A stretch of 64,000 nt of DNA from Thecamonas trahens ATCC 50062 (lineage: Eukaryota > Protista > Apusomonadida): positions 16,832 to 80,831 of the forward strand of contig NW_013657630.1 of assembly GCF_000142905.1 (NCBI RefSeq), written 5' to 3'. This document shows positions 1-64,000 of the stretch, piece by piece (position 1 is the stretch's first letter; each line of letters starts with the position of its first letter). The notes under the pieces are model-generated. The model was not told the origin of the DNA, ran no database searches, and saw only the letters and a program-made list of their open reading frames with translations. The position numbers were made by a program, and so were the translations under genes.

Positions 1-3000
1 TGCCCGCGCCGTCGCCATAAGCGCCTGCGCCGCGCTAGCCACCTCGGCCGTCGCGCCCACAAGCGCCGCCTGCGACGACGGCAGCGAGAGTCCTGCCGCA
101 GCAGTCTCCACCGCATCCTGCAGCATACCGTACGCACCCTCTACCTTTTCGGCTGCACCCGCAAGCTCATCGGCCGCGTCCGACAGCGTCGCCGACGGCA
201 GTTTGGCCAGCGCCGCAGCAAGCGCCCGTGCCGCTCCCAGAACCGAGTCCGAGAGCCCGTCGAGTGACGGCGGCGCCGGCGGCAGGTTGGCGAGATCCAA
301 CTGCGCCGCACGCGCCGCAATGACCCGCTCAGTCCGTAGGCAGTCGCCCACGCCAGGAAGCGCTTCAGTCAGCGTGTCGACATCGGCCTTCAGCTGCGCG
401 TTGGCCGCCTTGAGCGCCGCCGCCGCGCTCGGGTCCGAGCTCGCCTTTCGCACGCCGGCAAGCAGCAGCCCGAGACTCTTGAGCACCGCCGCCGTCGCGT
501 CGAGATTGGCACCCTGCGCATCCGCTGCAGCCTCGCCCTGAGCCAGCGCCGCAAGGTTGACTGCCGCCCCGGCGAGCATCGACGCATTCGAGGCCGCATC
601 CTTGGCCGCCGCGCCCACATCTTCCGGCGCGAGGTTCGCGTGTGCGTGCACAATGTTGTCACCAGTCTCGGCAAGCGCCTGCATCGCGTACTGCAGCTCG
701 GACGACGCCGAGTCGACCGTGATGAACTCCGACTCGGGCGCAAGCTCCCCGCTCGCAGCCTTGCTCTTGGCGCCAACCACCTCGCTGCGCTCGGCCTTAA
801 TCTTGGCCAGCGCCGCGTCGACCTCGAGGTCCCAGCACGCCTCGCGCGCAGCCTTGTACGCCGCCACCAGCGCCGAATGCGCCTGTCCGGCGTGGCGCGC
901 TGCGCCAGCCACCGCCTCCTCGTCCGTCGGGTCCTCAAACGCTGGCGCCGCGCCCTTGGCAGAGAGCACCGCCCGCGATGTCGGTGGTGCGGCCTTCTTG
1001 GCCGCCGCCAGCAGGTCTTTCTGGTTCTCGAGGCTCGTCGGCTCGATCGAGAACTTGATCGCCGCCGCGTCGAGCGCTGCGTTGGGCGCCGCGGCCTTTT
1101 CGGCGTCGCGCCGCGCCCGGCCCTCGGCCGACGAGTTGGACGACTCGCCAGCGACATCGACTGCGTCGACCATCGCCGCCGTCGCCGCTGCCGACGACTT
1201 GGCCGCCCGCGAGAGGTTGAAGAGCGTGCGCTTGCGAGCACGCGCCCCCGAGATCGCCGCAGCGTGCTCGGCGAGACCGTTGGCCGCAGCACGAAGCGCG
1301 TCGTTGGCCTCCTTGGACTCGGGTGACTTTTTGACCTCGCGCGCCGCCTGGTTGAGGCTTGCCAGCGCTGCCCGGAGTGCCTCGTTGTCGGCTACGAGCG
1401 GATCCTTAAAGCCGGCAAAAGTCTCGGCCTCAGCCTCGGCCTCGGCCAGGTCGGCGAGCGCCACGCCGGCCGTTGCCGCGGCCTTGGCACCTCCGAGTGC
1501 CTGCTTGGACGATGCAGCGTTGACGACAAGGACCACCGCAGCGTCAAGCTCGGACGCCGCCCGCACAATGGCCTCGGTCCGGTCGATGTTGTCCGAGACG
1601 GTGTCGATCGAGCCGGCAAGGTCCTTGATGGCCAGCGCCACCGCCTCGGCCGCCGCCTTCAGGTTGCCGAGCCCGAGCTCGTCGAGCCCAGCCATGTCGG
1701 CTAGCGTGAGCAGCTGGTTGAGCGAGGTCTTGAGACCGAGCGCACGGTCCTTGAGCTTGCCCTGGTTCTGCGGGTCGAGCACTGTCGCGCCCGAAGCCGC
1801 AATCGCGCCGTGCATGGCGGCAGCGTCGGCGTCGAGCTTGACGCGCGCTGACACGAGCTTCTCCTTCTCAGCCGAGTCAACCTCGGCCGACGACTCGAGC
1901 GCGCTGTCAAACGGCGCCGCCAGCTCGTCAAGCGCGGTCCGGACCGCAGACGCCGCATCGAGAAGTGAGTCAAGTGAGAGTGGATTGGCGTCCGGCACGC
2001 CGCCGGCGCCGAGCAGGCCGTTGAACGCGACGCCCAGATCCTGGGCCGCTGAGAGCAGCGAGTCGAGGTCCAGGCCGCCTGCGCCCGGCGCGTCGTCGAG
2101 CGAGAGCGTCGCGAGGTTGAGCATCGACGAGAGCTGAGCCGAGACCTGGGCCGACGCCTCGAGCAGGCCGTCGTTGTCTTCGTTCGACGCCTCCATCAGC
2201 CGCGCCGCGTTGCGCACCGCGTCGTTGAGCTCGTCGTTGAGCTGGACCAGCCGCTGCGCCGATACCGTGAGGTCGGTCTTGGAGGCCGAGCCCGGCCCGG
2301 CGCCTGCAGCCAGCGCCGAGTCGAGCGCGAGGGCAGTCTCAGTCGAGAGGTCGCCGAGGATGTCGGCGAGCATGTCGCGCGCGTTCTGCAGGTTCGTCGC
2401 CTTGAGCTCGTCCGGCAGCGCGTCGAGATCCATCTCGCTGCCACCCGAGGTGTCGGCCGACATGGCCGACGCGCCCACATTGGACGAGGAGAGGACCTGA
2501 GCGCAGCGGCGGAGCTCGGCGTCGAGGTCAGTCACCGTCGAAATGGAGAGCCTGCGCTGGTCGCTTGCGCCGTCGAGACCCGACATGCCCGGACGCGGGT
2601 GGCGCGACGCCCCGGCGCGGCGACCGACGACGACGTCATGGTCCGCCGCGGATTGGAGAGCCGCGCCACGCCCGACGCCCGCGCCGGCGTGATCATCTCC
2701 TCCTCGATAGCGCGCTGCTCGTCTTCCTCGAGGTCGCGCGCGCGGTCGCGCCGCTGCGAGAGAATGATGTCGATGTAGCCGGCAATGAGCGCCGAAATGG
2801 CATCGCCCTCGTCCGTCAGCACCGTGTAGTACTCGTTCTTGTGGTCACCGTAGTCGAGCGTGATCGACGACTTGGACGGCGCCCACCGGCGGAGCTGGGT
2901 GAGCGCAAACGGCTCCTCGCGCGGGATCTTGCTGATCGGGTCGAGCCGGAACAGGTGCGACTTGGAAATGCCGAGGAGGACCGGCTCAAACTTCTTGGTC

Positions 3001-4281
3001 ACCTTGCCCTTTTTGTCGAGCTTGGGCTCCTGCGCGTGGAAGACCGTGACGCCAAACGTCTCGAGCGACCGCGCGAGCTGGATGAATCGGAACTTGGCGT
3101 CGTGGCCCGACATCCGCAGCAGCTTCTTGTGCTCGGCAAAGACAAGCCGGTCGATCCGCTTGACCTTGCGGAACTCCTTCGGCAGGTACGAGATGACCGA
3201 CGTGGTCTTCTTGTTGTGCCGTGACGGGTCGTGGTCGCCAAGAATGATCTGGCACATGAGCGCGGCAAACATAACCGCCTCGTCCTGCCGCACTACAAGC
3301 CGCCCGTTGACAATGTCATCGCGGAGCTGCTCGTACAGCAGGTTGAGTGTCTGCGGGTCCGACGTGTCCACGTCGGCGTCAAAGAAGAAGAACTTCTTCT
3401 TGAGAAGCACCGCAGACGTGTCCGGCACGGCTTGCTCGTGGAGCGTTGCGTTGCCGCGAAGCCACTCGTCATCGCCGGCCGCCTTGGCCGCCTTCTCGCG
3501 CGCCTTGCGCGTCTCCTCGTCGGCCTCCTCGTCAAAGAGCTGCAGCGAGAACTCTTCGGGCTTGGAAATGCCCTGCCGCGCGCAGATGGTCTCCACAATC
3601 TGCGACACAACGTGCGAGTCGTCGATCATGACCACCTTGCGCGAGCCGTCCATGAGGTACACCCGCAGCGGCCGGTTGCGCGACTTGTACACCACCTCGT
3701 CGAGGTTGTGAATGTCGTAGTACCGCAGCGTCTTGGTCGGGTCCAGCCAGTAGCACTTGGTCAGATCGTGGCCCGAGAGAAAGTACATGCCCTTGTCTGG
3801 CGAGTGCTCGAGGCCAAAGTTCGCCGCAATCGCCACGCAAGCGTCGTGCACGTACGTCGTCTGCAGCCGACCAGCAAAGGCGACAGAAATCCAGACAACA
3901 AGTAGTAAGTACTCCTTACACATACCCACACCCACCACCACATACCCACCGTCTCCCACCCATACCCCTCCCCTCCGTCCTCCTCCTCCCGCATGTTCGC
4001 CCGCAATGAAAATTGGTCCAGAAACGGCTGCGGGCAAACTCGATTGCTGCCGCAAGTTCAACAACCTCCCCCCCCACCCCCGTCCCCCTCTGCTCCAACC
4101 CCCTCCTACGTACATTATCAAACTTCATAGACTTTGTCCGCGAGTTAATGGCCTTGGTCTTGGGGTCAGTAAACTCGACTGTGATCTTGATGGTCAGCGA
4201 GGCGCCCGACGTCGCCACAGGGTCGACCTCTTGGAACAGCGAAGCCTGGAGGTTGAGCCCAGCGCCGAACGAGGTAGACAT
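1..4281 (-). CDS. TLN: Talin (FERM F0-F3 head plus start of the helical rod); 3' end runs off the window
   Basis: Exon 1 is 4281-4114 (MSTSF...KSMKFDN), followed by intron 4113-3861 (GTACGT...CAG). Exon 2 (TTYVHDAC...RPLRVYLMDGSRKVVMIDDS...LLKKKFFFFD...YEQLRDDIVNG...LETFGVT...RRWAPSKSSITLDYGD...EGDAISALIAGYIDIIL) matches the talin head. An Ala/Leu-rich rod continues in another frame from about 2590 to position 1; one extra G in the run at 2610-2613 joins the frames. Confidence 0.95.
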
Positions 4282-4556
4282 GGTCGTTGAGGAGGATTGG
4301 AGACGGGTGTACCAATCGCTAGTTGGCAGAGCCAGCTGGTGTGTTGGGGGGTGGGGAGGGCAAGATGGGGCGTGGGGCGTACGACGTGGGGCGAGGGCCT
4401 TGGTGAGGGGCGGGGCGCGAGGAGCGCACAGGGGGGGAAAGAGACAGGGCGAACCTGGCCCTTGGCCGGCTGTGCATGCACCGCAATGTGGCGGTGTCTG
4501 TTTTGGCTTGCGAATGGTTTTGTGGGTGGTGAGGGATGGGGGGGGGGGGGGGGGCC

Positions 4557-4813
4557 NNNNNNNNNNNNNNNNNNNNNNNNNNNNNNNNNNNNNNNNNNNN
4601 NNNNNNNNNNNNNNNNNNNNNNNNNNNNNNNNNNNNNNNNNNNNNNNNNNNNNNNNNNNNNNNNNNNNNNNNNNNNNNNNNNNNNNNNNNNNNNNNNNNN
4701 NNNNNNNNNNNNNNNNNNNNNNNNNNNNNNNNNNNNNNNNNNNNNNNNNNNNNNNNNNNNNNNNNNNNNNNNNNNNNNNNNNNNNNNNNNNNNNNNNNNN
4801 NNNNNNNNNNNNN
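4557..4813. other. Assembly gap (N run); other gaps at 30459-30863, 39674-39773 and 53652-53751
   Basis: N runs, mostly flanked by poly-G/poly-C tracts or tandem repeats. Confidence 1.
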
Positions 4814-4930
4814 CCAGCCAGTCACCCGCCCCACCCCCCTCCCCGACTCGACGACAGCTACCTCCCGTTCCTCGTCTACCTTCCCCTCGCCACTTCACCA
4901 CACACAGGCTACACAGCAGCAACGTTGAGC

Positions 4931-5224
4931 ATGGACGACGGCGGAGCAGCAGCAGACCTTGCAGTCGAGCACAATGCACACGTGCGGCTGCAGAACGTGC
5001 TCGCTGGCTCCGAGGTAGCCCGCGGACCGCGGCGAGGCGGAGGTGGCGGCCGAGGGCTGCGAAGCAGCGGCTTCCTTGGCGGAGGAGGGCGCGATGGCGT
5101 ACATGAGGGATGGACGGCACGGTTCTGGGCGTTCTTCACCCAGCGATCGTGTGTGGTGGCGCTGATTGCCGCCTCGTTTGTCGCCGTCTACTTTCTCCTT
5201 GCGCTCCGCAACCAGCCGGTGTGA
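4931..5224 (+). CDS. Small hypothetical protein with a C-terminal transmembrane helix
   Basis: ATG at 4931, 97 aa. Gly-rich N-terminus and a hydrophobic segment CVVALIAASFVAVYFLLAL near the C-terminus, as in tail-anchored proteins. Confidence 0.55.
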   Translation: MDDGGAAADLAVEHNAHVRLQNVLAGSEVARGPRRGGGGGRGLRSSGFLGGGGRDGVHEGWTARFWAFFTQRSCVVALIAASFVAVYFLLALRNQPV

Positions 5225-5257
5225 CAACTCACATGGCCTGGCCTGCCCTGGCCGCCG

Positions 5258-5418
5258 CTACGCTCGGATTGTGTTCACTGCGCCCGCATGCGAGCGCTGG
5301 GCGGTGTCGATGCAGTCGCCGACCCAGTCAGCGACGCACGACGAGCCGTGGATGCCGGCGACGGTGTAGCCGATCTTTCGGCAGCGGAAGTCATTCTGGC
5401 CCTGCCATCGCGAGACCG

Positions 5419-5452
<34 letters not shown>

Positions 5453-6145
5453 CGACTCGATCGACTCCGAGTCCGAGTCCGAGATCGAGTCCGAGGATAG
5501 CGCAGAGGCAGAGGCAGTCGAGGCGGCGTGTGTTGCGTCGCCGGAGAGTGTGCCGTCGGTAGGCGCGAGAGCGATGCGAGGCTCGTGCGGCTCGCCAGGC
5601 GCAACTACAACGACAGCAGGAACTGCCAGAGCATCAAGCGGCTTACTGGACGTCGGCGGGCCAACGGTGTTGGCAAAAAGTCGCCCAAAGAGCCGGCAGC
5701 GAGGCATGGTGCATGCTGGGCGCAGGCGCACAGCCGAGCCCGGCTCGGCTCGCGGCTGTGTTCCAAACAGTTTGGCAGCGTTCCGAGCCCAATCCGGGCA
5801 AGCCGGCGGCTCACGACACGAGTCGATATGGATGGACATAGGCGCAGCTATATCCTTGAGCACATCGGAGAGGTCGAGCTCGGGGATTGTGGGCCGAATG
5901 CTTAATGGCTTGGGCGAGGTGGCCGTGATGATAGCTCCGGGAAGGAGCGGACTCGTGGCCGGCGAATGAATGGCGAGTGACAGTTCGGCAGAAGTGGCGG
6001 GAGAATGGAATGTGTCCACCACCCCGCTACTCATCGAGGGCATAGTGTTCTTAGAATTGGGGAAGGAGCTCTTCTGGCTCTCAAGGTACTCGTACTCTGG
6101 CTGCTTATCCACCTGTCGGGTCGTGTCCCGTGCGCTTAGCGGCAT
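5258..6145 (-). CDS. Hypothetical Ser/Pro/Asp-rich protein
   Basis: 295-aa ORF with no recognisable domain; start uncertain. Confidence 0.35.
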
Positions 6146-6592
6146 CGTAGACGTTGGTAATGAGGTTGGAAGTGCTGATGAATGCGGCTCGGCTCATGGA
6201 ACAGAAAGTTGAGTGTGCCTCGCTCCGCTCTCTCCTACCGCCCAACGCCCATCGCTCCTTTTTTACCTCTCGCCGGTTGTTCTTTCACGAACCATACAGA
6301 CACCACTCCACACCCCATACCTACCCATCCCCGCAACTCGACTCTCCATCGCCTTGCGATCCATGGCATACACACGACATCTCCGCGGATGATCGGCTCG
6401 CTCCATGCCAACAACCTTACCCCGCCCGACAACCTCGATAGCTGTGACCCCTCCTGGCCGGGCCGGTTGTTGCAGGCTGTGGTTTGCAGACCAGAGACCG
6501 GAGAGCGCTGTTGTCTTCATTATCGATCGGCGACGCCCACGGTCCCACCAATCCCATCCACATCCGAGTCATCCCATCTCGTTCACTCGTCC

Positions 6593-7464
6593 TCAGCGAC
6601 GACGCTTGGACTTGGAAGAGTGCGACCGGCGAGTCTTGCGCGCAGCCTCGTCTTCGTACTGATGCAGACGCCGCTGCAGGCGCTCGACCTGCAGCTTGAG
6701 CTTGACCACCTCCTTGATGATCGACTGCGACACCTCTATCCTCGTCCACCATCACACACACACACACGCCACACGCCACACACACATGAGTCGCCTCCTC
6801 TCGCCCAGTCCACATCTCCCCATCAACTCCCACCACACCATCGCCCCGCATCGCAGCTCACGCCGCGCAACCACCGGTCATCCATGAATGCCATTAGCTG
6901 CAACGGTTGCGACCGTAACGACGGCTGCAACGGCTACGACGGCTACACCGGTTGCCATGACTGCCGTCGACACGCCCGAGTGTCTCTCCCCCCCTCCCCC
7001 CCCCTCCCCCCTTCTTCTTCCCAAATCCTAATTTTCAACCGACAGACGTACCTCCGATCTCCTCGCGCGGGAGCGGCGGCGGCGGGCCGTATCCCGGCTG
7101 AGGAGGCGCTACCCAAGCCAATTGACAGCCACCCACAAGCCCACAAGGTAAGTACAGTACATGCTCCGCCTCTACATATCGCCAGAGCTGCTTCTATCTT
7201 CCTCATGCTCCCCAACTACCCAGCCATGCCCACGCACCGTCCCCACCCCCCCCCCCCCCCCCTCCGCCGCACTCGAATCGTACCGTAACCGCCAGCCGGC
7301 GCACCATAGCCATAGCTCGGGGCGTAGCCACGCGGCGGGTAGCCCGGCGGGCCGTAGCCCGGAGCGGGAGGTCCCGGAGCAGGGCCGCCATAGCCGCCAC
7401 CATACCCACCGCCGTATCCGCCAGCGTCGTAGCCGTAGCGTCCACCGTAGCCGTAGTCACTCAT
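6593..7464 (-). CDS. Three-exon Gly/Tyr/Pro-rich protein with a C-terminal coiled coil and basic tail (126 aa)
   Basis: Exons 7464-7284, 7108-7052 and 6735-6593. Donors GTACGA and GTACGT, acceptors TAG, and the phases join in frame: MSDYGYGG...GGYAPPQPGYGPPPPLPREEIGEVSQSIIKEVVKLKLQVERLQRRLHQYEDEAARKTRRSHSSKSKRRR. Confidence 0.75.
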
Positions 7465-7937
7465 GGTCGTCGCGAGTTAGGTGTCTCTCCTCGCCCTGCC
7501 CTCGCCGTTTGTCCGCCAGCACCTCACCATGCCGAGTGCTCATCCGACCCAACTTGCCGGCTCAACCGTCTCGGCCTCACGCTATGGGGCCGATCACAGA
7601 GAACACACGAGTGGTATAGCTATGGTGCAGTCCGATGAGGTGTCTCTCCTAACCGCCTCTCATACCACAGCCCATCATGGCCACACACCATCACGACCAA
7701 CATCTACCCATGGAGACAGGAGCTGGCATGATGTCACCCAGAACAAAGCCAACAGCCCCAGTTACGCCCACCATCCAACGTCCAAAGGTCGACCCTACGC
7801 AAGATCATCCGCCTGTAGCTTGTCGTCCATGCCTTCCGAGTCAGCAACCGAGTCAACAACCGAGTCGCCCTGCTTATGCACACGCTCAGCTCTCGGCACA
7901 GCTCTCGGCACACTGCTCTCTCTCTCTCTCTCCCATC

Positions 7938-9846
7938 ATGTATCGCCACAAGCTGATGAAGGAAGTCAGACGACGACCACGGGTGTATGCAGCTGTGGCA
8001 AGTGCAGTCATGGTGATGTTCCTGTTCATGGTATGTGCTACGCACTCTCCCATACCCCTCCTCCTCCGCCCCCCCCTCCCCCTCCGCCAACCAACCACCC
8101 CGTACTCATCACAGTCACCAGGCATCATTCCGATCACACTCTCCTTACGCTGTCGAGCACGTCGGTACTCCGGGCTCGGCCAATTACGCAGTCTGGGTCA
8201 CAGACGCAGCATCGGGCAAGAGAATCTCGGCATGGCACGATGTGTGGCTCATCCCCTCGGTAGCCACCGCATCGTCGCACGTGGTCAACTTTGTCAATGA
8301 GATTCCCAGAGCCACTCGCGCAAAGTATGAGACACAGACAACGGTTGCTGGCAATCCCATTGTTCAAGATCGGAACGACGGCGGCGAGCTGCGGTCGTAC
8401 ACCTACGGCGAAACGTTCTTCAACTACGGCGGCATACCGCAGACGTGGGAAGATCCCAATGTGATGGATGTCGAGTCGGGGGCCGGCGGTGACGGCGATC
8501 CGCTTGACGTCATCGAGCTCGGCGCCTCACCCCTGCGGGTCGGTGCTGTTACGCCGATCAAGGTCCTTGGCGCCTTGCCCATGCTCGACCAGGACGAGAT
8601 CGACTGGAAGGTCATTGCCGTTGCCGTGGACGACCCGGCCGCGAGCCGCTGGCACTCGATCAATGACGTCGAGCCACGACTCATGGCCGGCATCACGGAC
8701 TGGCTGGTCAACTACAAGACAACCGATGGCAAGCCGAAGAACGTGCTAGGCGCTCCGATTTCTTCCGCGGAGGCCATGGCGCTCATCCACGACTGCCACG
8801 CCCAGTGGCGCGCTCTCCGCCGAGGCCATGCCCCGCCGGGCAAGCTCTGGACTGGTGTTCCGTCGTCTGCTGCTCGTGTCCCCTACGCTACTATTCTCGC
8901 CGCCGCTGTTCACGCCGCCGAGTCGGCCGGTGATGTCATCGCTGCCGTCCACACTTCCAAGGCTCTTGCCACCGTCACCAAGGGCACCACTGATGAGGGC
9001 GTCGTCGATCCACTCACTCTCGCCGACCTCGCTTCACACACTATCATCACTTCGACCCTCGCCGACCTCTGGCCGGCCCTCGTCGTCGTCTCTGAGGAGG
9101 ACGACCCCGATCCGGACGCCGCAGCCGCCGTCGCCGACCTTCTTGCGGCTGCCACGCCGCGTCCGCTCGACCTGCATCTATTCGACGACCACGATCCGGG
9201 GTTTCTCCACGCTGCGCCGCTCGACCGCCTCACGGTCTGGGTTGATCCGCTCGACGCGACCAAAGAGTTCACCGAGGACCTCCTCGAGTACGTTACCGTC
9301 ATGGTCACCGTTGCTGACGCCGGCCGCCCTGTCGCCGCCTGCATCCACCAGGTCTTTGCCGACTCGGCCGCGCCCGACCAACCGCATGTCACCTCGGCCG
9401 CCTCGCGCGCCTCGCGCACCGTCTGGGCTCTTTCCGGTGCCGCCACGCCCGGCGGCCATGCCGAGTCGGTCCTCTCGCCGCAGCCGCGGGTCATCGTCTC
9501 GCGCTCGCACCCTGGCCAGCTCACCGAACCTCTCGACGCGCTCCACGCCTCCAAGATTGCCGCCGGCGGTTCCGGCTTCAAGGCCCTCGCCGTATGGGAC
9601 GGCCATGCCGACATCTACCTCCACCGCACCGCCATCAAGCTCTGGGACATTGCCGCGCCCGATGCTCTCTTTACCCTCAATGACGGCACCTTTATCGGAT
9701 GGTCCGGCGCCCGCTTTGACTACAGCGAGCCCGACGCGTACCTCACTCACAACGGTGTCTTGGCCTCGTTTGCCCCCACCAAGCGCCTCCTTGCCGCTCT
9801 CGATGGCATTGAGCCCGGCAGTGCCAAGTCCCACCCCAAGTCCTGA
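7938..9846 (+). CDS. Type II membrane fusion protein: family I inorganic pyrophosphatase plus Golgi-type PAP 3'-phosphatase (IMPAD1/BPNT2-like, inositol monophosphatase fold)
   Basis: Exon 1 (7938-8030) has a basic tail and the TM segment VYAAVASAVMVMFLFM; intron 8031-8121 (GTATGT...CAG). PPase motifs: SAWHD, EIPRATRAKYE, NYGGIPQTWEDP, GDGDPLDV, LDQDEIDWKVI, YKTTDGKP. IMPase-fold motifs: SEED, WVDPLDATKEFTEDL..YVTVMV, VSRSH, AGGSGFK, IKLWD. Confidence 0.9.
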
Positions 9847-10057
9847 TCAAATCTCCTTCTCTGTCGTTATCAGCAGTATCAAACAAGCTGGCACTAGCTC
9901 ATCAGCCAGTTTGCCGTTGTCAGCGAGGTGACGTACTCTGAACGGCCCATGCCGCCCGAGTGACACCGCCAGCCACACGTTTCCCGCACAACCGCCACGT
10001 GAGTGGCATTCAGCTACAACCGTCACCACGCCACGCCACCCGTCACAGCCACCACCC

Positions 10058-13000
10058 ATGCCCGACTGGTGGGAGGAGCGACTCAAGCAGCGTAGGGGAT
10101 CCAAACAGACTCGAGGCAGTCGGCCTGCCCACGGCTCTGGTCGGCCTGGCTCACCCTCGCCTGGTGCCACACCCGCACCCGCCAGCTCTCCCTCGCCCTC
10201 GCCCCACCGCTCTGCCCGCCGCCGTCGTTCCATACTTGTTCCGGCCACCCCGGCCCGGAAGCGCTCATTTGCTGCGGGTGCTGCTTCATTGGCGGCGGCG
10301 GCTACCGCTGCGAGATCGTCTTCAAGATCAGTGCGCAAGTCGCGCTCACGCCATGCCTCCGCCTCCTCCTCGTCGTCATCGTCGTCATCGTCGTCATCGA
10401 CGTCAAACTCAGACTCGGCATGCTCGCGCCACGACTCGGACTCTACCCCAGCTTCCGACTCCAACTCGACGTGGTCGTCGTCGGCTGCATCAACTCGCTG
10501 CAACTCGCGCTCGCTCGACAAGTACAAGCTGAAGAAGACGCGATTCTCCAAGGCCAAGGCCAAGGCCAAGGCCAAGTCCAAGTCCAAGGCCAAGGCCAAG
10601 TCCAAGGTCCCCAAGCCGCCGGATCAGGGCGGGGCGTCTGACGACACTCCGTCATCAGTCTCGCTCGACGCCGACATCTCCGATCCAGACTTTCTCTACT
10701 CGTCCAACTCGTCCGGCCTTGCGGTCGGCCTCCCGCCGCTCTCCGACTCGGAGTGGGCGTCGCGGACGCAGGAGATCGAAGAGTTCCGCGCACGTATGCG
10801 CGCCGCCAAAGCCGGGGCTAAGGTTTCTGAACTCGGCGAGACCAACATCACCATCCTTGCCGGCTGGTCCTCGGTCAACGGCCTACTCTCGAAAAGTGTC
10901 TCGTTCGGCGAGGCCATGCTCGAGGCCGCAGAAGCTGCCCGCCGCGCCCGCGCTGCCTGGCTGGCCTCGCTCGAGGAGCTGGCCCAGGAAGCAACCGGCC
11001 CTCTCTCGGCCGTGCTCGGTGACCTTGGTGCTGGCCTCGCCACCGCTGTCGACAAGTACATGCATCTCGATGTGAAGACCAACAAGCGGCTGCGCGCCCT
11101 CGAGGAGCACTTTTTGGCGCCGCTGGCAGAGACTCACGCGGCCTCGGTCTCGGTCTTTGCCTCGTGGAATGAGTCGTACATCACAAACGACACTGCCCAC
11201 CTCGACGAGGTGCTCGAGCGCAAGGCGCTCGTCGATGAGGCGGCGGCCATCACCCGCGAGCAAGGCAACGCCTCGTTCCTTATATCCGGCCGAGACTTTG
11301 CGCTCAAGCAAGTCCGCCAGTTTCACGCCACTGCCAACTCGTGGCGTGACTTTCGCGTCGAAGCGTCGCGCGGCATGAACCTTGCCCTCCGCTCCATCTT
11401 CTCTGACTCGCTCGGCCTCCTCGCCTTTGCCGACAAGATCGCCGTCGCCGAAGCCTCGTCGCTCATCTCCAAGCTGAAGCCGCTCTCGCCGACCCTCCTT
11501 CGTCTCAAGCTCCTTTCTCCCACCCTCCCTGCCAAGACCCGTGCACTGCTTGACGCCACAGCCGCCGCCTCGGTCACCGTTGACGCCGTCCCGGAATCGG
11601 CGCTTTGGTCCGCCGACGCGCTCGCCGAGCGCCTCGAGGCCGCCGCTGCCGCCACAGCTCTCGCTGCGCCGCCCACCGCCCACTTTTTGCCCACCTTTCA
11701 CTCAGATGACGGAAGCGCCACCTCGGACATCCCGCAGCTCTCTGTCTTGGTCTCGTCGTCTGATCTCGCGCCGCCGCGTCCCTCGCCGCTCAACCGGACC
11801 TTCCACGGCATTCGCCGCGAGAACTCACTTCCGGACGCATCCGGCTTCAATGGCTCGAGCGCCTCGCTCGCCTTTAGCCGCGAAGACTCGATGGCCTCGG
11901 TGTCGCGACAGGGCTCGGGCATGTTTGCGCGTGGCTCGCCGTCACCCAAGGACTCGATCCTGCGCCGGGCGCTCGGCGGCGCGCACGCGCTCAAGCTCCA
12001 GGCAACTGCCACGTCGCTGGCGTCGTCGACCATTGCAAATCTCCGCTCGGCGTCGCGGGCGCGGCTCCTTGGCCGCTCCGACTCGAACGCCTCCATCATC
12101 ATTCAGCGTGAGTTCCAGGCCCATGTCCGCTCGCGTGCTGCGATGTTTTGCAGCGCTTCTTCCGTCGCTGGCGAACGCTACAAACCTTCCGCGCCGTCGT
12201 CGAGCGCGTTGTGCAACGTGCACGCGGCATGATCACGCTCCCGGCAGCGCTGCCGTACTGGCACGACCCGTACGACCACTCCAACTGCTCGGTCACCTTC
12301 AACGGCCTCGAGCTCGAGCTCCTCATCCGCAAGCTCACCCAGCCATTTGCCACTCACACCGAGCTCCTGCATGTCTTCCTCACCACCCACACTCTCTTTG
12401 TGGCGCCCGACAAGCTCTTTGACCTCCTCGTCCTCCGCTTTACATCTCAGCCAAAGAACCTGACCGCCGCCGCCCTCGCCTCGTTCAAGGCCCACACCCG
12501 CGACGCCCTTCAGACTGCCGTCCTCCACTTTATCGATGCCTGGGTCCACTTTTCGTCGAGCCACCTCCTCACCACGCGAACTGGCCCCGTCATCTGCGAC
12601 TGGTTGGGTGGCATTTCTCCATCGAGCGAGGTCGCGCCCGAGGTCGCTGCCATCGCCTCGGACCTCGCTGCCAAGCTCACCAAAGTGCCCAAACGCCCGC
12701 CTCTGTCGCTGGCGACCGCCAACTCGAGCACTCGGCGTCAGTTGCGCGGCTCACCAACTTTCCCGACTCGATTCTCCTAACGAGCAAGCCGATCTCGGTA
12801 CTCGACGTCGAGCGGGTCCATGCACTCGAGCTCGCCCGCCAGCTATGCCTCCTTGACTGGGCGCCCCTCGCACGGCTCCAGCCGCGTGAGCTCCTTGCAC
12901 AGGGCTGGTCCAAGGCCAGCGCGGCGAGCAACTCGCCCAACGTCCTTGCTCTCATCGAGCGATTCAATCTTGTGTCCGAGTGGGCGGCGACGGAGATACT

Positions 13001-14069
13001 GCTCTCGCCGACGCCGCAGGAACGGGCGGTCAAGATCTGCCTCCTCGTCGACGTGGCGACCAACTGCCTCGCGCTGGCGAATTTTTCCTCGCTCATGGCC
13101 ATCATTTCAGCGCTCGAGTCTGCGGCCATCTCACGGCTCAAGTTTACCTTTGAGCTTGTGCCGGAGGACTACCTCATGCAGTTCAAGGTGCTCAAGGAGG
13201 TCATGTCGATGAACCACAACTACCTCAACTACCGCGACAAGCTCAAGGCGACCGAGCCGCCGGCGGTGCCGTACATGGGTGTCTTCCTCGCCGACCTCGT
13301 GTTCATTGACGACGGCAATCCCGACACGCTCCTCCGGTCGTCGCCGCTCATCAACGTCGAGAAGCACCGCATGACAACCTCGGTCATCGACACCATCCTC
13401 CGTTGCGCCTCGGTCCCGTACGCGCTCTACCAGGTGCCGCCCATCCAGGCATACCTCCTCCGCGACAACTTGCCGCGGCTCGACGAGAACCAGCAGTACA
13501 AGCGGTCACTCGCGCTCGAGCCGCGGTCGGCGACCGCCAAATCGGTCGGCTCGCGCCGGCGCCGCATCAAGTACACCCCGCAGCGCGGGAACCAGCGGCC
13601 CGAGTTTGACGCCGGCGACGACGCTCAGCTCATCGATGACCTGCTCCGTCACATGGAGCGCCGCACCGTGGCCAAGGGCGAGCACATTGTCCGCGTCGGC
13701 GAGACCGGCCGCTCCATGTTCTTCCTCGTCGACGGTGTCGTCGAGGTTGAGCTCCCCGACGGCCGCTCGTTCCTCTGCAACCAGGGCGCGTTCTTTGGCG
13801 AAATCGCCATGTTCCTCGACCAGCCGCGCTCGGCCTCCATTCGCGCCCACTCGGCCGCCACCATTCTTGTCCTCACACGCGAGGTCTGCGATGACGTCAT
13901 GTCTGCATACCCCGAGCTCCAGTTCAAGTTCCAGCGACTCGGCGAGGAACGGCTCCGCGCCGACGAAGCCGGGTCTGACTCGTCCAACTCAAAGCTCCGC
14001 AAGTGGATGCGCAAGATTGCCGTCTCGGCCACCGAACGCGCCATCAACTACACTTTTCCCACAGAGTGA
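10058..14069 (+). CDS. Multidomain Ras-family GEF: possible F-BAR-like helical region, IQ motifs, REM, CDC25 domain and C-terminal cyclic-nucleotide-binding domain
   Basis: Three ORF pieces join after +1 nt at TTTT 12146-12149 and near CCC 12696-12698. IQ-like IIIQREF and LQRFFRRW; REM FLTTHTLFVAPDKLFDLLVLRF; CDC25 ELARQLCL, NFSSLMAIISAL, PAVPYMGVFLADLVFIDDGNPD; CNB FFGEIAMFLDQPRSASI. Confidence 0.88.
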
Positions 14070-14071
14070 TG

Positions 14072-15801
14072 CTACCGCGGCTGCAACTGCCCGTCCGCCG
14101 CCGCGGCCTTGAGCTGCGGGATGAGCTCAAGCATCTCCTCGGTCATGCCCAGCAGCTGAGGGTCGACCACCTCGCTGTCGACCTCGTCGCCGCGGAGCTC
14201 GAGCACGTCCTTGATGGCGCGGTAGTCGGCCTCGGCGGCGTCGAGGTTCTCGACCGTTGCCGCATCTGACGCCGCCCGCAGCGCCGTGTACAGCCGCCCG
14301 CGCATGTGCCGCGCCGTCACGTAGTTGCCGAGCGCCTCGTTGTCGACCTTGAGGCTTGCCGCGTCGAGCGCGCCTGGCTCGCGGCTCTCGGCCGATCCGG
14401 GTGTTGCTCCATGTGCCACCGCAATGTAAAGCGTGAGCGAAGCAATTGCCTTGACCGCCACCTCGTTGAGCCGCTGCGTGGTGTGCACCGCTCGCCCGTC
14501 GCGCACCGCAGCCGCCTTGGCATCGTAGATGCCGACCAGCGCCGACGCCACCTCGTACGAGAGCTGGAGCCAGGCAGCGTAAAAGTGGGCATAGTTGAGC
14601 TCTTTCATGACCGGATCGAGCGCGTTGACCTTGCGCTTGAGGAGCTTTGTCCGGATCGAGTCGTCGTCTGCAACCGGGCGAGGACCTCGTACAACCGGCC
14701 CTTGTGAATGAGCGCCTCCACGTGCTTGCTCACGTACCCGTCGAGTACAAAGGTGCTCAGCGCAGCCTCGACCGCCCGAAGGCCGATGAGGAATGCCGGC
14801 TGCGCAGCCTTGAATCCAGCAACCGGTGTGAGGTCAAGCCCGCTCAGCACGCTTGCGTCCTCACCGCTGGCTGCCAGCTGCGGGAAGAGGTCAACGGTCT
14901 GGTACTCACCGTCGGTGGAACTCGCCCACGCCGCGAGCAGATCGCCTACCAGCGAGGCGGCCGCGATGTAGATGTCGCCGCGGGCCTCAATGCCGGCCTC
15001 GGTCCCGGGTCCAGCGGCCTCGGTCCGCTTGCACATGATGTCGGCAGAGTCGAGGAGCGCCCGCGCGGTGGCAAACCCGCCGCGAGTCGCGTAGTAGCCC
15101 GCGAGCTTGGTCGCGTTGGCCACCCACGCCCACGGCTCGCCCGGCAAGCCGCCGTCGCCGACGGCCGCGATCTGCCTCTCGAGCGTGACCCGGCAGCACT
15201 GGGCCGACTCGTCAACTCGCCCGGCAGCCGCCGCCACCTGTGCCAGTACAAACAGGGAGGTGGTGTGCAGGTGCTCGAGGAAGCGGCTCGCGGCGGAGCC
15301 GTCGTCGTCGTCGGTCACACCGGGAATGACCGACGGCGGCGGCCGCGCCATTTGCTGGTACAGCTCGATGGCTGCTGTCAGATGCTCCTCCGAAGCCTCG
15401 ACCTCACTGCGATTGGCATACAGCACCGCCAACGAGTTGTGAGCATCAAGCGCAGCCAACGGCGAGATGTCGGTGAGACCGTTCTCCAGCGCCTGCAGCA
15501 GCTTCTGCTCGCCCTCGCTCCGCTCTTCGGTCGCCAGATAGTTGAGCCCCAGCCGATACCCGAGATAAGCCTCCCACTCGATGGCGCCCCTGCCCTTTGC
15601 ATCGGACACAGCCTCGCCACCACCATCATGACCACCATCGCCGACTCTGTCCGCAGCACTGTCCCCACTCGCAGCGAGTGCGGCCTCAAGATGGCTCCGG
15701 GCGGCATACTTGGAGTCGAAGCACCGTTCGACTGGGTCCTCGGCAGCCTCGAGGGCGTCGACCGTCTTGACTAGCTCCACTCGTTCGCTTGCTGTTGCCA
15801 T
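14072..15801 (-). CDS. KIFBP: KIF-binding protein (KBP/KIF1BP), TPR-like
   Basis: SKYAARSHL, LGLNYLATEERSEGEQKL, HTTSLFVLAQV, TLERQ, FVLDGYVSKHVE, KRKVNALDPVMKELN. The two ORFs join after +1 T near 14672 (LARFADDD). Confidence 0.88.
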
Positions 15802-16518
15802 GACGCTGCTCTTGGGAGGTCAATGAGTGTGGTGTATGTCTCCGACTCCCCGACCGGGTCGCCTCGCTCACCGCCGGCTGCTTTGGGACGCTTTGCTCAG
15901 TCCTTTGCCGCAAAGGTGCTCCGATCTAGGCTGCACTGACTCTTGATGCTCTCCTCCGAAATGGGTGGCTATGTGGTTGCTTTTCGTGTGCTGTGTGGGG
16001 GGGGCAAGGGGCCGGGTGCTTGTTGGAGTGCGCGGTGAGCGGCAAGGCGAGGGGTGGCCCTGTCGTGTATCTCTACGTGTACCTCGGTAAATATTTTTGC
16101 ACGTGTGAGTAGGGGTACGCCACGCTGTACGCGCACCTGCGTACCCCACACACCGGCTTACCCGCCCCGTCCATCCGCTACCAGCTGCCGCTCGCAGACT
16201 TGCGTCGTATCCGTCTCCCGCAGGCATGTACCGCTATTGTTTCAGCGCCAACATCTCTCGCTAGAGCTCCCTGGTGGACTAATTCCGCGCGTCACTACTG
16301 TCTCCTGCTCGTGTCGCTCATGGCCATCTTCCGGGATCGCCATCCCGCCCACACGCTACCTCATAGCCGTCGCACACACACACACAAATACAGACGCAAA
16401 CACACACACACACCTTACCATTTCTATTTCTCCCTCTTGCAGACTTTTCCGCACGATCACGAGTGTACTCAATTATGGTCCGGCCCGATCATGCTGGGTG
16501 GCTGACCGAGGGACACAA

Positions 16519-16559
16519 TGACGTCGAGTTCACGTCAGCATGCCCGACAAGGCACGTCA
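16519..16559. promoter_or_regulatory. Cluster of three TGACGT-core (CRE/C-box-like) sites upstream of the bZIP gene
   Basis: TGACGTC at 16519-16525, CACGTCA at 16531-16537 and CACGTCA at 16553-16559. Confidence 0.35.
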
Positions 16560-16642
16560 CCGCGAGTGAGCAGACCAACTAACGGGAGAGAGCGTGGGTA
16601 GACCCGACTCAGAGACATACGCAAGTGGTTGTGTGTGAGGGT

Positions 16643-17608
16643 ATGAAGCTCGATTCGCTCGCCAGGGCCGCAGTCTCGCTCGGCGGCGAAGACAGGGACC
16701 TGCCGTCATCGCACATGGTCCACAGGAAGGCTGGGAAGAGCGGCAAGGCCAGGAAGAGCGTGAAGAGCGGAGAGGGTGGGAAGGGCAGGCGGCAGCAACA
16801 GCAGCAGCAGCAGCAGCAACAACAACAACGGGCTACAACAGCAAGGGTGGTTGTTCCCGCGGCTTCATCGACGACATCGGCGTCATCGGCATCCATCGCG
16901 TCGACAGCCCCGGCGGCGTTCCCGGCGGCTGCCTCTAGCTCCGAGTCGAGCCGGCGCGCGGAGCGGCGCGGCGGAAACGGACGTGGGCGGGTTAAGCGCG
17001 AGGTCGAGTGCGAGCCGTATGGGCCGGTGGGGCGCGGGGCTAGTGGCGATGGCGACGATGAGCAGCGGCATGACGATGGGGCCGAGAGCGGCGGCGGCGC
17101 CAATGAGACCGCCAAGGGAGGTTCCGACGGGGCGTCGCTGCGGCGGGCTATGGAGGAGCTGAAGGAGCTGGAAGACTCGGTCCACAACATCAAGGACTTG
17201 ACAGAGGCACAGCGGGCGCGTCGGCGGAAGATCCAGAACCGGATCGCAGCGCATCGTCTGCGTGTGCGGAAAAAGGGCCGCATCGCGCAGCTCGAGGTGG
17301 AGAACTCGACGTATCGCGACCGCATCCGCGAGTTGGAGGCCATCATCATTGCCGAGTCGCGCGAAGGCCAGGTGACCTCGCTCAAGCAGCACATCGACGA
17401 CCAGGCTGCTCGAATCACCCTTCTGGAGACCTCGCTCGGGGTCGGGAGCCGTGGCGGCGGCGCAGCAGACACGGCGCCTCCCGCCACCGATCTCGCCGCC
17501 GACCTCGCCAAGGCCCGGATCCGGGTGACTGAGCTTGAGGCGCTCGTCGCGCACCAGGCGCTCACCATCCGCAAACTGGAGAAGGACGCCAAGTCGGCAC
17601 AGTTGTGA
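16643..17608 (+). CDS. bZIP transcription factor
   Basis: Basic region RRRKIQNRIAAHRLRVRKK followed by the heptad zipper IAQLEVENSTYRDRIRELE; poly-Gln N-terminus and a further coiled coil. Confidence 0.88.
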   Translation: MKLDSLARAAVSLGGEDRDLPSSHMVHRKAGKSGKARKSVKSGEGGKGRRQQQQQQQQQQQQRATTARVVVPAASSTTSASSASIASTAPAAFPAAASSSESSRRAERRGGNGRGRVKREVECEPYGPVGRGASGDGDDEQRHDDGAESGGGANETAKGGSDGASLRRAMEELKELEDSVHNIKDLTEAQRARRRKIQNRIAAHRLRVRKKGRIAQLEVENSTYRDRIRELEAIIIAESREGQVTSLKQHIDDQAARITLLETSLGVGSRGGGAADTAPPATDLAADLAKARIRVTELEALVAHQALTIRKLEKDAKSAQL

Positions 17609-17641
17609 TAGACGGGAAGTTTATGAGCTCAAGCGATGCGG

Positions 17642-19587
17642 CTAGGAGCGGGACGCCTCCTTGGCGGCCTTGTACTTTGCCGAGAGGAGCGACATGAGCT
17701 CGCCGTGTGAAGCGTCAGGATTGGATTGCTTGACCTGTGCGTAGTTGGCCTTGACAAAGTCAGCAAACGGGTTGGCGGCGCGGGCGGACTTTTGCAGGGC
17801 GAGAACGCCCGAACACTTGCCACAGCGCTGGCTGGCGACGTTGATCGACTTGGAGTGGCGGCCGTAGATAAAGCCGCAGCCGGTGCACTCGTACTTGAAC
17901 TTGTACGTGATGGCGTACGAGTGGCAAGTCGTGATGTGCAGGTCGTGAAAGGCGGCCTCGGCGGCGCGGGCCCAAGCCTTGAACACCTTGCCGTGCGGCG
18001 GCTTGGACACGTGGTTGACGAGCCAGGCTGCAGCGTGGCACATCTCGTGGCAGAGCGTGTTGCGCAGCCGCTCGACGCGATCAAGAACCTTGCACGAGAG
18101 CTCGATGTGAGCCGAGTACTCGGTCCCGCGCCGCCGCATGATCGTCCGCCCGGCGGTCTTGGTCAGCCGCGGCGCCCAGATCAGCTCCATGTCTGCTGGC
18201 AGCAGCGAGTCAAACGCCTTGGCGTTGAACTCGGCGTAAAAAGTACGAGAAAGCTCTTCGCGCTGCCGCTTGAACGCCGCCATTGACATCGGCTTGGCCG
18301 GCGCGCGCTTGACCGGCGCGCACTTGACCGGCGATGGCGAGAGTGACGGCAACCGCGGCGCCGGCGAGGCCGATGGCGACGACTGGTACGAGTAGCCGCC
18401 GCGGTCGAGTGCCGGCTCTCGTCGTCCGACCCGAGCAGCTGCGAGTACTCGCTCATGTCCGAGGTGTTGACCACAAAGCTGCGAGTACTCGCTCATGTCC
18501 GAGGTGTTGACCACAAATCCGTCGAGCGACGAGTCAAGATCGGCGCGCAGACTCTGCCGCAGGCTCTGAGTCCGAGTTCGAGTCCGAGTCCGAGTCCGAG
18601 TCCGAGTCCGAGTCCGAGTCGATGATGCGGCGCTTGGGGCGGCAGGGTCGGCGGGTGGGGACTAGGTCGATGCTGTCGTCGTTATCAAAGGCGTATGCAT
18701 CGACCGCGGGTGGAGAGGGTGGCGAATCGGGCCGAACGACGGTTGGAATGTTGGCCTCGGCCGATTCGGCGAGTGTGCTGTCGGACGTGATGCTGGCGTC
18801 GATACTGGCGTCGATACTGGCGTCGATACTGGCGTCGATACTGGCGTCGATACTGGCGTCGATACTGGCGTCAGAGCTAACGTCGAGTGCGTTACAAGGC
18901 GTGACGCTGGCGTCGACTGGGCCATCAGGTGTGACACTGGTGTCTGCACTGACGTCGAGTGCGTCATCAACTCCGCCATCAAACCCGCCATCAAACCCGC
19001 CATCAAGCGTGACGCTCACGTCAAGCCCGCCATCGAGCGCATCACTGGCGTCAAGCCCGCCATCAAGCGTGACGCTCACGTCAAGCCCGCCATCGAGCGC
19101 ATCACTGGCGTCAAGCCCGCCATCAGACACGCCGGCCATACACTCACCGTCACACCGGTCGCCGCCTACTCTCCCGCCCTCGGCACCATCGTCAAATGAG
19201 AGCCTCCGCTCCGTCTTGGGCAAAGCCTCGAGCTTGTTGAGATCAAAGTCGGCAAGCGCATACCGCTACCACCCATCCACATCAAGTCACCACACATGAG
19301 TATACGGCCAGACACACGTCGAGTGGTGGCGTTGGGGGGGGAGAGAGAGAGAAGAAAAAAATTAGTCAAACGCCGGGAGAAACCGAGTGGCCGCCAACTC
19401 TGGCGCCAAATGGCTCAACACGTACTGTCACCCTTGGCGTGAGCGTATAGCGCTCGGGCCGGGCTGGTGTGGAGACCACCAGCACGTCAGCATTCTCCTT
19501 GACACTTGCCGCCTTGCTCATCCCTCCTAGAGGGGTCATCCACCCGTACTTGAGCGCTGTCGCCATGAACCGCTCGGGGCTGCTCAT
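17642..19587 (-). CDS. GCNA: GCNA/ACRC-like SprT metalloprotease (acidic disordered N-terminus, SprT, Zn ribbon, HMG-like box)
   Basis: Exon 1 is 19587-19426, intron 19425-19266. DASI and DS repeats; RLTKTAG, RLRNTLCHEMCHAA (HExxH), HGKVFK, CHSYAITYKFKYECTGCG..YGRHSKS, CGKC, NPFADFVKANY. The frame is disrupted at about 18410-18550 by a 40-bp tandem duplication and small indels. Confidence 0.82.
18437..18516. repeat. Perfect 40-bp tandem duplication inside GCNA
   Basis: agctgcgagtactcgctcatgtccgaggtgttgaccacaa at 18437-18476 and 18477-18516. Confidence 0.95.
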
Positions 19588-20405
19588 CGTAGGCCTGTCG
19601 GACGTTGAGTGGTCGCCGTCTGGCTCGCCAGACACCCGATGCCCCCTTCACCGCCATCACTTGGCCACAATGAACCAGCCGCTAACCCGCTACCACACCT
19701 TGACCCGCATCAGCTTCCCCTCGAATCCAACACCACTCAAATGCCGCATCAATAGCCAGCTCATGCTGTACATGGCACCAACACGCATCGTCGCATCATC
19801 GCATCATCACTCCTGCATCAACATGCATCAGCTCACATCAACATTCGGAGCAACGGCTACGCCTCCCTCGCCGCTGACGAGGTCTCAGCTCATAGCAATT
19901 GCAGTAGTCCCTGCTTCCTCCCCCCCCGTGTCATGATACAGGCGCATGATGCGCGGCCTATTCTTTTCGAGGCAGAATGATGGCCATCACTGCTTGTGCC
20001 GCCGTTCCGGAACCGGAAGTGGGCAACCCACGCGGAGCAGGTGGCGGAATACGTGCGACATCTGACTCTGGCTGACCTCGAGTGATGCGAGCCATGCGAG
20101 GGCGCACCGATGAATGGATTTCTGAGAAAGGGCCAGAGGAGCAACATCATGCCGTCGGCTATGTCTCTGCTGTGCCGCGTATCCGTGTGCTGCGTGGGCG
20201 GCGAAAGCGAGCCGCGGGCAAGGTGGCATCAAGGCAGGCACCTCGCGATCACGGCCGTGATCACAGCCGTGATCGCGCGGCTGCTGAACACAGCCGGCGG
20301 GAGGCCGCGAGCAGGCGAGCGAGCAAAGGTTGGCAAGGGTGCAACACTGCACGTGTGGGCAAGGCGTCAGGGAGAAGGAGACCAGCGTGGCACGGGCCGG
20401 CAAGC

Positions 20406-23092
20406 ATGAGCGAGACCCCGCACAGGCCGGTGACCAAGGGCGCGTCCATGACTGCGCTGTTGGAGCAGCAGCGGCAAAAGGCCGCACGTCGTGGTGGTGG
20501 TGTTGCAGACGGTGGTGATCACGGCCACGGGAATGGCCACCCTTCCCAAGCCCCCATGGCAAGCCTTGGCGTGGAACAGCTGCAGAACATGCGCTCACTC
20601 TCGCTCCCACACTCTCTCAAAGAGACTGGTACGTTTTTTCTTGTGGTTCCCTTGCCCATACCCCCCCCTTCCCCGTCTCCGCCCTTTGCCTGTCGCTCGC
20701 CGAATACGCGTGGGTTCAACTCGCTCGGAAAGCTTCGGCCTTCCCACCTCTGCCCCCACCTCCACCACCCCCACATTGCCCTCCCCCATCACCTCATACT
20801 CACCGTCCAACCCTCAACTGTGCTTGTGCTTGCTTGTCCTGCTCTCTCCTCCTCCGCGTCACCCTCCTCCGCCCGCCACTCCTGCCGCGTCACCGCCGTC
20901 CTGCCTCTCTTCGCTCCTTGTTCAACCAATCATGGCACTTTTTGTCGCCTTTCACCACAGGCCCGATGAACGCGTCGCTGAAGACGCGGGCCCTGGGTCA
21001 GTATCGCCGCCTCATGCGGCAGAACAAGATCAAGAAGCAGTACCAGAACGCGTGGGATGTGTCGGAGCTCATGGGCGTCTCGCTGTACATGGCGCTTGAG
21101 CTCGCACGCGACCGCATCATGGCCGAGGAAGACGCCTCGCGGGTGCTGACCCGCCAGGAGCTTGTTACGCTCCACACTCTGGTCTCAGACGCCGTTGCCG
21201 CGTTTGTGAGCGAGACTGTGCGCGAGGTCGAGGCCCGCGCCGCCCACCGCGCCGCTCGCCGCGCCCGCCGCATCGCGGCTGTCGAGGCCAAGGCATTGGC
21301 TGCTACCTCGGGCGCGAGCCACGATTCGGCCACCGCACACAGCCTCGACCCGTCAGCACACGACTTGGCGGCGTCGCCGGACTCGGTCGGCTCGCCGGGC
21401 CCGCGCCGCCGCCGCCACCGCCGGGAGCCCGGGACCAGCGACCGCCGACGTGCCCCGCTCCGGGTCCAGTCGTCGCAGTCGCTCTCGGCCGACTCGGACG
21501 ACTACTCGCCGGAACGGCCCACCCCCACCCGGCAGTTCAAGTCGTCGGCCGAGCTCGAAACAAAGCACGCGCGCTCCGCAGCCTCGCGCGCCCGTGCCGA
21601 GGACCAGGCCTTGAGCGAGGAGTCGGCCCAGCTCTCCGACTCGTGTGACTCGGGCTCTTCGTCGTCAACCATCACTTCGCCGTCTCGCGAGGAGGACTCC
21701 GGCAGCTCAGACAGCTACAGCAAGGGTGGTGTCTGCCCGCTGCCGGCCGGCGACGCCACCTCAACCTCGTCGTCGAGTCCGACGTACGGCTCGGGCTACT
21801 CGGGCTACTCAGACTACTCGGACTACTCGTCCGAGTATGACTCGGATGGCGAGTCCAGCACCGCAACTGGCGCCGGCCCGCTCCGCCCGGTCTACGGACC
21901 CGACGCCCTGCGCTCGCCTGCAGCCGCCAAGCTTGTCTTTGCTGGTGACGAACTGCGCGAGGTGCTTGTCAACGCCGTTGACGAATGGGAGCCCGAGCCC
22001 GACGGCTCGGCCATGCCCGTGCAGGTCGCCGGCGCGCGGACGCAGGGCTCGCGCTCGCATCTGGAGGACACTTTCCTCTGCACGCCATTCCTGGAGGCGC
22101 TGTGCCTGGGCGAGAGCGTGCCGGAGACTGCCCACGCCGAGCCTACCTTCCTGGCCTCGATCTTTGACGGCCACAACGGCGCATACGCCTCCGAGTACGC
22201 CGTCTCGCAGCTCTTCCTCCCCATCGGCAACGCGCTCGCCTCGCGCAGCAGCCTTGCCGGCGCCGAGCTCGACAACAGCGAGCTCGGCGCCGTGGTCACA
22301 CTCGCCTGCCTCGACGTCGACGCCACCTTTAACGCCAAGGCCACCCGCGAGTCGCTCAACGACGGCTCAACCGCGCTCATTGTCCTCCTCCGCGGCAAAA
22401 AGCTCTTTGTAGCCAACGTCGGCGACTCGCATGCGGTCGTCTCGGACGCCGGCACCGCCCACCTCCTCTCGTCCATGCATTCGCCCAAGCGGCCCGACGA
22501 GGAAGAGCGCATCATCAACTCTGGCGGCTCAGTCGTTTGGTTCGGGACGTGGCGCGTCAACGGCTCTCTCGCCGTCTCGCGCTCAATCGGCGACCCACAG
22601 TACCAGGACATCGTCATCCCCAATCCCGAGTTTGCAACCTACGACGTTCTGGACTCGTACGAGTTTGTCCTTCTCGCCTCGGACGGCGTGTGGGACGTCT
22701 TCCCTCACCAGGACGCCGTTGACTTTGTCCGCTCACGGCTCCTCGCCGGCGCCTCGCCCGGCGCCGTCATCGACGCCCTCCTCGACGAGGCTGTCCACGC
22801 CCGCAGCTCGCCCGACAACGCCACTGCCGTCCTTCTCGTCCTCCGCACCCCCGTCGACGACCCGCCGTCGCCGGCCTCAGCCGCGCCACCGCTCCTTGTC
22901 AAGCACTCCTCCAACCTCGCCATCGTACCCTCGTCTCCCCTGGTGGCCTCGCCCAACTCGGCAGGCGCCGCCTTTCACAGCAAGTCGCCGCCCGCCGTCA
23001 CTTGCAACGTCATTGCGCCCTCTTCCCCACTCGTCCGCAAGTCCTCTTCTGAGAGCATCTCCCGCACGAGTCCAGCAAGTGCTGCATCATGA
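20406..23092 (+). CDS. Protein phosphatase 2C (PPM family) with a long N-terminal extension
   Basis: Exon 1 is 20406-20628, intron 20629-20960 (GTACGT...CAG). RSHLED, FDGHNG, DGSTA, ANVGDS, WRVNGSLAVSRSIGD, LASDGVWD and SPDNAT; the metal-binding Asp residues are intact. Confidence 0.93.
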
Positions 23093-23435
23093 CGGCCCCG
23101 CCTCCTCCTCCCACACCCAATGATATGGAGTAGACTAGCCATTGCAAGGATCGAGTGGGGTGCAGTGTAGAGAGTATTCAACAAGATGTGACAAAGAGGC
23201 CGAAAAACCTGCCATCGACTCGTTTGCAGTTCCCTCTCCGCCCCAACACCCGCACTCGCCGTCCGAATCATTGGCCAGCTGGCAGACCAGTCGCCACCAC
23301 TACCGCACAACACCCCACCACCCCGCCCGAAACCAACACCTCGGGAGGGAGGTACCCACCACCACCACCCACCACCACCACCCACCCACCACCACCACCA
23401 CCCACCACCGCCACCACTACCGCATACACACACCC

Positions 23436-24250
23436 ATGTCGTCCTTCTCCATTGTTTCCGTCTCGCTCTCGGACGACCTGTCCACCCCGCCCGAGTCCGA
23501 GTCGTCGCTCACCCTGGTACGCCCGCACACGCCCACGCCCATGCCCACACCCATGCCAATGCTGCACGAGGGGGGGGGGTACCCATGGGGGGAAACGGGG
23601 GGAGGGTGCAGCATGGGTGCTATGGTGGGGCTGTTTGGCAGCAGTCTGCCTGCCCACACCGTCCGCTCTGCCGGCCTGTGGCGGGAGGGAGGGGGAAGAG
23701 GGGAAGAAGGGGGGGTGCGTGGGGGGTGGGGGGTGACTGACTGGGAAAAATTTGTTGGGTGCTGGCTTGCCGACTGGCTCGGGCCTTGCCTCTCGCCTGC
23801 CGACCGCATGGGATCGATGGCCTACTGCCTGGTGCCAACACGACTGCGTCGCAACCACAGCTCGAGTACCCCATATGCCGCAAGTGCTGCATCTCGCGGG
23901 AGGAGCGAGTGACACACAAGGAGGCTATCAAGCGGCAGCGGCGGATCCGCGCACTTCGTGCGGGCCAGCCTGACCCGTATCCACCCAAGGACGGCAAGTG
24001 CGCGTGCTGGGCAAGGCGATGCCCGGCCGAGTGCGTCGTGTGGGACTGCTGCCGCCCGGCACCCGCAACCGCCAAGCCGCAGATCCGGTCGGCGGCCAAG
24101 CGCAAGCCGGTCCACGACGAGTGCTCCTACTCGCCGGAGCCGCTCTCCTACTCGTCGTCGTCGACCGAGTGGGAACTCTTCCACGACCTGCGCAAGGCAG
24201 GCGGCAAGAGCACCGCGCGCACCTACAAGTCGTCGCGTTCCAGGCCATGA
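23436..24250 (+). CDS. Small Cys-rich hypothetical protein (2 exons, 156 aa)
   Basis: Exon 1 is 23436-23516, intron GTACGC...CAG, exon 2 is 23861-24250, in frame. Contains CRKCC and CACWARRCPAECVVWDCC. Confidence 0.6.
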
Positions 24251-24341
24251 TCGCCGCCGCCATTTATCGTCGTCGCCGGCGTACGCATCCATCCTCGCAG
24301 AGTAAAGCCCCCGCTGCAACCGCTGCTCCATCGCTCCTCTC

Positions 24342-25262
24342 TCACTCTCTGGCGCTCGGCAGCCGTATGCACCGCACCTCGTTGCCCATCCGCAGCTCAA
24401 TGTCGGTGACCCGGGCCGAGATCGTCGACCCGCCGAGGAGCCACGGCTTGCTCCGGTCGATCCCACCGTCGTCAGCCCTGTCGTCCACATCACACACAGC
24501 AACTGAGCTGTGAATCAGCCGCTCGCTGTAGTACCGCCGCAGACCGTACGCAGTCATGGCGCGGTCGACGGCGTCAATGAGTGCGCCCACCATCGCCGCA
24601 CACTCGCTCTCCAGGCCCACCACCGCAAACAGCCGTGAGCCGTCGTCATTGGCCACAAAGCCGAGTTCGTCGAGGACAAGAACAACGTCAAACGGCCCGA
24701 CTCCTGCCCTGGCCACCATCTTCTCCACCACCCGCGTCAGCGGCTCCTTGTCCAGCCGCCGGATGGGGAAGACCCGCGAGAGCGAGACGTGCATCGCCTC
24801 CACCGCCCGCCACCGCCCGCCACCGCCCCCGCAGGACGAGTCACAGCGTGCATTGAGCTCGTGGGCCACGCCCGCCACACGGGCTGCGTCCTCGCTCCGC
24901 AGCCGCAACCGTATGCTCACATGTGTGGCCCACGCTCCGTCGACATGGCCAAACTGTCGCCCGCGCCCGTCGCGCTCGCTCCCACGCTTCCGGCTCGTCG
25001 CAAACTGCGCTGGCAGAGGAGGCAGCGCCCATCCCGTCGTCGATCCCGCCGTCTCGCCGCCGCCTCTGCTACCACTCGCCCCACTCGGGCCGGCCATGTG
25101 CCCACCAGCCACACGTGGAGACGTTGAATGGCCGGCGGCAGACGATGGCGAGCGATCTTCCGCAGTTGACGGTGGAGGCGGGGGCGGCGACGGAGACGAT
25201 GACGACGATGACGACGATGATGACGATGACGACCTGTTGTACGAGGCAAACAGCGCGTCCAT
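24342..25262 (-). CDS. USB1: U6 snRNA phosphodiesterase USB1 (2H family)
   Basis: GRGRQFGHVDGAWATHV, two HxS motifs (HVSLSR, HSSVA), ANDDGSRLF, YGLRRYY. Confidence 0.9.
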   Translation of the reverse strand: MDALFASYNRSSSSSSSSSSSSSPSPPPPPPSTAEDRSPSSAAGHSTSPRVAGGHMAGPSGASGSRGGGETAGSTTGWALPPLPAQFATSRKRGSERDGRGRQFGHVDGAWATHVSIRLRLRSEDAARVAGVAHELNARCDSSCGGGGGRWRAVEAMHVSLSRVFPIRRLDKEPLTRVVEKMVARAGVGPFDVVLVLDELGFVANDDGSRLFAVVGLESECAAMVGALIDAVDRAMTAYGLRRYYSERLIHSSVAVCDVDDRADDGGIDRSKPWLLGGSTISARVTDIELRMGNEVRCIRLPSARE

Positions 25263-25380
25263 GGCTCTCGCTCGCGCCAGCACGCTTCTCTTCGGCTCAA
25301 TCGGAGAGAGGCGTGCGCCGCTTCGGCCTTCACTCCCGCGTCACCACTATGATACAGTTTATGGGCTCGCCAGCACTGCG

Positions 25381-28300
25381 CTACGGCTGGTATCCCATGA
25401 TCTTGCGATACGCGGCCTCTTCCTTCCACGTGAGGCGGTCCTTGGACCAATCGGCCGACGAGGTGCGCTTGGTGAACCGCCGCCGCGGCTGGTAGCCCTT
25501 GAACACCAGCTCGAGGTCGCATCCGATGACGTGCTCGGTGAAGATCGAGTCCGGATCGAGCCCGGTCTGCCGCTCCAGCGCCGCCGCCAGATTGTCCGAC
25601 TGCGCCCACGTCGGGATCGGTCCAAGCTCGGGACCCTCATCGTCCGAGTCGTCGTTGTCAGAAGGCGCGCGAAGGCCCGAGATGTCGACCGAGGTGAATT
25701 CGGCTGGGGCCTTGGCCACAGCCTTGGCCGGCGCAGCCGCCGGTGCTGCTGACGAAGCCGTTGTCGAATTGCCGCCGCCCGACAGCCGCTCGACCTCTTC
25801 ATCCTTGGCCGCCAGCTGGGCTTTGAGCCGGTCAAGCTCCTTTTGGAACGCCTCGCGCTCGCGAGTCTTCTCAGCCTCGAGCCGCTCGCGCTCGCGGCGG
25901 GCCTCGGCCTCCTTGGCGTCGAGTTCGGCCTGCAGCGCCTTGGCCGCCTCCTCCCGCTTGCGAAGCTCCTGTTGGATCAGCTTCTTCTTACGGGCCTTGG
26001 CCTCGGCCCGCGCCCGCGCGTCCGCCCGCGCCTTGGCTTCGGCCCGCGCCTTCTTACGCGCCCGCGCCGCAGCCTCGGCAAGCCGGCTCTCTTCGTCTTC
26101 CATCTGCAGCGCTGCCATGCGCGCGGCCACGCGCTTCTTGCGCTCGCGACGCTCGGCAGCTTTCGCCTCGGCCTCGGCGTCGGCAGCAGCCTTGACCGGA
26201 TCCGCCGGTGCCGCCGGCGCTGCAAATAGCGAAAACGATGTCGACGCCACGCCCGAGGTGTTCGCCACCTGTCGTGACGCCATCACCTCGTCAACCAGTC
26301 GCGCCGCCCGCAGCGACTCATCCATCGCGGCGGTAAACGACGCGTCGTTGGCCACAAACGACGACGAGAAAGAAGTCGACGCATCGCCACTCGACCCGCC
26401 GCCCGGCGTCATGATCATTGAATTGCCGCCAGCCGGGCCCGGCGTCTTGGACGACTTGACCGCTGTCCGCAGGCTCTTGATCTTGGCCCGGACAAGTGAG
26501 AGCCGCGACCGCGCCTTCTCGGTCCCACCCTCACCACTCTCGCCGCCGACCATGCTCTCGTTGCTCTTGCCAACCAGCGGTGACGAGAATGAGACATCGA
26601 GCGCCGACGACGTGTCTGCGCTGCGCTCTGCCGCACCCGCGCCCGAGCCCGAGCCCGAGCCCGAGCCCGTGGACGTCGTCGACGAGTTAAGAGAGATGTC
26701 GAGCGCAGAGTCGGCGCTGGCAATCGCCTCGGCTGCGTCGCGGACCACAGACTCGGTGCTCGCGTCAACAGCAGGCGCCGCCACCGGTGCAGGATGTGCC
26801 GCCGCTGATGGCCGCTCGGGCGAAAACGCGAGCGCCTTTGCCGGCGCCGGCGACGCAACCTCGGACCACGCCGCCATCGCCTGCTGCATCTTGGTCAAGG
26901 TCGCGTGACGCTCCGACAACGGCGTGTCGCGCTGCTGGGGTCCAAGCGGCGTCGCGGGTGACGCTGTCAAGTTCATCGACGTGTTCGGCGTGGCAAACAT
27001 GGCAGAGCTCGAGCTGGCCGAGCTCTCATTGAGCACATCGACCTCGCCCGCCTCTTCGGCCTCTGCCGCCACCTCGGACATCATCGAGTCTGCGACCGAC
27101 GACCGCATCGAGTCATGCGCATCCTCAAAGACTTCGGTCTCGGCCTCGGCCTCAGCAGCCGCAGCAGCCTCGGCCTCAGCAGCCGCAGCAGCCTCGGCCT
27201 CAGCAGCTGCCTTTGCCTCGGCCTCAGCAGCCGCAGCAGCCTCAGCCTCAGCAGCTGCCTTTGCCTCGGCCTCAGCAGCCGCAGCAGCCTCGGCCTCAGC
27301 AGCTGCCTTTGCCTCGGCAGCAGCAGCCGCAGCAGCCTCAGCAATACGCTCAGCCTCGGCAGCAGCCTCGGCAGCCACGCGCTCCGCCTCCTCGGCAGCA
27401 AGGCGCTCCGCCTCAGCCTCGGCAGCGGCCTTCTCGGCCGCAAGTCGCTCGACCTCGGCCGCAGCAGCCGCAGCCGCAGCCGCAGCCCGTGCCTCGGCCT
27501 CGGCCTTGGCCTCGCGCTCCGAAATAGCCCACAGCGCGTCTTCGATCCACTGGTGCAGGCCAGACGCACCCGAGCCGACAGCCTGGGCACCACGGATGAG
27601 CGCCAGCTTGGCCTTGGCCACCTTGAGCTTGGCCTCAGCCTCGGCCTGCTCGGCAGCGGCACGCGCCGCCTCGGCCCGCTCCGCCGCCGCCTTCTCGGCT
27701 GCTGCCTTTTCGGCCGCAAGCCGCGCCGCTTCAGCCTCCCGCTCCATCTCCGACAGCTTGGCCATGCGTGCCTCGTGCGCGGACGCCTTGAGCGCGCCCA
27801 GTACGCCGCCGACACCCATCGCAGCAGAGACCAAGGCGAGGCGGGTCTCGGCGTCTTCAGCGTCCTCGCGCTGGATACGGAGCGTAGCCCGCCCGCTGCT
27901 GAGCACGCCTCCAACCGACCGCGCGAGGTCGCGTACGAGGCAACCGACCGCGGCGACACGTGCCTTTTGCTGCCGCTCCCGGACAACGCTGATGGCACCG
28001 CTTGCACTGCTGATGGCACCGGCAACCGACCACGCCCCAGCCGCCAGCGCCGCCTTGGCCTCGGCCGCAGCTTCAGCCGCCAGCCGGGCCTCCTCCATTC
28101 GAGCCTCCATTGCCAGCCGTGCCTCCTCCATCTTTCGCCGCAGCTTCTCGGCCTTTTCCTCACGCACAGCAACAATGGTTCCCGACGATGCCGCCAAGAG
28201 TGAGGCGAAGCACCGAATGCCAGCAGCCATTTCGGCGCCAGTCTTTGCCGCTGCAGCTGCAGACTTGGCCTCGGCCGCACGGACACGGCCGAGCCCGGAA

Positions 28301-30110
28301 CCGGCTCCAACAATCGCCGCGCCGACTCCAGTAGCGAGGCCCGCGAGAGCGGTCTTGGCCTCGTCTGCAGCCGCGACAGCCTTGGCCTCTGCTTCGCGAT
28401 TTGCGCTCAGCGCCGCGCTCATAGAGCCCAAAAGCTGGCCGAGCGCCTGCGAGCCGGAGCAGAGCGTATCCATCGCGTTGGCCTTGGCAGCAGCCCGCGA
28501 CGCCTCAATCACACCGCCGACGTCACTCATCAAGCCGCTATAGTGACGCGCGCCAGCGGCGAATGCAGACTTGGCGGCGGCAGTCCGCTGTGTGCGAACA
28601 CTCTCGCACGCCATCGTCGAGAGGGCGCCTACAAGGCGCGCACCACCGACGAGGCTCGCGACAGCTTCGTTCTTAGCACGAATATCGGCAGCAACCTGGT
28701 TCGACGCCGCAATCGACGCGCCGACAGCGCGGGCGCCGGCACGGAGCTTGAAGCACATCAGCGTGACCTGGTCGGCCCGCGAGGCCGCGAGCTCCTCGCG
28801 GGCGCTCTCGACAAGTCCGGTTAGCCTGGCCGCTGCCCGGCCTGCAGCACCTGCACCGGTCACTAGAGCGGCCTTGGCCTCGGCGACGTCACGGGCTGTC
28901 GTGACATGTGCCGTGACTTTCGAGGCGAGGCCACCGACAAACTGTGCGGCAACCCGAAGTGCTGCCTCGGCCTCGCTCGCCTCCCGCCGGGTGTGCACGA
29001 TCTGAGCAACAGCGGCAGCTGCCGGCGCAGCTGCATTTGCCGCCTCACGAAGCGCGACCTTGCCGCGGGCAGCCTTGACTGCAGAAACCGATTCGGTCGC
29101 CGCGAGCCCGACGACAACCGCGGCGCTGACAAGTGCGGCCTTGGCCTCTGTCACCTTGCTCTCCACTTCCTTGATGTCGGCAGCTGCCTCTGCCGATGTG
29201 GCGCGCGTCACCGCATCGCCCTCGATTGACGCCCGCGCCCGCTTGACCGCCACATCGGCATCGAGCCGAGCCTCGGCCTCGTCGTCCTCGGATTCGTGCC
29301 CGCCACGCTTCCGCGAAGCCATAGGCGACTCGCCGCGGCCATCAAGCTCGAACTCGGGAAGCGGATCGCCGCAGAAGCCAGAGTCATCTCCAAACGCCAC
29401 CGAGTCCAACCCAAGAGCGGCCCAGGTGTCGGTATCGCCGGAAACGGCCGGCAAATCCGCCTCGGCATCTGGCTCAGCCTCAGCCTCAGCCTCAGCCTCG
29501 GGTGTGAGCGGCTTGCGGCGCTTGGCCCGCCCACGGCCCGAATCCTCCGATACGTCGCCATCGTCGTTGGCCTCGGCTTCGGACAGCTGCTTGCTGGCCG
29601 AGTTGGACGAGGCGCGGCTGGAGTTGGCGCGGACGGGAGCCGGCGAGTTTTCCTTGTCATCAGGCATGGCCTCAAAAATGGCCTTGAGGGCCATGGCGGG
29701 CTTCTTACGCTTCCTGCTCTCACGAATGGTCTCGCGCTTGATGCGGACCGAGGGCGTCTGCGGGAGGCCGGCCATGTTGCCGCTGTCGCGCGCCGCCAGC
29801 CGACCAAAATGCGTTCAAATTTAGTGGCGCCAAAGCCGGCGCGCGCGCGGACAAGACGGGCACAGGCAAGCCAAAGGCACCAGCCACAGAGACAAGAGTG
29901 AGTATGGTATGTCGTGTGGGAACAAAGTATATGGGGGGTGGGTATGGGGGTGAGATAGTGGACGTACCTCATGTATGACGCGGTGGCGACCTGAGCAATC
30001 TCGGCCAGCCACTCCATGTTCTCCTTGCCCAGGGCGCGGACAGCCTGCAGCTGGGTCTCACAGGCATCCACGAGCGCAGCCTCGGCCCGCCGTACATACG
30101 ACTCGGCCAT
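25381..30110 (-). CDS. INCENP: Inner centromere protein INCENP (about 1510 aa)
   Basis: Exon 1 is 30110-29968 (N-terminal helix ENMEWLAEI), intron 29967-29783, then LPQTPS. SAH-like E/A/K/R helix and C-terminal IN-box IPTWAQSDNLAAAL..Q..DPDSIF....CDLELVF...RRFTKRTSSADWSKD. Confidence 0.88.
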
Positions 30111-30263
30111 TGTGGTGTTGGGCTGGATGGACCCTGGCTGATGAGAGAGAAGAGTGTCCTGACAACCCAAAGTCGTCGTTCTGTTGTGGCCACCGCAAGC
30201 CGGCGCGCACTGTCCGCCACCGCACCATTGATCAATCAAACGTCCATTAATCGTCCCCGCACA

Positions 30264-30458
30264 CACCAACCATTAATCATACACCCCACCAACCATTAAT
30301 CATACACCCCCACCAACCATTAATCATACACCCCCACCAACCATTAATCATACACCCCCACCAACCATTAATCATACACCCCCACCAACCATTAATCATA
30401 CACCCCCACCAACCATTAATCATACACCCCCACCAACCATTAATCATACACCCCCTCT
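30264..30458. repeat. 24-bp minisatellite (caccaaccattaatcatacacccc)n, about 8 copies, running into a gap
   Basis: Direct tandem repeats with a period of 23-24 bp; one degenerate copy at about 30244. Confidence 0.95.
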
Positions 30459-31028
30459 NNNNNNNNNNNNNNNNNNNNNNNNNNNNNNNNNNNNNNNNNN
30501 NNNNNNNNNNNNNNNNNNNNNNNNNNNNNNNNNNNNNNNNNNNNNNNNNNNNNNNNNNNNNNNNNNNNNNNNNNNNNNNNNNNNNNNNNNNNNNNNNNNN
30601 NNNNNNNNNNNNNNNNNNNNNNNNNNNNNNNNNNNNNNNNNNNNNNNNNNNNNNNNNNNNNNNNNNNNNNNNNNNNNNNNNNNNNNNNNNNNNNNNNNNN
30701 NNNNNNNNNNNNNNNNNNNNNNNNNNNNNNNNNNNNNNNNNNNNNNNNNNNNNNNNNNNNNNNNNNNNNNNNNNNNNNNNNNNNNNNNNNNNNNNNNNNN
30801 NNNNNNNNNNNNNNNNNNNNNNNNNNNNNNNNNNNNNNNNNNNNNNNNNNNNNNNNNNNNNNNCCCCCCCCCTTCCCCCGAAAAAACTCACCATCAATCG
30901 AACGTTCGTTCAATCATAGTTCTCGCCAGTCGCACATACTCCCCCCCCCACCACACACACACGCACCACCCTCCAACACACACACTCTCTCACACACACA
31001 CACACTCTCTCTCTCTCTCTCTCCCACT

Positions 31029-34001
31029 ATGTCCTACCAACCCCCTCCCAAACCGGCCCCTCCTCCCCGGCCAGCCAAGCCACCTGTGCCCGAGCCGCCG
31101 ACCTCGTCCGGTCTCCCGCCGCCACCGCTGCCTCCGCCGGCACACTCGCCTGCGCCACCCATGCCCGCACCGCTGCACCCTGCCGGGAACCGCGGCCATG
31201 CCGGATCGGCACCCGGGCCTGCCCTCCCTCCTCCGCCGCCGGTACTTGCGCTCGATGCGACAGGGGTCGACGAGGCGTACTACGACAACCTCGAGGACGA
31301 CGTCAACGATGACGACGACGACGACGACGACGACAACTACGATGATGATGACGATGATGATGACGATGACGTCGACGAAGAGGAAGAGCTGCGGAGGCGC
31401 AGGGCTACCGGCCGATCTGACGATGGCCTCTTCGGCAATGTCCTCTCCGAGCTGATCAAGGCCCGCGTGCCCGGACGGAGGCAGTCGGGCAGGTCTCGCA
31501 GCGGACGGACGCTGCCGTCGACGCCTGGTGAGCCGTCCCGGCTCTCATCGTCGTCAATGGCTGCTGCAGCTGCCGCACGGGCGGCAGGTCCAGTCAGAGG
31601 CGGTGGGAACGGCTCTCCGCGTCGGCTCGCCCACGATGGCTCGCTCACTACGCCGTCGGGCTCGCCGCGCTCCAAGCGGGCGTCGCTGGCGGCAGACGAC
31701 TCGCTGACCGAGGGCATTTCGTCGAACGACGACGAGACGGCCGAAGACTTCTCCGACGACGAATACTCGACCATGCTGGCGTATGGCCACTTTCAGTCGG
31801 CCAACGCGTCCAAGGACTCGTTCCGCTACGTCGCCAACACCCTCCTGCACTCGTCGCTCTCCATCGATGACCCGACGCTTCCGCCGCCGCTCCCGCCGCC
31901 AGCCGCCGCGCCTTCTAACCTCAGCACCCGCAGCCCGCCGCCGCCGCCGGCCGGCTCACTCGCCACCCCGGCAAGCCGCCAGGCCTACCGTGCCCAGCGC
32001 GCCTCGACCTCGGGCACCTTTGGCCTCCTGTCTGAGCGCCCCAAGAAGCCCGCCCGCCCGCCGCCGCGCCCGCCTAGCATGCCGTCGTCGCCCGCCTCAT
32101 CGCCGCCGGTCTCACCGTCATCGGGCTCGTTCCCCGCTCCGCCGCCGGCGCTCTCGACCCGTCCCCCGCCGGTCGGCCCGCGGGTCTCGTCGCAGCGCTC
32201 GTCAACGATAACCGCGCTCTCGCGGAGCGCGCCGCCGCTTCCGCGCTCGCGGCCGTCGTCGATGCCGCTCAAGGCCCGCATCGCCCCGCCGTCGTCGTCG
32301 CTCGGCAAGCGCATGTCCGCGCCCGTCGACTCCTTCCGCACCTCGACTCCGCCACCGCCCGCCCTCCTCCTCGCTCCGCTCCCGCTCGTCCCGCGGCTCG
32401 CGCCCGACACCCGCACCGCCCTCGAGTCGGCCCGCTCCCGCGGCAAGCCGTCGTCGTCGCGGTCCGGCACTGCGCCCGGTGGCTCCCAGTCGCCGCGCGG
32501 TAAGCGGTTCTCACGCGACCTCTCGACCCGCACGCCGCCGCCACCGCCGGCCCCAGCGCCTGCAACCGCCTCGCCGCCGCGGACCAAGCCACGGGTCTCG
32601 GTGCCGGGCGCCGACGCGCAAGCCAAGAAGACCAAGATGAACCTCGCTCGCGACATCAACCTTCTCGGCGCTGCTCGCGGCATTTTCGAGCCCGAGCCTG
32701 TTGCGGAAGAATACGTTGATCGGGCCGACCTCCGATGGATGACCGCCGACGAGCACATCGCCGCCTTTGGCGAGGGCTCGACCGAGATCCGCGAGATCGA
32801 CGCCGCCTCGCTCGCTGCCCTCGTGGAGCAGGCCACCCACAAGCGGTCGAACACCAAGCTCCAGATGCAGCTCCTCCTCTCGTACCCAGGCTACACCACA
32901 GCCCACGACCTGCTTGCTGCCATCATCGACCGCTACTGCATGGAAGTGCCGCTCGGCCGCGAGAAGGAGGTCATCCCGGTCCGGGTCCAGGCCTTCCACA
33001 TGCTCAAGCTCTGGCTCGCCGAGCGCCCGTTCGACTACACCGAAGACCCCAAGCTGGCCGACGCGCTCCGCGCCTTTTTCGACGGCACTCTCCCCTCGAT
33101 GGGCCTCGCCCGCACCGGCCAGGTCCTCAAGCGCTGCCTCGCAAAGACGCTCGAAACATACTGCGGTGACGGCCAGTCGCTCAAGGCCTCAGACATCCTC
33201 TCGGCCCACGCCATGATCAAGGCGCCCGCCGCCGCCACCATGGGCCTCGCCTGGACCGACATCTCGGACAAGATCCTCTCGGAGCAAGTTACCCTCTATG
33301 ATGTCGAGCTGTTCAAGAAGATTGGCGTCCGCGAGCTGTTCAACAAGGCCTGGTCCGACAAGCACCGCAAGCATGAGCGCGCGCCCAACGTGCTTGCCGT
33401 CATCTCATGGTTCAACCACTTTTCGTCGTGGATCATCACCCAGATCGTCTCCGAGACTTCGTTCAAGGCCCGCGTTAAGCTCGTCGCCCGCTTCATCACC
33501 CTCGGCAACCACTTCCGCGTCCTCAATAACCTCTCGGGCGTCATGGCCGTCGTCGCCGCTCTCAAAACCGCAGAGGTCAAGCGCCTCGCAAAGACCTGGG
33601 AAAAGATGTCGTCCGCCGACATGCTCCGCTTCGAAGCCCTCACCGACATCGTCTCCATGAAGAAGAACTACGCCAACATGCGCCGCATCGCGAACTCCAC
33701 CCCCGATGACGGCTTCTGCCTCCCCTACCTCGGCATGTACCTCTCAGACCTGACCTTTATGGAGGACGGCAATGTCGACACCGTCGACGACGGCCTCATC
33801 AACTTTCGCAAGTGGCGCGGTGTTGCCTCCATCATCGGCATCATCCAGCGCCATCAGAAGATGCAGTTCAACAAGCCTGTCCACACCGCCGTCCGCGCCT
33901 ACATCAAGACCGCCACCATCTTTGACGACGAGCGCGCCTACGAGGAGTCGCTCCTCCGCGAGCCGCGTAAGAAGAAGCGCAAGAAGGCTACCAAGAAGTA
34001 G
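31029..34001 (+). CDS. Ras-family GEF (Pro-rich disordered N-terminus, REM and CDC25 domains)
   Basis: REM LLLSYPGYTTAHDLL, HMLKLWL; CDC25 SEQVTLYD, WFNHFSSWI, LNNLSGVMAVVAAL, LPYLGMYLSDLTFMEDGN, INFRKWR, SLLREPR; polybasic C-terminal tail. Confidence 0.93.
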   Translation: MSYQPPPKPAPPPRPAKPPVPEPPTSSGLPPPPLPPPAHSPAPPMPAPLHPAGNRGHAGSAPGPALPPPPPVLALDATGVDEAYYDNLEDDVNDDDDDDDDDNYDDDDDDDDDDVDEEEELRRRRATGRSDDGLFGNVLSELIKARVPGRRQSGRSRSGRTLPSTPGEPSRLSSSSMAAAAAARAAGPVRGGGNGSPRRLAHDGSLTTPSGSPRSKRASLAADDSLTEGISSNDDETAEDFSDDEYSTMLAYGHFQSANASKDSFRYVANTLLHSSLSIDDPTLPPPLPPPAAAPSNLSTRSPPPPPAGSLATPASRQAYRAQRASTSGTFGLLSERPKKPARPPPRPPSMPSSPASSPPVSPSSGSFPAPPPALSTRPPPVGPRVSSQRSSTITALSRSAPPLPRSRPSSMPLKARIAPPSSSLGKRMSAPVDSFRTSTPPPPALLLAPLPLVPRLAPDTRTALESARSRGKPSSSRSGTAPGGSQSPRGKRFSRDLSTRTPPPPPAPAPATASPPRTKPRVSVPGADAQAKKTKMNLARDINLLGAARGIFEPEPVAEEYVDRADLRWMTADEHIAAFGEGSTEIREIDAASLAALVEQATHKRSNTKLQMQLLLSYPGYTTAHDLLAAIIDRYCMEVPLGREKEVIPVRVQAFHMLKLWLAERPFDYTEDPKLADALRAFFDGTLPSMGLARTGQVLKRCLAKTLETYCGDGQSLKASDILSAHAMIKAPAAATMGLAWTDISDKILSEQVTLYDVELFKKIGVRELFNKAWSDKHRKHERAPNVLAVISWFNHFSSWIITQIVSETSFKARVKLVARFITLGNHFRVLNNLSGVMAVVAALKTAEVKRLAKTWEKMSSADMLRFEALTDIVSMKKNYANMRRIANSTPDDGFCLPYLGMYLSDLTFMEDGNVDTVDDGLINFRKWRGVASIIGIIQRHQKMQFNKPVHTAVRAYIKTATIFDDERAYEESLLREPRKKKRKKATKK

Positions 34002-34251
34002 TTTGCGCCCCTCCCGTACTCAATCTCTCTCTCTCCACCCCCCTTTCTCCGTCCCCTTCGCTTGCTCGCGATCTCCTGCGTTGGGGTTTTTGCTTCACAA
34101 ACTACATCAGACGTCGCTCGCGACATCGTCATCATCATACACCCTCCCTCCCTCCAGAGCCTTGCAGTGCATCTGCTGCCACCGCACCCTCACACTCGAC
34201 GCCCATACATACCGGGGTGGAGCGCAAGAGCCAAAGGCGGTGGCAAGACCA

Positions 34252-35597
34252 TCATGCCTTTTGCCGCAGCGCCGTCGTGGTGAACGACGCCAAGTAGTTG
34301 CGGTAGTTGACCTTGACAAAGGCGGCGAGAGCCTCGACGGCGGCGGCAAACGATCCTACGTTGCGCTCCTCGCCGGGCCGCGGGAAACGCCCGCTGAGCA
34401 TCGCGCACCGGGCCCGCTTCACAGTCCAGTTCTGCAGCGCCCGCGAGACCGACTTGTGGTTCTTGACGTGCATCAGCTTGGCCGCCCGCGTCTGCGTCAG
34501 CCCCGTGTGGTTCATCAGCAGATACCACGCCAGCTGCCGCGCGAGATGCACCAGCGGCTTCTTGGACGTCGACCGGACCACGTCCGTCGTCATGCCAAAG
34601 CCGCCGGCCACAGCCTGCACAATCGTCCGCACCAGCGGCTTGGCCGCGCTCAGCGAGTCACCACCGCCACCGCCCGCCCACTGCAGACCTGCGAGTCCGA
34701 ATCCAGGTCTCCAATCGGGGCGATGCGCTTGCGCGAGAGGTTGGCCACCACCGCCGTTTCAGGCGCAGCAGCCTCCTCCTCACCATGATCATCGCCATCG
34801 CCATCGCCATCGCCAGCCTCGCCGAGGTCGAGCTTCCGGTTGCGTGCCCGTGGCGACGCCGACGGCGGCGATGAGCTGACAGCCCGCGGCGATGGGCCGC
34901 GCGACTGCGCCGGCGAGCTTGCCGAGCTGCCCGAGCGCTGCGACGAGACCGACCGCCGCGACGAGGGCGACCGCCGTGACCGAGTCAAGCATGCCTCGGG
35001 ACTGGGTGTCCGCCCGGTCGGCGTCTGGGGCGACGCAAGCAGGCGCGACGCAAGCAGGAGCGAGTCAAAGCCCGACGGCGAGAGCGGCGGGTCGGGCGAG
35101 GCCGGAGGTTGGCGGCGGCGGCGGCGGAAGGACGACGATGATGACGACGACGGCGGCGGCGGCGATGTGTGGCCCGACGGCGAGGCGAGGACGGCCTGGC
35201 GCTTGTTGGCCGGCCCGCCACAGGCATACTCATAGCCCAGGCCGGCACCAGAGTCACCCCGTCCGCGCTTGCGTCCGCTCTTCCCCGCCCCTTCCGCTTC
35301 CCTCCGGGGGCTGCCGGCAGGAAAAGACCGTGCGTGGCCCGGGCGGCAATGGATAGCGCTGCCGGTGGCGGTAGATTCTACCGCCAAACCGGAGTGGCTG
35401 CCGGCCGGGCGGCACTTTGTAGAATCTACGCTCGAGCCGCCAGCCGAGCTCGCCGGCTGGCGGAAGACAATGGGGCCAGACAGCTCGAGGCAGCTTGGGT
35501 TTCGGCTAAGGGTAGCTCTAGTGTATGTGGGTGTGCTCCGCATGGTGGGACTGGTGCCACTCGCCTGGAGCACTGGCAGAGCTGTCGTCCGTCCCAT
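34252..35597 (-). CDS. Putative DNA-binding protein: Ser/Pro-rich disordered N-terminus plus C-terminal DnaA domain IV (Bac_DnaA_C)-like helix-turn-helix
   Basis: ORFs 34650-35597 and 34252-34632 join after +1 G at 34677-34679. IVQAVAGGFGMTTDVVRS....VHLARQLAWYLLMNHTGLT........KNHKSVSRA aligns without gaps to DnaA domain IV. Confidence 0.72.
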
Positions 35598-36475
35598 GCC
35601 GTCACTCGCTGGCCGCTGCGTGGGTCAAGTGCTCCCGCCGCTCCGCCCACCAATCGATTTTGCCGCTGCCTGTTTTTGTGGGACATTTGCGCTGCCTCCT
35701 TTCTCGCCTGCTTCCTGCCGCCGGTCCAGAACCACGGCCCAAGGCCATGGAATGCGGCATCCACTTCTAGATCTCCCTTCGCAAGCCTTGACGGCCCCTC
35801 CTCGCCCCTCCAATATCAGTATCCTCTTCGACACATGTCATGTCTCTCGCTGCACTTGTCCTGCCAGCGGCCTTTGAGGGCGAGCGACAGCGATCAAAGC
35901 AAGAGAGACACAATCTGACGCCATCACATCGTTGCAGAGGCTATAGCGTAGCTTGAGTTGAAAAATCTTCTCGTTGCGACAAGCTCTGCCATGCCTACAG
36001 TCCTAGACGCGTAAGCGGTTTGCCGTCTCAGAAAAGCCGATCACGAATTGCACAAAGTGCGCCAATCGCCACTTCATTTTGGCGCCATTTCCACCCTCGT
36101 CCCCTGCTTCACCCCCATCTACGCACCAACCACCCCTCTCCGCCCCCCCCCCCTCCACACACAGCTGGCCAGCATGCTCACACTACGGGACAATCAGATC
36201 TCATCTCCGCCCGCGATCTCGAGCCATCTGCGGCTCTACCGTTCCAATCGCACCGAGGCAATCAAGAAAATGACGAGTGACTGCGCATGGCATGGAGGGA
36301 GGTAAAGTTGGCCCACTGGCGTCTTCAACCCCCCCTGGTACGCGGAAGGTGGCCCTGATTTCAACAGCGTTCCGGCTACAGAATTTGATTGGCTTGCACT
36401 ACGTCTGTACGCGGTGGTGTCGTTGTGGGTGAGACAGAGATGCCTGTGGCCGGCGTGCGTGTTTGACCGCGGTCA

Positions 36476-37591
36476 ATGTGCTGTCCGAGGTTGCTTCTTG
36501 CATCCCGCCACACTCGACTCGGCATCATGCTGCTCGATCGGGCGCGACAAGTGGTCATCATGGGCATGCGGATACAGCAGACGAGTGTGGGCCGAGCCCA
36601 GGGGGCTGCTGCCGCCGCGGCAGCCACCGAGGTCTCCGAGTGGCTGGCACTGGTTGCCGAGGTGGCGAAAGAGGCGTCGGCGTTGTCTGGTGCGAACAGA
36701 GAGGCTGGGGCTGAGGCCGAGGCTGATGCCTCCGCCGGGCTCGCCGACGCTATTGCGACGGCCGAAGACGCCCAGATTGACGAGATGTACCATTTGGCGC
36801 TGGATGAGGCGGCGTGTCCGGGCGGCGGCGGCGGCGGAGCGTATGTGGCGATCGCGCCGGGTGCAGGAGGGGCGGATGCCGGCGAGTGGGCGCAGATGCT
36901 GGGCGCGATGTATCTGCGATGGCACGGGCGACACGCGCGCGGGCGTGATGCCTCGCAGGCGGCATGCAATGCAGCCGGGGCCCATGGCGTCGATCTTGTG
37001 CTTCCGGGCGTGCGGGCCGAGGGCTGGCTGGCGCACGAGACGGGCGTCCACAAGCTGGTCCGCCGCTCGCCCTTTGCCAGCGGGCGGCGGCACACCTCGT
37101 TTGCCTCTGTACGAGTCCTCCCACTGCCTGGCGAGGCTGCGCGCGGCCCCGACGGTGACTCGCTCCTTGCCTCGCCCGACGTGAGGGTTGAGACGTTCCG
37201 GGCGTCGGGGCCGGGCGGGCAGAGCGTGAACACCACCGACTCGGCCGTCCGCCTCACCCACCTGCCGACCGGCATCTCGGCCGTCGCCGCCGATCGCTCG
37301 CAGGGTGGGAACAAGCGGACAGCAGCACGGACGCTGGCTGCCAAACTAGCTGCTGCCGCCGCCGATGCTGCCGCCGCCGACTCGGCTGCCGCCTATGCCG
37401 CTCTGGATCGCAATGCTTTTGGTTCGGGTGGTGTGGTGCGGTCGTACGTGCTCGACCCGTACACCATGGTCAAGGATGCTGCCACAAGCATCAAGACGCC
37501 ACTGGTCCACGATGTGCTTGACGGTGGTGCCTCGCTCGACACACTCCTTGTCGCCGGCCTCGAGGCCCGCCTCGCGTCGCCGGCCCACTGA
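36476..37591 (+). CDS. prfB: Bacterial-type peptide chain release factor 2, probably mitochondrial (mtRF2)
   Basis: GAGGADAGEWAQML..MYLRW, ETGVHKLVRRSPF (the SPF stop-codon-recognition motif), RRHTSFASV, TFRASGPGGQSVNTTDSAVRLTHLPTG, RSYVLDPYTMVKD. The Arg-rich, acid-poor N-terminus could be a presequence. Confidence 0.9.
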   Translation: MCCPRLLLASRHTRLGIMLLDRARQVVIMGMRIQQTSVGRAQGAAAAAAATEVSEWLALVAEVAKEASALSGANREAGAEAEADASAGLADAIATAEDAQIDEMYHLALDEAACPGGGGGGAYVAIAPGAGGADAGEWAQMLGAMYLRWHGRHARGRDASQAACNAAGAHGVDLVLPGVRAEGWLAHETGVHKLVRRSPFASGRRHTSFASVRVLPLPGEAARGPDGDSLLASPDVRVETFRASGPGGQSVNTTDSAVRLTHLPTGISAVAADRSQGGNKRTAARTLAAKLAAAAADAAAADSAAAYAALDRNAFGSGGVVRSYVLDPYTMVKDAATSIKTPLVHDVLDGGASLDTLLVAGLEARLASPAH

Positions 37592-37599
37592 TCACTGCT

Positions 37600-39031
37600 T
37601 TACTCGCGCCGGCGCTTCGATCCGGCCTTGGCCTTCTTGCTTTTGGTCTTGCCCTTGCCCTTGGTCTTGGCCTTGGCAACAACCTCGACCTCAGCCGGGG
37701 CCTTGGCCTTACCCTTGGCCTTACCCTTGGCCTTGGCCTTGGCCTTGGCCTTACCCTTGCCGCCGGTGGTCTTGGCCTTCTTCTGCGCCGGCTCCTCGTC
37801 GTCCTCCTCGTCAAACACGACGTCGTCATGGTCGATGTCCTCGGTGATGGCGACAGCTTCGGCCTCGGCCTCGACCTCGACCTCGGGCTTGGCGCGCGTG
37901 GCACTGACCGGGCCGACGGCGACGGTGGTGAGACGGGCGCCCGAGTCGATGGTGCCGATGTGGGCGGCGGCAAAGTTGTCGTCGGGCGTGCCGATGGCCC
38001 AGATGGCCATGGTGCCGTCGGATGAGGCCGAGGCGAGAAAGGCGACGAGACCGTCAAAGTCGTGCGCGGCGGCGTGCGGCGGGCGGAAGACGGCGAGCGA
38101 GCGGACGCGCGCCGTGGTCGGCGCTTCGAGCTCGTGGATCGGCTCGCCGGCGGCGACGTCGTAGATGGTGACCAGTCCCGAGTCGAGAGCAACCGCGATA
38201 TACGTGTCGTTGAGCCAGACGGCGTCGGAGAGCGCGGCGCGCGGCGGCGTATCGTACGAGCCAATCTCGGCGCCGTCCTCGGCCGAGACGACGCGGAGCG
38301 CGGCGCGGTCGGCGACGAGGTACGCCAAGCCGGACGGTGCCCACGCCAGCGCACGCGGTTCAGCCATGCTGCGGGTCGAGAACTGGGCACGCCCGGTGAG
38401 CAAGTTCCACATCTTGAGCCCGCCGGCGGCATCGACCGAAATGGCGAGCCGGCCCGAGGGATGCACAGCAACTCGCCGCACGCCGGCCTTGTGTCCACGC
38501 AGCGCCTTGATCCGCGCCCAGTCCCGCGTCCGCCACAGGCACAACGTCGTGTCTGCCGACGCCGTCACCATGTACCCGTCGCCAAAGAACGCCAGATCGT
38601 CGACCGCGCCCGAGTGTTCCAGCAGCGAGCCGCGCTCGCGCATCTTGACCATGTCAAACAGCTGGACCGAGTCGTCGGCGGCGCCGGACACCATGTGCTT
38701 GCCGGTCTCTGAGAACGCCACCACCCGGACGGATGCCGTGTGCGGTTCCGCACCAAAGATGGTCAGATGACTGACACTGCGCCGCGTCGATCGATATCCT
38801 CACTGTGAGTGACCTGCGCAACCGAAAGCGGGCGGTGTGTGTGTGGGGGGGCGGTGTGTGTGGTGGGGGGGGGGGGGGGCTTGTATAAAAATTGTTACCC
38901 CACCCCCCACCCACCCCCCATCCCCCTTCCTCCTCCTCCGGCTCGACGTACCTCATGTCAGCTTCGACCAGCACCTCGTAGCCAAACAGCTTGTGGGTGT
39001 AGGTACCTGCGCACAGGACAAAGGAGGTCAT
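37600..39031 (-). CDS. PAK1IP1: WD40 ribosome-biogenesis factor PAK1IP1/Mak11
   Basis: Exon 1 is 39031-38952 (AGTYTHKLFGY), followed by a GTACGT...CAG intron. MVSGAADDSVQLFDM..MRERGSLLEHSG, LRGHKAGV..VAVHPSGRLAISV, MWNLLTGR, ARLTT; Lys-rich tail. Confidence 0.9.
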
Positions 39032-39302
39032 TCCTGATGTGTGTACAGGGAGTGGAGTGTGTATGAGTGTGTATGTGGGGGAGATAGGGGTGTGCACGGA
39101 GTGTGTTGTGGAGGCGAGCGGTGGCTGTGGCTGCCGTCGTCCGAAGATGGATGCGGTGATGGGAAGGGAGGTGGGGGGTGGGGGGAGGGGGGAGGGGGGG
39201 GGGGGGGGAGGGGGGGATGGCCACATGCACCACATGCACCACATGTACCACACTACCACACGCGGCCATTACCATGTCACTGCCCACTGCGGTATCATTC
39301 AG

Positions 39303-39660
39303 GATGATGATGATGATGCCGATGGTGATGATGATGATGGTGATGGTGATGATGATGGTGGTGGTGGTAGCGATGACGGTCTTGGTGGCGATGATGGTGA
39401 CGGCCGATGATGGTGGCGATGAGGTTGAAGAAGACAACAACGATGACCTTGACGATGACAACGATGATGATGACAATGATGACGAAGACGAAGACGACGA
39501 CGATGATTACCCATGACCATGACCACAACCATGACCATGACCACAACCATGACCATGACCACAACCATGACCATGACCACAACCATGACCATGACCATGA
39601 CCACAACCATGACCATGACCACAACCATGACCATGACCACAACCATGACCATGACCAGAC
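39303..39660. repeat. Low-complexity (GAT/GAC)n tract and (CATGAC/CACAAC)n hexamer microsatellite next to a gap
   Basis: Visible tandem trinucleotide and hexanucleotide repeats; similar tracts at about 49245-49310 and 63795-63880. Confidence 0.9.
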
Positions 39661-39784
39661 CCACGAAGACATANNNNNNNNNNNNNNNNNNNNNNNNNNN
39701 NNNNNNNNNNNNNNNNNNNNNNNNNNNNNNNNNNNNNNNNNNNNNNNNNNNNNNNNNNNNNNNNNNNNNNNNNCCCCCCCACCC

Positions 39785-41408
39785 ATGTCCACCCCCCGCA
39801 CCGTCCTTCCACAACCTCTTCGCCCTGGAACAGTCGGCCCTCGAACGGGTCCTCTCCGCCCTCTGGAACCGCACTGCGGCTGCAGAGGCTGCTGCTGCCG
39901 CCGCCTCCCGCTCGGCGGCCGAACTGTCGGCGACGGTTACGGCGGCGGCGGCCGATGCTGCGGCGGCGGCCGATGCGGCGTCTTCGGCTCAGCACACGGC
40001 GCTTGTTCTCTCGGCTCAAGTCGATGATCTGGCTGCTCGTCTCGCTGCTGTCGAGTCGGCTCGCGCCGCCGAGGCTGCCCAGACCGACGAACGCGCTGCT
40101 GCTGCTGCTGCTGTTGATGCTCGCCTCGACGCGCTGGAGGCCCGCCTCGCCCGCGCCGAGTGCGGAGAGGAGATGCTGTCCGAGCTTGACTCGCTGCGGT
40201 CCAAGGTTGACGACCTGACTGCCAAGCTCGCCGCCCTCACCATCGACGATCTGGTCGAGGCCAAGGCCAAGGCCGAGGCCATGGCCATTGTCGAGGACGA
40301 TGGCGAGATCCACCACTACGAGTCGATGGCTCTCTCGGGCGAGCTCGTCATCGAGCCGCCTCGCCTGCGGCACTCGCGCTCGCGGGAGGGCTTGTCGGCC
40401 TCGCGCTCGCCCACCTCGGCGCCTGCCCGCGCCCCAGCCACCGGCCCGTCGAGCCACACCCCGTCGACCGCTGCCTCGCTTCCGCGCCCGCACGGAGTTA
40501 CTCTTCGCCCGGGCATGGACATTGTTGGCGCCGACGCTGCCGCCGCCGCCGCCGAGACCGACGACGACGCCGCCGCTGCCGCCGCCGCATCCGCCGCCGC
40601 CGCCGCCGCTGCCGCCGCCGCCTCCGCCGCCGCCGCCTCTGCTGCCGCCGCCGCCCACCCATCGGGCCTCTCGCAGACACTCTTGGACGCCCGCCTCGCG
40701 CTCGCCGCCCGAGACTCGGAGGCTTCGCTCACCGCCATGATGGAGGCTTTTGAGGAGAAGGCCTCGACCCAGTTGCACTCGTACGCCTCGCTCAACGAGA
40801 CCGTCAACGTCAACCGCGCCGCCCTCGAAGGCGTCCTTGCCGACGTCGCTGCTCTGAGCGCAGGCCTGGCCTCAGTCGCCAAGGCCGCAGAAACCCGCGC
40901 TGCCATTGACGCGCTTGACGCCAAGCTTCGCACCCTTGCCGAGGTCACCAACACCAACGTCGAGCTCCTCGCCCGGACCTGCGCGTCCAAGGCCGACGCT
41001 GTCGACGTCGACCACTTGTTTGACACCCTCATCACCCCGCACGACGCTGATCCGGGCTCGCTCGCCGGTGGCCGCATTCACTTTCGCTGCATCTCTTGCA
41101 ACGCCGTCCACCCCTCGCTTTCAGGCTGCGCCTCGCCGGGCTTTACTCGCTCCACCGGCCTCACCTTTGCCGACGGCTCCGCCGCCCATCCGCTCTTTGG
41201 CGCTGACAAGAGGCCTTACCGCCGCCCGTCTCGCCCCGCCACCGCGCTCCTCTCCACCACAGACTTTATGGCCCCGGCCCCACCGGCCGCCAGCCCCGCC
41301 ACAGCCTCGCCGCGGGCAGCCGCACACGCCGCCGCCCGCCCGGGCTCAGCCCCGCTCCATGTCCCCGGCCCGCGCCTCGCTTCGCGCCTCGCCTCGCGCG
41401 GCAGCTGA
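39785..41408 (+). CDS. Ala-rich coiled-coil protein with a C-terminal CxxC motif, weakly resembling DUF4795/QRICH2-type proteins
   Basis: Long coiled coil, then SKAD..DVDHLF, GGRIHFRCISCN and LFGADKRPYR. The ATG at 39785 comes into frame if the C6 run at 39792-39797 is one base too long; alternatively the 5' end lies in the gap. Confidence 0.55.
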
Positions 41409-41412
41409 CGCC

Positions 41413-44400
41413 TCACAGCGCGGTCACATTCATGATGTCCTTGCGAATCGACGCCATGCTGCCGCGCGACACCGGCCGCTCGCGGAAGCAACACAGAATG
41501 ATCGACGCGAGGTCAAAGTTGATGCTCTCGGGAATCGGCGGACGGAAGCCCGACGAGATGCGCGACGCCACCTCCGCGTCGCTCATTCCGGGAAACGCAT
41601 TGGCCGACGTCGCGATCTCCAGCAGCAGCACTCCGTACGCAAAGATGTCTGCTGCCGTGCTCACCACTCCGTCGTTGAGCACTTCGGGCGCGTCATACCG
41701 CGTCGGCTCGTGCCGCCGCTTCTCAATCGCAAGCCCAGCTCCGCCAGACAGCGGCAGTGGCGGCGGCGCCTGGCCGGCCTGCACCTCGCGTTTGTACCGG
41801 ATCGAGACCAGCCCGTAGTCGGTGAGGAGCGGCGTGGAAGAGTTCTGCAGCAGCACGTTGGCTGGCGAGAGTGCCCCGTGCACCACCCCGTGCTCGTGGA
41901 GGTATGCAAGGCCTTTGGCAATGCCTTGCATGATATTGATCCGGGTAAAGATCGGCATTTCCACCTTGCGCGGTCCGAGCAACGCGTTCCACAGCGAGCC
42001 GCCGTCCACAAAATCAACCACAACCACAGGCCGGGGCGGGTCAAAGCACGCCGCCTTGAGCGGGAGCACGTTCGGGTGGTCGAGCACCTTGAGCAGTGCC
42101 ACCGTCACTGCAAAGTCGATTGTTTCCTCTGCCCGCATCGCGTGCACCACCCGCTTAAACAGCACCGTCCCCTCGCCCCACCGCACCTTGTACGACTCGG
42201 CCGTCGCTCCAAACGTGTACCGCGTCTCAAACACATGCTTCGGCGGTGCGGAAATAACCCACGCCTGTCCCCGCGCAGTTGTCAGCCCCAGCTCGAGCGT
42301 CGTGTAAGCAAACCGTGTTTGCGACGCTGGCGCAAGCACAAGTGACGCAGACGGCAGCCCGTAGTCGCCGCCGGTCTCGGTTGCAATGCCTTTCGACATG
42401 TGGATGCTTTTCCGCAGCGACACATCGTCGCCGCCTCGCTCGTGCCGCCCTGCCGAGCTCTCCTCAGAGGTATGCCGCGGCTTGCTCATCGACAATGACA
42501 CAGAGCACGAAGCCGACGCTTCGCTCACACGAGTCATGGGCACACCGCTCGCAGCCTCGCCACTCCTGGCCGCCTCGCCGCCTCTGTTGGCAAACAGCAC
42601 AGACCGCGTCTTCCCGCTTTTGGTCATCCGTCGACTCGTTGTGCTTGACACAGTCCCAACCTCGGTCTCGTCACCGACATCACCATCATTGCCGCCGTCG
42701 CCGACGACGCCTCCGCCGAGTCCAGGATCCAGAGAGGACATAGGCAGTGAGACAAGCGCGAGTCCCGCCCCGCCCCCACCGCCATGTACTGCCTCAAAGT
42801 CGACCGGCCGCGCCTCCGCCTGCAACTGCATCATCCCATGCTGCGTCGGCACCAGCTCGTACGCCGTTTCCCGGAGCTCGTGCACCGCTTCGAGTGAGAG
42901 CACCTTGCTCACCATCGTCTGCCCCGGTAGGCACACCGTGAGCATGTGCTGGCCCTGGTGAACAAGCTCGCCTGTGTAGCCGTCGTCCTCGCCAGCTCCC
43001 TCGTCGAGACCTACCACAGAGCTGTCCATGGTGCGCCCAATCGCGGGCCCGGGCGTCGGCTCGGGGTTCTTCATCTCCGCAACCCCGATTGTAGCCACTG
43101 TCCGCAGCCGCAGCCCGCGGAGCACCACCACGCCGTCCGAGTTGACCAGCGGGCCAAACATCGGGTGCAGGAGGAGCTCGTGCGGCCACGGGCAGTGGAA
43201 CATGGCCTCGTCAAAGGCTGTAAGAAACTTCATCGCCCGCGCCACAGACGCAAACATGATGTACACCCGATCAATCGAGAGCCGCCACACAAAACCGGAC
43301 GAGACACTCAGCGCTGCCCGCACCATTCGATGCATCGTCCGCACAGCCTCGGCAAATGCCGCAGGCAGTGAGTCAAGTGCAGCTTGCAAGTTGGCCACTT
43401 CGATCATGACCAAGACAGACCGCCCGCGCGGCCGCGCGTCCACATGCGGGTACACCGGCGGGCCAACCACAGACTGGATCTGCTCCAGCTCGTTGACAAT
43501 CGCTGTCAGTCCGGGTCGAGCCTCAACGTCTGCCGACCAGCACATGAGCATCAGCGGCACCAGAGACGGCCGGTTGTCAAACGTCGACGGCCCCAGCGAG
43601 CTCTCACCCCGGACTGGCTTGCCCACAGCAACATCAAGCGTCCCGTCACCCGGAGCCAGCTCCGGTCGCAGTGTTCCGTTGATGACCCCGAGCGCCACTG
43701 CGTCGGGCGAGTATCCGCTGTACGGCTGCCGCAGCGTCACGATCTCCCACACCAGCACCCCGTACGAGTACACGTTCGACGCAAACGAGACTGGCGCGTT
43801 GGTACTCAGCACCTCGGGCGCCGTCCACGGCCACCGCTCGTGCATGTGCGCCTCATGCGCAGCTGCCGCACGCGCATGCACCTTCCTTGCAGGCAGCACC
43901 TCCAACGCTTCCATGCCAAAGTCGGCAATCTTGGGAATCCACGATGCAGTGAGGAGCACGTTGTGGGAGGTCAGCGAGTGGTGCACAATCCGTGCTCGCC
44001 GTAGGTACCGCAGGCCCTTGGCAATACCCGCCGCAAGCGCAACCTTGAGCGATCCAGCGAGCTCCATGTCCGGGGTGTGGAGCACGGACCAGAGTGAGCC
44101 GCGCGGGACGTACTCGGTCACCACTGCCAGCGGATTGAGCGCGACGCCCATGAACAGTACCAGGTTCGGGTGCCGCAGCGACGCCAGCATTCGCGTCGTC
44201 CGCATAAACTCCTGCATCCCTTCGCTCAGCTCTGACATCGACGCCAACGCTCTCGTCTCGCTCGTCGTCAACGATGCCGCCACATTGTTGATCCAGCTCT
44301 GCGTCGGCAGTTGCGCCTCTGTCCCCAGCAGCCCGGCTCGGCTCGGCTTGCTGGCAAGGTGTGGAAAGAAGAGTTTGACCACCGCACGCGACGCACGAAA

Positions 44401-46768
44401 CGTAGCCCGGAACACCTCTGCCCGCTCGCGGATTGCCAGCGACGTCATCAGAATAAGATCCGAGTGGTCCACAAGCATCATCTGCGTCTTCGGATTGCGC
44501 GCCCGGCTCCGCTGCCGCGTAATCATCACGGCCGCCACCATGCCGGCGAGGCAGAGCACACCCACTGCGAGTCCGACCCCAAGCACAACCATCCGCAGCG
44601 GTCTGTTCGTCTCGCTCGCCACAGCCCATGGCTGGACATACCGCAGCGCTACGACTTGAGAGTTGACCAGCGTCTGCGTGTGAACGCCTGCCCACACCGT
44701 CACCTCGGGCCGCTCCGGCAGTACAATCGGCGCCGAGTACTGCTCAACGTCCGGCGAACCCAGGACGAGCGGAATGTTCTTGAACGAATACAGCACCATT
44801 GCCTGCTCATCGAGCGCCATCAGCTCAATCCGCGTCCCACGCGCAACAACCCCAGGTGGCGGCTCCGCAAACGGCGGCGCTGCGACACCAGTTGTCACCT
44901 CGCCCCGAACGCCTTCCAATCGAGCCAGAATCGTACCAGACTTGGCCACGCTGAAATCGGTCGAGTGGAAAAAGAGCGAGAACTCGCGGCACCACGCATC
45001 CCGCAGTGCTGCAGGCGACATTGTCAGGCAGAGCAGCGTCGTGAGCTGGCTCGACTCGTCCCGCATCGTCTGCACCACGCGTCGGGTAGCACGCATGGAC
45101 GCCGGTGCGACCACCTCTGAATCTACCACCGCCGGCACCCCATACATGCCGTTGGCCCAAAGCGCTTGCGCCATCGTTGGCGACAACGCTGCTCGGACCA
45201 CTTCTTGCCGCACAGCCTCTACCGTCGCCTTGTCCGACTCCATCGGCGCAAAGTCAACCGGCAGTGCAATCACAACAAAGATGGCGAGACCCGTGTTCAC
45301 GCCTTGACCAGCAGAAAGCTCCGGAAAAGCAAAGGCCTCAACGTCGGCGAGCACGCCTTCCGGCAGCGAGAGAGCGAACCCGTCCCAAATGATGGTCATG
45401 GCCGAGACACCGGTGAAAAACGGAGCCCGGCCCTGCTCGCCGTCGACATCGCGCGGCTGCGGGTGGTAGCAGCGCGCGTTGCGGAGATCTTCCAGGACGG
45501 CAAGCACCCGCTCAATGCGCTCGTCAAGAAACGAGACCCGCCCGCCGCGCATCTCATCGAGCAGCGCTGAGCCGTACAGCCGCGTAGCCACAATGTCAAA
45601 CCACATGCTGGCCATCACACCCTCGACTGCCGACCCAAGGTCGAACGACGGCATTGTGATCGGAATGATGCCAAGTCCGTCGAGAGTGCCACACAGCGTG
45701 AGCAGCTCCTCGTACGACGTCGGCGGTATGAGGTCAAATGCGTCCAGAACCGACCGCCGGTAAGCGATAGAAACGCCGTCGAGCACCACAGGCGCTGCGT
45801 AGTACGACCGCGGATTCGGGCTGCTCAGCAGCGGTGGCCACTCAGAGGCCAGAGGCGGCACAACTGGTGGTGACGGCACTGCCTGGGGTGGCCACTCGGT
45901 CCGCAGCGAGACAGCCATCTTGGGCTGGGCTGCCTGCTGGAACTCGATCGACTCGTACACGTCGCCGGTAAAGAGCTGTACTTCCCGCAGCACCGGTGCA
46001 AGCCGCGGCATCACGCTCACCATAACGTCGTCAAGCGGCGCAAAGCCACCGGCTGCCACTGTATCCAGAAAGTTGAGCGGCGAAGGAAAAGCAAGCGCGG
46101 CGAGCGTGCCCCGCGGCCGCCATGCTGCAGCCGCCACTGCAGACGGCAGGACAGAGACTGACCGCCCGAGCGTAATCCGTTGAGAGTTGGCCGCCAGATA
46201 GTTGTCGGGGGGATCTAGATACAGCGCAAATGTGGTGTTGGGCAGGCTTGCCCATCGGCTCCGCACCACACTCTCCAGAACGACCGCAACTGCCGCCTGC
46301 GACGTCGGAGCCGTGATGGCCAGCCGCATGTTGGCTGCCACCACCGACGGTGATGGCCCTTGTCCATCGACCCACCCGCCACATCCGACCACCATCACCA
46401 CCATCACCACCAGCGCACCGCCGAGACTTGCCGACCCAGCAGAACGGCTCCATCGGCTTCTCTGCTCTATCCGACCTGTCCGACAAGTTCGACAACTCCG
46501 CCCTGTCCGGCAACTCCGACAACTCCGCCCTGTCCAACAATCAGCCCCGTCCCCGTCCCCGGCCCCGTTCCCGACCCCGGCCCTAGCTACACGCCATGTT
46601 CCGCCACTCGCCGCCGCCCCCACCGCTAGCTACACGCCATGTTCCGCCACTCACCGCCGCCCCCACCGCTTCCACCGCCCCACCGCCAACACAACCAACA
46701 CGACCACCACCAACACGACCAACACGACCAACACGACCACCAGTCCAGAGCCAGTCCTGGTCGCCCAT
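41413..46768 (-). CDS. Single-pass receptor: sugar-type solute-binding domain, Fn3-associated domain, TM, TKL-like pseudokinase, degenerate class III nucleotide cyclase and second pseudokinase
   Basis: SBP YYAAPV....IAYRRSVLDAFDLIPPTSYEEL; Fn3_assoc APPFAEPPPG...VLYS....YSAPIVL; TM VVLGVGLAVGVLCLAGMVAAVMI; kinase 1 LRHPNLVLFMG, IADFG, WTAPE; cyclase-like LRGLRLR; kinase 2 LDHPNVL, TDYG, YDAPE. The ATG at 46768 is in frame if one 43-bp duplicate is removed. Confidence 0.88.
46583..46668. repeat. 43-bp tandem duplication (one mismatch) in the 5' part of the receptor gene
   Basis: ctagctacacgccatgttccgccactcRccgccgcccccaccg at 46583-46625 and 46626-46668. Confidence 0.92.
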
Positions 46769-46937
46769 GGTATGTACCTTGGGCTCGGTAGTGCTTGCAA
46801 GCTGGCAGGCGGTCGAGTCAAGTGTTCGTCACAGTCTCGGTCTCATTTGCTCCGCACCGCTCTGCCCCGTCTCCTGCCGACCGCCATCCGTCGGCGTTTT
46901 GGCCGCATGCAGCGACTGTGTCATGTATTACACAGAT

Positions 46938-49175
46938 CTACGGCGTGTAGACGTCAAAGACATGGTCTGGGTCGGCGACGGCGCTGACAATGGCGTCAGT
47001 GGGCGCGCCGATTTTGGCCAGATGCAGGTCGGTTGGCTGGACGCCAGCGACGGCCTCGTCAAAGAGCCGCTCCCAAGCGCGAAGCGCGGCGGTCCGCTCA
47101 TAGATCGAGTCCTTGACGGTGGCGATGCGGGCGCGGATGTCGTCACCGACGCCATCAACGTTGCTTGCGACGCGGACGGCGCGGTCGACGTAGTCGGTGC
47201 GCGACTCGGCACCGAGCACGTCGTCGAGCCCGAGGATGCGAAGGAAGCCGAGGGTGCAGCGGCCGGACATAAGGCTCGGGTGCGGGAGCGAGACAACAGG
47301 CGTGCCCATGTACAGCGCCTCGAGCGTAGTGGTGTATCCGCCAAACGGATACGAGTCGAGGATGACGTCGGCAGCGGCGAGCATGCCGAACCACTGTGGG
47401 CCGGTGAGGCGCGGGAGGACGACGACCCGCTCCATGAGCTTGGCCCCGAGCGCCTTGGTCATTCGCCGGACCAGGATTGCGTCCAGATCCGGCGACGAGT
47501 AGGTCTTGAGGAGGAGAACGCCTGCCGGGTCAGCCTCGAGCACAGCCTTAAAGGTGACGTCAAAGTCGGGCGCGAGCTTGAACTGCGTCTGCGGACAGGC
47601 ATAGACGTGCGCCATGGGCGGAATAGTCGCCGCCAGCCCGAGCTCGGCCCACAGCTCGAGGCGGTCTGGCACGTTCGCCGGAAGCGTTGGCGGGTAGTAG
47701 TACAGAAAGTCTGGCAGCGTGATGAGCGATTCAGAGTAGTTTTCCTGCGCCTCCTCAGTCTCAAACGCCGCGTACGAGACAAAGTAGTCGATGAGCGGGA
47801 GGCCGGTGGTGGACGCATGCCCGTGGGTCGCGATCTGAATTGGCGCCAGCCGCTCCATGCCGAGCAGGTAGTTGCCCGGATCCATGCCCACAGACGGCCA
47901 CACAAGGATGTCGAGCTTGGCGTCGGCAATCGGCTTGCGGAGGCCGCTGAGCGTGACCTTGGGCAGGTCGAGCCACGTGTCGGCCCGCGCCTTGATCCGC
48001 GCCCGGAACCGGTCGCCCTCGTCGGGCTCAAAGTACGTCTCGCGGGTAGCAAAGACCACAACCTCGTACTTGTCACGGTCGAGATGCGCAATGGTGCCGG
48101 CGATAAACTTGCCCACCGAGTGCGAGCGCAGGTACATCGAGACAAAGCCGACCCGGATCCGGCGCGAGCCCGAGGCCGCGTCGGCGAGCGCCTCGCGACG
48201 CGACTTTCCGAGGAGCCATGGCGCGGTGTACGGAATGTCCGGCGACGACCGGCCCACAATCGCCGCCACTTGCTTGATTGTCTCCACGTAGTTGACACCA
48301 TGGTACGCGAGGTAGTAGTGCGGGACCGAGAACAGCTCCTTGAGCGGGTTGTTCATCGCAATCCGCTCACCCGGTGACGCGTGATAGAGCGTGTCCATCG
48401 CCGCCACGTATGTCTTCCCGGCTTGCTCCTGCTCGTCCTGCGACGAGTAGACAAGCGGGAGAATGTCGGCCATGTGCAACCGCAGCGCGTCCTCAGTGTG
48501 CATGGCGAGCGACTTGGCAAAAGCCCTCTTGGCCTGCGGAATGAGGCCCTGCTTCTCATACACCATGCCCAGCGACCGGTACGGCTCAAACAAGCCGTCC
48601 ATCTTGCGCTTGATTGCTGCCCGAAAGTGCCGCTTGGCCGCGCCCAGATCGCCCTGCATCTGCCGGATGTTGCCCACGTTAGAGTGCGCCACCGTGGCAA
48701 AGTTGGCGAACCGGACCGAGTCGGTCCCCAGCTCGATGGCCTTCTCGTACCATACACCGGCATCGTCAAAGTAGTGCGACCCGCGACCAGACTCGGCCAG
48801 CGAGGCGTACGAGAGGCCGAGGAGGAAGGCGGCTTGCGCGTGCTTGGGCAGCGTCTTGAGCGCTTTCTTCAGCTTGGGAATGGCCTCCATGAACCGGCCC
48901 TGATTCGTCAGCGCCTCGGCCGCCTGCACCAGCTCCTCGCTTGGCCAGTGTGTACCCTCTCGCGACTCGACATCATACCGTGCGCCCCCACCACGAGTGT
49001 ACCCACTTGCCGGGCCTCCCGTCTCGGCTCGCGCCTCGCCGCCAGCTGCAGTCGCCGCACCACCGCCTGCTGCCCGCCGCCGCGCCCTCCGCCGTCCAGC
49101 GCACTCTCCCACCTCTACCAAGCACGCCACCGCCACCCACACCACCAAAGCTACCAACAGAGTCTTGCGCAGCAT
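46938..49175 (-). CDS. TPR plus GT41 (OGT/SPINDLY-like) glycosyltransferase with an N-terminal signal peptide
   Basis: MLRKTLLVALVVWVAVACLVEVGECA signal; TPRs; RIRVGFVS..LRSHSVGK, RLAPIQ..THGH..TTGL..IDYFVS, CPQTQFKL, LDSYPFGGYTTTLEALYMGTPVV, MSGR. Confidence 0.9.
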   Translation of the reverse strand: MLRKTLLVALVVWVAVACLVEVGECAGRRRARRRAAGGGAATAAGGEARAETGGPASGYTRGGGARYDVESREGTHWPSEELVQAAEALTNQGRFMEAIPKLKKALKTLPKHAQAAFLLGLSYASLAESGRGSHYFDDAGVWYEKAIELGTDSVRFANFATVAHSNVGNIRQMQGDLGAAKRHFRAAIKRKMDGLFEPYRSLGMVYEKQGLIPQAKRAFAKSLAMHTEDALRLHMADILPLVYSSQDEQEQAGKTYVAAMDTLYHASPGERIAMNNPLKELFSVPHYYLAYHGVNYVETIKQVAAIVGRSSPDIPYTAPWLLGKSRREALADAASGSRRIRVGFVSMYLRSHSVGKFIAGTIAHLDRDKYEVVVFATRETYFEPDEGDRFRARIKARADTWLDLPKVTLSGLRKPIADAKLDILVWPSVGMDPGNYLLGMERLAPIQIATHGHASTTGLPLIDYFVSYAAFETEEAQENYSESLITLPDFLYYYPPTLPANVPDRLELWAELGLAATIPPMAHVYACPQTQFKLAPDFDVTFKAVLEADPAGVLLLKTYSSPDLDAILVRRMTKALGAKLMERVVVLPRLTGPQWFGMLAAADVILDSYPFGGYTTTLEALYMGTPVVSLPHPSLMSGRCTLGFLRILGLDDVLGAESRTDYVDRAVRVASNVDGVGDDIRARIATVKDSIYERTAALRAWERLFDEAVAGVQPTDLHLAKIGAPTDAIVSAVADPDHVFDVYTP

Positions 49176-49768
49176 TCGGGTCTTTGTTACGTTGTAGAGG
49201 GGAGGGGGAAGAGGGGGGGGGGGGGAGACAAGTGGTTGAGCGTGAGCATGATCGTGATCGTGATCGTGATCGTGATCGCGGCCGCCATCGTCATCGTCAT
49301 CGTCATCGCCATCTTGATCATGTTGGTGGCTGGTGCCAGAGAGGGCCTGCGGTAGCAAAGATGGTGGCCGTAGCCGTCACACATCATCGCAGTCGTTGTC
49401 GTTAACGAGGTGGAGGGGAGCACAGGCGGTGGTTGTCGTCGACGTCGTCGTAGTCGTGACGGTGGCCGTTGTCGTGAGATCAAGAACGTCATGGCCATCA
49501 CGACCGCAACTTCACTCTGGCCCCGATCTTCACTCTGGCCCCGATCCTGATCCTCATCGTGATTCCGATCGACATCGACATCGTCATCGCCAACATCATC
49601 GCCATCGCATAGACACAGGGCCACAACAGCTACGGCCAATCATCACGCCATTCACTGCCTGGCCTCACAATGCAAGTCGTCCCAGGACGATGGAAGCACC
49701 GGGGGGCAACCGCATGCCGCGTCACCAACAGCCACTGACACGCAGCCATACCGTCACTACGAGGTACT

Positions 49769-50023
49769 CTAGGGAAGACCATGGGCCTTGACGCAGGTGC
49801 GGTAGGCGTCAAAGTGGGCCTTGCACACCCGCCAATCAGTCGACGTCGAGTCGGTCATGCACTTTGTGGTTGCCGCGTAAGCCTCGGCACAAGCTGATGG
49901 CACCGCCGCATCACCATGCCCATCGAGACCAGGGCTAGCGCCTGCTCCGGACGGGCTCGGGCTGCTCGTCATAGACGACACATCCCCCGTCGGCTTGCAT
50001 GCTTCGCACTCGGGATTCGACAT
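49769..50023 (-). CDS. COA4: Twin CX9C mitochondrial intermembrane-space protein, COA4/CHCHD8-like
   Basis: CAEAYAATTKC...DWRVCKAHFDAYRTC: two CX9C motifs with the DWRxC signature. Confidence 0.7.
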   Translation of the reverse strand: MSNPECEACKPTGDVSSMTSSPSPSGAGASPGLDGHGDAAVPSACAEAYAATTKCMTDSTSTDWRVCKAHFDAYRTCVKAHGLP

Positions 50024-50092
50024 GGCGGTGGGTGAGGTGGTCGAGGTGGACTCTTTACTCGCGTGGCGGCTTGCAGAAGTGCCAGAGACGGC

Positions 50093-53000
50093 TCAGGCAA
50101 GGCTGGCGGGAGGCGGTGCGATCTTGGTGAGCTCATAGAACAGGACGTAGCACTGCTTGCAGAGAAGCCGGTAGTACGGACCGGGGAAAGCCACGGCAAC
50201 GACCTTTTCTCCGTCGTCGGCAAGATCATCAAACTTGAGCCAGGTGACGCTGCCGTCGGCGGCGTCGTGCCGGACGTACGCGTAGTAGTGGCCACGGTTG
50301 AGCTTGCGCCCGGTGTGGCACACCGCCGACCGGAGCCGGAGCGTGTACTCGCTGGCGTCGAGCGCGTCGTCGAGATACGGCACCTCCGACGGCAATATCT
50401 CCATCGGGACCTTGACTCGCCCGAGGAGTTTGACGAGCTCGTTGTTGAACCGCTTGACCACGATCGGGATCATGATCGGGACTCTGTCGGGCGCCAGGTC
50501 GGTGCCTGGCGGGACAATGACCTCGGGCGGAACAAGCTTGTTCTCGGCCCCGTCAAACATGTACGCCGGCTGGAGCCGGACAACCGACGACCAGACCTCG
50601 GCCGGGTCGATGGGCTCAGCGTCGTCGGCCGCCTCCAGCGCTGCCAGCAGCGCTGCCGACGGCTCGCGTTTGAAGCCCTCCAGCGGGTTGTTGTTGAGAT
50701 CCTGGTCGAGCATGTAGCCGAGCGAGAACCGCCGGTCGCGCTTGCGCTTCTGCTTGCGACGCTTCTTGATCTTCTGCGGCATCGAGACCCGGATGGTCCG
50801 GAACCGCTCCACCGCTGCAGACTCGGGATCCGGCATCCCGCGGAGCGCAAACCGCCGGACGCATGCAATGTACGGCGCGCCGAGCCAGTCCAGCGCGTTG
50901 TCGAGGAGCTCAGCTGTGTCCTGCTGGAGGCCGTCCCACCCAAATAGAATGCCCTCGTCCTCGCCCGACTCCCACCCAGCCCACCGAAACATGAACCGCG
51001 TGAGCTCCATTGCATTCGCGTCGAGGAACTCACCGTTCCGCAGCCGGCGTACAACGTGCTCGCGGAGGTAGAACTGCAGGGTGCGGATGGCCTTGACCTT
51101 GGCCGCCTGCTGCGCTTCGGCGTCGTCAGAGTCCGAGTCCGAGTCGGTCTCGTCAAAGGCGAACGGGTTGAAGACAGGCTTGCCGAGCTCGAGGTGCGGC
51201 GACGGGTAGAGTAGGTACTCGAGCGCCTCCGAGGTTGCAAACATGGCAAAGAGGAGCGAGTCGAGGTAGCACGTGTTGCCGGCATTGTCCACGCCGGCCA
51301 TCGCCGTCTGCGGCCGCGGCAGGCCCGCCAGCGCTGCCTCGCCGCTCTCGCCGGCCTCCAGCTCGGCGAACAGTGCCTCGCACACAGCCGTCAGCTCCGC
51401 CTGTCGCTTCAGCCGCGCTACACGGATCCGTCGCGCAATCTCGGCCTCGCGCAGCTCGCGCTGCTCCTCCAGGTACTGCGCGAGCGGCGGTGGGAGCATG
51501 CCGTGCGCGTAGGTGATGTACACATACGAGCCGCCAGCGCCTTCGTTGAGGTCCGCGGGATCCTTCAGCCACCCGCCGCTCGTCTCGGCAGAGTCAAACA
51601 AAATGTCCAGGCAGAAGATCGGCATGGCGTCGGCGGCCCGTGCGTCGGGCGCGTCTGCCCGCACTACACTCGGCATCTGCGTCACGCCGTCGTCGTTGCC
51701 GTGATTGAGGTCGGCAGGTTCCAGCCGCCAGCACTCCTCGCTGTACTTGATGCCCGCGTCCACCTCAAAGTTGGCCACCAGCGCCTCGAGCTCGGGATCC
51801 TTGTTGCGCGCCACAAACTGCGCCATCGTCTCCTCGACCTCGCCATCGCCCTCGACAGCCTCGCACCGCCGCGCCGCAATCTCCTCAGCGGTCAGGTGCG
51901 CCACGCCGGCGCCGCTCGCCACGCCGTCACCTGTTTCCGACTCGCCAGCTTCGCCGTCGTCAGACTCGGACGACTCGGACTCGTCCGGCTTAACCACCTT
52001 GAGTGCCACCAGAGGCCGCGCCGGCCCGCCGCGCCGGAACCACAGGTTGATGTACGATCCGTCGGTCTCGCTGTTGAGGTTCTTGGAAATAAACTCAAAC
52101 GACTGCGCACCAAGCGCGGTGCCGCGATCAACCTTGCCCGTCACCGCAAGCTCGGTCACCGCTGCCACTACGTCAAAGAACACCGGGCTCGGCGACGGTC
52201 CGGGCACCACGTCGAGAAAGAGCCCGGCCTCCACGGCAAGCAGCGCCATGCTCCCGCCACAGACCGAGATCTCAAAGGTCGTCGACGGCGGGCCGGGGGC
52301 CAGCGCCGTCGCCCCGGTTGCCCCATCCACACACACATACAACCCGCCGCGGAGCGTCCGCAGCGCAAACCCAGAGTCAACGCACCCGTCGTCGGCGGCG
52401 GCGCCCGCAGCTTCGACCACAAACACCTCTTGCGGCGAGAGCCCAAACGCATAGTCAAGGTCCGCGCTCGGCACATGCGCCGTCACGTACTGCCGGTAGA
52501 CAGACCGGAGCGCAATGGCGTTGCCCTCGTACAGCATGTTCGAGCCCACGACCCGGTAGCCAAAGAAAATGTCGTGGCCCGACGTACCGTAGTTGGCATC
52601 GGCATCGTAGCCAGACCGCGAGTATGGAACCATGCCGTAGCCTGGAGGGAGCGTGTCGCCCATGCTCCGGTCAAGTACCGCAATGTCCGCCAGCGCCCGG
52701 CCCGGCCCGTCGCGGACCACAAACAGATACGCCGGGTGCTTGCCCTCGCCGCCGTTGAGATCGCCAGGCTCGCCCGACACCGTCACCTCGAGCACCTCCA
52801 TGTCAGAGGCCACGTACTCGTCGTCACACTCGGGAAACACCATGCCGATTCCGGTCACCACTCCCGTAGTGCCAGCCCGTTCGTGGCCCGCCACACGCCG
52901 GAACGCCAGCCGGAACTCGGGCCCATCGTTGCCGGCGTTGAGATCCTTCGGAATGGCAATGTACCCCTCCGGCGCGCTCTCGCCCCAAGTCGGCGAGAAG

Positions 53001-53461
53001 ATAACCACGTCGTCAATAAAGTCGCCCTCCCGCGCCGGTACGTACTCTGCATACGGCGAGGCGTACACATCCTCCGCGTCAGCGAACACCTCACCGTCCG
53101 AGCTATCTTCACCTCCCCGACCTCCCTCTCCCAGCTCAATCGTGCCTCCCTGAGCGAGCAACTCGCCGGTGACTGCCATGGCCGCCACACGATACATGCC
53201 CGGGCCCAGCTCGTACGTCTCGACGTTGGCCATGCCCTCATCCCCGTCCAGGGCACCAAACTCATCACCATCATCCCCATGCATGTTGATACCAATAGAG
53301 ACCAAGGGACCATCATCATCATCATCGTCATCACCGCCACCACCACCACCATCACCATCATGCATGACAACCAAGAAGAATGGGAGACTGCCTGGAGCAG
53401 ACCAGAACACCTCCACGGAATCTCCCACAGTACTGGGCGCATTCAGCAGAGTCACACTCAC
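50093..53461 (-). CDS. Ubiquitin-specific protease (C19, CYLD-like catalytic core) with MABP repeats and a fascin-like region; 5' end uncertain
   Basis: Cys box NAGNTCYLDSLLFAMF, QQDTAE, His box AVCHTG..LNRGHYYAYV, WLKFDD; MABP-type repeats DLNAGNDG, DLNGGEG, DANYGTSG, NLNSETDGSYINLW and DLNEGAGGSYVYITY. Confidence 0.85.
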   Translation of the reverse strand: MSVTLLNAPSTVGDSVEVFWSAPGSLPFFLVVMHDGDGGGGGGDDDDDDDGPLVSIGINMHGDDGDEFGALDGDEGMANVETYELGPGMYRVAAMAVTGELLAQGGTIELGEGGRGGEDSSDGEVFADAEDVYASPYAEYVPAREGDFIDDVVIFSPTWGESAPEGYIAIPKDLNAGNDGPEFRLAFRRVAGHERAGTTGVVTGIGMVFPECDDEYVASDMEVLEVTVSGEPGDLNGGEGKHPAYLFVVRDGPGRALADIAVLDRSMGDTLPPGYGMVPYSRSGYDADANYGTSGHDIFFGYRVVGSNMLYEGNAIALRSVYRQYVTAHVPSADLDYAFGLSPQEVFVVEAAGAAADDGCVDSGFALRTLRGGLYVCVDGATGATALAPGPPSTTFEISVCGGSMALLAVEAGLFLDVVPGPSPSPVFFDVVAAVTELAVTGKVDRGTALGAQSFEFISKNLNSETDGSYINLWFRRGGPARPLVALKVVKPDESESSESDDGEAGESETGDGVASGAGVAHLTAEEIAARRCEAVEGDGEVEETMAQFVARNKDPELEALVANFEVDAGIKYSEECWRLEPADLNHGNDDGVTQMPSVVRADAPDARAADAMPIFCLDILFDSAETSGGWLKDPADLNEGAGGSYVYITYAHGMLPPPLAQYLEEQRELREAEIARRIRVARLKRQAELTAVCEALFAELEAGESGEAALAGLPRPQTAMAGVDNAGNTCYLDSLLFAMFATSEALEYLLYPSPHLELGKPVFNPFAFDETDSDSDSDDAEAQQAAKVKAIRTLQFYLREHVVRRLRNGEFLDANAMELTRFMFRWAGWESGEDEGILFGWDGLQQDTAELLDNALDWLGAPYIACVRRFALRGMPDPESAAVERFRTIRVSMPQKIKKRRKQKRKRDRRFSLGYMLDQDLNNNPLEGFKREPSAALLAALEAADDAEPIDPAEVWSSVVRLQPAYMFDGAENKLVPPEVIVPPGTDLAPDRVPIMIPIVVKRFNNELVKLLGRVKVPMEILPSEVPYLDDALDASEYTLRLRSAVCHTGRKLNRGHYYAYVRHDAADGSVTWLKFDDLADDGEKVVAVAFPGPYYRLLCKQCYVLFYELTKIAPPPASLA

Positions 53462-54153
53462 ACTACCCTCATCCGCCTGTCCATCCGCATGTGTACGTCC
53501 GAGTGAGGGGGGGAGGGGTGAGGGGGTGAGGGGGAGGGGGGGGGGGGGGGGGAGGGGAGGTAGGTAACGAGGAAGGTCGAGGCGAGGACCAGCCGCACCA
53601 CCTCCGCGCCGAGCGCCACGCGTTCCCCGGGCAAGGTCAGCTCCGAGCGCGNNNNNNNNNNNNNNNNNNNNNNNNNNNNNNNNNNNNNNNNNNNNNNNNN
53701 NNNNNNNNNNNNNNNNNNNNNNNNNNNNNNNNNNNNNNNNNNNNNNNNNNNCATAGTTGCGTGGTGTAGATCACGATTTGGCTCATGTAGGGGGGGGTGT
53801 GTTTTTAACCAACAGGTCGGGCAGACCCTCGGTCGCGCAATAGGGGGGGGGTGGGGGCGGGCCGGTGGGCAGGTAGGGGAGCAGGGAAGGGAAGGGGGGA
53901 GAGGAGGGGAGGGGAGGGGAGGGGGGAGGAAGGGGCAGTATGGGTTGGGGGTACTTGGGAACGTACCATGGTGTAGGCCTGACTGGACTGGTGTCTGCGA
54001 CGGGTGTTGGTGTTGGTGGCGTGGACTGGGCGGGGTCAGATCGGGGGGAGGGGGGGGGGGGTACCGGGCCATGCCGGGCGATGACTTGAACCGGCGCGGC
54101 TGGCGCGTAGTGACTGATGATGGGCGGTGTTTAGAATGACCAAAGCTCGGTAG

Positions 54154-55038
54154 CTATCGGTACTTGTTGAGGATAGCCTGGATGTTGGGTGGGAGCGAGG
54201 AGATGGTCTCGTCCATCGAGGTTGCTGGCAGTGGCACGGGCGCAGGTGCCGGCGCGGGTGACGGCGCGGGTCTGGGTGTGCTGGCTGTGGGAAGAGGACG
54301 TGAGGGCGATGACGGCGACAGCGACGAGGCGGTGGCGGATGGACGTGGCGCGGCCGACTGCCGCGGGGCGGGTGTGAGGCCGGGATCATAGCCGCCAGGG
54401 CCAAGCACCGGCGCTGCCGAGGCCGCAAGCTCGTGTACAGAGAGCGGGCGATCAGGAGCGGGGCCGATAGGTGAGGCGAGCGGCGAGGCGAGTGGCGAGG
54501 GACGTGGCGAGGCACCCGGGCTTTGCCGCGGTGGTGGGCTGCCGCTTGCAGCTCGCAGAGCGTGGTTGTGATCGGCGAGGCTCGCCGAGCGCGCGACCGC
54601 AGCGGCGGCCCGATTGTTGGCGCGGGTCAGCGCGAGCTCCAAGCTCGACACCTTGTCGCGAAGAGCAAGCGCGATGCGCTCAACACGGACCACCTCTGCA
54701 TCGCGCTCCTCCAGCCGCTTGGCGTACCACGCGCGATCGTCGTCCATCCGGGCCAGCCGCGCCCGCAGCCGTCCGTTCTCCTCGGTCGTGGCCTCGGCCT
54801 CGTCCTCCAGAACCCGCATCTCGTCGACCATCTCCCGTAGCGTCCCGCGCGTTGCCCGCAGCTCAGCCTCCAGCTCCATCTCGCGCGCCGTTTGCTTGCC
54901 ACGCCCAGGCTGCTCAGCCCGCTTTGTCTCCACCGGCCGGGTGGCTGGCTTGGGTGGGCTCGTCTGCCTCTCGTCCGAGCCAGGCGCCAGCAGCGGCTCG
55001 CCAGTGGTCAGAAGAGCCGGAAACGGATAACCATTCAT
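54154..55038 (-). CDS. Hypothetical coiled-coil protein with a Pro-rich tail
   Basis: Heptad-rich E/R/L central region followed by a Ser/Pro-rich C-terminus; start uncertain. Confidence 0.6.
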   Translation of the reverse strand: MNGYPFPALLTTGEPLLAPGSDERQTSPPKPATRPVETKRAEQPGRGKQTAREMELEAELRATRGTLREMVDEMRVLEDEAEATTEENGRLRARLARMDDDRAWYAKRLEERDAEVVRVERIALALRDKVSSLELALTRANNRAAAAVARSASLADHNHALRAASGSPPPRQSPGASPRPSPLASPLASPIGPAPDRPLSVHELAASAAPVLGPGGYDPGLTPAPRQSAAPRPSATASSLSPSSPSRPLPTASTPRPAPSPAPAPAPVPLPATSMDETISSLPPNIQAILNKYR

Positions 55039-55225
55039 TCCAAGTCGGGTACCGTACCAGTTGGCGCAAGTGCTCAGTTGCTTGCGGTGGTCGGAGCGGC
55101 GACGCCACTGCCTGCGATCGATCACAGCCACGATCGATCACTCTGGGCGGTGATCGATCGCGGGCGCGGGGTGACCGACACAGACAAGGCCGCGGACGGG
55201 CACAGTTGTCTGTTGTGCGAGGAAC

Positions 55226-56419
55226 ATGGCGTTTCCTATGCAGCGTGAGCTGTACCTGCCGACGGTGCCGACGCTCACGGTCAGCTCTCAGATGCACTCT
55301 GGACTGAGCGGGCCGAGCCTTGGGAGCCATGGCCCGAGTGGGCCTATGGCCGCCCGCCTGGCCACGGGCAAGCAGGCTCCGGTCGCTCCCTCGCGCTTCT
55401 CCGCCGCCTCCTCCAGCTCTGCCGCTGTCACCGTCGGCTCTGGCCCCAAGACAGCCGCTTTCTCCCCCTATGTCCTCAATGGCGGGTACGTTCTCTCTCT
55501 CTCCCTCTCTCTCCCCCCCTCCCCCCCTGCATCCCCCCCCCCCCTACCCCCCCTCCCTGTCGTCAGGTCGCCTTCCGCCGACCGGCCAAAAGTGCGACCG
55601 ACCTTCTTCGGCCCACGGGCGATTTTTGGGTTGTGGGCCGCCGAGTCGGCTGCCCTTGCTGCGATTGCTAGAAAGGGGAGGGGGGAAGGGGAAGGAAGGC
55701 GCCACGACTTACATATGGTGTGTGGTGTGGTTTGTGTGGCTTGGCTGGTGCGGCTTGGCTGGTGCGGCTCGGCTGGTGGGCGGGTGGGTGGGCGGCGGGC
55801 GGCGGACAGGACGGCGCTGGCGCTGGCGGGCAAGGACTTCTGCATTGTGGCAGGGGACACGCGCATGTCGGCCGGGTACGAGATCCACACGCGGAACAAG
55901 CCCAAGACGTACCGGATCAACGACAAGTGCTCAATTGCCATGGCAGGGATGCAGGCGGATGCCACGAACCTGATCAAGATGCTGCGCTTCCGCATCGCTA
56001 TGTACGAGCGCAAGATGGGCAAGCCGATGTCGACCCAGTCGCTGGCGCAGCTCGTCTCCACCACCCTCTACCGGCGTCGCTTCTTCCCCATCTACGCCTT
56101 TGTCGTCATTGGCGGCCTCGACGAGGACGGCGTCGGCTCGGTCTACGGCTACGACGCTGTCGGCTCGTTTGAGCGCTCCACTTGCTGCGTCCAGGGCTCA
56201 GGCACCTCGCTTCTCCAGCCGGTCCTCGACAACCAGTTCGACTTTAAGAACCACTCCATCAAGCCCGACGAGCTCACCCTCGACGAGTCCATCGACCTCG
56301 TCAAGGACGTCTTTGTCTCGGCCGGCGAGCGCGACATCTACACCGGCGACTCGGTCGAGATGCACATCATCACCGCCGACGGCGTCCGCGTCGAGACCTT
56401 TGATCTCAAGCGCGACTAG
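55226..56419 (+). CDS. PSMB1: 20S proteasome subunit beta type-1/beta-6 (PSMB1/Pre7)
   Basis: FSPYVLNGG, intron 55486-55809, then TALALAGKDFCIVAGDTRMS, LYRRRFFPIY, YDAVGSFER, LLQPVLDNQ, ERDIYTGD, LKRD. Confidence 0.96.
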   Translation: MAFPMQRELYLPTVPTLTVSSQMHSGLSGPSLGSHGPSGPMAARLATGKQAPVAPSRFSAASSSSAAVTVGSGPKTAAFSPYVLNGGYVLSLSLSLPPSPPASPPPLPPLPVVRSPSADRPKVRPTFFGPRAIFGLWAAESAALAAIARKGRGEGEGRRHDLHMVCGVVCVAWLVRLGWCGSAGGRVGGRRAADRTALALAGKDFCIVAGDTRMSAGYEIHTRNKPKTYRINDKCSIAMAGMQADATNLIKMLRFRIAMYERKMGKPMSTQSLAQLVSTTLYRRRFFPIYAFVVIGGLDEDGVGSVYGYDAVGSFERSTCCVQGSGTSLLQPVLDNQFDFKNHSIKPDELTLDESIDLVKDVFVSAGERDIYTGDSVEMHIITADGVRVETFDLKRD

Positions 56420-56514
56420 AAGCAGCCGCGCGTGGCGGCATGCCCCGTTGCCCGTAAAGTGACGACGGAACCAGTCCGAGCGAGGCGTGTGCGGGTGACA
56501 GCGAGAGAGCAAGG

Positions 56515-56754
56515 CTACGAGTCGGGCTCGATCATGATCATGTCCAGCCTGCCCCGATACACGCCCAGGACGTGCTGCATGATGTAGGTAGAGGCGCCGT
56601 AGAGGGTGAAGAGCGCCAGCACAATGGCTGTGTTCACGCCGAGGAACCACGGCATGGGCTCGCGCGAGACCCAGGTGCCGGCCGAGAGGCACCACACCAG
56701 CAGCGAGAGCACACCACAGATGGCAATGCCCAGGTTCACGTCCAAGCCCTCCAT
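56515..56754 (-). CDS. Small two-TM hypothetical membrane protein (79 aa)
   Basis: MEGLDVNLGIAICGVLSLLVWCLS...NTAIVLALFTLYGASTYIMQHV; GC3-rich codon usage. Confidence 0.55.
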   Translation of the reverse strand: MEGLDVNLGIAICGVLSLLVWCLSAGTWVSREPMPWFLGVNTAIVLALFTLYGASTYIMQHVLGVYRGRLDMIMIEPDS

Positions 56755-57897
56755 TCCGGCCAACTCCCTCCAGCCGTCACGCCAAGTGTTGCCCACCACA
56801 ACCTGTCCCTCGCCCACAACCACCGCTGCAGTCTCACCGGTGCCCGATGACAGCGGCCTGGCTCGGGCCAGGCGGCCACCAGCACGGCATCTCGGCCCAG
56901 CCCGACTGCCACGACTCGCCATCGGACAAGCACAAAAGTGGTACTCTCGGTTGCCAGACGAGCGGTCGCTCCGCTGGCTCGAGAGCTTGAGACTTCCTCG
57001 CATTTGCTGTGCTGATCATCTTTGCCACCACATCGTGCCGATTGGCACGGCGATCCGCGTGTACGTGAGCGCCGTTCGATGGCTCGCGTACACACGATAT
57101 CAAGGTAAGAATTGGGCGCCCGGAGGGCGGCCGTCGTCGTCGTCGTCGTCGCGCGTCGTCATCAGAAAGGGCCGGCGGATGGGTTCCCGCTCCGTGGGAG
57201 CCGACTGTGTCGACGCCATCGGAGCTGTTAGCATAGTAGGATGTCAGCCACTTCGCATCGCTCAGCCGGCCGCGAGTGTTAGCCACTCGTAGCAGTTGCG
57301 GCAACATCGCCCTCTCAGCTACCCTCTCGACTGCTTCTCGATCGCCACTTCGCCTTCATCGCTATCGATTGTCAGCCACGGCCGTGACGACGGCAGCCGT
57401 GGGCGGAAGCCAAGGCATGACAGGTCAACTGTGCTCGGTTCGAGTCCAGCTCTGCTTGAGCCCAGCTGTTGGCCTCTGGTGACTTTGCGACATGCCGATG
57501 AAGAACGTAGTCACGCCGGGTTGAGCATGCACCCACCGATGGTGAGCCGAGTGGAGGACCGGTAAGAGATTGCGGACGGTGAAAAAGAATTGTCACGTCA
57601 CCCAAGCCACATGACTGCCGCCTTCCCAGCCTCCACACAGCCCTCATTCGTGCCAACCCAATCTATTGCTCGTCCACACCCTCTCACCCTCTCCCCACAC
57701 ACCCTTTCACCCGGACCGTGTGTCATCTCCGCCCCAGTCACTTGTTACCTTTTCGTTCCACTTGTTGTACTTTTTTCCGCTCCATGTGAAACAGAATTAT
57801 CATACTGCTGCGAGTCTCAACTACTGCTCTTCCTCCGCGCCACAGGCGGTGGACACTCTTCTCACTCAAAGCCGCGAGACACGGCGTAGTATCAGCT

Positions 57898-60848
57898 ATG
57901 AAGTTGCTCTGGAGTGCCACAGTGCTGGTTGTGTGCTTGGTTGCAGGACACGCTGCCGGTACGGCCTCTGAATATGCCTCGACCTGGCCACTCGACTCGC
58001 CGCCTTTTCCAACTGTCACTCGCATCTCGCGGGAGCATCCCAACATTCTTGCGCTGCACGGGGCAGCCGGTCGTGTCCTGACGGGCGCGACGCTCGACTA
58101 CGTGTACAACGGCAACGACTTGCTTGTGCAGACGAACGGCCAGCTTTTTCAGTACATCGTGGCCACGCCTGGCGATCCAGGCGGCGTCGAGCCCGGCATC
58201 ATCAAGGGCTACCTCGACGACGGCGCTGACTGCACTGGCACCTTTCCCAACCGCAACCTCTCGCGCTGCGATGGGGCGTCACTTGTGCGTGCCGTATGCT
58301 CGGCCCGGACACGCTTCTCGGCGAGCTGCTCGACTCAGTCTGGGCCAACACGCCCTCTATCTACGCTGTCTCATCACCCACCGATCCCGACTTTGCCATC
58401 CCGCTCGTCCCAGATCTTGTCGCCGCCAAGGCCATGCCGCTGCAGCAAGCCATGATCACCAAGCCGCTACAGTACTACCCGACCAATACTGGCTCGCAGC
58501 AGTTCACCGTGTACCTCTACTTTGCGTCAGCGTACCTCAAAGATGGCCACGCCTACAACGTCTCGGTGGCAACGCCGCCATCGTGCACCGGTTGCTTCAA
58601 CGCAACCACAGGCTCGGTCCTCGACGTTGTGCTGAGCCCGCACACACTCTCGGACGCCATCCACGTCAACATGGTCGGCTTTCTCCCAGAGTCGTCCGCC
58701 GCCCGCGCCCTCATCTCGGTCTGGGCCAACACGCCGGTCGACTTTAGCCAGTTCGTGCCGAGCGGCTCCTGGTTTCCGGGCTCGGGCGTGCCGCTGATGG
58801 ACTTTACCGTTGTTGACGACGCCACCGGTGCCGTCGTCTACGGCCCGGCCAACATCACTCTCGTCCAGGATCCGAGCGCGATCGAGGACTTCCAAGGCGG
58901 GCAGCGAGGGCGGACCCAGTCCAAGACGTACATCTTCGAGGCTGCGTTTCCAGGCTTTGTCGGCGCGCCGGCGCCGGCCAAGTTCCGTGTCGTCGTTGCG
59001 CACGTCGGCTCCTCGCAGCCGTTCGAGGTGCGGCACGGGGTCTACAACCGTGCTGTCGAGCTCGTCGGATCCGCGCTCTACTACCACCGCTCAGGCGTGC
59101 CGCTCGATCCCGCCTACGCAACCTACGCCCGCGGCGCTCCGCAGGTGCCTACACCGGCCAACCCGTACCTCTACTCGCTCCCGATCATGTACACCGGCTC
59201 GACTGGGCTCGGCGAGTACGCCGAGGCATTTTCGACCATCACACGCGAGGCGATTCCGGGCTCCGAGTGCCTCGCCAAGGGCGGGTCCATGGACGCCGGT
59301 GACTGGGACCGGCGCATTACACACGTAGCGCTCACGCAGGCGCTCTGTGACCTCTTTGATCTCGACGCCGAGTTCTTCGCCGGCATCCAGCTCTCGCAGC
59401 CACCGTCGTCGCTCAACCTGCCGCCGCTTCTCGAGGCCGCCTGGCGGAACATCGACATGTACATCGAGTACATGGCGCCCGACGGCGGAGTCATCGGCGG
59501 CATCGAGTTTGAGGAGCATCCGGTCATCGGTGAAGTCTCGACAGACACCTCGCTCAAGGTCTACTGCCACTCGCCGGACCCGTGGGCGTCGTACCTGGCG
59601 GCATCGGGCGCCGCGCGCCTCGCCCGCGTCTCGGCCCAGTACAACGCCGCCTTTGCCGCCGACCTCGAGGCCAAGGCCGAGCTTGCGTTCTCATACGGAG
59701 AAGCGCACCTTCACGATCCGCTCGAGGCCAAGTACATGCCGCTCGGCAACGAGTCGGATCCCAACTGGCCCAACTTTAAGTACTTTCTGCCCAAGGTTCT
59801 GCGCGATGCCCGCAACACCGCCGCCGCCGATCTCTTCCGGCTCACCGGCAAGACCGAGTACGAGACCGTCTTTGAGGCGACGTCGGTCTTTACCATCCCC
59901 GGCCGCGAGGTCAGCTTCTTCAACAACACCTACTCGGACTACGAGTGGCGGCAAGAGGAGGGCGCGTGGGTTTACGCGTCGACGCCCGGCGCGACCAACA
60001 TCGCGCTTCAAGCCGAGTGCTCGGCGGCTGTGAGGCGGACGGCCGACGACCTCATCGCCAACATGAACAACCGCGGTCTCGCCATTGCGCGGTCGTACTT
60101 TTGGCCGGCAGTCGACCTTGTCACCGTCCGCCAGGAGATTCCTCGTGCGCTGTTTCTCATGCCGAACTCGACCATTTATCGTGATGCCGTCGAGCGCTCG
60201 CTTGGCTTTGGCCTCGGCGCCAACCCTCGCAACGAGGCGTTCATCACCGGTATCTGTGGGCCCAAGGAGCGGCTCGGCTACGATCGCGGAAGCTGCGTCG
60301 AACAGATTGTTCATGTCGACACCTCGTTCCGCGGCCTCCGCTCGCCGCCGGGTATCCCTGTCCTCGGCCCCCTCGACGGTAACGGCATCTATGGCCCGAC
60401 CGTAGCCCCAGTCATCGGCTCGCTCTTCTACCCGGCTATGGCCACCTTTCCCCCTGCCGAGTGCTTTGCCGGCTTTCACCTCGGCACCTCGCCGATGACC
60501 GAGTACACCATCCACGAGACCTTTGCGCCAATGCTCCTGCAGCTCGGCACGCTCGCGATGCTGGGAAAGGAGCCGTCGCCGCCACCACCGCCCCCATCGC
60601 CGTCGCCGCCGCCGCCGCCCGCATCGGCCAGCCCGCCCCCGCCGCCAGGCGCCGCCTCTGCAGGCCAGATCGGCGGCTCATCGCCGAGCTCGAGTGACTC
60701 ACTCAATCTGGTTGTGGGCGGTGCTGTTGTCGGCGTGGCGGCCGTTGCGTTTATTGCGGTCGTTGCGCTCTTTATCCGCTCACGCCGCAACAAGCGCGCG
60801 TCTGCGTCAGGTGGCGCCTCTCACGCGATCTCGCTCGCCGACATGTAA
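57898..60848 (+). CDS. Glycoside hydrolase family 9 (endoglucanase-like) with signal peptide, Ig-like CelD-N region, Pro linker and C-terminal TM anchor
   Basis: MKLLWSATVLVVCLVAGHAAG signal; YYHRSG, GGSMDAGDWD (catalytic Asp pair), DGGVIGGIE, LGANP..AFITG, TEYTIHE (catalytic Glu); TM VVGGAVVGVAAVAFIAVVALFI. The two ORFs join after +1 G at 58273-58276. No introns are needed. Confidence 0.88.
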
Positions 60849-60859
60849 CAACAGATAAA

Positions 60860-61653
60860 CCTGGACGGTACTTCAAGTGAACAACTCGATGATGCTTGAC
60901 TTCTCGGTTGGGAGGCGCGCCCGCACGTGATGGCGGCCGACACGTAGACGCCCGCCTGAAGGATGCCCGAGATGACGTCGCAGTGACGGACGCCTGGGAG
61001 CATTGGCGAGGCGCGCAAGGTGCCGTACGGCGCCGATCCGGAAGCGGCTGCGGGCGCGGACGGTGCGGACGGTGCGGAGCTTGTCGTTGACGACCCCGAC
61101 GACCGGGAAGGAGAGCATGACAGAGTTGAACACAGCGGCCAGACGGGAGTGCGCGAGGACGTTGTGGATCTTCTTGCGACGGACGAGCTTGCCGGTCGGC
61201 GTAGCCGCGCAAGTGGCGGCGCGCCATCCTGTACTGGATTCTGGACGCCGCGTACGCGCTCTACGCTGATGCGAGCCCATGCCCCGCCATGACTCGCGTG
61301 GCATTTCCCTACGACATCATCGACGCCCTCGCCGCCAGCACCAACGCCGTCAGCTCCGCGCCGTCGCACAAGCGGAAGCGTCCCTCTGCAGCCGTTGCTC
61401 GTCATCACCACTTTCCCCAGCGAGCCGCCGCGCGACGCGACTGCCTCGCCTGCCGGAAGCTTCATGGTGAGCGATCGCGGCCGCGGATCTTTTGTGCCGC
61501 GCGTGTGGCGTCCATCTCTGCATCGCCGACTGTTTTCTGTTGTGGTCCACCAGTGGCCACAGCAGCCATTAACACATTGTACCACTCTGACACCGCGATC
61601 GATGGACGTTGCGCGATGGACAAATTCGTCCATTCCGTACCGTAAAGGGATAA
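60860..61653 (+). mobile_element. Decayed piggyBac-like DNA transposon, 3' part of the transposase plus the right end
   Basis: Across two 2-nt frameshifts: RRSRKWRRAILYWILDAAYALY...MTRVAF.YDIIDAL...HHFPQ....RRDCLACRK....RSRPRIFCAACGVHLCIADCFLLW (piggyBac C-terminal Cys-rich domain), stop at 61572. Subterminal palindrome ATGGAC-AAATTC-GTCCAT at 61616-61633, and terminus AAAGGG|ATAA (about GGG|TTAA) at 61644-61653. The 5' boundary is uncertain. Confidence 0.75.
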
Positions 61654-61660
61654 ACGAAGA

Positions 61661-63754
61661 CTAGCAGCTTGCCGCGCTCTCGTCGGCGGACTCGTACTCG
61701 TACTCATACTCGTACTCGTACTCGTAATCATAGTCGGCAGACGCTGACGATGATGACGACGACGACGACGATGACGACGACGACGTTGCGTCGTTAATCT
61801 CTTCGGCGATGGCAGCCAACGCGCCCGAGATGACAGGCTTGGTAGCGGCCATACCTGCCAGGTCTGAGGCAAGGTGAGGGACGACAGTGCGCAAGCGCTT
61901 GCGATTGGCGAGCGCGGTGCGGAGCTTGAGGACGGCCGATGCGCGGTGCTTGAGATTGGCAAGGAACGACGACCATGCAACCTTGCGTTGCTCGCGCTCA
62001 ACAGCCGCAACCTCGACGGCGGCCTTGGCGCGGCAGAGGGCATCCAGTTCGAGGAGGACCTGCATGCGAACGACCGCAATTTGGTGGTCCTTTTCGGCGT
62101 CGGCGCGCGCACGGGCGCGGCGGCGAGCAGCCTCGGCCTCGACAGCGGCACGCTGGCGGGCGCGCTCTTCAGCAGCCTCGACAAAGCGGGCCTGCCGCTC
62201 GCGGATGCGGGCGGCGGCGGCTTCGCGCAGCTGACGCATGGCGGCATCGGCGGCGGCTTCCTGGGCCTGATGCTTGCGCCTTGTCTCACGCGCCTGCTTC
62301 AAGACTCGATGGGACTCGCGAGCCTCGTCCGAGGTGGTGTACAGCTCGAGCATGTCTGTCAGCGTTCCAGTGCGGTTAAGATTGCGACCGGAAGGGCCAG
62401 GGCCGATACTCACGATGTGGGTCGACGACTTGAGCATAGGCAGCGAAGATGAGGAGGAGGAGGAGGAGGAGGATGACGACGGTGAGTGTGGCGCTCGGAC
62501 TCGGCGAGTCTTGGTTCCAGTCCGAACTCGCCGGGCGCGACGGGCGGAGAGACGCGGGCCCGAGTCTGCAGCGCGGGCGCGAAGCCTTGCTTCGGCGTCA
62601 GCTGACGACGAGGCCAAGCCATCCGAGGCGAGACGGCGGTGGCGGCGATTGGGTACGCCTGGCGACGGCGGGCATTCCGAGGAAGCAAGTGGCTCTTCGG
62701 CCGGAGCCAGCCGCGGCTTGGCGGTCCGTGTGGCCAGCCGCGCAGCTTTGGCCGCCATCCGCCGGCGGTGACGCATGGCGAGACGCGCAAACGGATCGGC
62801 GCGCAGTGCTTCGCGGAGCTTTTCCTCTGCAGCAGCGTCGTCAGCTGCTTTTCGCGTGGCAGCTGCCTGGGCCATGACAGCAGCGCGCGCAGCGAGAGCG
62901 GCCTGGCGGGCGACCTCATCCGCGCCGGACAGGATTGAGTGCTTGCGGCGCTCGTAGGCAGCTCTTCGCTCCCGAATGAGGCGGGCCTTGTCAGCAGGCG
63001 TCATCGCCGCCGTCGGCATGGAAGCCGCTGGCGGTGGTGTCTTGGCCGGCGGCGGCGGCAGTGACGATGACGACGACGATGAGAGCGACCGCACAATCAG
63101 TAGCGGATGTGGTGGCGAGGATGACGATGACGACGAAGTCGAAAGCGACCGGTAGCGGCGGCCGGCAACGCCCCGACGCCGCGGCTGGTGGTGCGGCTGA
63201 CGCGCAGTTGGCGGCTGCGGAGTTCGGGAAGGTGGCAGCTCTGGCTGCGGACCAAGCAGTTCGTGGGCGTTCTTCTTGCTCCGCTTCCGAGACGTGCGGC
63301 TCTGTGACTTGAGCTTGGGCTTGGGCCTCGGCTTGGGCTTGGGCTTGTTCCTCTTCCGCCGCCTCCTTCCCGTCGTCCGTACTGGTCTTCTCCTCGCAGG
63401 CTCTGCTCTTGTAGCACGGAGTTTTGCCGTCCTTGGGCCCACAGCAGTACAGTCTGCTGCGGACGGTGGATGTGGGTGATGGCAGGGCGGATGCGGACGA
63501 TGACGGGGCGGATGCGGGCGGCGATGATGATCTGCAGCAGCAATCGAAGAAGGGGTGGTTGAGACAGTGGCAGCGGCGGAAGCGGAAGCGGAAGCGGAAG
63601 CGGAAGCGGCAGCGGACGCGGAAGCGGCAGCGAGAGCGGAAGCGGTGACGGCAGCGACCGAGGCAGACGCGGCCATATGACGATCCAGTTGGTCCAGAGC
63701 ACGTTCAAGGTACTCATCGGCGCGGATGTGCTTCAGCGAGAGCAGGGCGAGCAT
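61661..63754 (-). CDS. Hypothetical low-complexity/coiled-coil protein; possibly has an upstream exon
   Basis: 697-aa ORF with Arg/Ala/Glu helical segments; a candidate CAG acceptor lies just upstream of the ATG. Confidence 0.6.
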   Translation of the reverse strand: MLALLSLKHIRADEYLERALDQLDRHMAASASVAAVTASALAAASASAAASASASASASAAATVSTTPSSIAAADHHRRPHPPRHRPHPPCHHPHPPSAADCTAVGPRTAKLRATRAEPARRRPVRTTGRRRRKRNKPKPKPRPKPKLKSQSRTSRKRSKKNAHELLGPQPELPPSRTPQPPTARQPHHQPRRRGVAGRRYRSLSTSSSSSSSPPHPLLIVRSLSSSSSSSLPPPPAKTPPPAASMPTAAMTPADKARLIRERRAAYERRKHSILSGADEVARQAALAARAAVMAQAAATRKAADDAAAEEKLREALRADPFARLAMRHRRRMAAKAARLATRTAKPRLAPAEEPLASSECPPSPGVPNRRHRRLASDGLASSSADAEARLRARAADSGPRLSARRARRVRTGTKTRRVRAPHSPSSSSSSSSSSSSLPMLKSSTHIVSIGPGPSGRNLNRTGTLTDMLELYTTSDEARESHRVLKQARETRRKHQAQEAAADAAMRQLREAAAARIRERQARFVEAAEERARQRAAVEAEAARRRARARADAEKDHQIAVVRMQVLLELDALCRAKAAVEVAAVEREQRKVAWSSFLANLKHRASAVLKLRTALANRKRLRTVVPHLASDLAGMAATKPVISGALAAIAEEINDATSSSSSSSSSSSSSASADYDYEYEYEYEYEYESADESAASC

Positions 63755-64000
63755 CCATGGATCCTGTGTAGAGGGCGGGATGTGGCGATGTGGCCATGAT
63801 CCTGGTCATGATCATGGTGGTGGTCATGGTCATGGCCATGGAGGTGGTGGTGGTGGTGGTCATGGTCATGGCCATGGTGGCGGTGGGGGGAACAAGGGCC
63901 GGTGCTGAGGACCAGACGTGGTGTAGGGGCTGGCCAGAGACCCTCAGATCCGACGAGGGTATTAATCGGGGTAGGCCTGTGCATGGCCCACCCACTGTGG

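What the first reader, a model, noticed from the sequence alone, without database searches (positions are those of the whole stretch)
34252..35597. Eukaryotic protein carrying a bacterial DnaA domain-IV-like DNA-binding HTH: candidate domesticated transcription or replication factor
Seen: the last ~125 aa align without gaps to the DnaA C-terminal domain. LVRTIVQAVAGGFGMTTDVVRSTSKKPLVHLARQLAWYLLMNHTGLTQTRAAKLMHVKNHKSVSRA compares with the DnaA pattern I...VA.YY......LLS..R...V..PRQ.AM.L....T..S...IG..F..RDHTTV.HA. There is no AAA+ domain. Instead, after repairing one G, the domain is fused to a eukaryote-style disordered region with NLS-like basic clusters (RKRGRG, PANKRQ, RRRRR), many S/T-P sites, an RKLDL cyclin-docking-like RxL motif and an FDSLLLAS amphipathic motif. 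The recognition helix is altered (DHTTVLH becomes NHKSVSR), which implies a new sequence specificity. Established: this domain binds DnaA boxes in bacteria and also occurs in phage and transposase proteins; I know of no described eukaryotic nuclear TF family built on it. Inference: a horizontally acquired HTH recruited as a possibly cell-cycle-regulated TF, analogous to the KilA-N origin of fungal SBF. It lies among intron-containing eukaryotic genes, so simple contamination is unlikely.
Basis: partly seen in the sequence, partly recalled or inferred. Interest (0 to 1): 0.9.

Follow-up and report, generated by a model that had tools for sequence, protein, structure and literature searches.

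The report
Protist gene with bacterial DnaA DNA-binding domain
A single-copy gene of the marine protist Thecamonas trahens joins a long disordered region to a complete copy of the DNA-binding domain of the bacterial replication starter DnaA; it is a real, conserved gene and probably a borrowed DNA-binding regulator, but what it does is untested.

Summary
The window is the public Thecamonas trahens assembly, and the locus is AMSG_09456, which UniProt auto-names "DnaA C-terminal domain-containing protein".

- **Domain:** The minus-strand piece 34255-34647 scores above Pfam's threshold for Bac_DnaA_C (E 2e-9).
- **Fold:** Two AlphaFold models, one built without any bacterial sequence, superpose on solved DnaA domain IV at Z about 12. 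The next family scores Z 5.4.
- **No ATPase:** There is no AAA+ domain.
- **Fusion:** The upstream 315-aa ORF is disordered and lies one base out of frame. An independent contig of the same organism carries one extra base at 34676/34677, which joins the two ORFs. Two related sequences have uninterrupted ORFs of the same design.
- **Host-like and constrained:** The gene is single copy and has host-like codon bias. dN/dS is 0.12-0.22 against a 72%-identical marine relative.
- **Origin:** The three eukaryote-like sequences form one long-branched clade. The bacterial or phage donor is unresolved.
- **DNA contacts:** Only R407 and H434 of the DnaA-box-contacting residues are kept, and R399 becomes K. 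The altered N-H-K start of the recognition helix also occurs in stand-alone bacterial paralogues.

Nuclear location, DNA specificity and cell-cycle control are untested. I rate it a new variant of a known domain family, of moderate interest.

The parts
35595..35597 (-). Likely start codon of the gene (first ATG of the 315-aa ORF)
   Evidence: the marine relative also starts with a complete ORF of similar design. The public model P0002 starts 18 codons further in.
34677..35594 (-). N-terminal region: basic (pI 11), S/A/R/P/G-rich, no Pfam domain, predicted disordered
   Evidence: The ESM Atlas model of P0002 has mean pLDDT 0.51. GC3 signal is clear only for 34880-35210.
35034..35075 (-). Only conserved motif of the N-terminal region: SGFDSLLLASRLLA, with a hydrophobic-x-x-hydrophobic-hydrophobic core (FDSLL)
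   Evidence: BLASTP 9/14 identical to SGLESLLIASGLVA of the marine relative. P0003 has LSSLF at the aligned place.
34790..34815 (-). 6-bp tandem repeat encoding (Gly-Asp)n in the linker
   Evidence: sequence
34641..34688 (-). Frame break between the two ORFs. The probable 1-base omission in the assembly lies at 34676/34677. The public model removes this stretch as a 48-nt 'intron'.
   Evidence: Extra C behind +34676 in an X7 contig that reads through 34414-34764 unspliced. The model junction ...DSDSQ|PLVRT... is seen in P0002. No GTACGY donor-like motif lies anywhere in 31275-36338.
34351..34638 (-). Complete DnaA-domain-IV-like fold (residues 4-99 of the 131-aa piece)
   Evidence: VIA-align Z 12.2 to 3pvp_A (95 of 96 aa) and Z 12.0-12.2 to 1j1v_A (92-93 of 94 aa); next family Z 5.2-5.4.
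34432..34629 (-). Pfam Bac_DnaA_C match (residues 7-72)
   Evidence: E 2.1e-9, 37.7 bits, above the cut-off of 31.5
34408..34494 (-). Helix-turn-helix (helices 52-58 and 64-80). The recognition helix starts N63-H64-K65-S66, where E. coli DnaA has D433-H434-T435-T436.
   Evidence: secondary structure; gap-free alignment, offset +370
34258..34359 (-). Two C-terminal helices (residues 97-113 and 115-130). The first partly matches the last helix of domain IV. The second is an extension conserved only in the three eukaryote-like sequences.
   Evidence: dN/dS 0.22
34252..34254 (-). Stop codon

Best explanation
This is AMSG_09456 of Thecamonas trahens, a single-copy and probably intron-less nuclear gene. 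Its product is about 450 aa. It has a long basic disordered N-terminal region with one conserved hydrophobic motif (FDSLL). This is followed by a complete DnaA-domain-IV fold (basic loop plus helix-turn-helix) and one extra C-terminal helix.

Shown: the domain, the fold, the chromosomal setting, the conservation and the selective constraint.

Inferred:
1. The frame break in the assembly is a one-base homopolymer error, so the two ORFs make one protein.
2. The domain came from a bacterial or phage stand-alone DnaA_C protein by horizontal transfer into the apusomonad lineage, before three sampled lineages split, and has since taken on host codon usage.
3. The protein binds double-stranded DNA through the HTH and the basic loop. 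Its target would differ from the DnaA box, because four of the five major-groove contact residues differ.
4. The disordered region recruits partners, which would make it a transcription-factor-like or chromatin-bound regulator.
For: - Pfam hit above threshold in the window and in the marine relative (E 7e-10), weaker in P0003 (E 5.5e-5).
- Fold: Z 12 over 92-96 residues to four solved DnaA structures, with the next family at Z 5.4. This also holds for a model made from the three eukaryote-like sequences alone and searched against 48,161 chains.
- Chromosomal setting: contig C50 is 300,393 bp, the same record that carries AMSG_09456. The gene is single copy in the 28.7-Mb genome.
- Codon bias: GC3 is 0.89 against 0.84 for the neighbouring RasGEF.
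- Fusion: extra base in X7; continuous 348-aa and 354-aa ORFs of the same design in relatives; shared motif in the upstream part.
- Constraint: dN/dS is 0.12 for the HTH part and 0.22 for the extension. The T>C difference at 34357 seen in X7 and X2 is synonymous.
- DNA binding: the HTH part has pI 12, with 13 K+R against 1 D+E. The positions of R407 and H434 are identical and R399 becomes K. The roles of these residues come from my own knowledge of the 1J1V complex.
- Donor pool: stand-alone DnaA_C proteins exist in Dehalococcoidia, in an ICE-like element and in many tailed phages.
Against: - No transcript evidence of known kind. Runs X6 and X7 are of unknown library type. The metatranscriptome contigs are short and could be DNA carry-over.
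- The extra base rests on one contig at depth 2.9.
- A profile of the three eukaryote-like sequences alone finds no DnaA chain in the PDB by sequence, so the sequence link rests on the Pfam profile and the fold.
- Nothing shows location in the nucleus, DNA binding or a regulatory role.
- The donor is unresolved: the clade sits on a branch of 4.5 changes per site.
Confidence: 0.6

Rival explanations
1. The protein is sent to the mitochondrion, where it binds mitochondrial DNA as a nucleoid, replication or transcription factor. This would keep a bacterial-type DNA-binding domain in a bacterial-type compartment.
For: The first ~35 residues of the window protein and ~65 residues of the marine relative lack acidic residues and are rich in R, S, T, A and L. 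The domain is bacterial in kind.
Against: The N-termini are proline-rich and are not alignable with each other. P0003 has two Asp in its first 8 residues. No targeting predictor was available. The long basic S/P-rich region resembles nuclear disordered regions as much as a presequence.
Confidence: 0.12
2. The frame break is real and the gene is a recently inactivated remnant of a transferred gene (a pseudogene) in this strain.
For: The reference assembly has the break. The annotators needed an odd 48-nt intron to bridge it.
Against: An independent contig restores the frame at exactly this place. GC3 of 0.89 and dN/dS of 0.12 show long-kept coding constraint. There are no other stops in either piece.
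Confidence: 0.07
3. The assembly is right and the two ORFs are joined by splicing of the annotated 48-nt intron (34688..34641). The protein would be the 363-aa public model, or a version of it.
For: The public model P0002 uses GT...AG ends and keeps the frame. The result is still the same fusion protein.
Against: The X7 contig reads through the stretch unspliced and has the extra base. The stretch is about 74% G+C and keeps G/C at 11 of 14 third positions in the downstream frame (my own count from the sequence). The donor GTCTGC does not fit the GTACG donor that other readers noted in this genome. GTACGY is twice as common as chance in the window (68 against 36, 0 of 100 shuffles) and absent from this gene. 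The relatives have no intron here.
Confidence: 0.12
4. It is the DNA-binding protein of a mobile element or integrated virus, not a host gene.
For: Stand-alone or repeated DnaA_C proteins sit in phages and in an ICE-like element with integrase, primase and helicase genes.
Against: The gene is single copy in the genome. It has no neighbouring transposase, integrase or capsid genes and is flanked by RasGEF and RF2. Codon bias is host-like. There is no hit in PHROGs or IMG/VR.
Confidence: 0.05

Closest known systems
Domain IV of the bacterial replication initiator DnaA (Pfam PF08299; PDB 1J1V, 3PVP, 1L8Q, 8BTG)
   Same: Whole fold (92-96 residues, Z 10.6-12.2). Same order of helices, with a basic loop before the long helix and then the HTH. 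Identical residues at the positions of R407, Q408 and H434, and a basic residue at R399.
   Different: No domains I-III, so no AAA+ ATPase, no oligomerisation and no origin melting. P423, D433, T435 and H439 become T, N, K and R. There is one extra C-terminal helix. The domain is joined to a ~310-aa disordered region and encoded in a eukaryotic chromosome.
Stand-alone DnaA_C paralogues of bacteria (Dehalococcoidia, 104-136 aa) and of tailed phages; multi-repeat DnaA_C proteins of ICE-like elements (P0004, P0005)
   Same: The domain occurs without the ATPase. The best sequence matches outside the family are 28-40% identical. The Dehalococcoidia proteins share the N-H-K-[ST] start of the recognition helix.
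   Different: They are short single-domain or repeat proteins without a disordered region or the C-terminal extension. No tree support links them to the eukaryote-like clade. Their own functions are unknown.
Eukaryotic regulators built on DNA-binding domains taken from viruses or bacteria (for example the KilA-N-derived APSES/SBF domain of fungi; my own knowledge)
   Same: The idea is the same: a foreign DNA-binding domain joined to eukaryote-type disordered regulatory sequence.
   Different: Different fold. No functional evidence here. Known so far from one genome and two environmental sequences, not from a large expanded family.

Membership tests
Bac_DnaA_C / DnaA domain IV fold | Score above the curated Pfam threshold | tested here: met
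   37.7 bits against 31.5. The marine relative scores 39.3. P0003 scores 23.5, below the cut-off.
Bac_DnaA_C / DnaA domain IV fold | Three-dimensional fold covering the whole domain | tested here: met
   Z 12.0-12.2, rmsd 2.1-2.6 Å, 92-96 residues aligned; next family Z 5.4. Holds for a model made without bacterial sequences.
Bac_DnaA_C / DnaA domain IV fold | Basic loop residue (R399) and R407 for DNA contact | tested here: met
   K29 and R37 in the gap-free alignment. The residue roles come from my knowledge of 1J1V.
DnaA-box binders | Base-contact residues P423, D433, H434, T435 and H439 | tested here: not met
   T53, N63, H64, K65 and R69: only H434 is kept. A different target sequence is expected.
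DnaA replication initiator | AAA+ domain III (PF00308) and domain I (PF11638) | tested here: not met
   No Pfam hit in the 315-aa upstream ORF, and no further minus-strand ORF up to 36400.
Stand-alone bacterial or phage DnaA_C proteins | Branches inside a bacterial or phage clade | tested here: inconclusive
   The three eukaryote-like sequences form a 100/100 clade on a branch of 4.5 changes per site, using 73 columns. No donor is resolved.
Eukaryotic sequence-specific transcription factor | Nuclear location and sequence-specific DNA binding with an effect on transcription | not testable with these tools
   Only indirect signs: a basic HTH (pI 12), a disordered region and a conserved FDSLL-type motif.
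Host nuclear gene (not contamination) | Physical linkage to eukaryotic genes and host-like composition | tested here: met
   Same 300-kb contig as RasGEF, INCENP and RF2. GC3 is 0.89 against 0.84.

The most novel reading that the evidence does not exclude
AMSG_09456 and its two environmental relatives would be the first eukaryotic family of nuclear, sequence-specific regulators built on the DNA-binding domain of the bacterial replication initiator. On this reading the domain was captured from a bacterium or phage in the apusomonad lineage, retargeted to a new DNA motif, and equipped with a disordered region carrying an activation-type motif.
Probability: 0.35. Interest if true: 0.6.

Novelty: new variant of a known kind. 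Interest (0 to 1): 0.45.

Why it matters
Apusomonads are close relatives of animals and fungi, and their regulator sets are used to reconstruct the ancestor of both. A conserved gene that reuses the DnaA DNA-binding fold without its ATPase would be a further clean case of a foreign DNA-binding domain becoming a eukaryotic protein. It would also give a natural variant of the DnaA HTH with changed contact residues for studying how this fold reads DNA. The finding also corrects a public gene model: both annotated introns look artificial, and one masks a probable one-base assembly error. Its reach is limited. The family has only three known members, no function has been shown, and the domain call already exists in UniProt.

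Tried and rejected
- A 95-nt intron of my own (GTGAGG at 34783 to AG at 34689) would also join the frames. I rejected it because the X7 contig reads through 34689-34764 and GC3 favours the upstream frame there.
- Sequence searches of the PDB found no DnaA chain, either with the single piece or with the three-sequence profile. Only the Pfam profile and the fold give the link.
- PHROGs: no hit.
- The exact junction pattern, with or without the extra base, gave no match in JGI metagenome contigs.
- Family searches in JGI metagenome contigs and in IMG/VR found no relatives.
- The N-terminal 40 residues of the window protein and the marine relative look alike by eye but give no significant alignment, so I do not claim this.
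- The donor tree is unresolved.
- E2F-like TTTSSCGC sites number 20 against 12.3 expected, and 2 of 100 shuffles reach 20. One TTTGGCGC lies at 36078 in the upstream spacer. This is not enough to claim cell-cycle control.
- Paper searches for Thecamonas plus DnaA, for Bac_DnaA_C, and for DnaA domain IV in eukaryotes found nothing on this protein.
- I did not build or search a joined or repaired protein. The two pieces were searched apart by reference, and the public spliced model P0002 was used only as returned by the tools.

Full report
**What and where.** The window is G+C-rich (about 65%) and eukaryotic in gene content. It is contig C50 of a 28.7-Mb genome. C50 is 300,393 bp long, the same length as the record that carries protein P0002. 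P0002 is KNC53741 / XP_013754304 / A0A0L0DNZ5, locus AMSG_09456 of Thecamonas trahens ATCC 50062. NCBI calls it "uncharacterized protein" and UniRef calls it [quoted passage not shown]. So the locus is a known, automatically annotated gene of the public apusomonad genome.

**The observation.**
- On the minus strand there is a 315-aa ORF (34650-35597). One base out of frame, an open frame runs from at least 34758 to the stop at 34252.
- The piece 34255-34647 (131 aa) hits Pfam Bac_DnaA_C at E 2.1e-9 and 37.7 bits, above the curated 31.5. The hit covers residues 7-72 and profile positions 2-67 of 69.
- The upstream ORF has no domain hit. It is basic and rich in S, A, R, P and G.
- The ESM Atlas model of the public protein has mean pLDDT 0.51.

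**Is the domain real?**
- An AlphaFold model made with 33 sequences has pLDDT 89 and pTM 0.86.
- Its best PDB matches are all DnaA domain IV. Foldseek gives probability 1.00. VIA-align gives Z 12.2 to E. coli 1j1v_A (92 of 94 residues, rmsd 2.4) and Z 12.2 to M. tuberculosis 3pvp_A. The next family (ParB/Spo0J) scores Z 5.2.
- That alignment contained bacterial sequences, so I made a second model from the three eukaryote-like sequences alone (pLDDT 80). I searched it against 48,161 PDB representatives without Foldseek. The top four are again DnaA (Z 12.2, 12.0, 11.8, 10.6; 93-96 residues), then Z 5.4.
- The fold assignment is therefore robust.
- Sequence-only searches of the PDB with the piece or with the three-sequence profile find no DnaA. 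The family is divergent.

**One protein or two ORFs?**
- Relatives: P0001/P0007 (72% identical) come from Tara Oceans and other marine metagenomes, and P0003 (55% identical) from one Logan run. They have uninterrupted ORFs of 348 and 354 aa with the same plan: a disordered N-terminal part, the domain, and a conserved C-terminal extension.
- Shared motif: the upstream ORF of the window shares its only conserved motif with them. SGFDSLLLASRLLA matches SGLESLLIASGLVA at 9 of 14 positions, and P0003 has LSSLF at the aligned place.
- Independent contig: in run X7, which carries the same coded organism label as the best holder X6, a 425-nt contig lies on 34414-34764 without a gap. It has one extra C behind +34676, which lengthens the CCC run at 34677-34679. 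On the coding strand this is one more G, and it places the two ORFs in one frame.
- Second difference: the same contig has T>C at 34357, also seen in a metatranscriptome contig of X2. It is a third-position change, gta to gtg, and so synonymous (sequence).
- Public model: P0002 instead removes 34688..34641 as a 48-nt intron and 35429..35280 as an in-frame 150-nt intron (derived).
- Splice donors: other readers of this genome noted GTACG as the usual donor (unchecked). In this window GTACGY is about twice as frequent as chance (68 against 36.1 ± 6.6, 0 of 100 shuffles). None lies between 31275 and 36338. The two annotated donors (GTCTGC, GTAGAT) do not fit it.
- Conclusion: I take the gene as intron-less, with a one-base homopolymer error in the assembly. 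The evidence is one contig at depth 2.9, so this needs confirmation. Either way the product is the same kind of fusion.
- Handling: I did not build the joined sequence. All searches used the pieces by reference, or the public model as returned.

**Host gene, not contamination or an active element.**
- The gene is single copy.
- It lies tail to tail with a RasGEF gene (stop at 34001) and head to head with an RF2 gene (start at 36476).
- GC3 is 0.89 for the domain piece, against 0.84 for RasGEF.
- dN/dS against the marine relative is 0.12 for the HTH part and 0.22 for the extension, with dS about 1.5, which is near saturation.
- There is no PHROG hit and no relative in IMG/VR or JGI metagenome contigs.

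**Origin.**
- A search of 1.84 billion representatives gives only six hits. Three are the family itself. The others are P0004 (five DnaA_C repeats, in an ICE-like context with integrase, primase-like and RecD-like genes), P0005 (two repeats) and P0006.
- A profile search adds a family of 104-136-aa stand-alone DnaA_C proteins, 35-40% identical over 63 residues. They belong to Dehalococcoidia genomes that also have a normal dnaA.
- Structure and language-model look-alikes include many stand-alone "DnaA C-terminal" proteins of tailed phages.
- In a 73-column tree the three eukaryote-like sequences form a 100/100 clade on a branch of 4.5 changes per site, outside all sampled bacterial groups.
- A bacterial or phage source is likely because the fold is otherwise prokaryotic. 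The donor is not resolved.
- That the two environmental relatives are apusomonads is an inference from their shared design.

**How it probably works.**
- The gap-free alignment to E. coli DnaA domain IV has an offset of +370 from residue numbers in the 131-aa piece.
- It gives R399→K29, R407→R37, Q408→Q38, P423→T53, D433→N63, H434→H64, T435→K65 and H439→R69.
- From my knowledge of the 1J1V complex, R399 reads the minor groove, and P423, D433, H434, T435 and H439 read bases in the major groove.
- The backbone-binding frame is thus kept and the reading residues are mostly changed. I expect DNA binding, but not to the DnaA box.
- The HTH part has pI 12.
- N-H-K-[ST] is shared with the Dehalococcoidia paralogues, so this change predates or parallels the eukaryotic capture.
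- The extra C-terminal helix (residues 115-130) is conserved in all three relatives. It could serve in dimerisation, which is untested.
- The FDSLL/LESLL/LSSLF motif has the form of many activation or co-regulator-binding motifs. This is an inference only.
- I put about 0.5 on a nuclear transcription-factor-like role, about 0.12 on a mitochondrial DNA-binding role and about 0.07 on a pseudogene.

**Expression.** Marine and subsurface metatranscriptomes hold short contigs 99-100% identical to parts of the gene: X2 at 34344-34598, and X1 at 34995-35146 and 34118-34264. This hints at transcription, but such libraries can carry DNA. The library type of X6 and X7 is not on record.

**Verdict.**
- The cell-cycle and NLS details are not conserved.
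- The domain call already exists in a public database, and no paper describes the protein.
- I rate it a new variant of a known domain family, with interest 0.45.

Noticed in passing
window 35280-35429 and 34641-34688: Both introns of the public gene model AMSG_09456 look artificial. One is an in-frame 150-nt stretch without stops. The other bridges a probable one-base assembly error. Neither has the GTACG-type donor that is enriched in this window.
   Followed up: partly
window 34357: A T>C difference from the reference (synonymous, gta to gtg) is seen both in run X7 of the same organism and in a subsurface metatranscriptome contig (X2). It is either a strain variant or a second reference error.
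   Followed up: no
window 34118-34264, 34344-34598, 34995-35146: Marine and subsurface metatranscriptomes contain contigs 99-100% identical to this Thecamonas locus. T. trahens or a near-identical strain therefore seems present in those samples.
   Followed up: no
L007:4468-8022: A bacterial ICE-like region carries a 673-aa protein made of about five DnaA_C repeats beside a second 124-aa DnaA_C protein. The region also has an integrase, a DnaG-like zinc ribbon, a RecD-like helicase and a T2SSE ATPase. The function of such repeat proteins is unknown.
   Followed up: no
L008-L017 (match at about 4001-4340 in each): Dehalococcoidia genomes carry a conserved stand-alone DnaA_C paralogue (104-136 aa, recognition helix starting N-H-K-T) in addition to a full dnaA on the same chromosome (P0021 and P0093 on one 3.14-Mb contig).
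   Followed up: partly
window 36078-36085 and 35659-35666: TTTGGCGC and TTTGCCGC (E2F-like) sites lie in the spacer upstream of the gene, which it shares with the RF2 gene. The motif count in the window is only weakly above chance (20 against 12.3).
   Followed up: partly
window 33772-34788 (+) and 36376-37344 (-): Long antisense ORFs (338 and 322 aa) overlap real genes. They are artefacts of the high G+C content and should not be read as genes.
   Followed up: no
window 34790-34815, 35111-35152: Short coding tandem repeats, (GAT GGC)n for Gly-Asp and triplet runs for Ser and Pro/Arg, lie in the disordered region. The read tool masked 34765-34824 as repeat.
   Followed up: no
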